DNA of 64,000 bases from NCBI RefSeq assembly GCF_006345805.1, contig NC_043005.1, positions 95,418,001-95,482,000 on the forward strand. The letters are read 5' to 3'. Positions 1-64,000 of this stretch are shown here, piece by piece. Numbering within the stretch: position 1 is the stretch's first letter; each line of letters starts with the position of its first letter. The position numbers and the translations under genes were made by a program. The notes below the pieces were generated by a model, which was not told where the DNA came from, made no database searches, and was given only the letters and a program-made list of their open reading frames with translations. Source of the DNA: Octopus sinensis (lineage: Eukaryota).

Positions 1-1272
1 GAATTATCTTTTATAATGCTTTTACATTTATAGTGCAAAACTTTTGCGCCACAAAATTTATTCCCACTTCACATTTAAACGAACACACCTGTTGAACGAA
101 ATCAAAGGCTTGGAGTAACGAGAAAAGGAAATGAGACGATACAAGTAAAGAATGAAAGAACAAAAATCGGAAATAAGAGAAAGTTTAAAACGAAATCAAC
201 GGATAAGGAGAGAAGACAACTGAGGAGAAACGTGTAAGATACCAACGATATCAAAGAAGAAGAAGTCAACTGATACGAAGAGAGAACACGGTCGGTGAAG
301 AGCGAGGTGATTGTGATAAAAAAAATTGAGAGACAGGGAGAAGAGCGACGAAGTAAGATGAATGAAGAAGAGCGACCAAAATTCTAGGAAGAACTACGAA
401 AAAGGAATCATGTAAGAAAAGAAAACGGGAAGGAAAAACGTGTTTTCCTCAGTTTGAGAAATGTTCAAAGAAGAGGTGAACGTTAGAGATGGTTTCGTGT
501 TCCTAAAATACAACACCAAAATGAACAATCTTTCTGTTATTCATTAACCGTCATCTAACCATTATTAGGGTAACCGTTATCTAGCAAATGGTCATAAAGA
601 CTTTTGGCACAATGAAACAATGTCATGAAGATTTTTTAGCTTTTATTTGTTTCAGTCTTTGGACTGAGATCATGCCAGAGCACTGCTTTGGAGAGTTGTC
701 TTATTTTAAAGTAGGTAATTATTTATCGCTCTTTTTTGCCGAACCACTTTGTTACAAGGAAGTGATCAAACCAACACCGGTTGTCATGCGGTGGTGCAGA
801 CAAACACAAAGACACAGAACACATATATACATGGTTACAAACCGAACTTCTAAACCACACAGCCAAATTTATGCTAAAAAATAAAGAAAGAAAATTACAA
901 TTTCTACGAATCCTGCAATGTAATACAATTTCACAGAAAATATTGTTTCAAACAGGAAAGCGTGCCGTAGCGGAACATCGCTAGACAGGGTAATCCTAAA
1001 TGGGGTTTAACTCTATATATTTGATTCAAAAACATCACTTTGCTCTATTTCAATACATTTTATCTTCAATTGTTTCCATATTTTCTTCATTATTTGCTAT
1101 TTACTGTTAGTGCTGTCACGACTCCTGTCGTAATTTTTGTTGATGCTGTTACATTTGGAAACTTCCTTTTGAGGTCACATGTGCTTATCGCCAGGTTGAT
1201 CAACTTTACAAAAATGGATGGTATGTGTACTTTTAATGTATATGTGTTTCTGTGTGTGCGTGTGTGTGTGTA

Positions 1273-1313
<41 letters not shown>

Positions 1314-1777
1314 GTGTGTAGACATCGTCTGTGTTATGGCTACCTCAGGTTACATAAATTATAAAATATGGCCACTAATTTCGAAATGCGGTCTGTTATT
1401 TTGCCCCTATGCAGATTCATATGGATTTTAAGAATTTTAAATCTACACGTTTCTCTTAGTCTGATGACCGCTTCTCGACGTTTTAGCTAAGACGTCAGTT
1501 GTTAATAATATGAAAAACTATAATTACGAAACATAGATACATATCTACAATATAGATGCGTGTGTATGCCATAAAGACTCGGAAACGGTGCATCCTTGAG
1601 AAAAACGAATTTGATTTTCAAAATCTGTATCCCAATGACAATATCGTCCGTAAATAATAATCGAAATATATAAGTTGTTATGAGAAGCTACTCAACTTTT
1701 CGATCGACAACTCTTCTACTCTCTATCTGTCACCATGAATCAACCTCACCCTATTATTTACTACACTCTTTATCACA

Positions 1778-1779
<2 letters not shown>

Positions 1780-1869
<90 letters not shown>
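1780..1869. repeat. (CT)n microsatellite
   Basis: Pure dinucleotide run. Confidence 0.98.
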
Positions 1870-1873
<4 letters not shown>

Positions 1874-3234
1874 ATATACTATCTCCCACGCTTTCATTTT
1901 GTGTAAAGCTTCGTCTTCTAATGTTCACATTCAATTTATCAGAACGCACATATCCTGTTTTCTGATTGGGTTAAAATGATGAAACTTTAAACCTTTTTAA
2001 ACATTTTTCTGAAATAAATTAATCACAAGCCACACAGATTATTTTTCTCTTAGTAACAGCCTCTACCTTTCTCTTAAATTTTATTCAGTTAACATAATTA
2101 GGCGCTATCACAGTTCGAAGCTATATATCCAGGAATATTATCGTTAGATTTCTTCCTCATGACAAAATTTGTTCTGTTGTTTGAACTAATGTACATATCA
2201 TAGTCGTGCAATCGAATATATGCCATTTCTCTATTATGAAAGTTTATAATTTTTATGAACATATTTGAGAAAAAAATAGTCTACAGCGATAAAGACCAGT
2301 TATTTATCATGCATTCATTCGTTGAATAGTAACATTTACCACACAAATAAGACTTAAGAATTATCCAACTTGAAATAGCAGTGGTCCAAGGGACACAACT
2401 TCAAAATAGTGAGTAACCAGTTTTTAAAAGAAAAAAGATTTCTAAGATGTAATTGTTCAACAAAACGTTTTATCTGAGATCGTGTATCTAAAAAACATAA
2501 ATTACATCATGGGAGAGCCAGAAAAGTAATCCTTTGAACCTTAAAACTTCACAAAAACTGTATTTTCCATTTATTTCGTGGGAAGTTAAACTCTTTGACC
2601 CCACTGAGGTAACTAGTGATAAAATAAAATAAAGTCTGCTTGAAGGGAAACAACTCTGGTTATCTTAACTCTCAGATAGGCACACACGCACATTGGCCCA
2701 CACACATGCGCACAAACAAACAAAAGGGAACAAAAGACTATTGAAAAGGTTGCAAGACGCAACGAAAATTTTAGGAAAATAAAAATAAGAAATTTTAAGG
2801 CATAAAAAGAAAATAACTCTCCCCAGACACAACAGAATATGCTTCAACACACGAACTCATATAAAGAATCTTGCAAACCAAATCCAAAAACGAAATATAT
2901 ATAAGATTTGTGGGAAAACTGTGGTCCATGGATCATTCTGAATGGCTCGCCAAACGAAAAATTACCTTAAAACTGAAAGAATCTTAACGTATATGCGTGC
3001 GTGTGTGTGTGTGTATGTGTGGTGTGTGTGTGTGTGTGTGTGTGTGTACTTGCGTTTGGTTGTCGACCACCACCGCTTGACAACCGGTATTGGTGTGTTT
3101 ACGTTCCCAGTTTGGCAAAAGGTACATATAGAATAAATACTAGGATTAAAAACTAAGTACTGGGGTCGATTGATTCAACTCAAAAGTGCTTCAAAGACGG
3201 TGCCCCAGCATGGCCGCAGTCTAGTGACTGAATC

Positions 3235-3285
<51 letters not shown>

Positions 3286-3308
3286 ATATTATATATATAT
3301 ATATAATA

Positions 3309-3340
<32 letters not shown>

Positions 3341-4643
3341 CATACATACAATTGACCTGGAAATTGCAACAAATCATATCGCATTTGGCCTTCTTGGAAA
3401 CGGACACATTGGATAATGTGGTCCCGGTTCCTTTCTCAAAGAGAAAAGTGGGGATGGCTACGGTTGCAATGCTTTTAATATGAGACTACTGCGAAGGCAA
3501 TGATCTGGCAGAATCGGTAGCACGTTGGGCATTTCATCCGTCTTTATGTTCTGAGTTCAAATTCCATCGAGGTCGACATTACCTTTTTTTTTTTTTTGTG
3601 GTTAATGAAATAAGTACCAGTTGAGTACTGGTGTCGATGTAATCGACTATCCGCCTCCCTCCAAACGTCATGCTTTGTGCCTATAGCAGAAAGGACATTT
3701 GACCACTCACCATGAGACCTGACGTGCGGTTAAACCGCAGCACCAGCAGCAGCAGCCGTTCAAGAATTTGGACCTGGAGATCTCCATTTCCAGCGATTTC
3801 AAAGGCCACCTCCCAGTGGTGTCGGGTGTCAACGAAGAGCCCTCGACTACAAGGCGACCAAAGGGTTTTTTTTTCCAAGGTCTGGGGTCTCCCGCCCCTA
3901 AGCCCTAGACCATCACCTAATCACCCTTACCCGTCTTGTTGCTCAACAACAAAAACAACAACCTCATCATCATCACTACTGCTGAATGCCTTTGTCTTAC
4001 ATATCACTCACCATTAAAAGTACCGTCTTAAAACATTGACATATTGGGCGCAGTCGCCCCAGGTGGCTCACGGGTCTTGAGACCCAATTCTGATCTATGT
4101 ATACTATGGCTTGAAATCAATAAATAACTAACAAAGGACTAAATGCATTGTTTTGTCCGTGAAGTTACACTGCTGCTAAGACGGCCCTGCCCACTATGTC
4201 ACCGCTGCCCCTCTTTGAACCAAATTTATTGTAGTAATTACTATGTGATAAATAATCCTTTCTGCTTAAGACACAAGACCTGGAGTTCGTGAGGAGGGGA
4301 ATAGTCGATTACATCGACGCCAGTGTTTCATTGGTACTTAATTTATTGATACCGAAAGGATAAAAAGCGTAGTCGACCTCAGAGGAATTTGAACTCAGAA
4401 CATAAAGGCGGACAAAATGCCGTTAAGCATATTGCCAGGCGTGCTAATGATTCTGCCAGCTCGCCACCTTACTATAATGATAAATAATGTCTACTAAATT
4501 AGTCTGATAAGTAAAACTGAACTCTTTAGAAGAGTGTTACTCAAATGGGTTCTGGCGAACTACAAGGTTATGTGAAAAAGTTAGGAGTTACGCGCAATAA
4601 AATGCTTTTCACATAGAATTAAATAAATATTCGTTTTATTAAG

Positions 4644-4688
<45 letters not shown>

Positions 4689-5349
4689 ATGCATGTATGT
4701 ATGTATGTATGTATGTATGTATGTATGTATGTATGTATGTATGTATGTGTCAGGTCTCCGCTTGGAGCTACTGGTAACATGTAACCCAGTACAACCTGTT
4801 ACATGGTCGGGTCGTTGGCGACTAAACTGGCAACCCCACCAAGATTTCTTGGTGAGGAGGGTGATTTGGACACCCAGCAGGACTAAAAACAAAACCTGTC
4901 AAAGGGCAGAGGAACTCTCTCATGAGTCAATGGCCATCCAAAATCCGGAGTGGAGCCCCTAAGGCGGTTGGATTGCGCCATGCGTGCCACCTTCCGGCAG
5001 CTCCTGCATCTTGGTCTACCCCCAGTCGTCTTGACTTTGTCTTGCCACTGGATCCGGCGCACCAGGACGAGAGAGTGAGGCTGATCCTGCGCAAGTCACC
5101 CTCACTATAATCCAAGTCACGCGCATGTCACGACATCATGACGCCATGACACCATCCCAAAGTCCTGTGGCGATGGGGAAACGGCGAAGTAGCAGGTGAG
5201 GATACACTGGGAGCTGCAGTCGTGAACCCACACACAGGCGGCTCAGGACATGTGGTCGCCCCTCACTGAACTGAGGCAGCAGTGGAGTCCGGCAGCCTCC
5301 TGAGTGACCGAGCAGCCCTCTTCAGGATCGCTCTGCTCGCCTCCCCAGC

Positions 5350-6789
5350 ATGAGGACGGGGCTAGAAAAGGTTGCCCTAAACATAGCCTGCCTCACCTCA
5401 CCCTGGTCAGCAAACCGCGGCTGGCGGGGATCCTTTCCAAGCGGTCGAAACAAAGAAAGAAGAAAACAAACAAAGGTGCTCACTTTCGCAACTTGGAACG
5501 TGAGAACTCTGCTTGACAACACCAAAGCGGACAGACCAGAGAGACGAACTGCCCTGGTGGCCAGAGAACTGAGCCGATACAGTGTCGATATTGCAGCACT
5601 GAGCGAGACCCGCCTTGCGGACAAAGGCCAGCTGACAGAGACAGGCGGCGGCTACACTTTCTTTTGGAGTGGTCGCAGCAGCGAAGAGCGTCGTGAGGCT
5701 GGTGTTGGTTTTGCCATTAAGTCAGTACATGTGCGGAAACTGGAAAGCCCCCCCGAGGGTATCAACGATCGGCTGATGAAGATGCAGCTCCCACTTGGAA
5801 ACAAGACTAGTGCGACCATCATCAGTGCTTACGCCCCCACCATGACCAACCCTGAAGAAATTAAGGACAGGTTCTATGAGGAACTCGACTCCCTCATCAC
5901 GTCAGCCCAGCCTGGGAAGCTCATCCTCCTTGGGGATTTTAATGCCCGTGTCGGGACTGACCACCAAGCCTGGCATCGCGTACTGGGAAAGCAAGGAATC
6001 GGAAAGTGCAACAGCAACGGACAGCTCCCCCTGCGTGCGTGTGCCTCTCATGATCTTACCATCGCCAACACCTTGTTCCGTCTGCCAACACGCAACAAGA
6101 CATCATGGATGCATCCACGCTCCAAACACTGGCATCTGATAGATTACGTCATCGTCAGGGCGAAAGACAGGCGGGACGTGAGACTGGTCAAAGCCATGTG
6201 CGGAGCTGACTGCTGGACGGACCATCGCCTCATCATCTCCAGGATGGATTTCTACATCCGACCTAAGAGAAGACCACAGGGTCAGAAAGTGACGAGGAAG
6301 CTTAACATCACGAAATTAAGGAACCAGCTGACTGCACAAGATCTCCAGTCACGTATGGACAGTAAGCTGTTGGACATTCGGAGTGACCAGTCCAGCATCG
6401 ATGAGCAGTGGGAATCATTCAGGGACACGGTTCATTCCATCGCCCTTGAAACTCTGGGCCAAATTACGAGGAACCACCAGGACTGGTTCGACGAAAACGA
6501 CCAGGAAATCCAAAAGCTCCTGGAAGAGAAACGCCGTCTGCTGCGGGCTCACCAAAATGATACCACCTGCACGGCAAAGAAGGCCGCTTTCAACAACATT
6601 CGCAGCACAGTCCAGGCTAAACTCCGCCTCATGCAAGATGCATGGTTAAGCGCCAAGGCGGATGAGATTCAGAGATACGCAGACAAACACGACACCAAGA
6701 AATTCTACGAGGCGCTGAAAGCTGTCTATGGACCGCAGTTCTCCTTTGGATCACCCCCCTGCTCAGCTCAGATGGAACCTCACTCCTGA
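5350..6789 (+). CDS. RTE LINE ORF, N-terminal part: apurinic-like endonuclease
   Basis: Motifs TWNVRTL, IAALSETR, SAYAPT, LLGDFNARVG, HWHLIDYV and WTDHRL. The frame shifts at the C6 run at 6754-6759. Confidence 0.93.
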   Translation: MRTGLEKVALNIACLTSPWSANRGWRGSFPSGRNKERRKQTKVLTFATWNVRTLLDNTKADRPERRTALVARELSRYSVDIAALSETRLADKGQLTETGGGYTFFWSGRSSEERREAGVGFAIKSVHVRKLESPPEGINDRLMKMQLPLGNKTSATIISAYAPTMTNPEEIKDRFYEELDSLITSAQPGKLILLGDFNARVGTDHQAWHRVLGKQGIGKCNSNGQLPLRACASHDLTIANTLFRLPTRNKTSWMHPRSKHWHLIDYVIVRAKDRRDVRLVKAMCGADCWTDHRLIISRMDFYIRPKRRPQGQKVTRKLNITKLRNQLTAQDLQSRMDSKLLDIRSDQSSIDEQWESFRDTVHSIALETLGQITRNHQDWFDENDQEIQKLLEEKRRLLRAHQNDTTCTAKKAAFNNIRSTVQAKLRLMQDAWLSAKADEIQRYADKHDTKKFYEALKAVYGPQFSFGSPPCSAQMEPHS

Positions 6790-8678
6790 CTAACAAGAGG
6801 CTGATCCTGGAGAGATGGGCGGAGCACTTCAACATCGTGCTCAACCGACCAGCCCAGATCAACGAGGAAGCCATCGCACGACTCCCCCAGGTGCCGACAA
6901 ACCACGAGTTGGCTGTTCCCCCTGCAGTCGGGGAAGTGAGCAGAGCCATCAAAAAAATGTCCACCGGCAAAGCTCCAGGCTCTGACGCCATCCCTGCAGA
7001 GGTGTTCAAGTCGGGAGGCCCCACCATGATCAGTCAGCTCACCAGCCTGTTCCAGTCGATGTGGGACAGGGAACAACTCCCTCAAGATTTCCGGGATGCA
7101 ACAATCGTCCACATTTATAAGCGGAAAGGAGATCGGCAGTCCTGCGACAACCACCGAGGTATTTCCCTCTTGTCCATAGCAGGCAAGATCCTGGCCCGGG
7201 TCCTGCTTGACCGCCTTCTGGAACACTTGGAGCAAGGCCTTCTCCCTGAGAGCCAGTGTGGCTTCCGTGCGGGTCGAGGGACCACTGACATGATATTCGC
7301 CGCCCGCCAGCTCCAGGAGAAATGCATGGAGCAGCACCTTGACCTCTGCATGACCTTTGTTGACCTCACCAAGGCCTTTGATACAGTCAGTCGGGAGGGA
7401 CTATGGAAGGTCATGGGAAATTTTGGTTGCCCCAGCAAATTTATTGCAATTGTCCGCCAGTTCCACGACGGAATGACAGCCAGAATCCTTGAGGACGGCG
7501 ACTCATCTGAAGCCTTCCAGGTGACCAACGGAGTCAGGCAGGGCTGTGTCCTGGCCCCAACACTGTTCAGCATCATGTTCTCGGCAATGATGTCCGACGC
7601 CTTTAGGGACTGCAAGTCCGGTATCAACATCAAGTACAGGACAGACGGGAAACTTTTCAACTCCAGGAGATTGCAGGCTGTCACAAAGGTGAGGGAGACA
7701 GTCGTCAGAGACTTTCTCTTTGCTGACGACTGCGCCCTTAATGCAATCGATGAGCAGGAGATGCAGCTCGAGATGGACAGGTTCTCATCAGCCTGTGACA
7801 ACTTCGGTCTCACCATCAGTGCCAAGAAAACCGAAGTAATGTTTCAGCCAGCCCCCGGCAAACAATACCATGAGCCTCAGATAAGGGTGAACGGACGGAT
7901 CTTACGAGTGGTGGAAAACTTCACCTACCTGGGCAGCACTCTCTCCTGCAATGCCAACATAGATGCTGAAACCATCAACAGAATCTCCAAGGCAAGCAGC
8001 GCGTTTGGGAGACTGCGAAAGAAAGTCTGGGAGCGGAGAGGAATCAGCCTCAACACCAAGCTGAAAGTCTACCGGGCAGTCGTGCTTACCACTCTACTAT
8101 ACGGCTGCGAGACGTGGACTGCTTACCGAAGGCACGAGCGCCAGATAAACCACTTCCATCTCAGGTGTCTTCGGAATCTCCTTCACATCCGCTGGCAGGA
8201 CAAAGTCCCAGACACGGAAGTTCTGAAGCAGGCAGATCTCCCTAGCACCATCACAATCATGCGCAAGGCCCAGCTGAGATGGGCAGGCCACGTCTCCCGC
8301 ATGTCCGACACTCGCATCCCAAAACAGCTCTTCTACGGTGAACTCGGCCAGGGCAGGCGCAAAGTCGGAGGGCAGAAAAAGCGCTACAAGGATAGTCTCA
8401 AGGTCTCTCTCAAAGACTTCTCCATCGGAACAGAGACCTGGGAGACACTTGCTGCCAACCGCTCATCCTGGCGCAGCGCAATCACCGTGGGAGCAGGGAC
8501 AGCCGAGGAGGGACAGATTCGGTCAGCGGAGCAGAAACGTCAGATGCGTAAAGTCAGAGCCGCCTGCACCAGTAGCACTGCCCCTACCCACTTCTGCCCC
8601 ACCTGTGGGAGGGGCTTCCTTGCCCGGATTGGCCTCACCAGCCACCTCCGGTCTCATGGCGGCAGTTCCATCAGATGA
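6759..8678 (+). CDS. RTE LINE ORF, C-terminal part: reverse transcriptase + C2H2 zinc finger
   Basis: The second frame reads LLSSDGTSLLTNKRLILERWAEHF from ~6759. Motifs: KAPGSD, ESQCGFR, FVDLTKAFD, GVRQGCVLAP, FADD, FTYLGS and CPTCGRGFLARIGLTSHLRSH. Confidence 0.93.
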   Translation: MLSSDGTSLLTNKRLILERWAEHFNIVLNRPAQINEEAIARLPQVPTNHELAVPPAVGEVSRAIKKMSTGKAPGSDAIPAEVFKSGGPTMISQLTSLFQSMWDREQLPQDFRDATIVHIYKRKGDRQSCDNHRGISLLSIAGKILARVLLDRLLEHLEQGLLPESQCGFRAGRGTTDMIFAARQLQEKCMEQHLDLCMTFVDLTKAFDTVSREGLWKVMGNFGCPSKFIAIVRQFHDGMTARILEDGDSSEAFQVTNGVRQGCVLAPTLFSIMFSAMMSDAFRDCKSGINIKYRTDGKLFNSRRLQAVTKVRETVVRDFLFADDCALNAIDEQEMQLEMDRFSSACDNFGLTISAKKTEVMFQPAPGKQYHEPQIRVNGRILRVVENFTYLGSTLSCNANIDAETINRISKASSAFGRLRKKVWERRGISLNTKLKVYRAVVLTTLLYGCETWTAYRRHERQINHFHLRCLRNLLHIRWQDKVPDTEVLKQADLPSTITIMRKAQLRWAGHVSRMSDTRIPKQLFYGELGQGRRKVGGQKKRYKDSLKVSLKDFSIGTETWETLAANRSSWRSAITVGAGTAEEGQIRSAEQKRQMRKVRAACTSSTAPTHFCPTCGRGFLARIGLTSHLRSHGGSSIR

Positions 8679-8716
8679 TGTCAGTTGGTCATCTTCGAAC
8701 CGAAGGACGAACATTA

Positions 8717-9650
8717 TTATGTATAAAAGCGGCGGACGCTCTATTCTGTGGTACACACCCCCATTCTCGCTTAACGTTAAGAACTTAACTAAATCCTTCT
8801 TTAAAATACTAGACTCTAACTTCTCTCGGCAACATAAATATCATTCTATCTTTAACAGATCCACCCTGAAACTATCTTATTCTACCTCACCCAACTTCGA
8901 ATCTATTGTAGCAGCCTCTAATAAGCAAACGCTTTCTCTTTACTATCAAAACTCACATAACTACAACTCTAGTCATACGAACACTCAACACACACACACA
9001 GCTCCAGCACAGATACCCTTACATTATACCACAACCACAGCCCAACCTATCTACTAACACTGTCCAAAACACCACCACAATCTCTACCGCCCTTACAAAT
9101 AGTACAAATAAAAACAATAGTAATAATAGCAATGATGGTAATGATAACGTTAATAATACTAATAATATAGAATCTTCTACACCCTTCTTTAACCTCTCCT
9201 CTGACGATATTACCTCCTCTATTCCTGAACACAGTCCCCAAAATTCACCATCTGCCCGTTACAAGCCCATTGCAGAAGATATAATGTAATTTACAAATGC
9301 AGTGTCCTTAATCTATTACACAACTCTACAGCCATTTATATAGGATCAACCAAATATTTTAAGCAACGATATGTCGCTCACCTCCATTCTTTTAAATACG
9401 ACAAACATAGTAAATCTACAACACTCGCCAACCACATACACCATCTCATAAATACAAATATACCCTATACTGGATTCAGGGTATCCCTACCGAGGTCAAC
9501 GCTCAACCTGCAAACATTGCCTGAAGGAGGCACTTCACATATTAAAGCACAACTCTCTAGCACTGCTAAATAAACATAATGAGGCACTAAGCACATGCAA
9601 CCACCGCTTTTTTCACACATTCAAATTCTACCACAAATCCAAATGCCTAA
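8717..9650 (+). mobile_element. Penelope-like element 3' fragment (post-RT linker + GIY-YIG endonuclease), frameshifted
   Basis: ILWYTPPFSLNVKNLTKSFFKILDSNF...FNRSTLKLSYS is the PLE linker. The region ~9254-9440 reads CPLQAHC..NVIYKC...IYIGSTKYFKQRYVAHLHSF..STTLANHI. Confidence 0.85.
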
Positions 9651-10821
9651 ACGACTATACAGTACATTTCCACAATACCCTTTAGGTAATCCCAATAATC
9701 TTATAAATCTACATTTTAACTCTTAATCCCTATTTAATTCCTCACTCATACTCGAATATCACAACCATCTAATTATATTCGTGTGTATATGCGTGCATGC
9801 ATATGTGCGTATATATATATATGTGTGTGTGTACGCGTGTATGTATGTGTGTTAGTGTATGTATGTATGTATGTATTATGTATGTATGTATGTATGTATG
9901 TATGTATGTATGTATGTATGTATGTATGCAAGATATGTATACCTGCGTATACAGGGGTGATAATACATACAGATACACGTATATATGGATGTGCATGTGT
10001 ACAGATACACATGAGTACATGTTGTATATGTAGATATGGATATGTATAAACATCTGTATAAATATATCTATATATACATGTCTAATATATACATATGTAT
10101 ACATTTTCACATACATATTTCCTTCTACCACTAAGCACTGACCTGTCCAACCACTTAATCTATATTCCTAAATCCGTCATTCCATACTATTACCCCTCTC
10201 TCTCTCCCCCCCATCACTTAGCCTCTATCACTACTTAACTGACACTCCTATACTGTTTATACCTCTCTCTCTCTCTCTATCACCACCACCACCTCATTCC
10301 TTCTATCTTTTTACACTCTAATACATTTCTCTCTCTATCACCCTCATCTCCCTATTCCTGCTTGCAAATTATCTTGACTGACCACTAACTGGTACACTTT
10401 CCCTTATTATCTCTCTCGTTTTTCTTTTTTCTTTCTTTTCTTTATTCCTCTCTTCCTGTTTTTTCCTTCTTTTATTCTTCTCTTTTTTTCTTCTCTTTTT
10501 TCTTTTTTCTTTATTCCTCTCTTCCTGTTTTCGATTTGACCTTACAAATACATTCCCTACTTTTAGGTCACTTTAAATAAAACCTTTGATTCAATAACAC
10601 TGTGTATAAACTCTATACTTGGAATGACCAATTCTAAATACTATTGGAATTTACTCATAAGGTATTAGAATCTTATATGTATACCATTCTGCCTAAATAA
10701 TGGATCTACAAATGCAATATCCCTGCATATCTCACATCTATTTTCATTCCTCCACTTCACTCTCTATTTCGTATCTTATCTAAATTAACTATTGCTTAAC
10801 CACCTGCTCACACCGTCTCCG

Positions 10822-10911
<90 letters not shown>

Positions 10912-11003
10912 TTATATATATATATATCACCTGTTTCAACATAACTGTAATATATACAAAGTATGCCATTTTAATCCCGATCAACGCCGGGTATCTCTGT
11001 TGG

Positions 11004-11056
<53 letters not shown>

Positions 11057-11154
11057 TGATAAAACAGTAAGATAACAAAAGAAAGAAAGAGACCTCAATA
11101 TTATGTAAATAGAGGAAATTTATCTATACAATATGTTACATTACTCGGTAGTCA

Positions 11155-11218
11155 AGATAAAACTCTTGAGTTTCAGATGCCGAAGTGGAAATCCACAACA
11201 CCATCTCTTCGGTTATCT
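11155..11218 (-). ncRNA. Type I hammerhead ribozyme variant (CCGAAGA core)
   Basis: Inverted copy of the motif at 12494-12556: agataa-CCGAAGA-gatg...catc-t-GAAA-ctc-aa-gagtt-ttatct. Confidence 0.65.
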
Positions 11219-12493
11219 GGCTATTTGAAAACGTTATGAAAAAATACCGTTAAATAAAGGGAAATTACTCTTTTATAACTCTGCTTGCCTGCGTACTTAT
11301 ACATCGCTCGCATTTTTCGTCATAAAAATTATATAAAAATATATAAAAAAAATATATAAAAAATATATAAAAATATATAAAAATATATAAATTCTTCTTG
11401 GGACATAACATAGAAAGCATGTTCTATCTGTTTTCTTTAGGGAACCAAAAACGTAACAGAAATTTAGTCACATGTGGGCATGATCCGAAAAGCTCTGTCC
11501 TTGTATTTAGACATGTAGTAGGGTCTAAGCTGCTTTTCCAGATAAGCCATCTCTCCATGTCGCATAGACCGCACCTTCCGCTGCCGTTAGTATAGGGCTT
11601 ACATCTGGCCAAAATCTTCCATTGTATGTTATAATCGACACCTTTATCTCTTAAAGACCAAATATGATTAGACAATTGTGTCGCTTTTCTTTTGTTCCAG
11701 TGCCTAAAGCTCAAAGTGTGGTTATTGAACCTGGCCTTGAAATTACCATCTGTAAGGCCCACGTATTTCTTCGTCGAAACGGTGTCTTTAGTGGTTATAG
11801 AGTTTCCTTAGATCTTAATAAGAATATTTATAAGCCTTATAGGAAGCCCAATGATAGACTAAGTTATATTAATGTAGGTTCATGCCATCCCCCTATAGTA
11901 TTCAAAAATTTAGTTAAAAATATTAGTAAGAGGATTTCTAGCCTCTCATCTGATGAGGACATCTTCAATAGCGTTGCCCCAGTTTATAATAAGGCTTTAA
12001 AAGATAGTGGTTTTAGCGATAAAATAAAATATACACCTATCACTAAAATATACACCTATCAGTAAGGAAAAGGAATAATAGAAATAGGAAGGTCATCTGG
12101 TTTACGCCCCCTTACTCACCCGAGGTGGCCTTCAATATAGGTAAATGGAGAGATGGCTTATCTGGAAAAGCAGCTTAGACCCTACTACATGTCTAAATAC
12201 AAGGACAGAGCTTTTCGGATCATGCCCACATGTGACTAAATTTCTGTTACGTTTTTGGTTCCCTAAAGAAAACAGATAGAACATGCTTTCTATGTTATGT
12301 CCCAAGAAGAATTTATATATTTTTATATATTTTTATATATTTTTATATATTTTTTATATATTTTTTTATATATTTTTATATAATTTTTATGACGAAAAAT
12401 GCGAGCGATGTATAAGTACGCAGGCAAGCAGAGTTATAACAGAGTAATTTCCCTTTATTTAACGGTATTTTTTCATAACGTTTTCAAATAGCC

Positions 12494-12556
12494 AGATAAC
12501 CGAAGAGATGGTGCTGTGGATTTCCACTTCGGCATCTGAAACTCAGAGTTTTATCT
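12494..12556 (+). ncRNA. Type I hammerhead ribozyme variant (CCGAAGA core)
   Basis: Stem I agataa/ttatct, core CCGAAGA at 12500-12506, stem II gatg/catc, GAAA at 12538-12541 and a tiny stem III actc/gagt. Predicted cut after GUU at ~12550. It lies in the PLE pseudo-LTR. Confidence 0.65.
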
Positions 12557-12578
12557 TGACTACCGAGTAATGTAACAT

Positions 12579-12660
<82 letters not shown>

Positions 12661-12717
12661 TATATATATATATATATATAATATGTATGTATACACACAC
12701 ACACTCTCTCTCACACA

Positions 12718-12763
<46 letters not shown>

Positions 12764-12813
12764 GTAACGTCTTTCTTTTGTTATCCACTTTTACACCTAT
12801 TCTGAACACTCAG

Positions 12814-12982
12814 TATAAGATCGCTAACATTATCTGGAGCACATTAGCGACATCAGTTTCAAATGGAAAGGAAATTACCGAACAATTGGTGTTGCTCGCC
12901 ATGTCGACATTAAAACGTCACAAAGTGTGTAGTTATGTAGTTCACCTTTTTTCCATACGGCCTAACATGCAATCAGAAACGG
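12814..12982 (+). CDS. Weak plus-strand candidate exon
   Basis: Pyrimidine-rich ...ctcag| acceptor, G|gtgagt donor and an open frame (YKIANIIWSTLA...MQSET). No partner exon confirmed. Confidence 0.25.
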
Positions 12983-13025
12983 GTGAGTGTCAAATAGAGG
13001 AAGTTTAAAAGCACACACATACATT

Positions 13026-13057
<32 letters not shown>

Positions 13058-13144
13058 TGTATGTATGTATATTTGTGGAGGACATACATCGACACAAATG
13101 TGCACGCACACACTCACGTATATATACATATATATACATATATA

Positions 13145-13176
<32 letters not shown>

Positions 13177-13347
13177 GCGACAGGCTTCTTTCAGTTTCCA
13201 CCCACCAAATTCACGCACAAAGCTTTGATCAACCTGTAGCTATAGAAGAAGATACTCGCCCAAGGCGCCACGCTGTGGGAATGAAGTCAGAACCAAGTGG
13301 GTGCGTGATAACTGTCTTACTACAGTCATGCACACACACACACACAC

Positions 13348-13426
<79 letters not shown>

Positions 13427-13698
13427 TCATATAAATGATAACGATAATCACTGTGGTTTGAACAATTAGCTTTACGTCCACCAAACTTCTATAGAGAAAT
13501 TCTTTCCAAAGCCTTCGAACATTCTTTCCCTCTCCACTTGTTCCCTACCTATTATTCCTTTAACCCTTCTCTTCCTACTATCTATCTTTGACGTCACTTC
13601 TTCTAACGGTTTTTTTAAAAAAAAACACTCATTATCGCTTTGTTTACCATGTAGGCAGTCATCGAAATTTTTGTTTGTCTTGTTGTCGAGAGAGGCTC

Positions 13699-13791
13699 CC
13701 TTTCTTTCCTGATGAGAAGATTGCATAATGCACCCTTTATTCCTTTGGAATGAAAACATGTTGTCTTCGAAACATATGTCGAGAGTAAAGG
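13699..13791 (+). ncRNA. Canonical type I hammerhead ribozyme in PLE 5' pseudo-LTR
   Basis: CTGATGA at 13709-13715, stem II gaaga/tcttc, GAAA at 13769-13772 and palindromic stem III ACATATGT. GUC cleavage triplet ends at 13780. Stem I is cctttctttc/gagagtaaagg. Confidence 0.88.
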
Positions 13792-14042
13792 AATTTTGTT
13801 AACATCTTCGTTCGACTCCATTCTTTCATTTATTCATATACAACACACAAATTTCTGCACATGAACCCGGAGTTTCTATCCTTGACAGATCGCTTTAACC
13901 GTGTTTCTGACGGGAATTTGCTACCCAGGTTTTGGTTAAACGAATTTTCCATGCTGACGATAAACATAGGATAATTCATTCACCTATTTAAATATTCTCA
14001 TACAGTTTCCCTGAGAACCTGTTAACATAACCGATACCGCAA

Positions 14043-15398
14043 ATGGAGTTGTTCAATATTAACGCCTCCATTAAGGATATCCCAATACCACCGAAAAAAG
14101 CCTTCCTTAAGGAAATTATTAACAAGACCAATGCATTTATCATCCGCATCAGATGGCTCGCCTTCTTCCACGACAATGAGGACCTAAAACGGACCAGTAA
14201 CGACGTCTCCCTTGAATATAAAAAACTATTTAAATCGAGGGGAACTCCTCCACCTAATCCTAGATTGAAGAAATTCGAAGATGATCTTTGGGACATCGTA
14301 AAGAATATTAAATTTCATAAATCACCCCTCAGGAATAAGCACCTCAGATACCTCGATAACGTCTCTAGAGATATAAACAGCTTGGATTCTATCCTGGTCC
14401 AATCAGATAAAACCGGCAACATTTATAAGCTTACCAAGAGCCATTATTTGGAACTGCTCGAAAAGGTGATACATAAGAATTACAGGACCACCAGTAGGAA
14501 TACTTCCAGACAGGCCAACTTAGAAACTAAACAGATTATGGAAACTTACGGATTACAGATGAAGACGGAACCATTGAACCCTAGGCAACCCAGATTCATC
14601 TTAAAAGCCCACAAGCATAACTTTCATACTAACCCAGCATTGCGGCTCATATACCCTTCCAGTTCAGACATCGGTACCCTTAGTAAATACATATTAGATA
14701 AGTATATCCCTACATTAATTAATAAATTAAAACTTAGCTTATGGTCCAGTTCTGTTCAAGTCGTAGATTGGTTTACTTCTATTACTGATAAGGCCAACAC
14801 TAAATTTATCCAATTCGATATATCTAGTTTCTATTCTTCAATCAACCCTATTATACTTAATAAGGCCCTATGGAACGCACACAATAAGGCAGGCCTCTCC
14901 AGGGAGGAAATTAGTGTGATATTGACTGCTAGGAAATCTTTCATCCAGTTCGATAGCAAGTTGTGGGTCCGTAGAGATACCCCTAATGCGTTTGATGTAC
15001 TAATGGGAAGTACAGACAGCGCCCAGATAGCCGATTTGGTCGGGATTTATATTCTTTATGAAATGGCCGACCAATTCCCGGACATCTGTGGAGGTCTTTA
15101 TCGCGACGATTGTCTGCTTTTCCTCCAAAACGTTTCGAACCAAAAAATACAGAAGGTTAAGAACAGATTAGTTAGGTTTTTTAGTAGAATGGGCTTGCGC
15201 ATAGTTTTTGACGATGAATTAACCAAAGCCAACTTCTTAGACATTACCCTCAATTTGCAGAATAACTCATACTTCCCTTATCATAAACCTTCCACAAATC
15301 TTAAATATATTAGCATTTTCAGTAATCATGCCAGGCCAATTACCGATAATTTAGTTAAAAACATATCTCTGAGACTGTCCAAATGTCGACATCTTTAA
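14043..15398 (+). CDS. PLE reverse transcriptase
   Basis: Motifs IKDIPIP..FIIRIRWLAFF, SDKTGN, KAHK..F..NP..RLI, QFDISSFYSSI, FDVLMGSTDSAQIADLVG, GLYRDD, NFLDITLNL and SNHA. A small deletion shifts the frame at ~15382. Confidence 0.92.
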   Translation: MELFNINASIKDIPIPPKKAFLKEIINKTNAFIIRIRWLAFFHDNEDLKRTSNDVSLEYKKLFKSRGTPPPNPRLKKFEDDLWDIVKNIKFHKSPLRNKHLRYLDNVSRDINSLDSILVQSDKTGNIYKLTKSHYLELLEKVIHKNYRTTSRNTSRQANLETKQIMETYGLQMKTEPLNPRQPRFILKAHKHNFHTNPALRLIYPSSSDIGTLSKYILDKYIPTLINKLKLSLWSSSVQVVDWFTSITDKANTKFIQFDISSFYSSINPIILNKALWNAHNKAGLSREEISVILTARKSFIQFDSKLWVRRDTPNAFDVLMGSTDSAQIADLVGIYILYEMADQFPDICGGLYRDDCLLFLQNVSNQKIQKVKNRLVRFFSRMGLRIVFDDELTKANFLDITLNLQNNSYFPYHKPSTNLKYISIFSNHARPITDNLVKNISLRLSKCRHL

Positions 15399-16302
15399 CC
15401 AAAAGGCAGACTTCTATAACGCCGCCTTGTTAAGAGCCGGTTATAAGGAGAAAGTGTTATACATCGACTCAGCTCATTCTAAACCAACATCTGCTTCTCC
15501 AGATAGCAAAGTTACTCGTAATAGGAATAATGATTCCAATTCTAATAGTGCCAGCAACCCTGTACATAAAATAAATTCTTTACGGATTAGGGGAGATAAG
15601 CGCCATGCAACCCCAAATTTCCAACCCAGAAATTTTCCTCTTACTATCACAAATAACACTAAAAACAATTCAAAGGCCACAAAAAACTGTATCTGGTTCG
15701 TAATACCTTTCGGAAAACAAATTAAATCGAACCTTCCCTTACAGTTCCGTGAAGCCGTTGCTAAGAACTTTCCCAGAAATTCTAGATATCATTCTATTAT
15801 CAATTCTCACAAGGTCAGAATCGCTTTCTCTAACACTAGGAATCTTTCACAAATTATAGCTTCCCACAATACCAAGCTGCTAAACAAAGATTCTTCACCC
15901 GGGAGTTCCAACACTAATCTTGATCATTCCAACCCATCATACAATCATAATAATAGGAATAGTATTAATAGTAACAGCATTGGTAGCAGCGAAAGTGTTA
16001 ACAATGATAATATTAATAATAGTATTAGTCGTGTTAATAACAATGGTAGTGTTGATGGTAACAACAATAACGGTATTATTGTCGGTGGTATTACTGGTTG
16101 TAGTACCATTAATAATACTAATAATAATAATAGAAATAGTGTAGTTGTTAGCGCTAATAATAATAGTAACAACAATCATAACAATAAAAACTTCGTTTCG
16201 ATCTCGGAGGACAACCCCAACAGAATTAAATTTTTGTCTAGTAATTCTAAGATTAAAAATACTATTTACCAGTGTAGAATTTCTTCCGGTACCGATGTCT
16301 TC

Positions 16303-16310
<8 letters not shown>
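15382..16310 (+). CDS. PLE linker and truncated GIY-YIG (continuation after frameshift)
   Basis: NVDIFNQKADFYNAAL.RAGY, CIWFVIPFGKQIKSN, an Asn-rich insert, then NTIYQC...FFYI, which runs into (TA)n. Confidence 0.85.
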
Positions 16311-16342
<32 letters not shown>

Positions 16343-16344
16343 TA

Positions 16345-16725
16345 AATGTTCGACTATATTATATTGTAAATCGAAAGATTTGTCCTTCAATGTATGATGA
16401 GTAAAGTTTCAGCCATTTAATTTGGGGGAGAACTTAGCTATGAACTATTTTTCCATATTCCTCCTGAAAGAGGTGTCGTTCTTCGGACATTTGTAGAAGG
16501 GAAAGATCTTAAATTTTCCTTCTCCACACGTAGCTAGATGTGTACTTAGTGGTATTTTGCGTAGTTCTTCCTGCCGAATATGTTGTCGGTGAATCCTGGC
16601 TCGCTGGCACAAAGAATTACCAGTTTCACCTACGTAATTCTCCTTGCACGTAGGGCAGGTTATGCAGTATATGACGTTCTGCGTCTTGCAGTTCATATCT
16701 GCATTTACTTTGAATATGTCACCAC
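16345..16725 (-). mobile_element. GIY-YIG endonuclease fragment of a second PLE type (Neptune-like, CxxC within GIY-YIG)
   Basis: MNCKTQNVIYCITCPTCKENYVGETG...RIHRQHIR...LSTHL..C. Confidence 0.85.
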
Positions 16726-16979
16726 ATACACATACACATACACACATGTTCTCTCTCTCACTTTCCCCTCATCCACCTCACCCTCTTGTGCTGTCTTGTT
16801 CCTCCCCACCACTACGAAACTCTATAAAATGATTCAAATTCCCCACAAAGGAATTATTTTGATTTAAAAACCCCACTAGAATGGGAGAAAGCGCTAATGA
16901 TCTAAGTGATATGATATATATGTAAAAAAATGTAATATATAAATAAATATCTGTAAATATAAACCATCCGATCTTCTGA

Positions 16980-17034
16980 TTACCTCATTTCTTCTAATAT
17001 ATAATACCTGTACATCATCTCCAAACCTTCCAAT

Positions 17035-17072
<38 letters not shown>

Positions 17073-17775
17073 TTATATATATATATTATATATATATATA
17101 TCATCTCCAAACCTTCCAATATATATATATATTATATATATATATATATATATATTATTGGAAGGTTTGGAGATGATGTACAGGTATTATATATTAGAAG
17201 AAATGAGGTAAGGCCCTAATCAGTACCAATATTGCTAGAAATAAGAGTCAAAACTACTCAATAGCCACAGAAGCACTATCTCTGTGACTAATAAGGGAGG
17301 CAAGCTCCCTACAGCAGCAGACATAGCCAGATCATCGATGATTTCCCATTTTGATGCCTACACATCTTAATGCTTATCCGCTGGCTCTTACTGCACCTAG
17401 GGCTAAACCCAGCTCGCCTTGTCAGCTTTTAAGATTTCCATTGGAATTATTTACTGATTTCATCGATAATTGGCTATATCTGCTGTCATAGGGAATTTAC
17501 CTCCCTTGTCAGTCATTAAAATAGTGCGTCTGTGGCTAATGAGTTGTTTTGACTCTTATTTCTAGCAATACTGGTACTGATTAGGGCCTTTTACCACTTT
17601 AGCACGTTAGTGACTTATATATTTCGGCATTTAGGTTATAAAACCGCCAATTAGACAGCCATATCATTTATAATTTTCACTTTTAACCTTATGTGAAATC
17701 AATGTATGATTTCAACAGAAATCTTATAAGTTGACAAGGCGAACTGAATTTAACCCCAGGCGCAGTAAGAGCCAC
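16980..17775. repeat. Complex fold-back element around (TA)n
   Basis: Three inverted pairs: 16980-17034 vs ~17156-17211, 17211-17340 vs 17460-17590, and ~17372-17450 vs ~17705-17772. Confidence 0.8.
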
Positions 17776-18336
17776 CGATGTGTGTGTGTGTGTGTGTGTC
17801 ACTCCGACAACTTGACAACCGGTGTTAATTTGTTTACGTCTCTGTAACTTTGCGACTCGGCTAAAGAGACCGATAGCCTGTCAAGGCGGTTCCCCAGCAC
17901 GGCCGCAGAGTGATGACTAAAACAAATGCAAGACAAAAGATCTTTCCTTTTCCGCGTTTTTTGTTATTTATTCACTCATTTATTTATTTCTATTTGTTCA
18001 GAATACAACATCATCCATGTTATCGATACAGATATATTTTCAATATTGATTTTGTTTAGTCAGTATGCTTACAGATTGCCATTGTGTAAACAATAGTAAT
18101 TATGTATTGATATTCTATCCCCCTCGACAAACATACAATTGCATATATGCTTGCTATAACAATGTACATCAGAAGAGAAACATTGAGACAATGAGCGTTA
18201 ATACAAACGTTATATGCCATAGGCCGTCAACACAGCCGACATTGACAATCATACCCAAAGGGCTTAAAGGCATGTTTAATGCTCACTTATAAAATATAGG
18301 CTTCATACCATGCTGCTTATTAAAAAAACATATATC

Positions 18337-18497
18337 GCAGGAGTGGCTGTGTGGTAAGTAGCTTGCTAACAAACCACATGGTTCTGGGTTCAGTCCCACT
18401 GCGTGGCATCTTGGGCAAGTGTCTTCTGCTATAGCCCCGGGCCGACCAATGCCTTGTGAGTGAATTTGGTAGACGGAAACTGAAAGAAGCCTGTCGT

Positions 18498-18532
<35 letters not shown>

Positions 18533-18752
18533 TTGTGTGTCTGTGTTTGTCTCCCTAGCATTGCTTGACAACCGATGCTGGTGTGTTTATGTCCCCGTCA
18601 CTTAGCGGTTCGGCAAAAAGAGATCGATAGAATAAGTACTGGGCTTACAAAAAGAATAAGTCCCGGGGTCGAGTTGCTCGACTAAAGGCGGTGCTCCAGC
18701 ATGGCCGCAGTCAAATGACTGAAACAAGTAAAAGAGTAAAAGAGTAAAAGAG
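18337..18752 (+). mobile_element. tRNA-derived SINE family A (full length)
   Basis: A-box-like tggctgtgtggtaag, B-box-like gggttcagtccc, cttgggcaag segment, internal (TA)(TG) tract and (gtaaaaga)n tail. Several copies occur in the window. Confidence 0.88.
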
Positions 18753-18840
18753 TATCTGTCTAATGTAACGATGGATTTTTCATGTGTGTGTGTGTGTGTG
18801 TGTGTGTTTGTGGGTGTGGTATACACACACACACACACGC

Positions 18841-18841
<1 letters not shown>

Positions 18842-18896
<55 letters not shown>

Positions 18897-18932
18897 GTAG
18901 GGAGGTAGGTAGATAGATAGATAGATAGATAG

Positions 18933-18982
<50 letters not shown>

Positions 18983-19036
18983 TATATAGATAGATAGATA
19001 GTAGGTAGGTAGGTAGGTAGGAGGTAGGTAGGTAGG

Positions 19037-19127
<91 letters not shown>
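18842..19127. repeat. (AGAT)n/(AGGT)n compound microsatellite
   Basis: Direct reading. Confidence 0.97.
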
Positions 19128-19129
<2 letters not shown>

Positions 19130-19689
19130 AACTTACTTGGAAAAGGATGCGTGGCGTTCGATCATATAATAATCTAAATAATATATAAATATATGCATAT
19201 ATACATACATATATGTACATACCTACATATATATGTATATATACATACATATATGGGTACAGGACATCAAAAAAACGTGGAACACAATGAGAAACGAAAA
19301 CATAAAAACAAAAACATAGAAACGAACTTTTTCAAACAACGAAAAAACGAAAGAAACAGAGAAACAAGACATACAACACAAGGAATATTCCCCTTCTTCA
19401 GTTGTCCCTGTTTCATCTACTCCGCGTTTCGACATATATATATATATAGATAGATAGATAGATAGATAGATACAAATATATACACACACATACATGCCCA
19501 CATACATATACATACATGTGTGTGCGTGTGTGTGTTATTGTGTGTGACATTGTTGAATTGTAATGGCTTATTGTTGTCGTATGTATGTTTCAAGTATAAT
19601 TGAAAAGGCTGTTACAGAAATAGTCAACGTTTAAAGTTCGTGGCTGGAAAGTTTCATAACATTGGTTAACGTTCTCTTCTTAAATCGGA

Positions 19690-21250
19690 GGTCAGTCGTG
19701 TAAAGCAAGACAGGCGACAGGTGATTGTCGACACAAATCTACCTGAGGTGTTCAGTAAATCATTTGGCTTTATCTCTGGCCAGTTTATCCACTTCAAGCT
19801 GATGCACATAATGTGTAGTTTAAGCAACGTATGAGGTTCTTGTCACAACTGATGAAACAGTCAGATACGGAAGGAGTGATTTTTAGGTCTGCATGTGTGG
19901 TGGTGTTGGTGAAAAAGCAATAAGTCTAATAACAAGGACAGAAACAGCGAGAAAATCCAGATTGGCTACGTTTATTTGAGAGAAGAATTATGGAATAATA
20001 AAATCCCGTAGACTGCAAACACGCTTATAAGGAGAAGCAGATTGGAGAAGTGCTGAGAAGCAGAGGGATCAGATTGGAGGACAGGGAAATGTCATACGAT
20101 TTTGCACTGGAGAAGCAGGGCGCAGGAATTGAGGAGGGGGGGGGAGAAATTAACCAGTTTTGATACCGATACGGATGAAAGAATAATTGTGCGATTGACT
20201 TCAAGGATGCGGGTGAGGACAGCTTAGACTAGGGTGGGGGTATCTTGTTATTTGTGTTGTGCAAGGAACTATAACATGCATTGAAACTGTGTCATGATCG
20301 TAGCTACAGAGACGGTGGAGCCGAAGGAATTGGGAGCAGAGGGTTGCAAGCGGAGACTATTGGATATCTGGGGCTGTTAAGTTTATGGGACTTGGTGGAG
20401 ATTCGGGTAGTGCAGACGATGAAAGTGGACGTGATGGGAAGAGGGGAACGAGGGTGAGATGAGTTAAAGTTGATGTTGATGTTTAAGTAGAAGTCAGTAG
20501 ATTTGTAGGAGATAGCAGTAGCAGTTGGAATGGTCGAGGGTAAGAAATGTGAAGGATGCTGACACAAGTAAGGGGATGGGGGAGAGAATACAAGAGTGGA
20601 ACAGAAAGAGTTGATAAAAGAAATGGAGTTTATTTGTTCAATGGAAAGAGAAGTGGCATCGATATAGTCATCTGTAACTGCTGTATAGGTTTGTCGCGGG
20701 TTCAGTGAACTGTAAGAATATGTGTTTCAACGTAGCCAACAAACAAATGGCTGTATAGTGACGGTCTTACTCTAGACCGCGTAGCTACTCCAGTGGCCTA
20801 TTGTTGATCTCACGGAAAAAGGAGAGCACTTGAGTGAGGACGAATTCGTTAAGGGTTAGGTATAAAGCTCCAGAATGGAGCGGTGTTCAAGAAGGTTTAA
20901 TAGCGCAGAAACCAACATTGGAAAGGGTGATGATACACAGAGATCTTATGACCACAATGAATTGTCAGGAGGAACAAATAAGTAAGCGGAAAGAGTTAAA
21001 GAGGTGGAGAGCGTGGAGAGCGTGGCTGGTGCCAAAGGTTTGGGAGAGAAGGGTAGCATCCAAAGGAAAAAGAATGCGGTCGAAGTACTTCGGAAATGAC
21101 TTAGGTAGGAGAGTTGCAAGTAGAGACGATTGGATAGCCGGGGCTGTTAGGTTTATGGGGCTTGGTGAAGATTCAGGGAGTGCAGACGATGAAGGTTGAC
21201 GTGATGGGAATGGGAGGAACGAGAATGAGATGAGTTAAAGATGTTGATAG
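19690..21250 (-). mobile_element. Degenerate Neptune-like PLE (RT and EN remnants, partial internal duplication)
   Basis: A K.HK.NSP.YPIVS.CN motif occurs twice (~20340-20400 and ~21115-21165). GIY-YIG-like remnants (..NLI.C...C...G.TG...FTEHLR) lie at ~19740-19890. Many stops. Confidence 0.6.
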
Positions 21251-21622
21251 CGACGTGGAATCGAAAGATATTAGGCAATAGAAGAGTTACATCTTTTACC
21301 CTATATGAACTTTTCAAGTAAACAGCAAGCGTATGCTAATATTGTTCTCTGTGTCTTATCTCTGTCTGCAATACTTTAATAGTGGCATCTAGTTTATATG
21401 AAATGCTAGTTATAACTAGCATTGCATATGTGTATATGTATGCGAGTATATATATATATATATGTGTGTGCGTGTGTGCATAAATATATGTTGATAGATA
21501 GATATAATTATACATATCCATAAGTATATATGCATACACACATATATTGTGCATATACTTATATATAAACATAAGTATACATGTATGCCTGTATATAGAT
21601 ATGTGTGTGTGTCTGTGTGTAT

Positions 21623-21666
<44 letters not shown>

Positions 21667-22228
21667 GTGTGTGTGTGTGTGTCCGTGCGTGCTCGCGCGT
21701 CGTTTAGCTTTCCTTCAGCAAGTAGTCTATGCGAAAAATACACGTCGCGTGTGTGGATCTTATGAAGGTCAATAACGAAAGAGGAGGAGCGAAGGGTGTT
21801 GTGTTGTGTCCTTGATGCTAACTATCACGTTGTTTTATAGCTTCGGCAGAATTTAGGCCAAGAACTGCAACATGAACTCATAGGCACACACACACACACA
21901 CACACATTACTCAACGACAAATACCCATAAACACACGTACACGAGTACACGTAGAGGTAAACAAAAGAATGTACCAAAATGTGCGTAAATATAAACACGT
22001 GTCAGTCTGAAAGGTCAAAATTCCGAGTATTCCTTTAGAAAAATCGAAAGATTAAATAAATGTTGAGATAATGTAGCACTGTTTAAATAATGAACTGTCC
22101 CTCGGTGTTGTTTTAGGGGTAACTTCAGAGCAAGAGTCAACGTTCTGTCCCTTAGTTGAAATTTTGAAAAGGGCAGGCTGAGCAGCAAGGAGAGGAAATG
22201 CGATGTAGTGAGAAATGCAGAGAGGTGT

Positions 22229-22297
<69 letters not shown>

Positions 22298-22668
22298 ATG
22301 GATGGATGGATGGATGGATGGATGGATGGATGGATGTACGTACGTATGTATGCATGCATGCATGTATATGTATGCGTATTTTCTCTCTAACTACGGACCA
22401 AGAGTGTGAAGAGACATAAAATTTGTGGGTGGAGAGAGAGAGAGAGAGAGGGGTGGGGCAGAAAGTTGGAAAGATAAATGAACTGAAATACCCACAGGAG
22501 AAAAGAGGTAGGTGTGTGTATGTGTGTGTGTGTGTGTGCCCGCGCATGTATAAACAGTTGTGGGACATTCAATTTATCTATCTACACACGCACACACACA
22601 CACATACATTAATATTTCTCGTTCAGGGAAATTTAGAAATTATAACATTTCTATTTATATATATATAT

Positions 22669-23050
22669 GCAGGAGTGGCTGTGTGGTAAGTAGCTTGCTA
22701 ACCAACCACATGGTTCCGGGTTCAGTCCCACTGCGTGGCATCTTGGGCAAGTGTCTTCTGCTATAGCCCCGGGCCGACCAATGCCTTGTGAGTGGATTTG
22801 GTAGACGGAAACTGAAAGAAGCCTGTCGTATATATGTATATATATATGTGTGTGTGTGTGTATGTGTTTGTGTGTCTGTGTTTGTCCCCCTAGCATTGCT
22901 TGACAACCGATGCTGGTGTGTTTACGTCCCCTTCACCTAGCGGTTCGGCAAGAGAGACCGATAGAATAAGTACTCGGCTTACAAAGAATAAGTCCCGGTG
23001 CTCCAGCATGGCCGCAGTCAAATGACTGAAACAAGTAAAAGAGTAAAAAG
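22669..23050 (+). mobile_element. SINE family A copy
   Basis: Highly similar to 18337-18752. Confidence 0.88.
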
Positions 23051-23169
23051 TATATATATATATATATATATAGATATATATATATATATATAGATATATA
23101 TAATATATATATAATAGAAAATTAAAATTACTAAGTCTCTCTAACAAGAGATTACGGCAGCGTTACTGG

Positions 23170-23453
23170 AAATTAATAGTTATCGCCATACTAATATGGC
23201 AGTCTTATAAATATAAGACTAAAGCTGTCGCTGATTAGCTCCATGAGGTCATTGCCTTAAGCTAGCTATTTGACACACTGTCTGACTGGCAGGATGAAGC
23301 GGCTGACCTCCCTTGTTCGAAGGTTTTTAAAATGGACTCAGTTTGTGTGTCAAATAGCTAGCTTAAGGCGATGGCCTCATGGAGCTAATCAGCGACAGCT
23401 TTAGTCTTATATTTATAAGACTGCCATATTAATATGGCTATAACTATTAATTT
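23170..23453. repeat. Fold-back element, ~109-bp arms and 66-bp loop, in (TA)n
   Basis: 23170-23278 is the near-perfect reverse complement of 23345-23453. Confidence 0.9.
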
Positions 23454-23650
23454 ATATATATATATATATATATATATCTATATATATATATATATATATA
23501 AAAGAAAAAGAAGAAAGTGGAGAAATTGACATATAGATATTTATTTATTGAAACCAATCCAATTTCGAATAATATCAGACTCACAGAACCTACACACACA
23601 CACACACACACACACCACACACACACACCACATATATATATATATATTAT

Positions 23651-23684
<34 letters not shown>

Positions 23685-23703
23685 ATATACATATATATAT
23701 ATA

Positions 23704-23742
<39 letters not shown>

Positions 23743-23820
23743 TTGTGCGTGTGTATGTGTGTATGTGTGTGTGTGTGATATACACATACCGACATGAGCG
23801 AGAGCGTTTCTTTTACTTAC

Positions 23821-23941
23821 GGGTAGTGTTCATGGCTTTTGCACCCCCTTCGAGACCTATCATATTGATGGCTTTAATGTTCGTCTTGAACTTCACTAAG
23901 TCAATACTTAAGTAAGTGAGGAACACCAGAGGGACGATGTT
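23821..23941 (-). CDS. Candidate host-gene exon (NIVPLVFLTYLSIDLVKFKTNIKAINMIGLEGGAKAMNTT)
   Basis: Acceptor tctttccttcgcag| and donor |gtaagt around an open frame in non-repetitive sequence. Product not recognised. Confidence 0.5.
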
Positions 23942-24436
23942 CTGCGAAGGAAAGACGCGATGTAGTTATTAGTGTGTGGTGGGGGGGGGCACTGGGGTGG
24001 GATTGGGCACTACTGCGGTGATGAGACAAGAGACGAAGAGAAAGGGAGGGAAAGAGAGAGACAGACAGAAGCATAGACAGACAAGTAGAAGACACTTTGA
24101 CAGAGATAGACAGACGTACAGACGTACAGACGGACAGTCAGACGGGCAGAGGGGAGAGGCAATGTTACAGAGAAATAAGGAGACAGATTTATAGAAAGAT
24201 AGAAAGAGAGCGAGAGTAGAAGAAAGAGAACAGAATTGCTGCTGCTGTTGTTGTTGCTGCTGTTGCTGCTGCTGTTGTGTAACCCTTGCTCAGTCTTGAT
24301 CAGGTAATCCCATGATTCGCCTTTCTTTCTCACTCTTTCTCTCTCTCTCTTTCTCTTTCTCTCTCTCTCTTTCTCTCTCTCTCTTTCTCTCTCTCTCTGG
24401 GTCTTTAGTTCTAGACTCAACTTCCATTTAACTGTG

Positions 24437-24477
<41 letters not shown>

Positions 24478-26044
24478 AGTCTGATTTGGCTTTGTCAAGG
24501 AAGTGAGAAGTCAGATCACCTTAATTACTGCTTAATTGGACACGCTGAACTGACGACAGTCATTAGAGCGTCGAAGAGAAACACCTTGCAGGATTTGCTC
24601 CACTCTGGCCAAAACCAACTTTCTTTTTCATCTTACAAGGAATAAGGTACCAATAAATAGCTTGGAGGTATTCCTTCTCTTTCTCTCCCTCCTCACTCTC
24701 TCTCTCCTTCTCTCTATTTTTCCCTCTCACTCTCTCTGTCTTTCTAACTATCTCTCTCTTTCTCTCTTTCTCTTAGACCCCAAGCTAGAGAAGAAGTGAT
24801 GCCACTGCAGATTATTTATGCACAAAAACCCTGATTCTGTCGGCGAAAACCTACGAAACAATAACTCTAAACGTCCTTCTCTCCCACTTTATTCTTCTTG
24901 TTGTTGTTGCTACTGCTGCTGCTGTTTAGCCCTTGGACATCACCGATTCAGCGTACAAATTAACAAACTCATTCTAGACGTGAATATTCCTTTATATTTA
25001 CTATATCTACGATTACATTGTCCAATGTGTTCTTGCCATTCTAAAACAGCGGGAGGTACGCTCTGAAGAAGATTCGGCTAATATTTCTAGCAAGCCGGCC
25101 CGAGAGAGCCTTATAATGGAAAGTGTCTGGTACTTGAAAACCTCATCATTCTGATTATTGATGTTTTATCATAATTAGCTTCACATTAATAATGTAAAAG
25201 ACATTGAGCGCCATACTTTGGAAATTGGTCCCCGACGGAGACTGTAGATACAGGACAATAAATGTTATTGATGTTGTTGTTGGTGGTGGTGGTGGTGGTG
25301 GTGGTGGTGGTGATGGGGGGGGGTGTTCTGATATCGACAATCCTGTGACCGTAGTCATGTGATTATTGTTATTTACTTGCGCTTGTCTCAGCTTTTATCA
25401 TTGTTGTTGCTGCTGTTCAATGGGACAGAGAGAGGGGGGAAGAGCGAGAAGGGGAAGAGGGAGAGAGAAAGAGGGAAAGAAAGCGGGAGAGAGAGGGATG
25501 AGGACAGACAGACAGAGACAGACAGAGGGAGTAAACATGTCACTGACAGATAATGCAGAGTTATCAAGTGTTGACCTAGTTCCGATAGGAAGATCCTGTT
25601 TGTACTATGGGTGGGGGTAGGGGGAATGAGTCTATCTGTACCTACTACATTCATACGCTACTATATATAAGTGTGAGAATTTTTGTTTGCATACATATTT
25701 ATGCCACCAAAACACATGCACATACACATTCATAAACGCACACACACTCATACACACGCACGTGTGTTTGTGTGTGTGTGTATATATATATATGTGTGTG
25801 TGTGTGTGTATATACAAAATAAGAAAATGGAGAAATACATCGAAATCAAATATCAATTACCAGATAATACTCAATCACATACTTTATTAAACCACTACAT
25901 AAGAAACTATAAGGTTAAACATAATAATGCAGGGTAAAACAGTGTACATGAAGGAGTGTATATAAAATAGTAATGTTATACAATAAGTAGAATACGTATA
26001 ATAGAACATAAATATAAGTACACATAAATATAGATATAGACTAT

Positions 26045-26171
26045 ATCTTACAGCTGTTTCGGCCATGTAGATAAGCATGTCTCATTCAACTCATATTAGC
26101 CATTTATGGTAGGTCAATATGTAGTTATAAATGAGACATTTACAAAAACATCCGAAGGCCTCTTCGGAGAT
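26045..26171 (-). ncRNA. Mirror copy of the long-stem-II hammerhead
   Basis: Minus strand reads atct-CCGAAGA-ggcc...ggcc-GAAACAGCTGTA-agat. Stem I atct/agat is intact in this copy. Confidence 0.7.
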
Positions 26172-26194
26172 TGCAAATTAGATTACATATATAT

Positions 26195-26321
26195 ACCTCC
26201 GAAGAGGCCTTAGGATGTTTCTGTAAATGTCTCATTTATAACTACACATTGACCTACCATAAATGGCTAATATGAGTTGAATGAGACATGCTTATCTACA
26301 TGGCCGAAACAGCTGTAAGAT
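26195..26321 (+). ncRNA. Type I hammerhead variant with ~96-nt stem II insertion
   Basis: CCGAAGA at 26199-26205, stem II ggcc...ggcc(26302-26305), GAAA, palindromic stem III ACAGCTGT, GUA triplet ending at 26317, then agat. Confidence 0.7.
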
Positions 26322-26725
26322 ATAGTCTATATTTATATTTATGTGTACTTATATATATGTTCTATTATACGTATTCAACTTATTGTATAACATTACTATT
26401 TTATGTACACTCCTTCATGTACACTGTTTTACCCTGCATTATTATGTTTAACCTTATAGTTTCTTATGTAGTGGTTTAATAAAGTATGTGATTGAGTATT
26501 ATCTGGTAATTGATATTTGATTTCGATGTATTTCTCCATTTTCTTATTTTGTATTATGAATTTGTGGTAAAACATTTTACCTTTGCCCATATAATACAAT
26601 AAATGAATTAATTGTATCGCAATTCTTAACATTTATGTATTAACTTTGTTGGGTACCTCACTAGCAGTATATTGGATATATGGTATCCCATGGTGTGTTG
26701 CATTTACAACCCCTATCTCAATTTG

Positions 26726-26761
<36 letters not shown>

Positions 26762-26824
26762 ATATATATATATGAAAAAAATGTCAAGATAGAAAATGCT
26801 AAAATAATTTTATAAAAAACATTT

Positions 26825-26860
26825 CAGTACCGGTTTCAGTCATTGAGACTTTTTCAACTG
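26825..26860 (-). ncRNA. Minimal type I hammerhead with U3-A8 core covariation
   Basis: Minus strand reads cag-TTGAAAA-agtc-tcaat-gact-GAAACCGGTA-ctg. Stems I and II pair, and stem III is the palindrome ACCGGT. Confidence 0.7.
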
Positions 26861-27021
26861 TAACAATTAAACAATTAAATTTAGAAAAATTAAAAGAAAA
26901 CTTTTTTTAAAAGAATTTTTGTATAGTGTTCAAATACAAGTGGCATTTTCCTTGTTTCTGTCTGTCTCTGTCTCTCTTGTTTACTCTTGTGGGTTCGAGG
27001 TCGTTGTGAATTCTTGGTAGG

Positions 27022-27136
27022 GAAGAAGATGAAAAAGAAGAAAAAGAAGAAGAAGAAGAAGAAGAAGAAGAAGAAGAAGAAGAAGAAGAAGAAGAAGAAG
27101 AAGAAGAAGAAGGAGGAGGAGGAGGAGGAGGAGGAG
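27022..27136. repeat. (GAA)n(GGA)n microsatellite
   Basis: Direct reading. Confidence 0.97.
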
Positions 27137-27149
27137 AATGTGGGAGTGC

Positions 27150-27426
27150 CATGACAGTAGTATTTTGAATGATCAGCAAATGACCCACAGTGGATTTGGT
27201 TTGCAAGATTCTTTATATGAGTTTGTGTGCTGAAGCATATTCTGTTGTGTCTGGGGAGAGTCATTTTCTTTTTGTGCCTTATTATGTAACACATTCACCG
27301 GTAAAATTTCCACTTTTTTCTTATTTTCATTGTCCTAAAATTTTCGGTGCGTCTTGCAACCTTTTACTGGTGAGTGTGTTACATTATAAGGCACAAAAAG
27401 AAAATGACTCTCCCCAGATACAACAG
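27150..27426. repeat. Dispersed repeat with 65-bp inverted arms
   Basis: 27242-27306 pairs with 27362-27426. The same family occurs reverse-complemented at ~2745-2945. Confidence 0.8.
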
Positions 27427-28092
27427 TATATATATATAATATATTAATAAATAAAACATATGCATATATACATACATATATGTACGTACCCACCTCTACA
27501 TGTATATATACACGCATATATGAGTACAGGACACCAAAAATACGTCGAACACAATGAGAAACGAAAACATAGACACAAAACCAAGGAACTGGACATTTTT
27601 CTTAAACAACAAAAAAATAGAGTACAGGACAAATAACACAAGGAAAAAACACCTTCTTCAGTCGCCATGGTTTCATCTACTCTGCGTTTCGAAGGTGAAT
27701 GCGAGACGCATCTTCGATGGAAACTTTCCTTCCTGCGAAAAGCAAATCAAATAAAATTTGAGATCTTTTTGCAGAGGGGTAAAAACGGTAACAAAAACAG
27801 GACAGTAACGACAGTACAAAATATAAGCAGTAAAAGACAGGACAGGGAAAATAACAAGACAAGAAGGGCTGTTAAGCCGAACGAAAAAAAGTATTACGAA
27901 CGCTATTTCTGTGGACGGCGAAGGGAGCAAAGAAAATTGCCGTCCACACCTCAAGAAGGTCAGGCGAGAAAGAAGGTGGCAAGGCTCTCGTCGCGGGTTA
28001 ACGGCGGGAGGGAGGAGGAGGAATAAATAATATATAAATTCAACAAGAATTTCCGGCGGTGCATGATTCGTTTGTCACTGTTATTTATGACA

Positions 28093-28147
28093 ACCCTAAA
28101 CCTAAAACCCTAACCCTAACCCTAAAACCTTAACCCTAACCCTAACC
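28093..28147 (+). repeat. Degenerate interstitial telomere-like (CCCTAA)n tract
   Basis: accctaaacctaaaaccctaaccctaaccctaaaaccttaaccctaaccctaacc. Confidence 0.75.
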
Positions 28148-28469
28148 CAAAAACCTTAAAGCTAAAACCAGTACAAATGAATGAACGATGTCATAAATAA
28201 CAGTGACAAACAAAAAATACACCACCGATAATTGTTGTTGACAAACAACGGCAGTAATTTTATTTGGCTGAATACACGTCATTGATTGGTTGAAATTACC
28301 GAAATACAAGAACTTTAACGTGAAATAACTTTGTAAATATAAGTTTTTCTCAAAAATGCTAAGAGTAAAAGATGTTTTATATGACACGTTCTACCAGTGT
28401 CCGAAGTTTGAAAGTATTTAGTTACAAAAAAATATTTTTTAAATCTGTCGGTCAAAAGGTAAAGATGGA

Positions 28470-29184
28470 AAACCTATTTTAAGCTTCGAATTGTGCTCCA
28501 TATTGCTTTCTCGACTGGAAAAAGACCATTTTTGCATCAAATCATTACTTGTGATGAGAAATGGATAAAAGTATGAGAACAGGACAGTGATTAGATGCAG
28601 GAGAGCCACCTAAACACAACTCAAACCCACCATTTCACCCTAAAAAGTTAGTGGTCACTGTATGGTGGTCTGCGAAGGGAGTTATTCATTATTCATTTTT
28701 GCAATAAGGAAAAACGGTAACAGCAATTGCCAGCAAATTGATTGTATGCATGAGAATTAGAAAAAGAAGCAACCCAGACTAGTGAATAGAGATGGCCCAA
28801 TTTTGCTGCACGACAATGCACGTCCTCACAATCCTAAAGCTACGGTCCAAAAGTTGCAAAACCTGAATTATGAGATTTTGCAGCATCCTCCCTATTGCCC
28901 TGATATCTCTTCTACTGATCATCATTTATTTAAGCATTTTGGGCTTTTCATAAGCAATAAAACATTCTTAAATAGAGAAGAGGTAATTGAAGCATTCGGA
29001 GAGTTTATCACAGCAAAAGAGGAATCTTTTTTTAAAGATGGAATATGTGACATAGAGAAACGTTGGGTAAACGTAATGAATGAACATGGATCATACTTTG
29101 ATTAAATAAATCAGTTGCGTGACACGTTTGAAACATCTCATTGTTACCTTTCAGATACAACATTTCATGTGAAACAACCTAATA
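28470..29184 (+). mobile_element. Mariner transposon 3' part (DD34D catalytic domain, frameshifted) with right TIR
   Basis: Motifs ITCDEKWI (~28545), HPKKLVVTVWW, LLHDNARPH and HPPYCPDISSTDHHLF. The end reads ...caacctaa|ta. Confidence 0.88.
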
Positions 29185-29638
29185 TATATATGTACTTATA
29201 TTTATATATAGACACACACTCATAAAAATATTTTTATACATATTCACGCTTAGATAGGTGTGCATGTGCGTCCGCGCGCGCGCGCGTGTGTGTGTGTGTG
29301 TGTGCGTGCATGTGTGTGACGCTCTATTTTTATATTGTATTTGACAAGAGTGATTGACGATTGTGTCTAAAAATTAGGGTGAAATTAATTTAAACAATGA
29401 GACATACAAAATCAAATTAAGAAATACATAATATTATTAATATATATTATTATTAATATATATCCGGTTCCGTTTTCAACAGAGAGAGACGTATTGCCTC
29501 TTATCTGTAAAAAAGTTTGCATAGATCGGCGAAATAACCCACTGTAGTTGCAAAACGTAAAACTCTAAGTCATAGAGATCACTACAACACTTTGGTTAAA
29601 AATATTTTTAAAAATATATATATAAATATATACATATA

Positions 29639-29701
29639 CACAGTAATTTTCATTTTCGCCGAAACGCACATGGTGCAAAAATAACTGAATCAAGTTATCT
29701 C
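29639..29701 (-). CDS. Weak candidate exon (DNLIQLFLHHVRFGENENYC)
   Basis: Strong acceptor ttcttttttctttcttgcag|. The donor (|gtatat) is weak. Confidence 0.25.
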
Positions 29702-29872
29702 CTGCAAGAAAGAAAAAAGAAGCATCTCTCCTGAAAAAAAATCCCGTAAACCAAAAAAAAATCCAGACCACATTGTTGGATTAAGTATCACTTTCATCTA
29801 TTTCATATTTTGTTTATTATTCTATTTTATCCTTCACTCAGGCCCACATCTTAGTTAAAGTTTCGATCGCCA

Positions 29873-32800
29873 TTTTGTTTGTTTACATTTTCAATATCTG
29901 TTCTCGATATAATAATTTTTCAGATACTCTATCTTCTAATTAGCCTTAAGATTAAATTAAATAACGTTTAATATTACCCACACTCTAATATAATTTTTGT
30001 TTGTTTACATTTTCAATATCTGTTCTCGATATAATAATTTTTCAGATACTCTATCTTCTAATTAGCCTTAAGATTAAATTAAATAACGTTTAATATTGAT
30101 AACGTCTAATTAGCCTTAAGATTAAATTAAATAACGTTTAATATTGTTTAATATTGTTAATAATTATTGTTAATTAGCCTTAAGATTAAATTAAATAACG
30201 TTTAATATTGTTTAATATTGTTAATAATTTTTCAGATATTCTATCTTCTAATTAGCCTTAAGATTAAATTAAATAACGTTTAATATTACCCATACTCTAA
30301 TATAATTTTTGTTTGTTTACATTTTCAATATCTATTCTCGATATAATAATTTTTCAGATACTCTATCTTCTAATTAGCCTTAAGATTAAATTAAATAACG
30401 TTTAATATTGATAACGTCTAATTAGCCTTAAGATTAAATTAAATAACGTTTAATATTGTTTAATATTCTTAATAATTATTGTTAATTAGCCTTAAGATTA
30501 AATTAAATAACGTTTAATATTGTTTAATATTGTTAATAATTTTTCAGATACTCTATCTTCTAATTAGCCTTAAGATCAAATTAAATAACGTTTAATATTA
30601 CCCACACTCTAATATAATTTTTGTTTGTTTACATTTTCAATATCTGTTCTCGATATAATAAATTTTCAGATACTCTATCTTCTAATTAGCCTTAAGATTA
30701 AATTTAAATAACGTTTAATATTGATAACGTCTAATTAGCCTTAGGATTAAATTAAATAACGTTTAATATTGTTTAATATTGTTAATAATTATTGTTAATT
30801 AGCCTTAAGATTAAATTAAATAACGTTTAATATTGTTTTAATATTGTTAATAATTTTTCAGATACTCTATCTTCTAATTAGCCTTAAGATTAAATTAAAT
30901 AACGTTTAATATTACCCACACTCTAATATAATTTTTGTTTGTTTACATTTTCAATATCTGTTCTCGATATAATAATTTTTCAGATACTCTATCTTCTAAT
31001 TAGCCTTAAGATTAAATTAAATAACGTTTAATATTAATAACGTCTAATTAGCCTTAGGATTAAATTAAATAACGTTTAATATTGTTTTAATATTGTTAAT
31101 AATTTTTCAGATACTCTATCTTCTAATTAGCCTTAAGATTAAATTAAATAACGTTTAATATTACCCACACTCTAATATAATTTTTGTTTGTTTACATTTT
31201 CAATATCTGTTCTCGATATAATAATTTTTCAGATACTCTATCTTCTAATTAGCCTTAAGATTAAATTAAATAACGTTTAATATTAATAACGTCTAATTAG
31301 CCTTAGGATTAAATTAAATAACGTTTAATATTGTTTAATATTGTAAATAATTATTGTTAATTAGCCTTAAGATTAAATTAAATAACGTTTAATATTGTTT
31401 TAATATTGTTAATAATTTTTCAGATACTCTATCTTCTAATTAGCCTTAAGATTAAATTAAATAACGTTTAATATTACCCACACTCTAATATAATATTAAT
31501 ATTGCTAATATATTTTCAGATACTCTATCTTCTAATTAGCCTTAAGATTAAATTAAATAACGTTTAATATTACCCACACTCTAATATAATTTTTGTTTGT
31601 TTACATTTTCAATATCTGTTCTCGATATAATAATTTTTCAGATACTCTATCTTCTAATTAGCCTTAAGATTAAATTAAATAACGTTTAATATTGATAACG
31701 TCTAATTAGCCTTAAGATTAAATTAAATAACGTTTAATATTGTTTAATATTGTTAATAATTATTGTTAATTAGCCTTAAGATTAAATTAAATAACGTTTA
31801 ATATTGTTTAATATTGTTAATAATTTTTCAGATACTCTATCTTCTAATTAGCCTTAAGATTAAATTAAATAACGTTTAATATTACCCACACTCTAATATA
31901 ATTTTTGTTTGTTTACATTTTCAATATCTGTTTTCGATATAATAATTTTTCAGATACTCTATCTTCTAATTAGCCTTAAGATTAAATTAAATAACGTTTA
32001 ATATTAATAACGTCTAATTAGTCTTAGGATTAAATTAAATAACGTTTAATATTGTTTAATATTGTAAATAATTATTGTTAATTAGCCTTAAGATTAAATT
32101 AAATAACGTTTAATATTGTTTTAATATTGTTAATAATTTTTCAGATACTCTATCTTCTAATTAGCCTTAAGATTAAATTAAATAACGTTTAATATTACGC
32201 ACACTCTAATATAATATTAATATTGCTAATATATTTTCAGATACTCTATCTCCTAATTAGCTTTAAGATTAAATAACGTTTTTACCCACACTCTAATATA
32301 ATATTAATATTGCTAATATATTTTCAGATACTCTATCTTCTAATTAGCCTTAAGATTAAATTAAATAACGTTTAATATTAATAACGTCTAATTAGCCTTA
32401 AGATTAAATTAAATAACGTTTAATATTGCTTAATATTGTTAATAATTTTTCAGATACTCTGTCTTCTAATTAGCCTTAAGATTAAATTAAATAACGTTTA
32501 ATATTACCCACACTCTAATATAATATTAATATTGCTAATATATTTTCAGATACTCTATCTCCAAATTAGCCTTAAGATTAAATAACGTTTTTACCCACAC
32601 TCTAATATAATATTAATATTGCTAATATATTTTCAGATACTCTATCTCCTAATTAGCCTTAAGATTAAACAACGTTTTTACCCACACTCTAATATAATAT
32701 TAATATTGCTATTAGCCTTAAGATTAAACAACGTTTTTACCCACACTCTAATATAATATTAATATTGCTAATACATTTTTAGATACTCTATCCCCTAATT

Positions 32801-32890
32801 AGCCTTAAGATTAAATAACGTTTTTACCCACAAACTTTAATATTGTTAATATTTCTTTTTCAAGTACTCTATCTTCTAATTAGCCTTAAT
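29873..32890. repeat. AT-rich higher-order tandem array (~38 copies of core taattagccttaagattaaattaaataacgtttaatatt; ~312-bp HOR)
   Basis: Cores at 29942, 30064, 30112, 30176, 30254, 30376 and onward, with spacings cycling 122/48/64/78. Units of 96 and 87 bp and shortened cores appear toward 32890. Confidence 0.95.
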
Positions 32891-32950
32891 ATCTTCCTGT
32901 CTTCTCTCGAACATAATTAGATAGATAAACGGATAGACGGATTATCCAGC

Positions 32951-33862
32951 ATGTCCAGAGCATGGAGACCTGACGAGCTGGATTTATTCGTACAAGCATG
33001 GGAGTGCGCCGGCGGAGATAGCCCTAGCGAGGTGATTGCGGCTGCGCTGAAGAGCAGAGGCTACAAGAGGACAGCGGCTCAGATGGAGCGAAAGAGACGG
33101 AAATTCGTGCGCTCATATGCGCTTGTACGGTCGCACATTGGCGCACTTGATGCCATCTTTGAGAACGAGCGGGGCAAAGATGGCAAGAATGGAGACGATG
33201 AAAGAAGTCACCCCCACCTGGTGGACGCCCGAGAGGAGGTTTTGAATGAGAAACCTGCCCGGGAAGTGAACCCAGGTGCAAGTTCTCCAACCGGCAGCAA
33301 GGGCCATGGAGACGGAGAACCCGGTGAAGAAGTATAGGGAGGAAGAAGAACTAAAAGAAGGACTGGAAGAGCTAAAGGAAAAGAAAAAGCTCAAGCAGGA
33401 CCAAAGGGTGAAACAACCAGGAATAGAAGTGGAACCGCAAAGGATGGAACCAAACAGCGCACACGGGTGTGTATGTTCTACCTGAGAGGTTCCTGCTGGC
33501 ATGGAAAGGAAGGTGCAGGCTGCCGCTTTGCACATCGGGGACCCTGCCACAGAGACACGAGGCAGATGGACAAACCATCAACACAAAGAAAAGGGATGGA
33601 CCACGCACCACCTGCCCCAAAGCGGAGGTACGCAGATGTTGTGCGCGCCACAAACCGCCAACATGATGTTGTCGAAAGAGCAGCTGCTGAGCAACAATCT
33701 TTTTTGTGCATGGCACAAAAGATTGTACAGCAGCTGACCTGGCTTCATCAAACCCAAGCCCGCAGGTGGGACTACCCACTATATACCAGACCACCACAGC
33801 AAACAGACACAGGATGGACACCGCCGGCAACAACGTACACCTCACCTCGATGCTCCTACTGA
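32951..33862 (+). CDS. LINE ORF1: N-terminal Myb/SANT-like (trihelix-type) domain + CCCH zinc finger; one in-frame stop at 33335-33337
   Basis: AWRPDELDLFVQAW...IAAALKSRGYKRTAAQMERKRRKF. The same frame continues after TAG into a basic linker and CMFYLRGSCWHGKEGAGCRFAH. Confidence 0.7.
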
Positions 33863-36798
33863 ACATCAGAGGACTGCAAACACTCAGTAACAGGACAAAG
33901 ATCCCGTTCCTGAGAGACTTTGTTGCATGCAATCAAGCCTTATGCATAGCACTTACGAAAACGCACCTGAAACCGGACATAGCAGATGCGGAGTTACACA
34001 TACCACAGTATGCTGTACTACGGACCGACAGGAAAGAAAGGAGTCATGGAGGTGTTGCTATGTACATCCGTGAGGACCTCACACCCCAGGTCCTCTTGTC
34101 ATACTCAAACTCGGTGTGTGACACACTAATTGTACATATTAGGCAACTTGATGTAGTTGTGTGTGCTACATATCGCCCTCCAGATGCCCCAAGCCATGTG
34201 GGCAAGTTTGAAGACTGCCTTATAAAAATAGAAGAAATTCTAACCACATTAGAACAACACATAGGTGTGCTTCTTATGGGAGACTTCAATCTGCCCAATG
34301 TCAGATGGCCCGAGGGCCTTTCTCTTCCAGGAATGACAAGATGTGAACGAGGACAGGCGAGGTCCCTCCTGAACCTCATCAACACCCTGTACATGGAGCA
34401 GGTAATACTCCAACCAACCAGAGCAGGCAACACACTGGATCTCTGCTTCACAAATGACATGGATCTCATCCATAATATGAAAGTGACACCGACACTACTC
34501 TCGGATCACAACATGATAGAGCTGACCATGTACGGGCCAAAAGAGAGCACGGACATGCAGCCTACAAGAAACCCTCAAAATCTTTCCAGCTTGAACTACC
34601 ATAAGGCAAACTGGAAACAAATTGAGAAAGAGATCCTCAAACAAAACTGGCCTAAATGTCTCTCCTCGCCAGACATCGACGTGAAATTTCAACAATTCAT
34701 GTCTGTAATGCAAGCCATATGCTACAAATGTGTCCCAGAGAGAAAGGCCACTGTACACAAGAACAAATCCCCAGAGAGAGGAAAATTTTAATGAGACGGC
34801 GTACGAAATTTTCAAATCGCCTAAACAAACAGATTGAAAGCAGTGAAAAGTCCCGCCTAAAAATAAAACTGTTGGAATCGAAAAATGTCTGCAACTCTCC
34901 CATGAAAAAGAAAGAGCAGACAAAGAAGCCTGGGCTATAGACAACATAAAATCTAACCCCAGAGCTTTCTACAGGTATGCCAAAGAAACAGCTACAGTGC
35001 ACTGTAGAAGGGCCACTCCTCGAAAAGGATGGCACACTTACAGGAAAACCAATGAGGGTAAGTGAAATGCTGAATGAGCAATTCAAGAGTGTTTTCACTC
35101 CACCCCTTGGGCATCTCCAAATCACCAATCCAACTGACTTTTTTACCACTGCAGATATAAAATCAGAGGCGGCGACGATAGATTACATCGATATAAAGGA
35201 AGACGATGTAACCAAGGCTATAGATGAAATGAAAACAGACTCAGCTACTGGCCCCGATGGATTCCCGGCAATCCTCCTAAAAGCATGTAAGAGAGTCCTA
35301 GCAAGACCACTGCAGTTCCTCTTTCAGAGCTTCCTTGCAGCTGGCAAACTTCCAGGAAAACTGAAGGAAGGTAAAATATGCCCCATTCATAAAGGAGGTA
35401 GCAGAGCGGAAGCCAAGAACTATAGACCTATCTCTCTGACCTCACACATCAGCAAGGTCATGGAACGAATAGTCAGAAGGAAGCTGATCACCTTCCTTGA
35501 AGAGAATGACTTGCTGCCCGACACCCAACATGGTTTCCGACCAGGGAGAAGCTGTTTAACTCAGCTCCTACAACACTATGACTGGGTGCTGAAACGGCTG
35601 CTCAACCACTCAAATGTGGAAGTGATATATCTCGACTTTGCAAAGGCCTTTGATAAAGTCGATCATGGAATAATATGTCACAAACTGCGTGATCTCAACA
35701 TAGTTGGAAAACTGGGAGAATGGCTTCATGACTTCTGAAGGATAGAAGTCAGGTGGTAGTAGCCAATGGGGCCACCTCCATTAACACACAAATAGTGAGC
35801 GGTGTTCCGCAGGGCACTGTTCTGGGACCACTATTCATAATGGCCCTCTCAGACATGCCCTCAGCCACGCAGAGAGCCACGATCACAAGTTATGCAGATG
35901 ATACAAAAGTTTCACAGGCAATACAGAACCCTGAGGACACTAAACACCTGCAATGTGAGCTGGACGAAATATACAAGTGGGCTGAAAAGAATAGCATGCA
36001 GTTCAATGCTGGAAAGTTTCAAGCTTTATACTATCAGCATGCAAAACTGAATGCAATACCCAATGAATACACTGGACCCGGAGGGATTGCAATCCCAGAG
36101 GCACAATCAGTGCGTGACCTGGGTATTCACATGAGTGATGACGCGACCTTTCATGTACATGTTGCTAAACTGACAATGAAATGTAGACGGCTGGATGGAT
36201 TCTTAGAACCTTTAGAACAAGAGAACAAGAATACATGATGGTCCTCTGGAAGACACTTGTCCTAAGCCACTTTGACTATTGCTCTCAGCTATGGTCACCA
36301 TCCAGTGTCAAGTTGATCACAGAACTTCAGGCGATCCAACGAAGCTACACGAAGAAGATAGCCTCTATGCAGAATGTAAGCTACTGGGAAAGACTCAAGA
36401 GATTAAAATTATATTCCCTGGAGCGTAGGCGGGAAAGATATGCCATAATATACATCTGGAAGATCCTGGAGGGAAGTGTCCTGAACTTTGGCATCGAGAG
36501 TTACGCAAATGCCAGAACTGGGCGCCACTGCGTGGTGCCTAGGACTCCAAACCTGCCATCAAGATGTAGGACAAGATTCTATGATAGCCTGGGCTTCCGA
36601 GGCCCACAGCTCTTCAATATCCTCCCGAAGAACCTGAGAGACCTGCATGGGGTGGATACAGATGTCTTTAAAATGAAGCTGGATCTCTTCCTGTCAGGTG
36701 TCCCAGATGAACCAACTTCACGGCAGGAGGGGCAGATGAGGGCAGCTGCATCGAACTCTCTCATGCACCAAATAGCAGTTGCTAGAAACCCTCCATGA
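33706..36798 (+). pseudogene. LINE ORF2 (APE endonuclease + RT), broken by several small frameshifts
   Basis: Motifs LLNIRGL, HGGVAMY, YRPP, MGDFNLP, NTLDL, SDHN, ATGPDG, NYRPISLTS, QHGFR, YLDFAKAFDKV, SGVPQGTVLGP, YADDT, RDLG and LYSLERRRER. Shifts near 34770, 34880, 34990, 35735 and 36190. Confidence 0.92.
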
Positions 36799-36983
36799 AG
36801 TGAAACCAAGTAGCAACACCAAATGGCGGTGCCCCAGCATCGCCACAGCTCATAAGCTGAAACTAGAATCAATCAATCAATCAATCAATCATATTACCCA
36901 GACTTAGGCTTAAGTTTCATGCATTTCACAACAATCATATATATGTGTGTGTGTGTGGGTGTATTGTGTGTACGTGTATATGA

Positions 36984-37058
<75 letters not shown>

Positions 37059-37353
37059 ATGTGTGTGTATGTGTGTGTGAGTGTGTATATGTGTATATCT
37101 TCGTGTCTGTGTTTGCCCTACTACCGATTGACAACTGATTCGTTTCTACTCTAGGCACAAGTCCCGAAATTCTGGGGGTTGTGGGGCAATCGATTACATC
37201 GACCCCAGTACGAAACTGGTACTTAATTTATCGATCCCGAAAGGATGAAAGGCAAAGTCGACCTCGGCGGAATTTGAACTCAGAACGTAAAGACAGACGG
37301 AATACCGCTAAGCATGCTGTACACGTTTCATGACGTCCTGTACCCACATATGC

Positions 37354-37385
<32 letters not shown>

Positions 37386-37456
37386 GTACTTGGAGAATAA
37401 GAACGGAACGAAACGAACGAATCGAATCGAATCGACGCGAGGGCGCTGTCAAACAA

Positions 37457-39489
37457 TAGTGTAATAAATAAAATATATGCATACATACAAACATATATGT
37501 ACGTACCTACATCTACATGTATATATACATGCATATATAAATATATATACGTGAGTACAGGACACCACAACTAGACGTAGAACTCAACGAGAAACGAAAA
37601 CGGAAAAACAAGCATGGAATAAACCATTTTTTTACAACAGAAAAACAGAGTACAAGACAAACTACACAAGGAAAAATCCCCTTCATCAGCTGTCTCTAGT
37701 TCAACTCTAGCGTGTTTCGAAGGTAAGACCGAAAGAAAAAATATAACACAAACAGGACGTAAAAACGATACAAATAAAAATACAAAATAAAATACAAGAT
37801 AAAAATACATGTACAAGAAAATACAATACGAGAAATAAAAATAATAAACAAGAAACATTTTTTCTTTCATTTTTTTCTTTCTTTGTTTTTACCCCTCTGC
37901 GAAGTAATTTTATTTTAATTCTCTCGCAGGAAGGGCTAGTTTTACGAGTCGTGTTCTGTCTTACCTTCGAAACACGCTAGAGTTGAACTAGAGATAGCCG
38001 ATGAAGGGGATTTTTCCTTGTGTAGTTTGTCTTGTACTCTGTTTTTCTATTGTAAAAAAATGGTTTGTTCCATGCTTGTTTTTCCGTTTTCGTTTCTCGT
38101 TGAGTTCTACGTCTAGTTGTGGTGTCCTGTACTCACGTATATATATTTATATACGAGGGGCGTTCAATAAGTAATGCCCCTGACCCACTTCCCAAAGCAG
38201 TAGAGCAACGACACTTGGCACAGTTATTAGTCTTTTCCTACATAGGAACTACCCAGAGTTATGCATTTCTCCCATCGTTTGATACAGCTCTGGAGACCGT
38301 TTTTGTAGAAGACCCCAGCTTGGTCCTCCAACCACGACGTGACTTCAGAAATCAAGGCTGCATCATCTGGGAAACGCTTTCCTTTCAAAATCAACTTCAT
38401 GGTTGGGAAGAGGTGAAAATCAGAGGGTGCAAGGGGAGGAGTTCATAGCTGCACGCCTGTGCTTCTGATCTGGCGACACGCGAGTTGTGGACCGGAGCGT
38501 TGTCCTGCAGGAGGAGGATGCCTTTGCTGATCTTGCCCCGCCTCTTGATTTTGATAGCTTCTCTTAATTTCCTCAAAAGTGAAGCTTAATAGGCTCCTGT
38601 AACTGTGGTACCCTTTGCCAGGAAATCTGTCATCACTACTCAGTCCTGGTCCCAGAAGACTGTGAGCATAACCTTGTCAGCGGAGGGCTGCACCCTTGCC
38701 TTCTTTGGAGGAGGTGAGTCACGGTGCTTTCCCTGCATTGACTGGGCTTTGGTCTATGGATCATAGTGATAGACCCAGGTTTTACCCTGTGTGATCAGTC
38801 TTTTGAAACATTTTGACTCATCTTCTTGGCACATCTCCAAATTCATCCTCGAGCTCTCAACGCGTTCTTGCTTCTGGAAAGGTGTGAGCAACCTGGAAAT
38901 CCATCTGGCAGACACCTTTTGCATATGCAAATGGTCATGAATGATAGTTTCCACAGACCCGGTACTAATCTTGACCTTATGGGCTATTTGGCGAATAGTT
39001 ATGCGTTGACCTTCCAAAATGGCAGCCTCAACTTGACGGACAGATGCCTCATCAACGGCAGAAGGGGGCGACCAGATCTGGGAGCTGTTTCCACAGAGTT
39101 CTGACTGTGTTTGAATTCACAATGCCAGCGTTTTACAAGGTCATATGATGGGGCATCATCACCATAAGTTACTTTCATTTCATCAAAAGTCTCCCGTGGT
39201 GTGCGTCCTTTCAAATACAAAAACCAGATCACTGCTCGACACTCAACAGGCTCCATTTCACACTTGACTCAGTTCAAACACCTGTAAATCAGAAACCACC
39301 ATTAGTTCAGAGCTGTAATTCGCCACTTAATCTATAGAGGTATAAATAAGTGCACATGCTAGATCAGACAACTGCAAGTGGGTCAGGGGCATTACTTATT
39401 GAACGCCCCTCGTATGCATGTATATATACATGTAGATGTAGGTACGTACATATATGTTTGTATGTATGCATATATTTTATTTATTACAC

Positions 39490-39491
<2 letters not shown>
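37457..39491. mobile_element. Fold-back element (~273-bp arms) with permuted hammerhead-like motif; right arm interrupted by mariner
   Basis: 37457-37729 is the reverse complement of 37958-38153 + 39413-39491. Related single-arm copies lie at ~19128-19432, 27440-28030, 43735-44230 and 44250-44530. Confidence 0.85.
38154..39412 (-). mobile_element. Full-length mariner (1259 bp), perfect 37-bp TIRs, TA TSD, disrupted transposase
   Basis: TIR cgaggggcgttcaataagtaatgcccctgacccactt at both ends, flanked by TA. Motifs include the HTH region, APRSGRP, SARWISRLL, TWVYHYDP and LLQDNAPVH. Confidence 0.96.
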
Positions 39492-39559
<68 letters not shown>

Positions 39560-39647
39560 AGAGTTTACGAAAAAAACAAAAGACGAAGACAGGTGGTGTA
39601 CAAAACAAACAGATGTATTAGTATAACGCTCGGGAATAGAAAAAGGC

Positions 39648-39684
39648 TTTTACGTTTCGAGCCTACGCTCTTCTACACAAAAAA
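39648..39684 (-). ncRNA. Degenerate minimal hammerhead-like motif
   Basis: Minus strand reads gtgtaga-a-gagc-gtag-gctc-GAAACGTA-aaag. Stem II and GAAA/stem III fit, but the 5' core is mutated. Confidence 0.35.
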
Positions 39685-39732
39685 CAAGGAGAGAAACAAG
39701 GATATATATATATATATATATTATATATATAC

Positions 39733-39763
<31 letters not shown>

Positions 39764-39788
39764 CGTATACATGTATGCACATATACGC

Positions 39789-39859
<71 letters not shown>

Positions 39860-40480
39860 TGTTTATTAAACATCAACATATAGGGAATAAATAGAAGACA
39901 GGATTTCAATATTTGCCAATATACTGTTTACTTGTTGTTTCTTTGTTGAACGAATTGTTAATGGAATGAGGAGAAAGATGTGTTTTGAAAACATTTCCAC
40001 GGTTCTAAGATTGCTTAATGGTAGGGTCTGTTTTGAGTATCAGTTACAGTCGTTGGCTCTTGCAATTCGTTAAGGATGAGGAATGGGGAGAGGTAGAGTG
40101 TGAGAGAAAGTTAAGAGGAGAGACGGAAGCAGCGAAATAGAAATGGAAGATTTTGAGAGGATGGCAGGGAAAGAATGATGTGAGGGAGAGAAAAGAGGAC
40201 AAAAAGAGAAACAGAGAGAGAGGAATAGATGGTCAATAAACTGAAAGCTATAAATGAAGAAATCAACAGAGGAACGGATAAACAACGGGGGAGTGAGAAA
40301 GAGAAAGAGAGAAGGCGAATATGTACATATATATATATATATAATATATATATATATATAAATAATATATAAATGTATGCATATATACATATATATATAT
40401 ATATAATATATATATATATAATATAAATAATATATAAATGTATGCATATATACATATATATATGTAATATACATATACAT

Positions 40481-40519
<39 letters not shown>

Positions 40520-41056
40520 ATATATATATGTATATGTATATATATATCATTCCCTCACTCTCTCTCTCTCCTATACACGCACAAATCTACATACTTGCAT
40601 GCATATATATTCGCGCGCGCACACATCCGTTGCTTTTAACGAACAGCAGAAAGAAAAAAACACTCATTACCTACACCGTATTTATGTATGCATAAATGTA
40701 TATACGTGTCTATCTATATGCATATATGCATATATATATAAATACACGCACGCGCGCACACAAACACAAACACACACACACACACGCACACGCACACACA
40801 CACAAACACAAACACATGCGCGCGCATACTCACACACTTGAAAAATTAAGACAAAGAAGAAAAGAAAGGAAGGAAAATGAGAGGGAGAGAGAGAAAGAGG
40901 GAGCTGGGAAAACAGAAACATGAAAGCAGGCAAAGATTGTAAGATATTTCGAAAGATGATACTTTGAATTTTCAAATAACTATTTGAACTATTTGAAACT
41001 CTGGAAAAATAAGAACTGCCAAAAGAATGTTTTCATACAGTTAGCTTTTATATAAA

Positions 41057-41449
41057 CTAGCAGTATCGCCCGGCGTTGCTCGGGTTTGTTTCGACCCTTT
41101 AGAATTGGAATTTTTGAAAAGTAAAAAATGTGCATTATGTAGCTTGTTATTCTCTTTAAGTGAACATTTTTCTGGTTGAAATACACCGAAAAATGGCGAC
41201 ACAGCAGTCAAAAAATCGTAAAAAATAGGGATTTCCATAGGAAAAAAAGCACCTTTTTGGTGTAAATAATTTTTGGTCTTAACATGGTCCGATTTGAATT
41301 TTATCTTCTACGGAAGGAAGAGCAAGCCTTCTTCTATCATACTCTCAATTTTGGTCAACTTGCGCCGCAGGGTCTCGGAGGACATAGTGTTAGTTGGAGG
41401 CTACCAAACCTGCCACACACAGACAATTTCAGCTTTATATATATATTGA
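41057..41449 (-). mobile_element. Non-autonomous Helitron
   Basis: Minus strand starts TC(aatatatatataaagctg) and ends with hairpin cccgagcaacgccggg then CTAG. It is inserted between A and T without a TSD. Confidence 0.8.
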
Positions 41450-44400
41450 TTAGCTCAGACCCACTGGAGGAGCCATCGACTGTATCTATACCAGTGATCT
41501 CCATTTATTATTTTTTTTACACTACAGACTGGTTTCATGCAAGACAAATTTTCCACTGTCCGAGAGACAACGCGCATAACAAAACACAATAAAGTGCATA
41601 ATACATAATTTAATTATTACATATATTATTCGTATATATTGCATATATAATCCTTTCTACAATAACTACAAGATGTGAAATTTGCGGGGGAAGGGCGAGT
41701 CGATTATATCGACCCCCAATGTTTCACTGGTACTTATTTCATCAATCCCGAAAGGATGAGGGGCAAAGTCGATCTCGGCAGAATTTGAACTCAGAATTTG
41801 AAGTGAACAAAAGGCCAATAGCCATATTGTCCAGCTTGCTAAAAGTTCTGAAAGCTCGCCTCCTTACATATATAAAATTGGTTTCAAATCTTGGCACAAG
41901 ATCAGTGATTTCAGGGAAGAGGTTAAGTCGATTACATCAACCTCAGTGGTCTACTGAGATTGATGTTTTATCGACCTCAAAAGGACAAAAGGCAAGACGA
42001 CCTCGGCAGAATTTGAACTCAGAACGGTAAGACGGACGAAATGCCACTAAGCGTTTTGTCCGGCGTGCTAAAAGTTCTACCAGCTCGCCTCCTTACATAT
42101 ATAATAATACTTATATATTTGGAGAAAGAAAAACAAAACAAAGCAAAAAAAAACCGCAGATTGTAATAGTGAATAAAATAGATATTAAAATTTGAAAAGA
42201 TTTAAATAATATTAAAAAATGTTATTCTTCCTGTTCGGCCCTGTGTCAAAGGATCCACGATCCGGTGTCTGCAACCCTGTGGTTGGAAAGTCAAATTGCA
42301 ACCAACTCTCCTTCAGATTCTGTTGCATAGCTAGGGTTGGGTGAGGTTGGAGGTCCGCCCTGGTCGACGCTTTTATGGGTGGGGGGACACTTTTAGGTCA
42401 GCCGTATTAGCTTGTATAGAATAGCAGGCGTCCATGAAGAGGTGGAAAATTCAAGGTCTGCCTCGGCCGATACACATTCTAACTACGACTGTACTCAAAT
42501 TACAACCTGTTGATATGGACAATGTAAGCGCAAAATATACATAAGGGAAACAAATGTGATTAAAGAAACCGTTTGAATCATTAAACCAGGGCAAAGTTAG
42601 GTCTTCCGATGGCGACCACAACAACGACAATAACAGCAACAACTTAACAAACCATTGAATGTGCTCCATCGTGGTTGCTCAAACTGCTGTAAATAGTCTT
42701 CTATTAAACAATACTCTACTATTACATTGGGGACTAGAAAATATTTGCATTTGTAGGTAACACTTATATATTTCTCAACAAATTTCATACATACATACAT
42801 ACATACATACATACATACATACATAATTACGTGTATATATATTTGTATATTTATATGTAAACACACACACACAAACACATAGCCCCCCCCCCCTCCACAT
42901 ATCGTTTTGTATTTGGTTTGCAAGATTATAGATGCAAATACATTACATACATATGTATGTGTGTATACACACACACATACACACACACACACACACGCAC
43001 ATTTATATATATAACATTCATATACGGATTATATAAATGCATTGAATCTATAAACGTATAATTGAATTTTTGTGGTTTTAAAAAAGCCTGCCTGTTTTGG
43101 AATTGAATTTCACCAGATTATGGAACAATTATTTTATATAATTAGTTGATTGCTTGGCATTGAGAAGGAATCTGAAGCTGAATTTCTCATTAAGGTTTAT
43201 AAATTATATTGGCCGTGGCTCCTGTATTATTTTATCCGCTTTCCAGGTCTTCATAATAGAATATTATATTACACAAATATATATATATATATATATATCC
43301 TTTCGTATATACATCCTTTTATAAATATACAAGTAAACGCATAATTACATATATGTATACAAGTATAAATACACTTATGCATGTATATAGTGCATGCATT
43401 CTTGATGCATACATACAATCATACATGCGTATATACATAGATGAAGAGCTACGCATGTACATCAAGCATGGGATGTGCGTAGATACACAGAATAGGCAAC
43501 AGGCAAATATAAAATACACTGTCGACAAAAGGCTTTTCTTTTGTTCGAGACAATGCGTAAAATTTCTTAGACAAGAAAACTATTTGCTTTTATATTCTTT
43601 TACTTGTATCAGTCATTAGACTGCAGCCATGCTGGGGCACCGTCTTGAGGTATTTTAATGGAACTAATCGATCCCAGTACTTATTTTGAAGCTTGATACT
43701 TATTCAATTGTTCTCTTATACCGGACCTCTAAATTAAGGAAAACAAGACAAACAACATAAAGTACATAAAGAACGACCCTTCATCAGTTGTTGGCTGTTT
43801 TTCTACTCTCGTATTTCGAGCATTTAACAACAATATACGCTTTCGATGAAACAGTTGCTTCCGCAAAGCAAATTAAATAAAATTTGGGATTTTGAGGAGA
43901 GTCAAAATTGATAACATAAACAGGACAGTGAAAACAAACAGGAAGGGCTGCAAAGCCTAAACGAGGTTGTGGTGGCGAACGCGTAAATCAAGTAGGACTA
44001 GAGACAGACAAGGACACATCTTCCTTGTTCCACCTACAACGGAAAGAAAAAAGAAACACAATTTAGAAGAAGAAAGAAAGATGGCCGATGCACACGTGGG
44101 ATCCACAAGAGCAAGGGAGGAGGAGTGAGTGAGTGAGAGAGAGTGACAGGATAGAATAGTAGGAGAAGAGGAGATAAAAGAATAAGAGAGAGAAGGAGAG
44201 AAAAACGAAAGAGTAAAAAGATCGTATAGAGTGCGCATCAGAATTATTAAGATAAAACTTACTTGGAAGAAGATGTGTGGTGTTCAGTCATGTAATAATA
44301 TAAATAATATATATATATATATATATATATATTCATATATACATACGTATATGTACATACATCTATACGTATATATATATATGTGCATATGTGGGTACAG

Positions 44401-45044
44401 GACGTCATGAAGCGTATACAACAAAAAATACGAAGTACGAATACATGGAATGTGAACTATTTTATCGAACAACGAAAGACACAAATGGAAAACAAAACAA
44501 CCAATGTAAAGAACATAAAGAACGTGCTCACGTGACTCTCACATGACCATCGGCCATCTTTCTTTCTTCTCCTAACACTGAGGACACTGCAGCAACGTAA
44601 AATGAATGTTGCTCAGGAACACGACACATCACTCGGTCCGGGAATTGAACAATTAAGCCACGTGTTTTAGCCCATTTATTTTTCCCTGTATGTAGAAAGT
44701 AAATTTGACTTTGGTAAGATTTGAACTTAAAGCACAAAGTGCTGGAACGAACACCGCATGGCATTCTTCGGATGCTGCAACGATTTTACCAAATCGTCAC
44801 CGTACAGAAGAATAAATGAATATATAAACATTGAAATATTCTTTTCTACTCTAGACACAAGGGGAGGGGGCCAGTCGATTAGATCGACCCCAATACACAA
44901 CTGGTACTTAATTTATCGACCCTGAAAGGAGGAAAGCAAAGTTTACCTCGGCAGAATTTGAACTCAGAACATAAAGACAGACGATATATCTATTTCTTTA
45001 CTACCCACAAGGAGCTAAACACAGAGGGGACAAACAAGGACAGA

Positions 45045-45204
45045 TATCGACCCCAGTGCGTAACTGGTACTTAATTTATCGACCCCGAAAGGATGAAAGG
45101 CAAAGTCGACCTCGGCGGAATTTGAACTTAGGACGTAATGGCAGACGAAATACGGCTACGCATTTCGCCCCGCGTGCTAACGTTTCTGCCAGCTCGCCGC
45201 CTTA
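45045..45204 (-). mobile_element. tRNA-derived SINE family B
   Basis: Minus strand reads ggcggcgagctggcagaaacgttag...agttcaaattccgccgaggtcgactttgcctttcatcctttcggggtcgat, with A/B boxes separated by an insert. Other copies: ~3495-3700(+), 4265-4470(-), 37145-37315(-), 41655-41865(-), 41885-42095(-), 44840-44985(-) and 45285-45470(+). Confidence 0.8.
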
Positions 45205-45905
45205 TAAACATTTAAATATTGTTTTTTTTTGGGTTTTTTTAAAAAACTGTTATTTAAATTGATTTTAATATTTCAGCTATCAAAAGTGGCACGCCGGGGA
45301 AATGCTTAATGGCATTTCATCTTTCTTTACCTTAGTTCAAATTCCCCAGAGGTCAACTTTACCGTTCGTCCTTTCGAAATCGATAAAATAAGTATCAGTT
45401 CAACACTGAGATCGATATAATCGACTTACCCCACCCCGATATTGGTGGTTTTGTGACAAAATTTGAAACCAATATCTGAAAGTATACAGAAACACGCGCG
45501 CATGCACACACACACACACACACACACGCACACACATTCTAATTTATTTAAATATAAATACCTGCAAAAAAAAGAAGAGGAAAGCCACAGGGATATGTCA
45601 TGAAGTACAAGACATAAATAATGCATACGGACACATACATTCAAAATGGAGCCGTTTTGAATTTGTCGTATTGCCAAAAGAAGAAGTAGTTGAATATTTT
45701 GTTCAACCCCTCATTTATATATATATATATATATACACGTATGAATGTATTTACGTATGTGTAAATACATATACCTATGTATATATACACGCATAAATAT
45801 ATGCATATTAGTATGTTTTGTGTGTATATATATGCATGCATTCATGCATACTGACTGACATATATATATACATACACTACATATATATGTACGCATGCTT
45901 ATATG

Positions 45906-45975
<70 letters not shown>

Positions 45976-46249
45976 TATACTGACTTGCATGGCTCTATCC
46001 ACTTCTAGTTTTGTCTTACGTTGGTAAAACTCTTTCATTGATAATAAGATTGACGCAAATAAAGGAATCCTCTTATACATCATCATCATCGTTTACATCA
46101 TCAGTTTCTGACAATATTTTTCCCCACTTTGAGCAATTCACAAACAAATGTACCATTCATGACCTAAAACGGGCAACTAAAAATATCTTTAGCTTGTTCT
46201 TATTTATTCTAATTTATTGTTTCCCTGTTTTGCAAAATACACCAATATC

Positions 46250-47340
46250 TAAAAGCACTAACATCGAAACAGCAGAGACTAAATGGCTACATTGTAACAC
46301 GAAATAAAATAAGATCTTATACCCTAAGATGGACTAAATCTTATAAAGAAGAAAGTAAAGATTTTAAAGCAACAGTAGGCTGGTGCAATCGTTTTATGAA
46401 CAGAAAAAAATCTGGTAATAAGGGAAAAAATTAAAATCGCCCCAAAACTCCCGAAAGATCTCGATCACAAAGTAACCAGTTTTCACCAGTTCATCATCCA
46501 GCAGAGAAAAGGGCGTTAGTTTCCATTGTCTCTTATTGGAAATATCGATGAAACTCCATTAAACTTTGACATGCTGGGTAACAAAACAGTAGATTTGAAA
46601 GGAGTAAAAACAGTGCACGTTAAAAGCACAGGATATGAGAAAACGAAGTTTATAGTGATATCCTGCATGGCTGATGGTACAAAATTAAAACCCATGGTTA
46701 TTTTTAAATGTAAAAACAAAGCCCAAAATAGATTTTCCTCCTGGCATTTTTGTTCATTTTCATGGGAAAGGGTAGAGGGACGAGAGTGGTGTGAAATTAT
46801 GGATTGAGAATATTTGGAACAGGCGGCCAGGTGGCATACGAAATGAACGCAGTTTATTGGTTTGCGATATGTTTCGTAGCCACGTAACAGCAAATACTAA
46901 AACCCGGTTATCCAAAACCAATACTGATATTGCTGTTATTCCTGGTGGTTTGACTTCTATACTGCAACCACTTGATGTCAGTTTAAACAAACCATTTAAA
47001 GATAATGTGAGAAAGCAGTGGAATGACTGGATGATGAATAGAGAAAAATCTTTTATAAATGGTGGAGCTATGCATGCTGTTTCACTTGATGTTCTCTGTG
47101 ATTTTGTTATAAAGGCATCGGACAAAGTTAAAGTAGAAAGTGAGGTAAAATCATTTTTAAAATGCGGTATCTCTAATGCCATCGATGGTACCGAAGACGG
47201 TACAATAGCGACGACGAAATCGATTCACCAGAACCAGGCGGGAATCCTTACAATGACGGCATATATGATGAATCTTGTGATATGTATGAGAAACTTATAG
47301 AAACAAGTAGTGATGATTGTGAGGAATTTGATGGGTTTTA
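46250..47340 (+). mobile_element. pogo/Tigger-like transposase remnant (CENP-B HTH + DDE)
   Basis: Motifs FKATVGWCNRFM (~46360), GNIDETPLNFDM, ADGTKLKPMVIFK, LLVCDMFRSH and GGLTSILQPLDVSLNKPFK. Frameshifted; ends not defined. Confidence 0.88.
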
Positions 47341-47890
47341 GATAAACACATATGGCAGGTTTGATGTTTTATTGATATTATATATCTCGAAAGAAAATAA
47401 AAACAATTTATAGTGTCTTAAAATAATTTCATTGCAAATGACAGGTTGTGTGTAATCCAAATTGTGTTATTTACCACCAAATGATAATAGATATCTTATG
47501 AAAAAAGTAAATATGTTATTCTAAATGTTATTAGTTATACAACACTATTAAAACTTTTGAAAGGTTAGCAAAAGATAAAGGTTATTGTGAGCGCAACCAT
47601 AACTCGATATTTACATTTTCTCTGCCTAACTCGCATAGATAAAAGTTGATTTCAATAATATAGAATTATCTCTCGAATAGGCTATTTATTATGAAGGTAT
47701 GCTAATAATATATAAAGTAAAAATGTTTTTATTACCTGTATTATGATTGTTTCTTATTTTGTTAATCTGTTCCCGTATGTCTGTGGTTATCGCAACGAGG
47801 TCGAGGTTAGCTTCTTTATAAAATCACTTAAAATTCAAAGTTTGATTTTTAGAATGGTGGGTATAAGACGACCCCAAATTACTAGGGTAA

Positions 47891-47969
<79 letters not shown>

Positions 47970-48572
47970 GTGCTTGAAAATGACCACATCTCACTCCTCT
48001 GGAACTTCACCATTCAAACTGACAGAAAGATAGATGCAAATAGGCCAGACATCATATTGAAAGACTTCAAACAAAGAACATGCCTCCTCATTGATATGAC
48101 TGTCCCAATCGATATAAACGTATCTGTCAAGACCTACTAAAAACTGAGCAAATATAAAGATCTTGAAAAAAAATCAGCAAAATGTGGAACCTGAAGACTA
48201 AAACAATACCTGTTGTCATAGGTGCCCTGGGAATGATAGCAAAAGGGGCTGATAGCTACCTAACTCAGATACCAGGAAACCCAAAAATGGCAGAAATTCA
48301 AAAGATAGTGCTCATGGGAACTGCTCATATCCTACGCAAAATACTTTCTATGTAATCTCAAGGTTTAAAACAAACATAATTTTCGGTTTAAAAAAAAAAA
48401 AAAATTTTTTTTTTTTAGACATTCATTAGTACAACACCAAAAACTCCCCCCCCCCAATATATGGCACACTAGGAATAACAACAACATGAACTTCCAACCT
48501 GTTGTCTCTTGAGGTCTCTGGGTGAGACTTGGAGCCAACTTGTACAAATATAAAGCAAAACTCAAGCATAGT
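47970..48572 (+). mobile_element. 5'-truncated R4/Dong-type non-LTR retrotransposon (REL endonuclease + 3'UTR) in (TAA)n
   Basis: ENDHISLLWNFTIQTDRKIDANRPDII...LLIDMTVP...KLSKYKDLE...IPVVIGALG...GTAHILRKIL, with (TAA)n on both sides. Confidence 0.9.
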
Positions 48573-48644
<72 letters not shown>

Positions 48645-49470
48645 TAATATAATAATAATAGTAAATGGCAAGTTTGGGTGTTTGTGAAATTGCTACATTA
48701 ACTCCTCCGAGACTATCCAACAGACTTTGATGAAACTTGACATGTGTGGCGGGGTTTATGCGCATGCGGCCACTTACGCACTTGGAATTTTTTTTAATTG
48801 ATTTTTAATCGGGATTGATTTTTCACAAATTTTAAAATTTCGGCATTTTTCGCACTAGTTATCGTGACATCAATTTGACGAAAAATGCCGGAATTTGACG
48901 AAAAATGTTTCATGGGTATAAACAGACAGCTGATTAAGGGTAATCTATTTAGCATTTGCTAATTCTTCATTTCAATGCGAATTGTTTTGATTTGCTAAAA
49001 CTTATTATTTCAATTCGTTGTTTTAATTCCCCAGCGTTTCAGGTTTTGATTAGGTAAGACCATTTTATTTCTCAAGCAAAATTTAGGTATTTTGCGCACT
49101 AGCCGTCCTGACATCAATTTGACGAAATGTGCCCCTGAGCGTAAAATTTCGCCATTTTACGCACGTGCATAAAAATGACGACAAAACAGGTTCGCTACAC
49201 AATCTTGTACGCAGTTAATTGAACCTTGTTGATTCATTATTTTTGCTCGCCTACAATATAGTGTATTATTCTCGGAGATCTTAAGGTGATAATAGTATCT
49301 TTAGCGTCTATTTCTTGCAGTGCGTGGTGAGGCGTAAAGCCAATCCTTTGTTATAATTATGTATATAATTATAAAATATCTTTTAAAATTTACCGATGAG
49401 GTTTTTATTTCCGCACTGACCACCTGGTAAAACTTTTATCGATTTTACCTTTTATTATAATTAATTTTGA

Positions 49471-49516
<46 letters not shown>

Positions 49517-49544
49517 GATATATATATATTATATATATATATTT

Positions 49545-50381
49545 TATATAATTAGGGCTTAGTAAAATAAATTACTTCGCCACATACTGAACTTAGTAGA
49601 AATAGCAGCCAAAACAATTTTCTTAGCATTTCTACTACTTAAATGCTAAGAAAATTTGTTTTGGCTGCTATTTCTACTAAGTTCAGTATGTGGCGAAGTA
49701 ATTTATTTTACTAAGCCCTAATTATATAATGTAATATTTTGAATTCGCCTTAAATGGTCCTTTTACATACTGAACACTTGGTGAAATTGATAATTAATTA
49801 TTTTACCCTCAATTGTTGATATTATAATTCATTCTCTCGGTCATATTGCCTCGGTTCTCGCGGTTAAAATATAATGTTTGCTAGATAGACCACGTGGGTG
49901 GAATGGGGAGTGCAGAATTTTACGCCTGCGCATTTTGAATTTGTTGACACTGTTAGTTGGAGTGGTTCATCTGAAGCGACAAGTTTGCTGATAGGTAAAG
50001 TTCCTTCTTTTTAGTGTTTCCAAATCCAAATTAAGAAATTTTGAGCTGACGAAAGAAATGCTGATTTTATTTGGCTAATCTTGAAACGTTGACGTACTCA
50101 AACGATCTATGTACTTGTGATATTTTTCTGTATTTACCCCCAAACCTTCGTGAGCTGTCTAGAGTAAACATTATCTGAGAGAAATTTTCTTTAAGTAGTA
50201 GAAATGCTAAGAAAATTTGTTTTGGCTGCTATTTCTACTAAGTTCAGTATGTGGCGAAGTAATTTATTTTACTAAGCCCTAATTATATAATGTAATATTT
50301 TGAATTCGCCTTAAATGGTCCTTTTACATACTGAACACTTGGTGAAATTGATTAATTAATTAATTTTACCCTCAATTGTTG

Positions 50382-50384
<3 letters not shown>
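49545..50384. mobile_element. Non-coding pseudo-LTR element: inverted arm + ~182-bp direct repeats (period ~561 bp) in (TA)n
   Basis: 49641-49822 is repeated at 50202-50384. 49545-49642 is the reverse complement of 50191-50288. Confidence 0.85.
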
Positions 50385-50420
<36 letters not shown>

Positions 50421-50430
50421 ATATATATAT

Positions 50431-50670
50431 ACTCTTTACTCTTTACTCTTTACTTGTTTCGGTCATTTGACTGCGGCCATGCTGGAGCACTGCCTTTAAT
50501 CGAGCAACTCGACCACGGGACTTATTCTTTTGTAAGCCTAGTACTTATTCTATCGGTCTCTTTTGCCGAACCGCTAAGTAACGGGGACATAAACACACCA
50601 GCATCGGTTGTCAAGCGATGTTGGGGGGGGGACAAACACAGACACACAAACACACACACGCACATATATA

Positions 50671-50714
<44 letters not shown>

Positions 50715-50877
50715 TACATATATACGACGGGCTTCTTTCAGTTTCCGTCTACCAAATCCACTCACAAGGTATTGGTCGGCCCGGGGCTATAGCAGAAGAC
50801 ACTTGCCCAAGATGCCACGCAGTGGGACTGAACCCGGAACCATGTGGTTGGTTAGCAAGCTACTTACCACACAGCCA
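50431..50877 (-). mobile_element. SINE family A copy
   Basis: Reverse complement of the 18337/22669 copies. Confidence 0.88.
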
Positions 50878-51437
50878 TATACATATATACCATTTATTTT
50901 TTTTATCTTTTACTTGTCTCAATCATTAAACTGCGGCCATGCAGGGGTATCGCCTCGAAGGGTTTAGTCGAACAGATCGACCCCAGTACCTATGTTTCTT
51001 TTTGCTCTCTCAAGCAGGTACTCACTCTGTCGTATTCTTTTCCTAAACTGCTATGTTATGGAGAGTGTAAACAAGCCATCATATATATATATATATTATA
51101 TATATATATATATATATATCATTTCCGATTTGAAGGTGAAAAGAAAAACTGCATTTTCTTTTCATCTGAGTGGAGTCAAAAGCTTACAGCAGACTTGAGT
51201 TAAAGTCAAAGTAAACAGCCCAAAAAGAACAGAGGCAAGAAATAAAACTAGATTGTTTAAGCACTCATTAAATGCAGAGAGAATGTAAGTATAATGGCAA
51301 TTTCATAAGGTCTTAAGAAAACATTACTGGCTGGCGTTCGTAATAAAGGATTCAACGTGAACGCTTTGATTTCTTCAATTCCTTCTTTTATTTATTTGTT
51401 GTCTGTTTCTCTTTCTTTCTGCAATTCTTTCTTTCTC

Positions 51438-51468
<31 letters not shown>

Positions 51469-51719
51469 CTCTTTTATACATACACACACACACACGCACA
51501 CACAATCGGACTTTCTTGCGCTCTCTATCTCTATTTCATTCTGTGTGTTGTTTCCTCCTCACACATTTTCTGACCTTCTTTTCTTTCAAGATCTATAGAT
51601 TCATTCGTACCAGTCTTCTTTGTAAAAGGTTAATAATGTAAAAGATCGGTCATTCGGACATTCTTATGTACAATAATACATACATGCATACATCTACACA
51701 CACACACGCACGTACATGG

Positions 51720-51788
<69 letters not shown>

Positions 51789-51810
51789 GCAAAAAGAAGA
51801 GAGAATGGGC

Positions 51811-51937
<127 letters not shown>

Positions 51938-52088
51938 GGTAGAGGAATAAAAAGAAGTATCTCAAATATTTATTTCTGAATCAATGGTTTGATCAGAGGT
52001 GTCCTCAAAATACTTGAACTTCACAATCAAATATGGCGAGCAAAAAAATCGGACGAAATCACTTCTTTTCTAAACAAACAACTGCAAA

Positions 52089-52119
<31 letters not shown>

Positions 52120-52222
52120 ATAGACCAATGATGATGTCACTGTTCAATAGCAACTGCAACAATGATGATCTCAACGATGATAATAACTATAGTTACAATA
52201 GCAAAAGAGGAAACCTCTACAT

Positions 52223-52519
52223 CAGGGGTTCTCAACCATTTTTTATCTATGAACCCCTTTCATTAGTATTTTATCCCAAGGACACCCATAAAAAACTAGT
52301 TTTATAGAAACTTCTTCCAAAATTCTTTTTTGTTTTTCACGCATTGACATGTATCGGTTGAACTATGTGAAATGTTAGAGAAAGAAGCCTAGCTGTTTCT
52401 TGCAATACATACCAATACATACATCTAATGTAAAAAAAATACTACTGTGGATCTCTAATTTATTTTTTTGTTGCGTGGACCCCTAAAACTCTTATATGGA
52501 CTGCAATTGAGAACCTCTG
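52223..52519. mobile_element. hAT (Charlie-like) MITE
   Basis: TIRs caggggttctcaa...ttgagaacctctg. The 8-bp flanks ctctacat and ctttacgt match at 6/8, consistent with a TSD. Confidence 0.8.
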
Positions 52520-53456
52520 CTTTACGTTATCGTTTTACCTTGTAGAGACAGAACCTAGTTTTCACTCAAATCACATCATATTTAGGTTCTTTTTAAAAAC
52601 ATAATGAAGTGTTTATATAGTGTTGTCTTTGTAAAACTTAAAAAGACAAGATAGCCGTAGCCGGAATACTTTTGATTATAAGATTGTCCAATCAGAATTG
52701 ACATGCGGTAAATCGAGACCAATACGAGGCAATGTGTAATTCATTGTGTGGTCAATTAACATGCTAGAAATAACAGTAGAATCTCTCTCAAATCACGCCC
52801 TTACCATGAATACGAGGCTCCTGAACATAGAATTAATAAGATGAAATAGTCACGACTGGAGTGGTTTTGCTCACGACTCTGATCAAATATGTCTCACCAT
52901 TAACTATGCCCGTCGCTAACGAGATGCACTGAACGGCACTGGTTCTTCATTATTCAATGGTGCGCCCCCAGATTATAAAAAAAAATACAGTTTACAAAAA
53001 TCTTCCCGAAATACAAACTTGTGTCTACACAGAATATTCTGAAGAAACATTCCACCCTCAGCCCGGACACCAAAGTTTGACGACGGGTCTGCCAGTAACG
53101 ATGATAACGACACAAATAGTAATAACAATAACAACAGCAACAGTAACAACAGAATCAATGAAGGTGACTTCAAGAGAATCAAATTAAGCCAGTTAGTGTT
53201 AATAATATGCTTCGAAAAGGCATGCGAGCCAGAAAAATAAGAACAATAGCAACACAAGTTAAAACAACAACGATATCGATTGAAAACAACAATAACAAAA
53301 ATAGAAGCAGCTCCAGCGTTCTTCTGGCTGTAGCTCATCAGTGTTACGGTGACGAGGGGATGCTCATCTGTCAGATATTAAGATAACACTGACAGATTGA
53401 TAACACAAATACATACGGATATCACTGACTAAAAGGCCATCACTGATATGCAGACA

Positions 53457-53495
<39 letters not shown>

Positions 53496-53686
53496 CTTTT
53501 TAGGATTTTAGGAACGTGATTCTCGAAGCAAATAAAGCTATAAATAACAGCGAGTAAATATCGGGTTTAAAATCCTTTGGATAAAAAAGTGGTAAACTGC
53601 CCGTGCGACCCGAACCCACATCTTTCAAAAAAGAATCATTTCATGTTCTCAAAGTTTCTAAATTTTTATCACGTCAACAACATATT

Positions 53687-53719
<33 letters not shown>

Positions 53720-53723
<4 letters not shown>

Positions 53724-54735
53724 TATCCGAAGTGCACAATATTATATATCCTTTACGGCTGATCTTACCAGTCAGTTTCGCGCTGGGGATTCAATGCTCG
53801 TCAGAGGTAGCCGATATGGAATGAAATATGGCGACTGCTCTCTATTTTCAGAGGTGAATAGACACATCCGGTTTGCGGTTGCTGTGAAAAGATGGTGAAA
53901 CGAAACGAGTTGGGGATTAAGTTTGGAGTTATATCCCCTGGTTCTGAAACATTGCCACTGGGGTGTTTATGTTGCAAGTCGGTAAGAGTTATCTTAAAGT
54001 GATTGTGGGAAATGTGTTCGTCCTTAAGGTTGGTGTTCTTGTGGAAATGGAATATGTGTAGTGATATTATGTGTATAACCTTTGCAGGTGATGTGGGCAT
54101 ATGCACCTGTGTTCGTTAGGGTGTTTTCTTTCTTTAATGTATTGGCGCAGCACCAGCAAGGTCATTACATGGTTTTAAACCAATAACGGAAGGAGTAGAG
54201 CTAGGTTTATCCAATTTGATACGGTGGATTTTTATTCATCAATATTGAGGTAGCTCCTTTTTAAGGCACTGGACTTCACTAGGGCCTGCACTGAAGTCAG
54301 TGACGAGGACATACGCATTATCATGCACGCCAGAAGAACCCTACTTTTCAGTAAGGGGTCGGCCTGGGCCAAACGAACTGATCCAGCAGGTTCCTTCGAC
54401 AGTGCTGACGTGTGTGACCACGTTGGTTTCTTCATCCTAGATGTACTTAAAGGGAGATCCCCTTCAACTAGCGTTGGCCTCTACGCGCTGGCAATATCCA
54501 GTGTGACAAACGACCACACGCTAGATAAGCTAAGAAAGGACCTCACCAGCACCATAAACACTCTTGGACTGAAGCTCATGATTGAAGCCAACCTGAAAAC
54601 GATGGATTTCTTTGGTATGACCCTGGACTTGGAGTCCAGTGCCTATAGACCCTTTAGGAAGCCAAACGAGAAGCTATCATACATTAACACAGGTTCCTGT
54701 CATCCAGCCATAGTTTTCATGAACCTGGAAAATGC
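53720..54735. mobile_element. Degenerate PLE: inverted 3' end (-, ~53720-54200) joined to RT fragment (+, ~54220-54735)
   Basis: Motifs FYSSI, ARRTLLF, GSFDSADVCDHVG, DFFGMTLDL..AYRPFRKPNEKLSYINTGSCHP. Same type as the 11790 and 14043 elements. Confidence 0.8.
53756..53813 (-). ncRNA. Type I hammerhead ribozyme (canonical core)
   Basis: Minus strand reads cggctacct-CTGACGA-gcattgaatccccagcgc-GAAA-ctgactg-GTA-agatcagccg. It lies in an inverted PLE 3' end. Confidence 0.78.
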
Positions 54736-54785
54736 TTTTCAAGCAAAGATAATTGTTGTTATGGCGCATTTGTGTGGCGTTAAGG

Positions 54786-55132
54786 TTAATGGAAATCATG
54801 GAGACCATATCTGCAAGTAGTATACCCATCATGACTACCCGTCTGATAAGGGTACACAAGGCACATGCATCACAACCATATGTGCGTGACATGGTGATCT
54901 CATATCAAGATAAACAGCACATGACCTTGCAGGTGGGGCCCAGTTAGAATTTTCTTCTAGTCGAGTAACCCATCCTGCTCAAAAGGTCCCTGAATAAGGG
55001 TTGTTTAAGGATGTTGAACGAAACACCCATGTTTCCAGAGGTGAATTATTCAAACCCCAAAGAATCCCTCTCAACACATGGTTATGATGCTCCCCCACTA
55101 CTTCTGTTCATGACCAGAGATGCACATATCCT
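54786..55132 (+). repeat. 347-bp direct repeat, copy 1 (unclassified)
   Basis: Near-identical to 58495-58841. Confidence 0.9.
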
Positions 55133-55325
55133 CAGCCACTGAGGGACATGCTAAACTGGTTAAGGTCAAACAACTTACAAGCAAATCTGTGGTATTGAGC
55201 AGGATATTTGCTGTAGCCCAACTTTTATACCAAGACAAAACAATGAACATGATAACACTTCCAATCAGTTAAGATCAGAAGTCACGAGAGTCACTGTCGT
55301 GGCATTTATTATTATTATTATTATT

Positions 55326-55363
<38 letters not shown>

Positions 55364-55379
55364 TATTATTATTATTATT

Positions 55380-56984
55380 CAGTAGTTTTATTTTTATAGC
55401 GTGCTTTCACTTCACTACCGAGCGCAGCTCTGTGTGCCTTGGGTATGTGCTGTGATTTGTTGTGATGCTCTGATGGTTATTGTATGGAAAGTGTTCTGCG
55501 TAGGATGTGTGCAGTGCCCTGTAGTGCAATTTTCTGTATGTTATATGTGTTTGTAAGTCCTGGTGTTTTTGTTATGTATTTGTTTGAATCTTTTTTTATC
55601 ATGCCTAATGCACCTACTATAATAGGAATTGTTTTTGTTTTTAGATTCCACATTCTGGTTACCTCTATTTCCAGGTCTTTGTATTTTGAAAGTTTCTCCA
55701 TTTCTTTTAGAGACACGTTGTCATCTGCTGGTATTGATACATCAATTAGAAAGCATTTTTTCCTTCATGATCTCTAACAACTATATCTGGTCTGTTGGCT
55801 TTAATTTCTCTATCTGTGTGTATCGGCATATCCCAGAGCATGGTTGCTTTCTCGTTTTCTGTGACCTTTTCTGGTGTGTGCCTATACCATCTTTTTTCTG
55901 TTGTTATTCCATAATGTCGGCATAGCTTCCGGTGTATGTAGGTCCCAACTCTGTCGTGTCTGTGAATATATTCCTTCTTAGCCAGGACTGGGCAGCCAGA
56001 GATAATATGATTTATTGTTTCTTGTCCATGTCCACATATTCTGCAGTTACTTGTTATATTTCTTTTCATTACATGTTTTTGGTAATTTCTGGTGGGGAGG
56101 CTTTGGTCTTGTGCTGCAATTAAAAATCCCTCTGTCTCTGCTTTGAGTCTTGAGCTTCTCAACCATAGCTGGGATTTTTCTTTGTCTATTTCTTTTGCAT
56201 TTAGTTTAGTCCAGTATTTGCCGTGAAGGTGCTTTTCTTGCCATCATTTTATCATGGTTCGTTGCTGTTCTAGTTTTAGTTTGGATTTCATTCCTTTTAT
56301 AGCTTTTGTTGTTTCTTCATCTTCTTCTTCTTCTTATGACAAATACAAACAAGAAATCATACCACCTAACAAAGGTGGTATGATTTCTTGTTTGTATTTG
56401 TCAGCTTCCTTAAATACTGAGAACAGTTTTTTGTTTTGCTCATGTTTTGTAGCTATTTGTATCAGTTTTCCTTCCTTCTGAAGTAGATATTTTTGCAGTC
56501 CTATGGTGGTTATTTTATAGTAGTTTTCTAGCTGTATAAGGCCTCTACCACCTTCTATACGTTGTATATATAGCCTTTCTATGTCAGATTTTGTGTGATG
56601 CATCCTAGATCCTGTCATTATTCTTGTTTTCCTATCTATTTTGGTCAGTTCATTTAGTGTCCAGTTAAGGATATTGTAGCTGTAACTTATAACTGGGACG
56701 GCTAAAGTGTTAATATCTATTATCTTGTTTTTAGCATTGAGCTCTTTTTTTAGTATTGATCTAACTCGTCTATAGTATTCTTTTTTTTTATTTTCACTTT
56801 CATTTGTGTGTGTTGTGTCTTATCTAGTTCATGGATTCCTAAGTATTTGTAAGTTTGGCGTTGGTCTAATTCTTTTATTTCGTTGGTTTTATCTAGTGTG
56901 ATGTTGCTACTCTTAACTAGTTTTCCTCTTTTCAGGGTTACTTTGGCACATTTTTCTAATCCAAATTTCATATCTATTTCTTTG
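55380..56984 (-). mobile_element. 5'-truncated R4/Dong-type retrotransposon (RT end, CCHC knuckle, REL) in (TAA)n
   Basis: Motifs MKFGLEKCA, YKYLG, RLY..R.EGGRGL, ETEGFLIAAQDQ, CRICGHGQETINHIISGC, RHDRV, NRPDIVV and KYKDLE. (TTA)n on both sides. Confidence 0.93.
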
Positions 56985-57056
<72 letters not shown>

Positions 57057-57386
57057 TGTCAGTTTGAAAACCATTGCTTCAAGGTTCAAGACCCGCACCA
57101 GAGTTGTGTATGTGTGGATGGAGGAAAGAGAGAGAAAGAGGGGAACAAAAAGAAAAACCGGAAGCGTAGAAAATATAAAAGGGAAACAAAAATAAATGTG
57201 TAAAAGGACGAGGGAAAGAATGAAAGAGAAATAAGAGATGGTGTTTATCTTGGTGTATCGCAAATGATACAATGGTTTTGTGTATGGCGGGATTATATTT
57301 GTAAGAGACAGACGGGAAAAGCAAACAGGAATAAGCAATAGAAAGTAAAGAGACTGAGGCTATAGAACATACTTGAAACAGATAGA

Positions 57387-57423
<37 letters not shown>

Positions 57424-57870
57424 TAGACAGACAGACAGACAGACAGAGAGAAGAGGTACAAAGAACAGGATGCATAAAGAGTGTTTGTTATGGAAGAGTG
57501 CAAAACACTACACGTGTGTGTTTGTGCGTGTGTGTACTTATATATGAGTGGTATTAGAAATAGTTTATTCTGAGAGTGGCGTACAAATTTATAAAGATTA
57601 ATTGGAAGATAGAGAAAGAGTAGAAGTTAAAATGTTGAAAAAAATTATGGTTATGGACCGAGAGGGGAAATGAAAATGCAAAAATGGATAGAGGTGAAGT
57701 GATGGAAGAATAAATGCTTTCTTTGGGAGAGTAGAAATAGCTAAAATATTCCAATCAAAACAGTTGTAGTCATAAATATAAGAAAACGTTTAAAAAATAA
57801 AGCAAGATGAAAAATATTTACAATAAAATAAAATAAAGCAAAGTGAAAAGTTTGCAAAAATATTTATTTA

Positions 57871-58268
57871 ACTCTTTTACTTGTTTCAGTCATTTGACTG
57901 TGACCATGATGGAGCATCGCCTTTAGTTGAGCAAATCAACCCCAGGACTTATTCTTTATAAGCTTAGTACTTATTCTATCGGTCTCTTTGGCCGATCAGC
58001 TAGGTTACAGGGACGTAAACACACCAGCATCGGTTGTCAAGCGATGTTGTGGGGACAAACACACACACATACACACACATATATATATATATATATAAAT
58101 ATATACGACGGGCTTCTTTCAGTTTCCATCTACTAAATCCACTCACAAGGCTATGGTCGGCCCGAGGCTATAGTAGAAGACACTTGCCCAAGGTGCCATG
58201 CAGTGGGACTGAACCCGGAACCATGTGGTTCATAAGCAAGCAACTTACCACACAGCCACTCCTACGCC
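57871..58268 (-). mobile_element. SINE family A copy
   Basis: Reverse complement of family A. Further partial or diverged copies lie at ~640-815(-), 3040-3235(+), 13175-13330(-), 17800-17940(+), 43595-43720(-) and 50905-51080(-). Confidence 0.85.
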
Positions 58269-58494
58269 TATACATTTTTTTAAAAATAAATACAGCAAAC
58301 GAAACCATTGGTAATAAAATAAATAAAATAGAGTCAAGTAAAGTAGAAAAGTTCAAAATATTTAGTAGACAAAAAGCAAGTCCTTTTGACGATAGTGAGA
58401 AAAATACTCACAAAGAGAGAGACATGACAGTTTACTAAAATGTTGCAATCGTGTATGAAAGGCCTTAGAATAACCTTTAGCTATTAGAGAGATA

Positions 58495-58841
58495 TTAATG
58501 GAAATCATGGAGACCATATCTGCAAGTAGTATACCCATCATGACTACCCGTCTGATAAGGGTACACTAGGCACATGCATCACAACCATATGTGCGCGACA
58601 TGATGATCTCATATCAAGATAAACAGCACATGACCTTGCAGGTGGGACCCAGTTAGAATTTTCTTCTAGTCGAGTAACCCATCCTGCTCAAAAGGTCCCT
58701 GAATAAGGGTTGTTTAAGGATGTTGAACGAAACACCCATGTTTCCAGAGGGGAAATATTCAAACCCCAAAGAATCCCTCTCAACACATGGTTATGATGCT
58801 CCCCCACTACTTCTGCTCATGATCAGAGATGCACATATCCT
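58495..58841 (+). repeat. 347-bp direct repeat, copy 2
   Basis: Near-identical to 54786-55132. Confidence 0.9.
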
Positions 58842-59215
58842 TAGACCAAATGCGAGTTACGTAAAGTACATAACTGCATGGGGTTTCCAAAAACAGCAAC
58901 GAAGAATTTCGAGGAAATGACAAAAAGATTAAAGCTATTTCGCCTATTGATTGCAAAATATTCAGCCTGTAAGTAGGCTGAGGCTTCTTAGTATAAACAT
59001 ATTGATGACGCCATTTTGAGACCATCACATTCCTAGAATTCAACAGATTGCCAGGAGCTACCAAGATGAAGAATTCATCAATGATACATATATTCAACAT
59101 GATCCGGAATTTATAGAATATTAATTAGAAACTGTACGACAGACAACAGTTTATGAAAAATTATAATGCTTTCGTTTTTTTTTTTTAGTTACCATACGTC
59201 TTGCAAGAGGGAATC

Positions 59216-59309
<94 letters not shown>

Positions 59310-59486
59310 CACTGGTTATCTAAAAGAATAATAATATATTTACTTTTGAAGGTACGCTGTTAAGCTCAAGTAGGTACGTCTGGTTTACCAGCTTTATTTG
59401 ACACAGAATACCCATCCCATCAAGGAAACATAAGCTAATGCTAGCACAATCATACTGGTGTTAACGGGCGGAATAGTGTTTCTTAC

Positions 59487-59533
59487 TTCCTTTTGTTGAT
59501 ACCAGATAGCAAACTCTTGATATTTTAGTATAG
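59487..59533 (-). CDS. Candidate 47-bp exon (AILKYQEFAIWYQQKE)
   Basis: Acceptor tttatctacag| and donor |gtaaga. Phase 1 start matches the 63623 exon; phase 0 end. Confidence 0.4.
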
Positions 59534-59679
59534 CTGTAGATAAATGTTCCATGTTTCTGTCAAAAATCTTGTTGCACCTATGGCTTAATAAGTATTTTAT
59601 CAAGTTTAAGAAAGTTGTGGGAAATATTGGAAGCTACTCATAGTATCCATCTATGGCGGGTAAAATTTCCGAGATCCAT

Positions 59680-61500
59680 GGACGAGTTCTCACCAGCGGG
59701 TTCTGTCCCTCATCATCGCTGCTATGTCCTGTGTCTCCCAGAGACCAGTCTCTGTCCTTAGGGCATCAACATTTGTCATCTTCGGTCTCCCCCTTCTAGT
59801 TTATCCGTGAAGGGGCTCCCACAGGAACACTGAGTCCAGTATCAACTCAGGATGACAGTGAGCATGTCCAGCTAACCTCAGTCTCCCCTGTATTATTTTA
59901 GAGCTAACTATTGAGAGGCTCTCGTACAGCTGTGAGTTCTTCATCCTCGGTGTATACTGATTAATGTTCAAAGCCATCCTCAGCATTCTCGTGTAGCACC
60001 CATCCACCACCTGAGTGAGTTTCTTGGTCAGTGTCCAAGTCTCAAACCCGTACAACGGCACAAACTCCACTGCAGCAAGGAAGAGACGGATCTCTAGGTC
60101 TTTAGGAAGGTTCGACTTCCATACAGATCTCAAACTGTGGCATACCGCCCAGGCTTCCTCTCAACAATATCACTCTCTGTGTTCCCAATCTTTGCTCCCA
60201 GATACAGGAAGTCCTCACCCAATCCTAGTGGCTTCCCGCCAACATTCGTAATCTTCTCTGGCTTCCTAATGTTCTCTACCAGATACTTCGTCTTAGTTTC
60301 ATTCATTTTCAGCCCAACACTACGTTGTCAGCAAATTCAGCATTTGATATCTTTTTAGCCTTGACCCTCCTGCTCTGAGCAGGCACTACAGTAAATCCAT
60401 AGTCCCGGCGTTTCTCCAACGCAAAGCGCATATCACAGTCCACAACAATGATAAAAAGGTAGGGAACCAATGTATCTCCCTGAAGCACTCCAGACAGTAT
60501 CTCAAAGAATTCCGTCATCTCATCAGATGTAATGACTTGGGCTCTTGGTGTTGCTGTAGAGTAGTGGTAATAGGTCCACTATCTTCTTGCGGATTCCATA
60601 AGCCTGTAAGATCATCATCAGGCAGTGACGGCCCACAGAATCAAAGGCCTTCCTAAAGTCGATGTAAACCATGACAGCAGGAAGACTCTTTGCTCTAGCT
60701 CCCTCTAATATCCTCCTCAGCATTAAGATGTGACTGGTGGTTGATCTTCCCTCTATGAAGCTTTTCTGGTTGTCCTGGAGTTTCTTCTCCATCTCGGGTT
60801 GGATCCTATTAAGAATCATCCTGTTGAGGGTCTTTGCCACGAATGACATCAGTGAGATCTCCTTGTAGTTGTTGGTGTTAGAGAGATCTCCCTACTTTGT
60901 CACTGGCACGCTGTTACTGATCCTCCACTGATTTGGGGCAATTCCTTTTTCCAGTACCTGATTACAGAACTCCAGGACGATACCATCAAAATCACTCCTC
61001 TTCATCACCTCTGGTGCTACTCCATAGTCTCCATAGGCCTTGTCCTCCTTGATCTTCCTCTTGGCTCTCTGAAGCTCCTCTTAGACGAAGGGTCCTGTCT
61101 CAATATCCAGTTCCTCAAACAGCTGCCTGATCTCCCCAGTGTCCTGGGTTGTGGAAGGTGGCTCTCCCAGTAGGGTCTTAAAATGGTCCAGCCATTTACT
61201 CTTCCTATCCTCGGGCCCTGTTCCCTGAATCTGAGTCGAACTCCCTCTTTTCCTCCGTGTGATCTTGTTGATGATCGACCAGCTCTCTTTACCCCTACAC
61301 CCGTCAACCGCTCTCTCCATACTTCTGATCTTCTTTATCAGTGCCTCTTCTCTGGCCTCAGTGTAAGCAGTACAGAGTTCTTCCTTCATTACCTCCACAT
61401 TCTCCTTCCTCTCCTCCGTAGGATCAGCAAGGAATTGGTCCTTGGCTGCTTTCAGATGTTCTCTAGCTGCACACACTTTTGGATCTGTATACCCATTGTA
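59680..61500 (-). mobile_element. Degenerate RTE-group LINE RT fragment
   Basis: Motifs AKTLNRMILNRI, GRSTTSHI..LRRILEG, YIDFRKAFDSV, GVLQGDTLVPYLF, FADN, LYGFETWTL and RLRLAGH. Frameshifted. Confidence 0.9.
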
Positions 61501-62069
61501 TGAAAGAGGATTAAACCCCATAATATTGCATTTACGTGACTTTTTTTAATACAAAAAAAGACATTGCAGAGTTTTATGTGTCCTTACAATAATGCTGGAA
61601 GTTATTGTAATTCTTAAATTAAAATCGTTGAATGCATTAATAAAATCGTTTCAACTCTTATCAAACAGACGGTTCATATGACGAGAAATTAACAGGCTAT
61701 CTTTTCTATAAAGGCCAAAATCTGTGAGGTTGAATTTCTTCTAGATATATAATCCTACAAACTCACAAATCTCAGCTACTTCATACGATCCTAGAAAACT
61801 CAAAACCTCGCGTAAATATTCCATCTTTCTGTATCTCGCTCGCTCTTCCCAGCCTCGTTATGCATTTATTTATTATTTTTTTTTATGTATCAACTCTTCC
61901 ACTTTCTGTCACTTCGTCCTTCTGTTTTCCATTCTCTTTCTTTCTCCCTTTTCTCTCGTTGTACTTTCTCTCTGTCTTCACTTATATAACGATATGTTAC
62001 TCAACCGTCACATTTGCGCGAATACATTTTTATAACAATATATATATATATCTATATATATATATATAT

Positions 62070-62265
62070 ATAAGGAAATGGAGGAACAGATTCATTTCAA
62101 TCATCGACTTACAGATATTACCAATTCATATTATTTGTTAACTACATAAATAGGAACATCCAAATCCAACAAAACATGTTCCTATTTAAGTAGTTAATAA
62201 ATAATATGAATTGGTAATATCTGTAAGTCGATGATTGAAATGAATATGTTCCTCCATTTTCTTAT
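62070..62265. repeat. Fold-back, 90-bp arms and 16-bp loop, abutting (TA)n
   Basis: 62070-62159 pairs with 62176-62265. The terminus ataag(a/g)aaatggag is shared with the 25812 element. Confidence 0.9.
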
Positions 62266-62269
62266 TTGT

Positions 62270-62385
62270 AGAGCTTTAAGTGTTTTCACTCAATAAACAC
62301 ACACAACGCCCGGTTTGGGAATCGAAACCGCGATCTTCCGACTGCGAGTCTGCTGCCCTAACCACTGGGCCATTGCGCCTCCACA
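62270..62385 (-). mobile_element. tRNA-derived SINE head, family C
   Basis: Minus strand reads ggaggcgcaatggcccagtggttagggcagc...ggtttcgattccc, which contains A and B boxes. Confidence 0.7.
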
Positions 62386-62699
62386 TTATATATATCTATA
62401 CAAACATGTATATACATATGCATATATGTATACATACATATATAAATAAATATATATGTATGTATGTATGTATGTATGCATGTATGTGTGTGTACGTATG
62501 TATGTATGTATGTATGTATGCATGCATGCATGCATGTATGTATGTATGTAACAGAAGTAACAGAAGATTATATATGATATAACAGAACTTAGAAAAAAGA
62601 GGCGTCACTCGCATATGGGTATGCCATCAGGGACTTCTCGTGTTTCCCTTTTGAATATGAGTGTGACCAATACATTAGTTTATAAAAACAAGAATATCT

Positions 62700-62990
62700 A
62701 CTTTTATCGCTTTTCCACGTACAAACATATCAATCAGAAAGATGTTGAAAAGTTCTCGTTAAACAGCGTTAAAAGCCTTTGGCGGATGTGTATACACAAT
62801 GAATTCTTGCTGTTGCGCCTTGCATTTCTCTTGGAGTTACCTAGTCACGAAAGCATATTGATACAACCTCAACCCACGAGGAAGTTATCCTGTGACTCTA
62901 GAGTGATGTTGTCTGGTATTAAGTAGGCAGTATTTTGAGTTTGACTTTGGCCAATACCCTCCAAGCAACGAATAGGAGTGCTATGTCTGT
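62700..62990 (-). mobile_element. Old RTE RT remnant
   Basis: Minus strand reads LESQDNF.VG*GCINM..VTR*LQEKCK.QQQE, resembling the conserved RT segment of the 5-8 kb RTE. Confidence 0.6.
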
Positions 62991-63622
62991 GATGGTGGAG
63001 GATATACAGAGTTTGATTAATAGATAAAAATAGCAGTAGTGTAATTCACCCAAATAATATTCCGAACAATTTTAAAACATACTTAATGATATTGTATCGT
63101 GTTTAAAATAATATTTAGAGTAAAATTTAATATCATATCATAAGAGACCAAGGGAGTCCATTGTCATACTTATGACTAGTGGAGACGATGGTGGGGGAAT
63201 AGTGAACAAAATTTTTCCAGAGTGGCAACAACAGTAGGAGATTTTATTCTAACAGGTCACAGTTCTAAAGATGACGAGAATGTCACCTCGTGCCCGGTCT
63301 CGAAAATGAACGACCAGGAAATAACGAGAGGAAGGGGTGAGGATGTAAAATAAAGATTTCCAATCTGTCAGATAGGGTTCGAAAAAGTAGAAGACCTCGA
63401 AAAAGAAGGACGAACTTGAGCAGAAGACAACCTGAGAGAGTGAGAAGGAGACCTCTTCTCTGACTGACGACGGTGAAAACGATATGAGATTCACGGTCCT
63501 ACGAAGGACGAGCAAGTACCTCATAAACAGAATGATAGATATTGCTTAGATTTGTTAATTACGGAAAGTAGGGCCAGTATACAGACCTTTAGTAAAAACA
63601 GTAGAACAATATTACCACATAC

Positions 63623-63838
63623 CATGGTTGAATATCCAGAAAACGTTAGTTGTCTCTTGTTTTGCCTCATTCCACACAAAAGATTTTTTGCAAGTTATTA
63701 TGAGTGCAGCGAGCTCCAGTTTGAACTGTGATAGGTGGGACGAGACATGGGGCTGCTCTAACCCGTTGTAACTAGTGAGGTCAGTTGGTTCTAATCCATT
63801 GTGAAGGTAGAAAACAAACCTAATTTTTTCCCAAGATA
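63623..63838 (-). CDS. Candidate 216-bp exon (LSWEKIRFVFYLHNGLEP...VFWIFNH)
   Basis: 72 open codons, phase 1-1, donor G|gtatgt. The acceptor (aaag|) is weak. Confidence 0.45.
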
Positions 63839-63917
63839 CTTTTTAAATAATATTTTTATTATATGTGTTGCATGTTTCTTTAAACACTTTATTCACTATT
63901 TGTTTGTTTTTACTTAC

Positions 63918-63995
63918 ATTTTTGAAGTGCCTTCTTGATATAATATTTCAGAAACACCTTCAGTACTTCATTTTGATATAAACTTGCTTGTTCAT
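63918..63995 (-). CDS. Candidate 78-bp exon (EQASLYQNEVLKVFLKYYIKKALQK)
   Basis: Donor T|gtaagt, phase compatible with the next exon across a 79-bp intron. The acceptor lies at the window edge. Confidence 0.4.
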
Positions 63996-64000
63996 CTTAT

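What the first reader, a model, noticed from the sequence alone, without database searches (positions are those of the whole stretch)
29850..33862. 3-kb higher-order repeat array fused to a LINE whose ORF1 carries a Myb/SANT-like DNA-binding domain
Seen: about 38 copies of a near-invariant ~38-bp core are separated by a small set of recurring linkers. Unit lengths 122/48/64/78 give a 312-bp HOR, and later units are 96/87 bp. The array ends ~60 bp before the ORF1 ATG (32951), and units decay toward the ORF. It begins right after TTAGTT (29851) and a YY1-type CGCCATTTT (29868-29876), and the long unit carries a forkhead-type TGTTTAC. Known: mouse L1 has tandem-monomer 5'UTR promoters, and human L1 has a YY1 site near its start. 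Inference: the array is an expanded 5'UTR of this LINE (a satellite arising inside a retroelement), and ORF1p might bind its own repeats for autoregulation or targeting.
Basis: partly seen in the sequence, partly recalled or inferred. Interest (0 to 1): 0.8.

Follow-up and report, generated by a model that had tools for sequence, protein, structure and literature searches.

The report
Octopus LINE grows satellite inside leader
This is one copy of a young octopus jumping-gene family whose copies carry a variable block of tandem repeats inside their leader sequence (the longest block seen is here), and whose first protein is predicted to have a Myb-like fold plus a zinc finger, a pairing absent from the surveys read, which likely serves general nucleic-acid binding rather than recognition of those repeats.

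Summary
The array is real: 38 cores at 29940-32890, with 122/48/64/78-bp units forming a 312-bp higher-order repeat. It is part of the 5'UTR of a young LINE family. All 40 copies found by ORF1 and all 20 found by the leader carry it. Of 28 loci found by the core, 27 continue into the LINE and one ends at an assembly gap.

The element begins at about 29463, with a 400-bp unique leader before the array, so the array is internal, not terminal as in mouse L1. The YY1 motif is in only 4 of 51 full-length copies. Their median is 16 cores; this copy, with 38, is the largest. The higher-order repeat is a duplication that captured the leader's end.

ORF1 (303 aa in unbroken copies; stop at codon 129 here) has a predicted Myb/trihelix fold, a CCCH finger and a long helix. 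Five sister families keep this ORF1 and a similar third helix but have other repeats or almost none, which argues against ORF1p reading its own array. Verdict: a new variant of a known kind (CR1-group-like LINE).

The parts
29423..29462 (.). AT-rich 5' junction; no target-site duplication demonstrated
   Evidence: (TA) run of 6 or more before the start in 39 of 40 copies vs 24% of random flank 20-mers; TSD search not above null
29463..29870 (+). Unique ~400-bp leader, true 5' end of the LINE; starts TCCGGTTCCG (ETS-like ACTTCCGG/TTCCGG in families C and G; motif label recalled); likely internal promoter
   Evidence: shared by 25 of 39 other copies; 72-78% identical in families C and G; 5' ends
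29868..29876 (+). YY1-like CGCCATTTT; not conserved in the family
   Evidence: GCCATTTT in 4 of 51 full-length copies, GTCATTTT/G in 43
29873..29939 (+). Leader-end segment (contains TGTTTAC), re-copied into every 122-bp unit
29940..32256 (+). Younger part of the array: seven 249-314-bp higher-order blocks (122/48/64/78-79) and two 96-bp units; 31127-31535 and 31848-32256 form a 409-bp second-level duplication (4 differences)
32257..32890 (+). 3' part of the array (87/48/78/96/87/59/87/81 units, mostly short core); likely the older part
32891..32950 (+). Non-repeated tether before ORF1, also present in subfamilies B and C
32951..33862 (+). ORF1, 303 codons, interrupted here by TAG at 33335-33337
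   Evidence: 300-305 aa open in 23 of 71 family-A copies
32951..33175 (+). Predicted Myb/SANT/trihelix-fold domain (three helices, long third helix)
   Evidence: Pfam E 8.6e-4; AF2 pLDDT 85; VIA Z 8.3 ARR1, 7.8 LUX, 7.6 GT-1, 7.1 Zeste
33470..33535 (+). CCCH-type zinc finger (C174, C182, C191, H195), downstream of the stop in this copy
   Evidence: nearly invariant in 12 aligned ORF1s; Pfam zf-CCCH in 8 of 12 at E<=0.1, best 0.0014
33629..33769 (+). Conserved long C-terminal helix of ORF1 (residues 227-273); possible oligomerisation helix, untested
33814..36798 (+). ORF2, AP endonuclease + reverse transcriptase, broken into several frames in this copy
   Evidence: 998 aa open in L032
36799..36891 (+). 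Short 3'UTR and (AATC)n tail (36867-36891)

Best explanation
The stretch is the 5' half of one full-length copy of a young octopus LINE whose 5'UTR is a unique ~400-bp leader (likely the internal promoter), an internal T-rich, G-poor tandem array that differs in length between copies and likely grows by template slippage and unequal exchange, and a short tether, followed by an ORF1 predicted to hold a Myb/trihelix-fold domain, a CCCH finger and a long helix that likely bind nucleic acid without reading the array's sequence. Shown: the anatomy, family-wide presence, copy-number variation, turnover of repeat units between sister families, and the origin of the 312-bp block from a duplication that took in the leader's end. 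Inferred: transcription starts at ~29463 from the leader. The UTR interior likely tolerates any T-rich, G-poor sequence, so duplications arise there and are carried along by retrotransposition. ORF1p likely packages the RNA (CCCH finger, basic linker), while the Myb-like domain would contact DNA or chromatin in a way common to all the families, possibly at the TA-rich sites where they sit.
For: Array upstream of ORF1 in 40 of 40 ORF1-ascertained copies. Array after the leader in 20 of 20 leader-ascertained loci. LINE body after the array in 14 of 15 and 13 of 13 core-ascertained loci; the exception ends in an N gap. Common 5' end at ~29463. 9-38 cores, median 16, in 51 full-length copies. Subfamily C has at most one core-like copy and amplifies CT-rich units instead; F has a different short array, one G copy has a private array, E only one duplication. 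All these UTRs are 38-45% T and 7-13% G. L032 and L069 have bodies identical over 3927 bp and the same 3' flank but differ in their higher-order blocks. 3 of 49 5' junctions carry stuttered copies of the first bases. ORF2 pN/pS 0.10-0.15, ORF1 about 0.55-0.8 between subfamilies. Median 0.44% divergence among 47 copies. Weak hint only: contigs of two runs guessed to be RNA, from two studies, begin at 29460 and 29463, and leader and first core are contiguous in them.
Against: No promoter, start site or binding was measured, and the RNA status of the runs is a guess. No full-length family-A/B copy lacks the array, and the window's array has 0 ATG in 3075 bp (shuffles 25, but the units are not independent), so the array may be under more constraint than a passive spacer. 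The L032/L069 difference and the 38-unit length could be assembly artefacts. The Myb call rests on a sub-threshold Pfam hit and fold scores near the background of small helical domains (Foldseek E>0.1; Z 7-8).
Confidence: 0.72

Rival explanations
1. The array is a functional enhancer block, working like mouse L1 monomers but placed downstream of the start: each core offers host factor sites (TAATTA and GATTA homeodomain-type words; labels recalled) and more copies give more transcription.
For: The core is nearly invariant (26 exact 39-mers in the window; central CG kept in 702 of 794 cores scanned). It was amplified from at most one copy in C to 3-15 in B and 9-38 in A, and A supplied most of the copies retrieved. 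Mouse and rat L1 monomers carry transcription signals (PMC5381506, passages).
Against: The family is so young (0.44%) that invariance is expected. Sister families thrive with other or almost no repeats. The array is about 20% GC, unlike the CpG-island monomers described for L1.
Confidence: 0.2
2. ORF1p binds its own array through the Myb-like domain, for autoregulation or cis-recognition.
For: The fold matches DNA-binding Myb/GARP/trihelix domains; the domain is net basic (13 K/R vs 9 D/E) with an RKRR patch in helix 3; A and B share both the core and a 95% identical helix 3.
Against: F has helix 3 90% identical to A and no core; C, D, E and G likewise keep the domain with 0-1 cores. pN/pS is 0.5-0.6 in the domain, so no adaptive tracking. 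The Trp and Asn usual in Myb recognition helices (recalled) are replaced by Arg/Lys and Glu.
Confidence: 0.07
3. An independent satellite lies next to, or was inserted into, the LINE by chance.
For: The array here is more than twice the family median.
Against: 27 of 28 core-ascertained loci continue into ORF1 and the last ends in a gap; a single core-like precursor sits at the same place in subfamily C.
Confidence: 0.01

Closest known systems
Mouse and rat L1 5'UTR (tandem monomers + tether); horse, elephant and cow L1 5'UTR repeats (PMC5381506, passages)
   Same: Tandem repeats of variable number in a LINE 5'UTR, a non-repeated tether before ORF1, and UTR replacement between families; the cow L1 UTR has a long T-rich repeat region.
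   Different: Here the array is internal, behind a 400-bp unique leader; about 20% GC, no CpG island; built of 48-122-bp units with higher-order blocks; the YY1 motif is not conserved; ORF1 is not the L1 coiled-coil/RRM/CTD type.
Vertebrate CR1-group elements with 5' repeat arrays (PMC13343379, section 15 and passages)
   Same: APE + RT ORF2 and a repeat array near the 5'UTR.
   Different: Those arrays have 1-5 subunits of 100-500 bp and occur in elements without ORF1; this family has ORF1 and 9-38 cores.
Jockey-superfamily ORF1 types I-V (PMC4120745, parts 1-2 of 6 and word search)
   Same: Short modular ORF1 with a zinc finger and a helical segment upstream of ORF2.
   Different: The survey of 448 elements lists RRM, CCHC, PHD, Tnp22, esterase and zf/lz domains; the words myb, SANT, trihelix, MADF and CCCH do not occur. 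This ORF1 would fall in 'type V, unclassified'.
Myb-domain proteins of other mobile elements: R2 N-terminal Myb; PIF/Harbinger ORF1 Myb/trihelix (recalled; PMC9921582 seen only as a search listing)
   Same: A Myb-like fold encoded by a transposable element.
   Different: R2 is a single-ORF element with a restriction-like endonuclease, and Harbinger is a DNA transposon. Here the domain is in ORF1 of an APE-type LINE and binding is untested.

Membership tests
APE-type LINE (non-LTR retrotransposon) | ORF2 with AP endonuclease and reverse transcriptase | tested here: met
   Pfam Exo_endo_phos_2 E 7e-13 and RVT_1 E 1.9e-14; 998-aa open ORF2 in L032; best PDB match human L1 ORF2p, E 5e-24
APE-type LINE (non-LTR retrotransposon) | Dispersed copies, 5' truncation, simple-repeat 3' tail, no LTRs | tested here: met
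   (AATC)n tail in the 62 copies whose 3' end was found; of 39 other copies, 4 are truncated in the leader, 9 in the array and 1 is cut by a contig end
CR1 clade / CR1 group | RT phylogeny with classified reference elements | not testable with these tools
   The 120 best RT relatives carry no clade names. The assignment rests on recalled motifs (YLDFAKAFDKVDH, SGVPQGTVLGP, C-terminal ERLKRLKLYSLERRR), the short 3'UTR and the simple-repeat tail.
CR1 clade / CR1 group | ORF1 of a described type (PHD, RRM/CCHC, Tnp22, esterase) | tested here: not met
   No such Pfam family in 12 ORF1s at E<=0.1; the papers read say ORF1 is variable within the group, so this does not exclude membership
Mouse-L1-type monomer promoter | Monomers form the 5' terminus of the element | tested here: not met
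   Unique leader of ~480 bp precedes the first core
Mouse-L1-type monomer promoter | CpG-island monomers / conserved YY1 site | tested here: not met
   Array about 20% GC; GCCATTTT in 4 of 51 copies
Mouse-L1-type monomer promoter | Monomers drive transcription | not testable with these tools
   Needs reporter assays or capped 5' reads
Myb/SANT/trihelix domain | Three-helix Myb-like fold | tested here: met
   AF2 helices 7-19, 26-35, 42-79, pLDDT 85; the best VIA rows are mostly Myb/GARP/SANT/trihelix domains, top Z 8.3, rmsd 1.9 over 57 residues; Foldseek probability 0.98 for a MYB domain but E 0.34
Myb/SANT/trihelix domain | Pfam Myb_DNA-bind_4 gathering score | tested here: inconclusive
   20.1-21.5 bits vs cut-off 27; 6 of 20 homologs hit at E<=0.1; Atlas hits all under 0.9
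Myb/SANT/trihelix domain | Sequence-specific DNA binding | not testable with these tools
   No binding data; SANT domains share the fold without binding DNA (recalled)
Free-standing satellite DNA | Arrays outside the parent element | tested here: not met
   0 of 28 core-ascertained loci shown to be free of the LINE

The most novel reading that the evidence does not exclude
This octopod LINE clade carries a new ORF1 type in which a trihelix/Myb domain binds DNA with sequence preference, either tethering the RNP to TA-rich insertion sites or binding the element's own 5'UTR, so that ORF1p doubles as a targeting or autoregulatory factor while the UTR acts as a nursery for new higher-order satellites.
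Probability: 0.2. Interest if true: 0.8.

Novelty: new variant of a known kind. Interest (0 to 1): 0.47.

Why it matters
Two things go beyond a routine LINE annotation.

First, the ORF1 architecture (Myb/trihelix fold + CCCH finger + long helix) is shared by seven related families and subfamilies in this genome, down to about 70% ORF2 identity. It is not among the ORF1 types in the surveys read. If the domain binds DNA, ORF1p would be more than an RNA chaperone.

Second, the family shows the birth of a higher-order repeat step by step in natural copies: at most one core in C, 3-15 in B, 9-38 in A, then 312- and 409-bp blocks here. Sister families amplified other units at the same place. That makes slippage during reverse transcription versus post-insertion expansion directly testable.

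Repeats in LINE 5'UTRs are themselves already known, which caps the interest.

Tried and rejected
Splice-acceptor array (units contain TTTTCAG): rejected. There are 0 acceptor-like sites in the window's array vs 6.8 expected, and they are enriched in only 1 of 12 UTR interiors. No joint skipping from the leader was listed.

Selection against upstream ATG: 0 ATG in the window's array, but B, C, D, F and G UTRs have up to 25, and CG>TG (3) vs CG>CA (5) core variants show no bias. Not shown.

Positive selection on the Myb domain: not found.

ORF1/ORF2 tree incongruence: not found. F is outside A+B+C in both trees; only branch lengths differ, 0.22 vs 0.016 on the F stem (18 representative copies, family G left out).

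Target-site duplications: mean best match 5.1 vs 4.7 null in 18 of 49 copies with less TA-rich 3' flanks. Empty-site search: only the window matched.

Expression: no RNA holder listed.

Trimer prediction for ORF1 residues 222-278: no verdict.

Word-indexed protein searches found 0 and 1 relatives, whereas the full HMMER scan found 33. PDB sequence search with the ORF1 profile: nothing under E 0.26. Atlas, whole ORF1: no usable hit. Earlier scan notes: none.

Literature searches for a Myb/SANT/trihelix ORF1 in LINEs and for octopus CR1 anatomy listed no such description. The library lacks most subscription papers and Repbase/Dfam entries, and I opened no supplements.
Full report
Observation. 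The array is as described: 38 copies of a core beginning TTAGCCTTAAGATT at 29940-32880, with units 122,48,64,78 repeated and later 96,87,48,78,96,87,59,87,81 (Tandem Repeats Finder period 312). Of the cores, 32 are long, 5 short and 1 partial. Seven higher-order blocks of 249-314 bp differ by 0-8 substitutions, and 31127-31535 recurs at 31848-32256 with 4 differences in 409 bp. The region is about 20% GC. Downstream lie ORF1 (32951-33862, TAG at 33335-33337), a broken endonuclease-RT ORF2 (33814-36798) and an (AATC)n tail.

Is the array part of the element? I sampled the genome three ways. By ORF1: 40 best of 571 candidates; all 40, the window included, have 3-38 cores upstream. By the long core: 614 exact matches, 0 for the reversed control. 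The first 100 listed fall in 23 clusters, 8 already held; of the 15 new ones, 14 continue directly into the LINE and L077 ends at an N gap. By the short core: 294 matches; I fetched the 13 clusters among the first 100 listed that had no ORF1 hit on record, and 13 of 13 have ORF1 next. By the leader: 40 best of 194 candidates, 20 of the 24 new ones fetched; 20 of 20 have the array and 18 reach ORF1 (one contig end, one locus with a gap). Chance adjacency is excluded for the loci examined.

Where does the element start? Not at 29850. Similarity to other copies extends back to about 29463, where (TA)n gives way to TCCGGTTCCG. 25 of 39 other copies reach this point, 4 are truncated in the leader, 9 in the array, and 1 is cut by a contig end. 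The first core is about 480 bp inside. Among 51 of 75 family-A loci holding both leader and ORF1, core number is 9-38, median 16, and the window is the maximum (one further locus, L133, showed 5 cores). The YY1-type word is present in 4 of the 51; the forkhead-type word is single in 44 of 51 and eightfold here. The reason is structural: the 122-bp unit is the head of a 96-bp unit joined to the last ~67 bp of the leader, so the 312-bp block is a duplication that captured the leader's end. The same junction occurs in L032, L126, L082 and L134. Related 5' ends in families C and G read ACTTCCGG/TTCCGG or ACTTCCAG, like the GACTTCCGGTG start given for lizard L1 (PMC5381506, passage). Its reading as an ETS-type promoter word is recalled. 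Contigs from two runs guessed to be RNA, from two studies, begin at 29460 and 29463 and run unspliced from leader to first core. This is a weak hint only: the loose-end table was cut and the RNA status is a guess.

Age and polarity. 47 family-A bodies differ from the column-wise commonest letter by a median 0.44%. ORF1 is open for 300-305 aa in 23 of 71 copies, and ORF2 for 998 aa in L032. Short cores concentrate within 600 bp of the ATG and are the only form in 9 of 9 subfamily-B copies, while long cores lie further upstream. The 3' units are therefore likely older, not decayed.

Turnover of the repeats. Protein searches of the genome gave related families; I fetched 20 copies of B/C and 20 of D-G. 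B (ORF1 93% aa) has the leader, one core-like precursor, a GT-rich stretch, then up to 15 cores. C (84%) has the leader at 72-78% identity, at most one core-like copy, and amplifies CT-rich units instead. F (ORF1 69%, ORF2 95-96% nt) has no match to the A leader, and its UTR resembles that of D (ORF2 71-73%). G (ORF2 74-76%) shares the A leader at 72%, and one G copy has a private array of 5 or more units. E has a single duplication. All these UTRs are 38-45% T and 7-13% G. So composition and position persist while the repeated sequence does not, and UTR parts appear to have been exchanged between lineages. ORF1 and ORF2 trees agree in topology, so a swap of ORF1 itself is not shown.

How the array changes. 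L032 and L069 are identical over 3927 bp of body and 221 of 222 bp of 3' flank, yet differ in their higher-order blocks. That fits post-insertion unequal exchange or an assembly error. Stuttered copies of the first bases at 3 of 49 5' junctions and leader duplications in L046 and L155 fit re-priming by the reverse transcriptase. Both mechanisms are inferred.

ORF1. A full HMMER scan found 33 proteins at E<=0.001. Of the 10 looked up, the 6 with names are Octopus proteins, and an Argonauta protein is 64% identical in RT. The N-terminal model (pLDDT 85) has three helices with a long third helix. The best structural matches are ARR1 (Z 8.3), LUX (7.8), GT-1 (7.6) and Zeste (7.1), and Foldseek gives MYB domains high probability but E>0.1. 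These scores are near the tool's background for small helical domains, but the list is consistent and agrees with the sub-threshold Pfam hit. A CCCH finger and a C-terminal helix (227-273) are conserved, separated by a disordered linker. Between subfamilies ORF1 pN/pS is about 0.55-0.8 overall and 0.5-0.6 in the Myb-like part, against 0.10-0.15 in ORF2: constrained, faster, not adaptive. Helix 3 is 95% identical to A in B, 80% in C, 90% in F, 70% in E, 60% in D and 55% in G, although only A and B have the array. This is the main argument against ORF1p reading its own repeats.

Insertion sites. A (TA) run of 6 or more lies just before the start in 39 of 40 copies and just after the tail in 46 of 62, against 24% of random flank 20-mers. 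No target-site duplication was demonstrated, and whether the 5' run is target or filler is open. A domain common to all families would fit a common site preference better than a family-specific array; this is a hypothesis.

Comparison with what is known. Tandem monomers plus tether in mouse and rat L1, internal duplications in horse and elephant L1 and T-rich repeats in cow L1 are described (PMC5381506, passages). Arrays of 1-5 subunits occur near the 5'UTR of ORF1-less CR1-group elements (PMC13343379, section 15 and passages). A survey of 448 Jockey-superfamily ORF1s lists no Myb, SANT or CCCH domain (PMC4120745, parts 1-2 of 6 and word search); neither word occurs in an L1-wide survey (PMC5203782, word search). 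Octopus papers seen as passages (PMC9115989, PMC13282606, PMC10294476) describe an RTE element, count 13 recently active CR1 families, or mention an unclassified I-group clade, without this anatomy. CR1 membership is recalled from motifs, not tested. Supplements and Repbase/Dfam entries that I did not see may already hold this family.

Verdict. The array is a real, family-wide, internal 5'UTR repeat, with this copy the extreme case. The unusual ORF1 and the traceable birth of a higher-order repeat are the parts worth following. Interest 0.47; new variant of a known kind.

Noticed in passing
window 36892-36916: The 3' flank right after the tail resembles array words (ATATTACCCA.AC, TTAG.CTTAAG); the 21-mer tested is unique in the genome. 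Unexplained, possibly chance.
   Followed up: partly
window 5350-8678 (+): Near-complete second LINE with EN-like and RT-like ORFs of 479 and 573 aa and a C-terminal C2H2-like motif; RTE-like by recall.
   Followed up: no
window 38154-39412 (-): Mariner-like DNA transposon with long terminal inverted repeats flanked by TA and a broken transposase; a second mariner-like remnant at about 28500-29100.
   Followed up: partly
window 28092-28159: Interstitial telomere-like (AACCCT)n repeat.
   Followed up: no
window 11664-12065, 14043-15398, 54323-54820; 46869-47300: ORFs resembling Penelope-like RT/GIY-YIG pieces and a pogo/Tigger-like transposase piece (labels recalled).
   Followed up: no
P0012 residues 381-446: A lipin-like protein record (label recalled) ends in a stretch matching family-F ORF1: exon capture or a gene-model fusion.
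   Followed up: no
L128, L136, L139 5' junctions: Partial repeats of the element's first bases interleaved with (TA)n, suggesting that part of the 5' TA run is made during integration.
   Followed up: partly
L115-L119 (family F): ORF2 95% identical to the window's family but ORF1 only 69% (aa) and a different 5'UTR shared in part with family D; stem length 0.22 in ORF1 vs 0.016 in ORF2.
   Followed up: partly
window 37140-37320: Short interspersed repeat resembling the octopus SINE (recalled), into whose neighbourhood a further repeat and the mariner are nested.
   Followed up: no

Follow-up and report, generated by a model that had tools for sequence, protein, structure and literature searches.

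A young non-coding retrozyme of Octopus sinensis with a type I hammerhead and a conserved 17-nt motif, probably mobilised in trans by a Penelope-like machinery

Analysis of a 64,000-nt stretch of the Octopus sinensis genome (contig NC_043005.1, positions 95,418,001 to 95,482,000 of the forward strand; hereafter the window) revealed a young copy of a non-coding, non-autonomous non-LTR retrozyme. For its copying it probably relies in trans on the reverse transcriptase (RT) and endonuclease of a Penelope-like element (PLE), with a conserved 17-nt motif being a likely part of the module through which its RNA is docked. The features of this insertion, in window coordinates, are:

49471-49544, unstranded: left target microsatellite (TA)n, within an array detected at 49471-49550
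49545-49641, minus strand: inverted 5'-truncated arm of ~97 nt, with terminus 1 as its outer end and a copy of the motif at 49597-49613
49641-50201, plus strand: 561-nt non-coding monomer of 34% GC, its phase set by the inversion junction
49641-49822, plus strand: first direct repeat, pseudo-LTR-like, with a copy of the motif at 49660-49676
50040-50102, plus strand: type I hammerhead, recognised by core letters and covariation, predicted to cut after 50096
50196-50240, plus strand: hairpin P1, whose 3' arm is the conserved motif, showing only one-sided (G-U) changes and no compensatory pair
50202-50385, plus strand: second direct repeat, ending at terminus 2, the putative second RT start, with a ~90-nt tail past terminus 1
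50221-50237, plus strand: conserved 17-nt motif, in RNA sense UUUGGCUGCUAUUUCUA, 124 nt past the predicted cut
50243-50335, plus strand: long-range stem P2 (50243-50251 with 50327-50335), enclosing P3 and terminus 1
50277-50292, plus strand: terminus 1, the putative first RT start, AU-rich and directly after P3
50382-50431, unstranded: right target microsatellite (TA)n, from array detection

An initial annotation of this region had proposed the order (TA)n, inverted arm, repeat, body, repeat and (TA)n, all parts of which were recovered. Its comparison with Penelope-like insertions also held, as a partial tandem, an inverted truncated arm, a tail and a (TA)n target are all present. The direct repeats are identical over 49641-49791 and 50202-50352 at a spacing of 561 and constitute a partial tandem of the 561-nt unit, with the forward part of the insertion amounting to 1.33 units. 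The inverted arm displays 99% complementarity over 49544-49621 to each of the two repeats, and its inner 10 nt correspond to 50192-50201, in agreement with the earlier remark that the arm includes sequence that precedes the second repeat but not the first. At both of its outer ends an insertion terminates in an RNA-sense 3' end, and the inner junctions are variable. The longest open frame within the element spans 53 codons, consistent with its description as non-coding.

The same annotation had held that no CUGANGA/GAAA fold was visible; to the contrary, the body contains a complete, covarying type I hammerhead, which was the best-formed of four candidate rows (50040-50102, plus strand) in a hammerhead pattern scan of both strands of the window. 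Helix I is formed by 50040-50045 with 50097-50102 (6 bp), and is followed by CUGACGA at 50046-50052, helix II with an internal loop at 50053-50082, GAAA at 50083-50086, and a short, near-palindromic helix III with the GUA triplet at 50094-50096. An Rfam scan of 49400-50500 gave no hammerhead family match at E<=10, its 19 matches all falling under the gathering score and mostly involving microRNA models on the inverted arm, and the hammerhead fold (-9.2 kcal/mol; z-score -0.36) lies 0.4 kcal/mol above the local minimum of -9.6. Given these two results, covariation was tested on 16 of 19 non-redundant diverged relatives, the 3 damaged or near-duplicate sequences being excluded. In these 16, 87.5% of the hammerhead cells pair, against 75.0% in a shuffle that ignores relatedness, and two-sided changes, in counts uncorrected for phylogeny, affect 11 of 14 hammerhead pairs including all six of helix I. 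The core pair C3-G8 is replaced by U3-A8 in two of the 16 relatives, helix II lacks its first pair in 12, and the ribozyme pattern is intact at 29 of 30 young loci. The support for the hammerhead is made up of its core letters and this covariation. Subfamilies of the wider RZ-A superfamily described below, with variant cores (U3-A8, C4 or U3 alone), were also encountered (L053, L151, L155, L167 and L040). Helix II contains a conserved AUG, whose possible role as a start codon was discarded because its frame closes after 6 codons in this copy and the AUG belongs to the conserved internal loop. By eye no excess of 5' ends was seen at the cut, 5 of about 48 lying within 25 nt of it in a set biased to full bodies.

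A search of the genome (2.72 Gb) with the element body produced 2295 candidates, and among the 40 that were scored the full-length matches are 98-99% identical and located on many contigs. The 30 young loci correspond to 26 distinct insertions, 20 of which have an inverted arm. Beyond these, the window element belongs to a diverged superfamily, RZ-A, with 44 insertions that show 69-99% identity to the window unit where alignable. Features shared with non-LTR retrozymes include the type I hammerhead, the absence of protein coding, a GC content under 45%, and dispersed, mobile copies; tandem hammerhead-bearing units are seen at the level of the family, with at least two same-direction ribozymes in 6 of the 26 young insertions, and the window copy holds one. 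The single ribozyme suggests that no monomer would be released from that copy alone. The RT plus GIY-YIG ORF of an autonomous PLE is missing, and the insertion signature is that of PLEs with a tail of ~90 nt versus 30-40. Copies run through the ribozyme site, with 34 of 68 RZ-A motif copies that were not chosen by the body extending past the ribozyme core, and this, taken with the 1.33-unit forward part, suggests copying from a circle, from an uncut multimer or from templates that had been joined, as the proposal of a multimeric or circular template had anticipated.

Several additional features of RZ-A were noted. A CACGTG-like box upstream of the hammerhead (49890-49897) recurs across RZ-A families and could be a promoter remnant, and a splice-donor-like site (49992-50000), also upstream of the hammerhead and conserved across RZ-A, could be an intron remnant. 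No splice joint at this donor-like site was found among contig sets whose RNA origin is guessed; four such sets, their RNA origin being a guess only, cover 29-30 of 30 bins and were left unused as evidence. In one RZ-A copy a different repeat of ~380 nt lies at terminus 1 (L004:1981-2364), and this repeat also adjoins the L228 family.

The 17-nt motif is far more widespread than the window element. The suggested genome-wide collection returned 13,756 exact matches, as opposed to 0 for the reversed control. Contexts were determined for the 100 places at the top of the list, which lie in the first 30 Mb of contig C1; of these, 68 fall in RZ-A and 32 in other contexts. In RZ-A the motif is situated 109-127 nt past the predicted cut. 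A cross-family test then used one representative per family for 22 further hammerhead families encountered in the flanks. Five of these have a motif with <=3 mismatches 71-79 nt past the cut, each with a shuffle p<=0.003; RZ-C and RZ-D, which belong to this group of five, had been added to the test list by hand after the motif had been seen. Two further families show a weaker match at 77 and 87 nt (p of 0.05 and 0.017, respectively), and a significant match is absent from 15 of the 22, including three autonomous elements. BLAST comparison of RZ-A with the other motif-bearing hammerhead families detected a single 28-nt match, and additional boxes ahead of the second end are common to several motif-bearing families. 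The idea of a conserved cis element in dissimilar families thus gains support from its fixed position behind the cut in RZ-A and five of the 22 others. The upstream pairing arm of the motif is absent in the other families, indicating that the structure of the motif is not conserved.

Recurrences of the motif had been reported elsewhere in the window and are indeed present, at 17236, 17564, 25089 and 52765, in the following copies:

17210-17590, unstranded: old two-armed RZ-D copy, with variant motifs at 17236-17252 and 17548-17564
24896-25097, plus strand: decayed copy of the S repeat, with a variant motif at 25073-25089
52711-52897, minus strand: decayed copy of the S repeat, with a variant motif at 52765-52781

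A relative of the window RZ-D copy (L297) has a hammerhead core 77 nt ahead of the motif. S is an old, abundant repeat of ~215 nt, and its sequence past the motif resembles RZ-B by eye. A hammerhead core upstream of the motif was found in none of the 32 non-RZ-A matches, nor was one found for the S repeat. By eye, three stems can be arranged around a CUGA in the 5' part of S, ~95 nt before the motif (for example in 24896-25097), giving a drawing that resembles a worn or variant hammerhead without GAAA. Yet another repeat family (L265 and L266) combines the motif and an S-type downstream hairpin with a different upstream context.

The region between the ribozyme and the copy ends was examined in an alignment of 14 of 16 sequences, which were selected on the motif and from which 2 chimeric arms were excluded. 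In these 14, 92.8% of the cells of the P1-P3 fold pair, compared with 90.4% in shuffled alignments, without correction for phylogeny; compensatory cells number 17 versus 6.2 shuffled, all of them in P2 and P3, where five pairs have compensatory changes. The ends of the arms fall into two sharp classes: of the 151 distinct arms that bear the motif, 105 run into (TA)n in one of the two classes, 57 of them 40-79 nt and 48 of them 140-179 nt past the motif, with 7 stopping elsewhere and 39 running on. The fixed orientation and distance of the motif point to a role in docking. A CCCU(A/C)A word precedes both ends in the window (50277-50285 and 50363-50375), and a CCC-type word is found within 22 nt of the end in 45 of 57 first-class and 45 of 50 second-class ends. 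This word resembles the telomerase template word.

Our search for an autonomous RT partner sharing the motif, as the initial annotation had envisaged, found none among the elements examined, the searches covering the best candidates only. Neither the region behind the hammerhead nor the 3' end yielded the motif at 46 loci of a Poseidon-like family, 30 GIY-YIG loci or 20 extended ones. Among the matches listed, it was likewise not found for the Neptune-like family of 16445-16768 (30 plus 19 loci) or, over 30 plus 20 loci, for two Neptune-like families whose frames measure 781 and 784 codons. The window itself has fragments of such elements: a Poseidon-like PLE fragment at 13430-16305 on the plus strand, with a type I hammerhead at 13704-13785 and an RT frame at 14031-15398, is frameshifted in the RT frame and ends in (TA)n within the endonuclease, and a Neptune-like GIY-YIG fragment (Pfam PF01541) lies at 16445-16768 on the minus strand. 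For the Poseidon-like family 11,056 candidates were obtained, including some whose open frames are ~900 codons long, and the Neptune-like one is abundant, with a long microsatellite-rich 3' region. Other repeats in the window comprise near-complete LINE-like elements at 5308-8678 and 32921-36798, both on the plus strand, whose endonuclease and RT frames were judged by eye from translations, and an AT-rich complex tandem array at 29873-32832 with periods of 64-409 nt (19.5% GC at 30001-32000).

Some retrozyme families are joined to one another within single insertions, with direct RZ-A/RZ-C junctions at L025 and L034 and an RZ-C/RZ-D junction at L297. The only direct junction to a Neptune-like ORF, which is 5'-truncated, involves RZ-C (L185), and contacts between RZ-A and Neptune-like sequences are separated by (TA)n (L126/L195, L313 and L320). 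These junctions, being single cases, hint at one shared machinery, perhaps of the Neptune type. RZ-C was also considered as the pLTR of the 781-codon Neptune-like family and this was rejected, the two being joined in only one of 30 RZ-C loci.

The closest functional parallel is the Poseidon element PAc of Anolis carolinensis, which, according to the accessible text of PMC11167929, nicks AT-rich DNA and extends both strands, requires RNA downstream of its hammerhead, uses uncut RNA as a template, and has two internal RT starts downstream of the hammerhead that define an optional tail. In the same text the PLE protein-binding RNA is mapped only to a 172-nt region. By analogy, the plan of PAc likely explains the window element, and a PLE protein likely binds the module between the ribozyme and the ends: both have a hammerhead followed by a binding region (inferred in our case), two starts (likewise inferred), an AT-rich target and probably extension of both strands, perhaps from uncut RNA (PMC11167929, available part). 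They differ in that PAc is autonomous, with its binding region inside the ORF, whereas the window element lacks an ORF; its tail measures ~90 nt compared with 30-40 nt in PAc; and, unlike in PAc, the putative RT starts lie ~195 and ~290 nt past the cut (PMC11167929, same part).

A mobilisation cycle consistent with these observations would begin with transcription of tandem loci, those with two ribozymes yielding a 561-nt monomer or circle. A PLE protein would then bind the module formed by the motif and P1-P3 and nick (TA)n, and reverse transcription would start internally at one of two AU-rich sites, ~50 or ~145 nt past the motif. Copying would pass the ribozyme site, the template being a circle or an uncut multimer, and the inverted arm could result from priming on both target strands. 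A wider version, in which at least six dissimilar retrozyme families and the old S repeat share the motif as an RNA recognition code for one Penelope-type RT, which would load them and start at fixed downstream sites, is possible, but we advance it only tentatively and consider it rather more doubtful than the docking role.

From family to family the motif retains its sequence but pairs with a different partner, which suggests base-specific recognition and would also be compatible with a DNA promoter site. The motif might act as DNA within the retrozyme, as a host transcription-factor or promoter site that many repeat families retain for their transcription, which we judge unlikely though deserving of a serious hearing. 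The motif resembles a MEF2-type site with one mismatch. Its absence from the autonomous PLEs examined would fit such a role, as would its behaviour in S: across 49 old copies that were not retrieved through the motif, it is the best-kept 17-column window (0.79 versus 0.666 +/- 0.030, with the next best at 0.736), a pattern that host selection might produce. Motif-bearing copies were used to seed the S profile, however, and this inflates the motif score. Against a DNA site, the motif occurs in a single orientation and within a narrow range of distances from both the ribozyme cut and the copy ends, and most changes in the P1 arms allow G-U pairing on the ribozyme strand (of 126 cells, 11 are one-sided and 7 broken).

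Instead of spreading on its own as a retrozyme, the unit might alternatively be the solo pseudo-LTR of an autonomous PLE still to be located. Its insertion geometry matches that of PLE ends (PMC8557442, in the part available), and Xenopus retrozymes are related to pLTRs in the accessible portion of bioRxiv 10.64898/2026.07.22.740005. We nevertheless regard this as quite improbable, as units abut seamlessly at 561-567 nt, without an intervening ORF, and no in-phase PLE ORF was found at the 26 young or 44 motif-selected insertions (flanks of 1.5-3.5 kb). The view of the initial annotation, that a hammerhead is absent and that the motif represents a novel ribozyme core or a processing site, is scarcely tenable: the motif is strongly conserved within a hairpin, Rfam gave no hammerhead match and no upstream core was found in S, which has the motif, but the canonical hammerhead leaves nothing that requires the motif to be a new core, its pairing varies between families unlike that of a catalytic core, and the outer copy ends lie 40-79 or 140-179 nt away from it, which a module for RT start fits better than a processing site.

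The preferred reading, a retrozyme docked to a PLE machinery, places the window element among known systems as follows. For metazoan non-LTR retrozymes PLEs have been proposed, not shown, as the mobiliser (PMC7229834 and bioRxiv 10.64898/2026.07.22.740005, in their available parts). Like them, the family has non-coding tandem units of low GC that each carry a type I hammerhead, and it occurs as monomers, dimers and multimers (PMC7229834, available text). The unit of 561 nt exceeds the typical ~300 nt and is within the range of 51-972 (bioRxiv 10.64898/2026.07.22.740005, accessible portion). Cleavage and circles have been demonstrated for metazoan retrozymes, whereas the hammerhead here is predicted from sequence, and the inverted arms, fixed ends and shared cis motif seen here are not described in the available parts of these two sources (PMC7229834; bioRxiv 10.64898/2026.07.22.740005). 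Among Xenopus elements, self-cleavage was observed in only one of nine (the latter source, same portion). With EN+ PLEs, including Naiad and Neptune, the element shares a pLTR-forming partial tandem, a tail, a (TA)n bias and an adjoining inverted 5'-truncated copy (PMC8557442, available text). Naiads lack a canonical hammerhead and have remnants in cephalopods (same text), whereas the window element has a canonical type I hammerhead and no ORF, so the earlier likening to hammerhead-less Naiads falls away.

No account of retrozymes in cephalopods or of the 17-nt motif turned up in a literature search, although Repbase/Dfam and supplements may hold these families, and the words 'ribozyme' and 'retrozyme' do not occur in the available main text of PMC13282606. 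The element class itself is ordinary; what is new is the hammerhead correction and the position of the 17-mer across families. Together, the motif, the two sharp putative start sites and the covarying fold define exact mutants for the existing in vitro assay. If the recognition code is real, the motif, which is missing in this form from the autonomous elements sampled, would represent a defined cis signal for the trans-mobilisation of retrozymes by PLEs.
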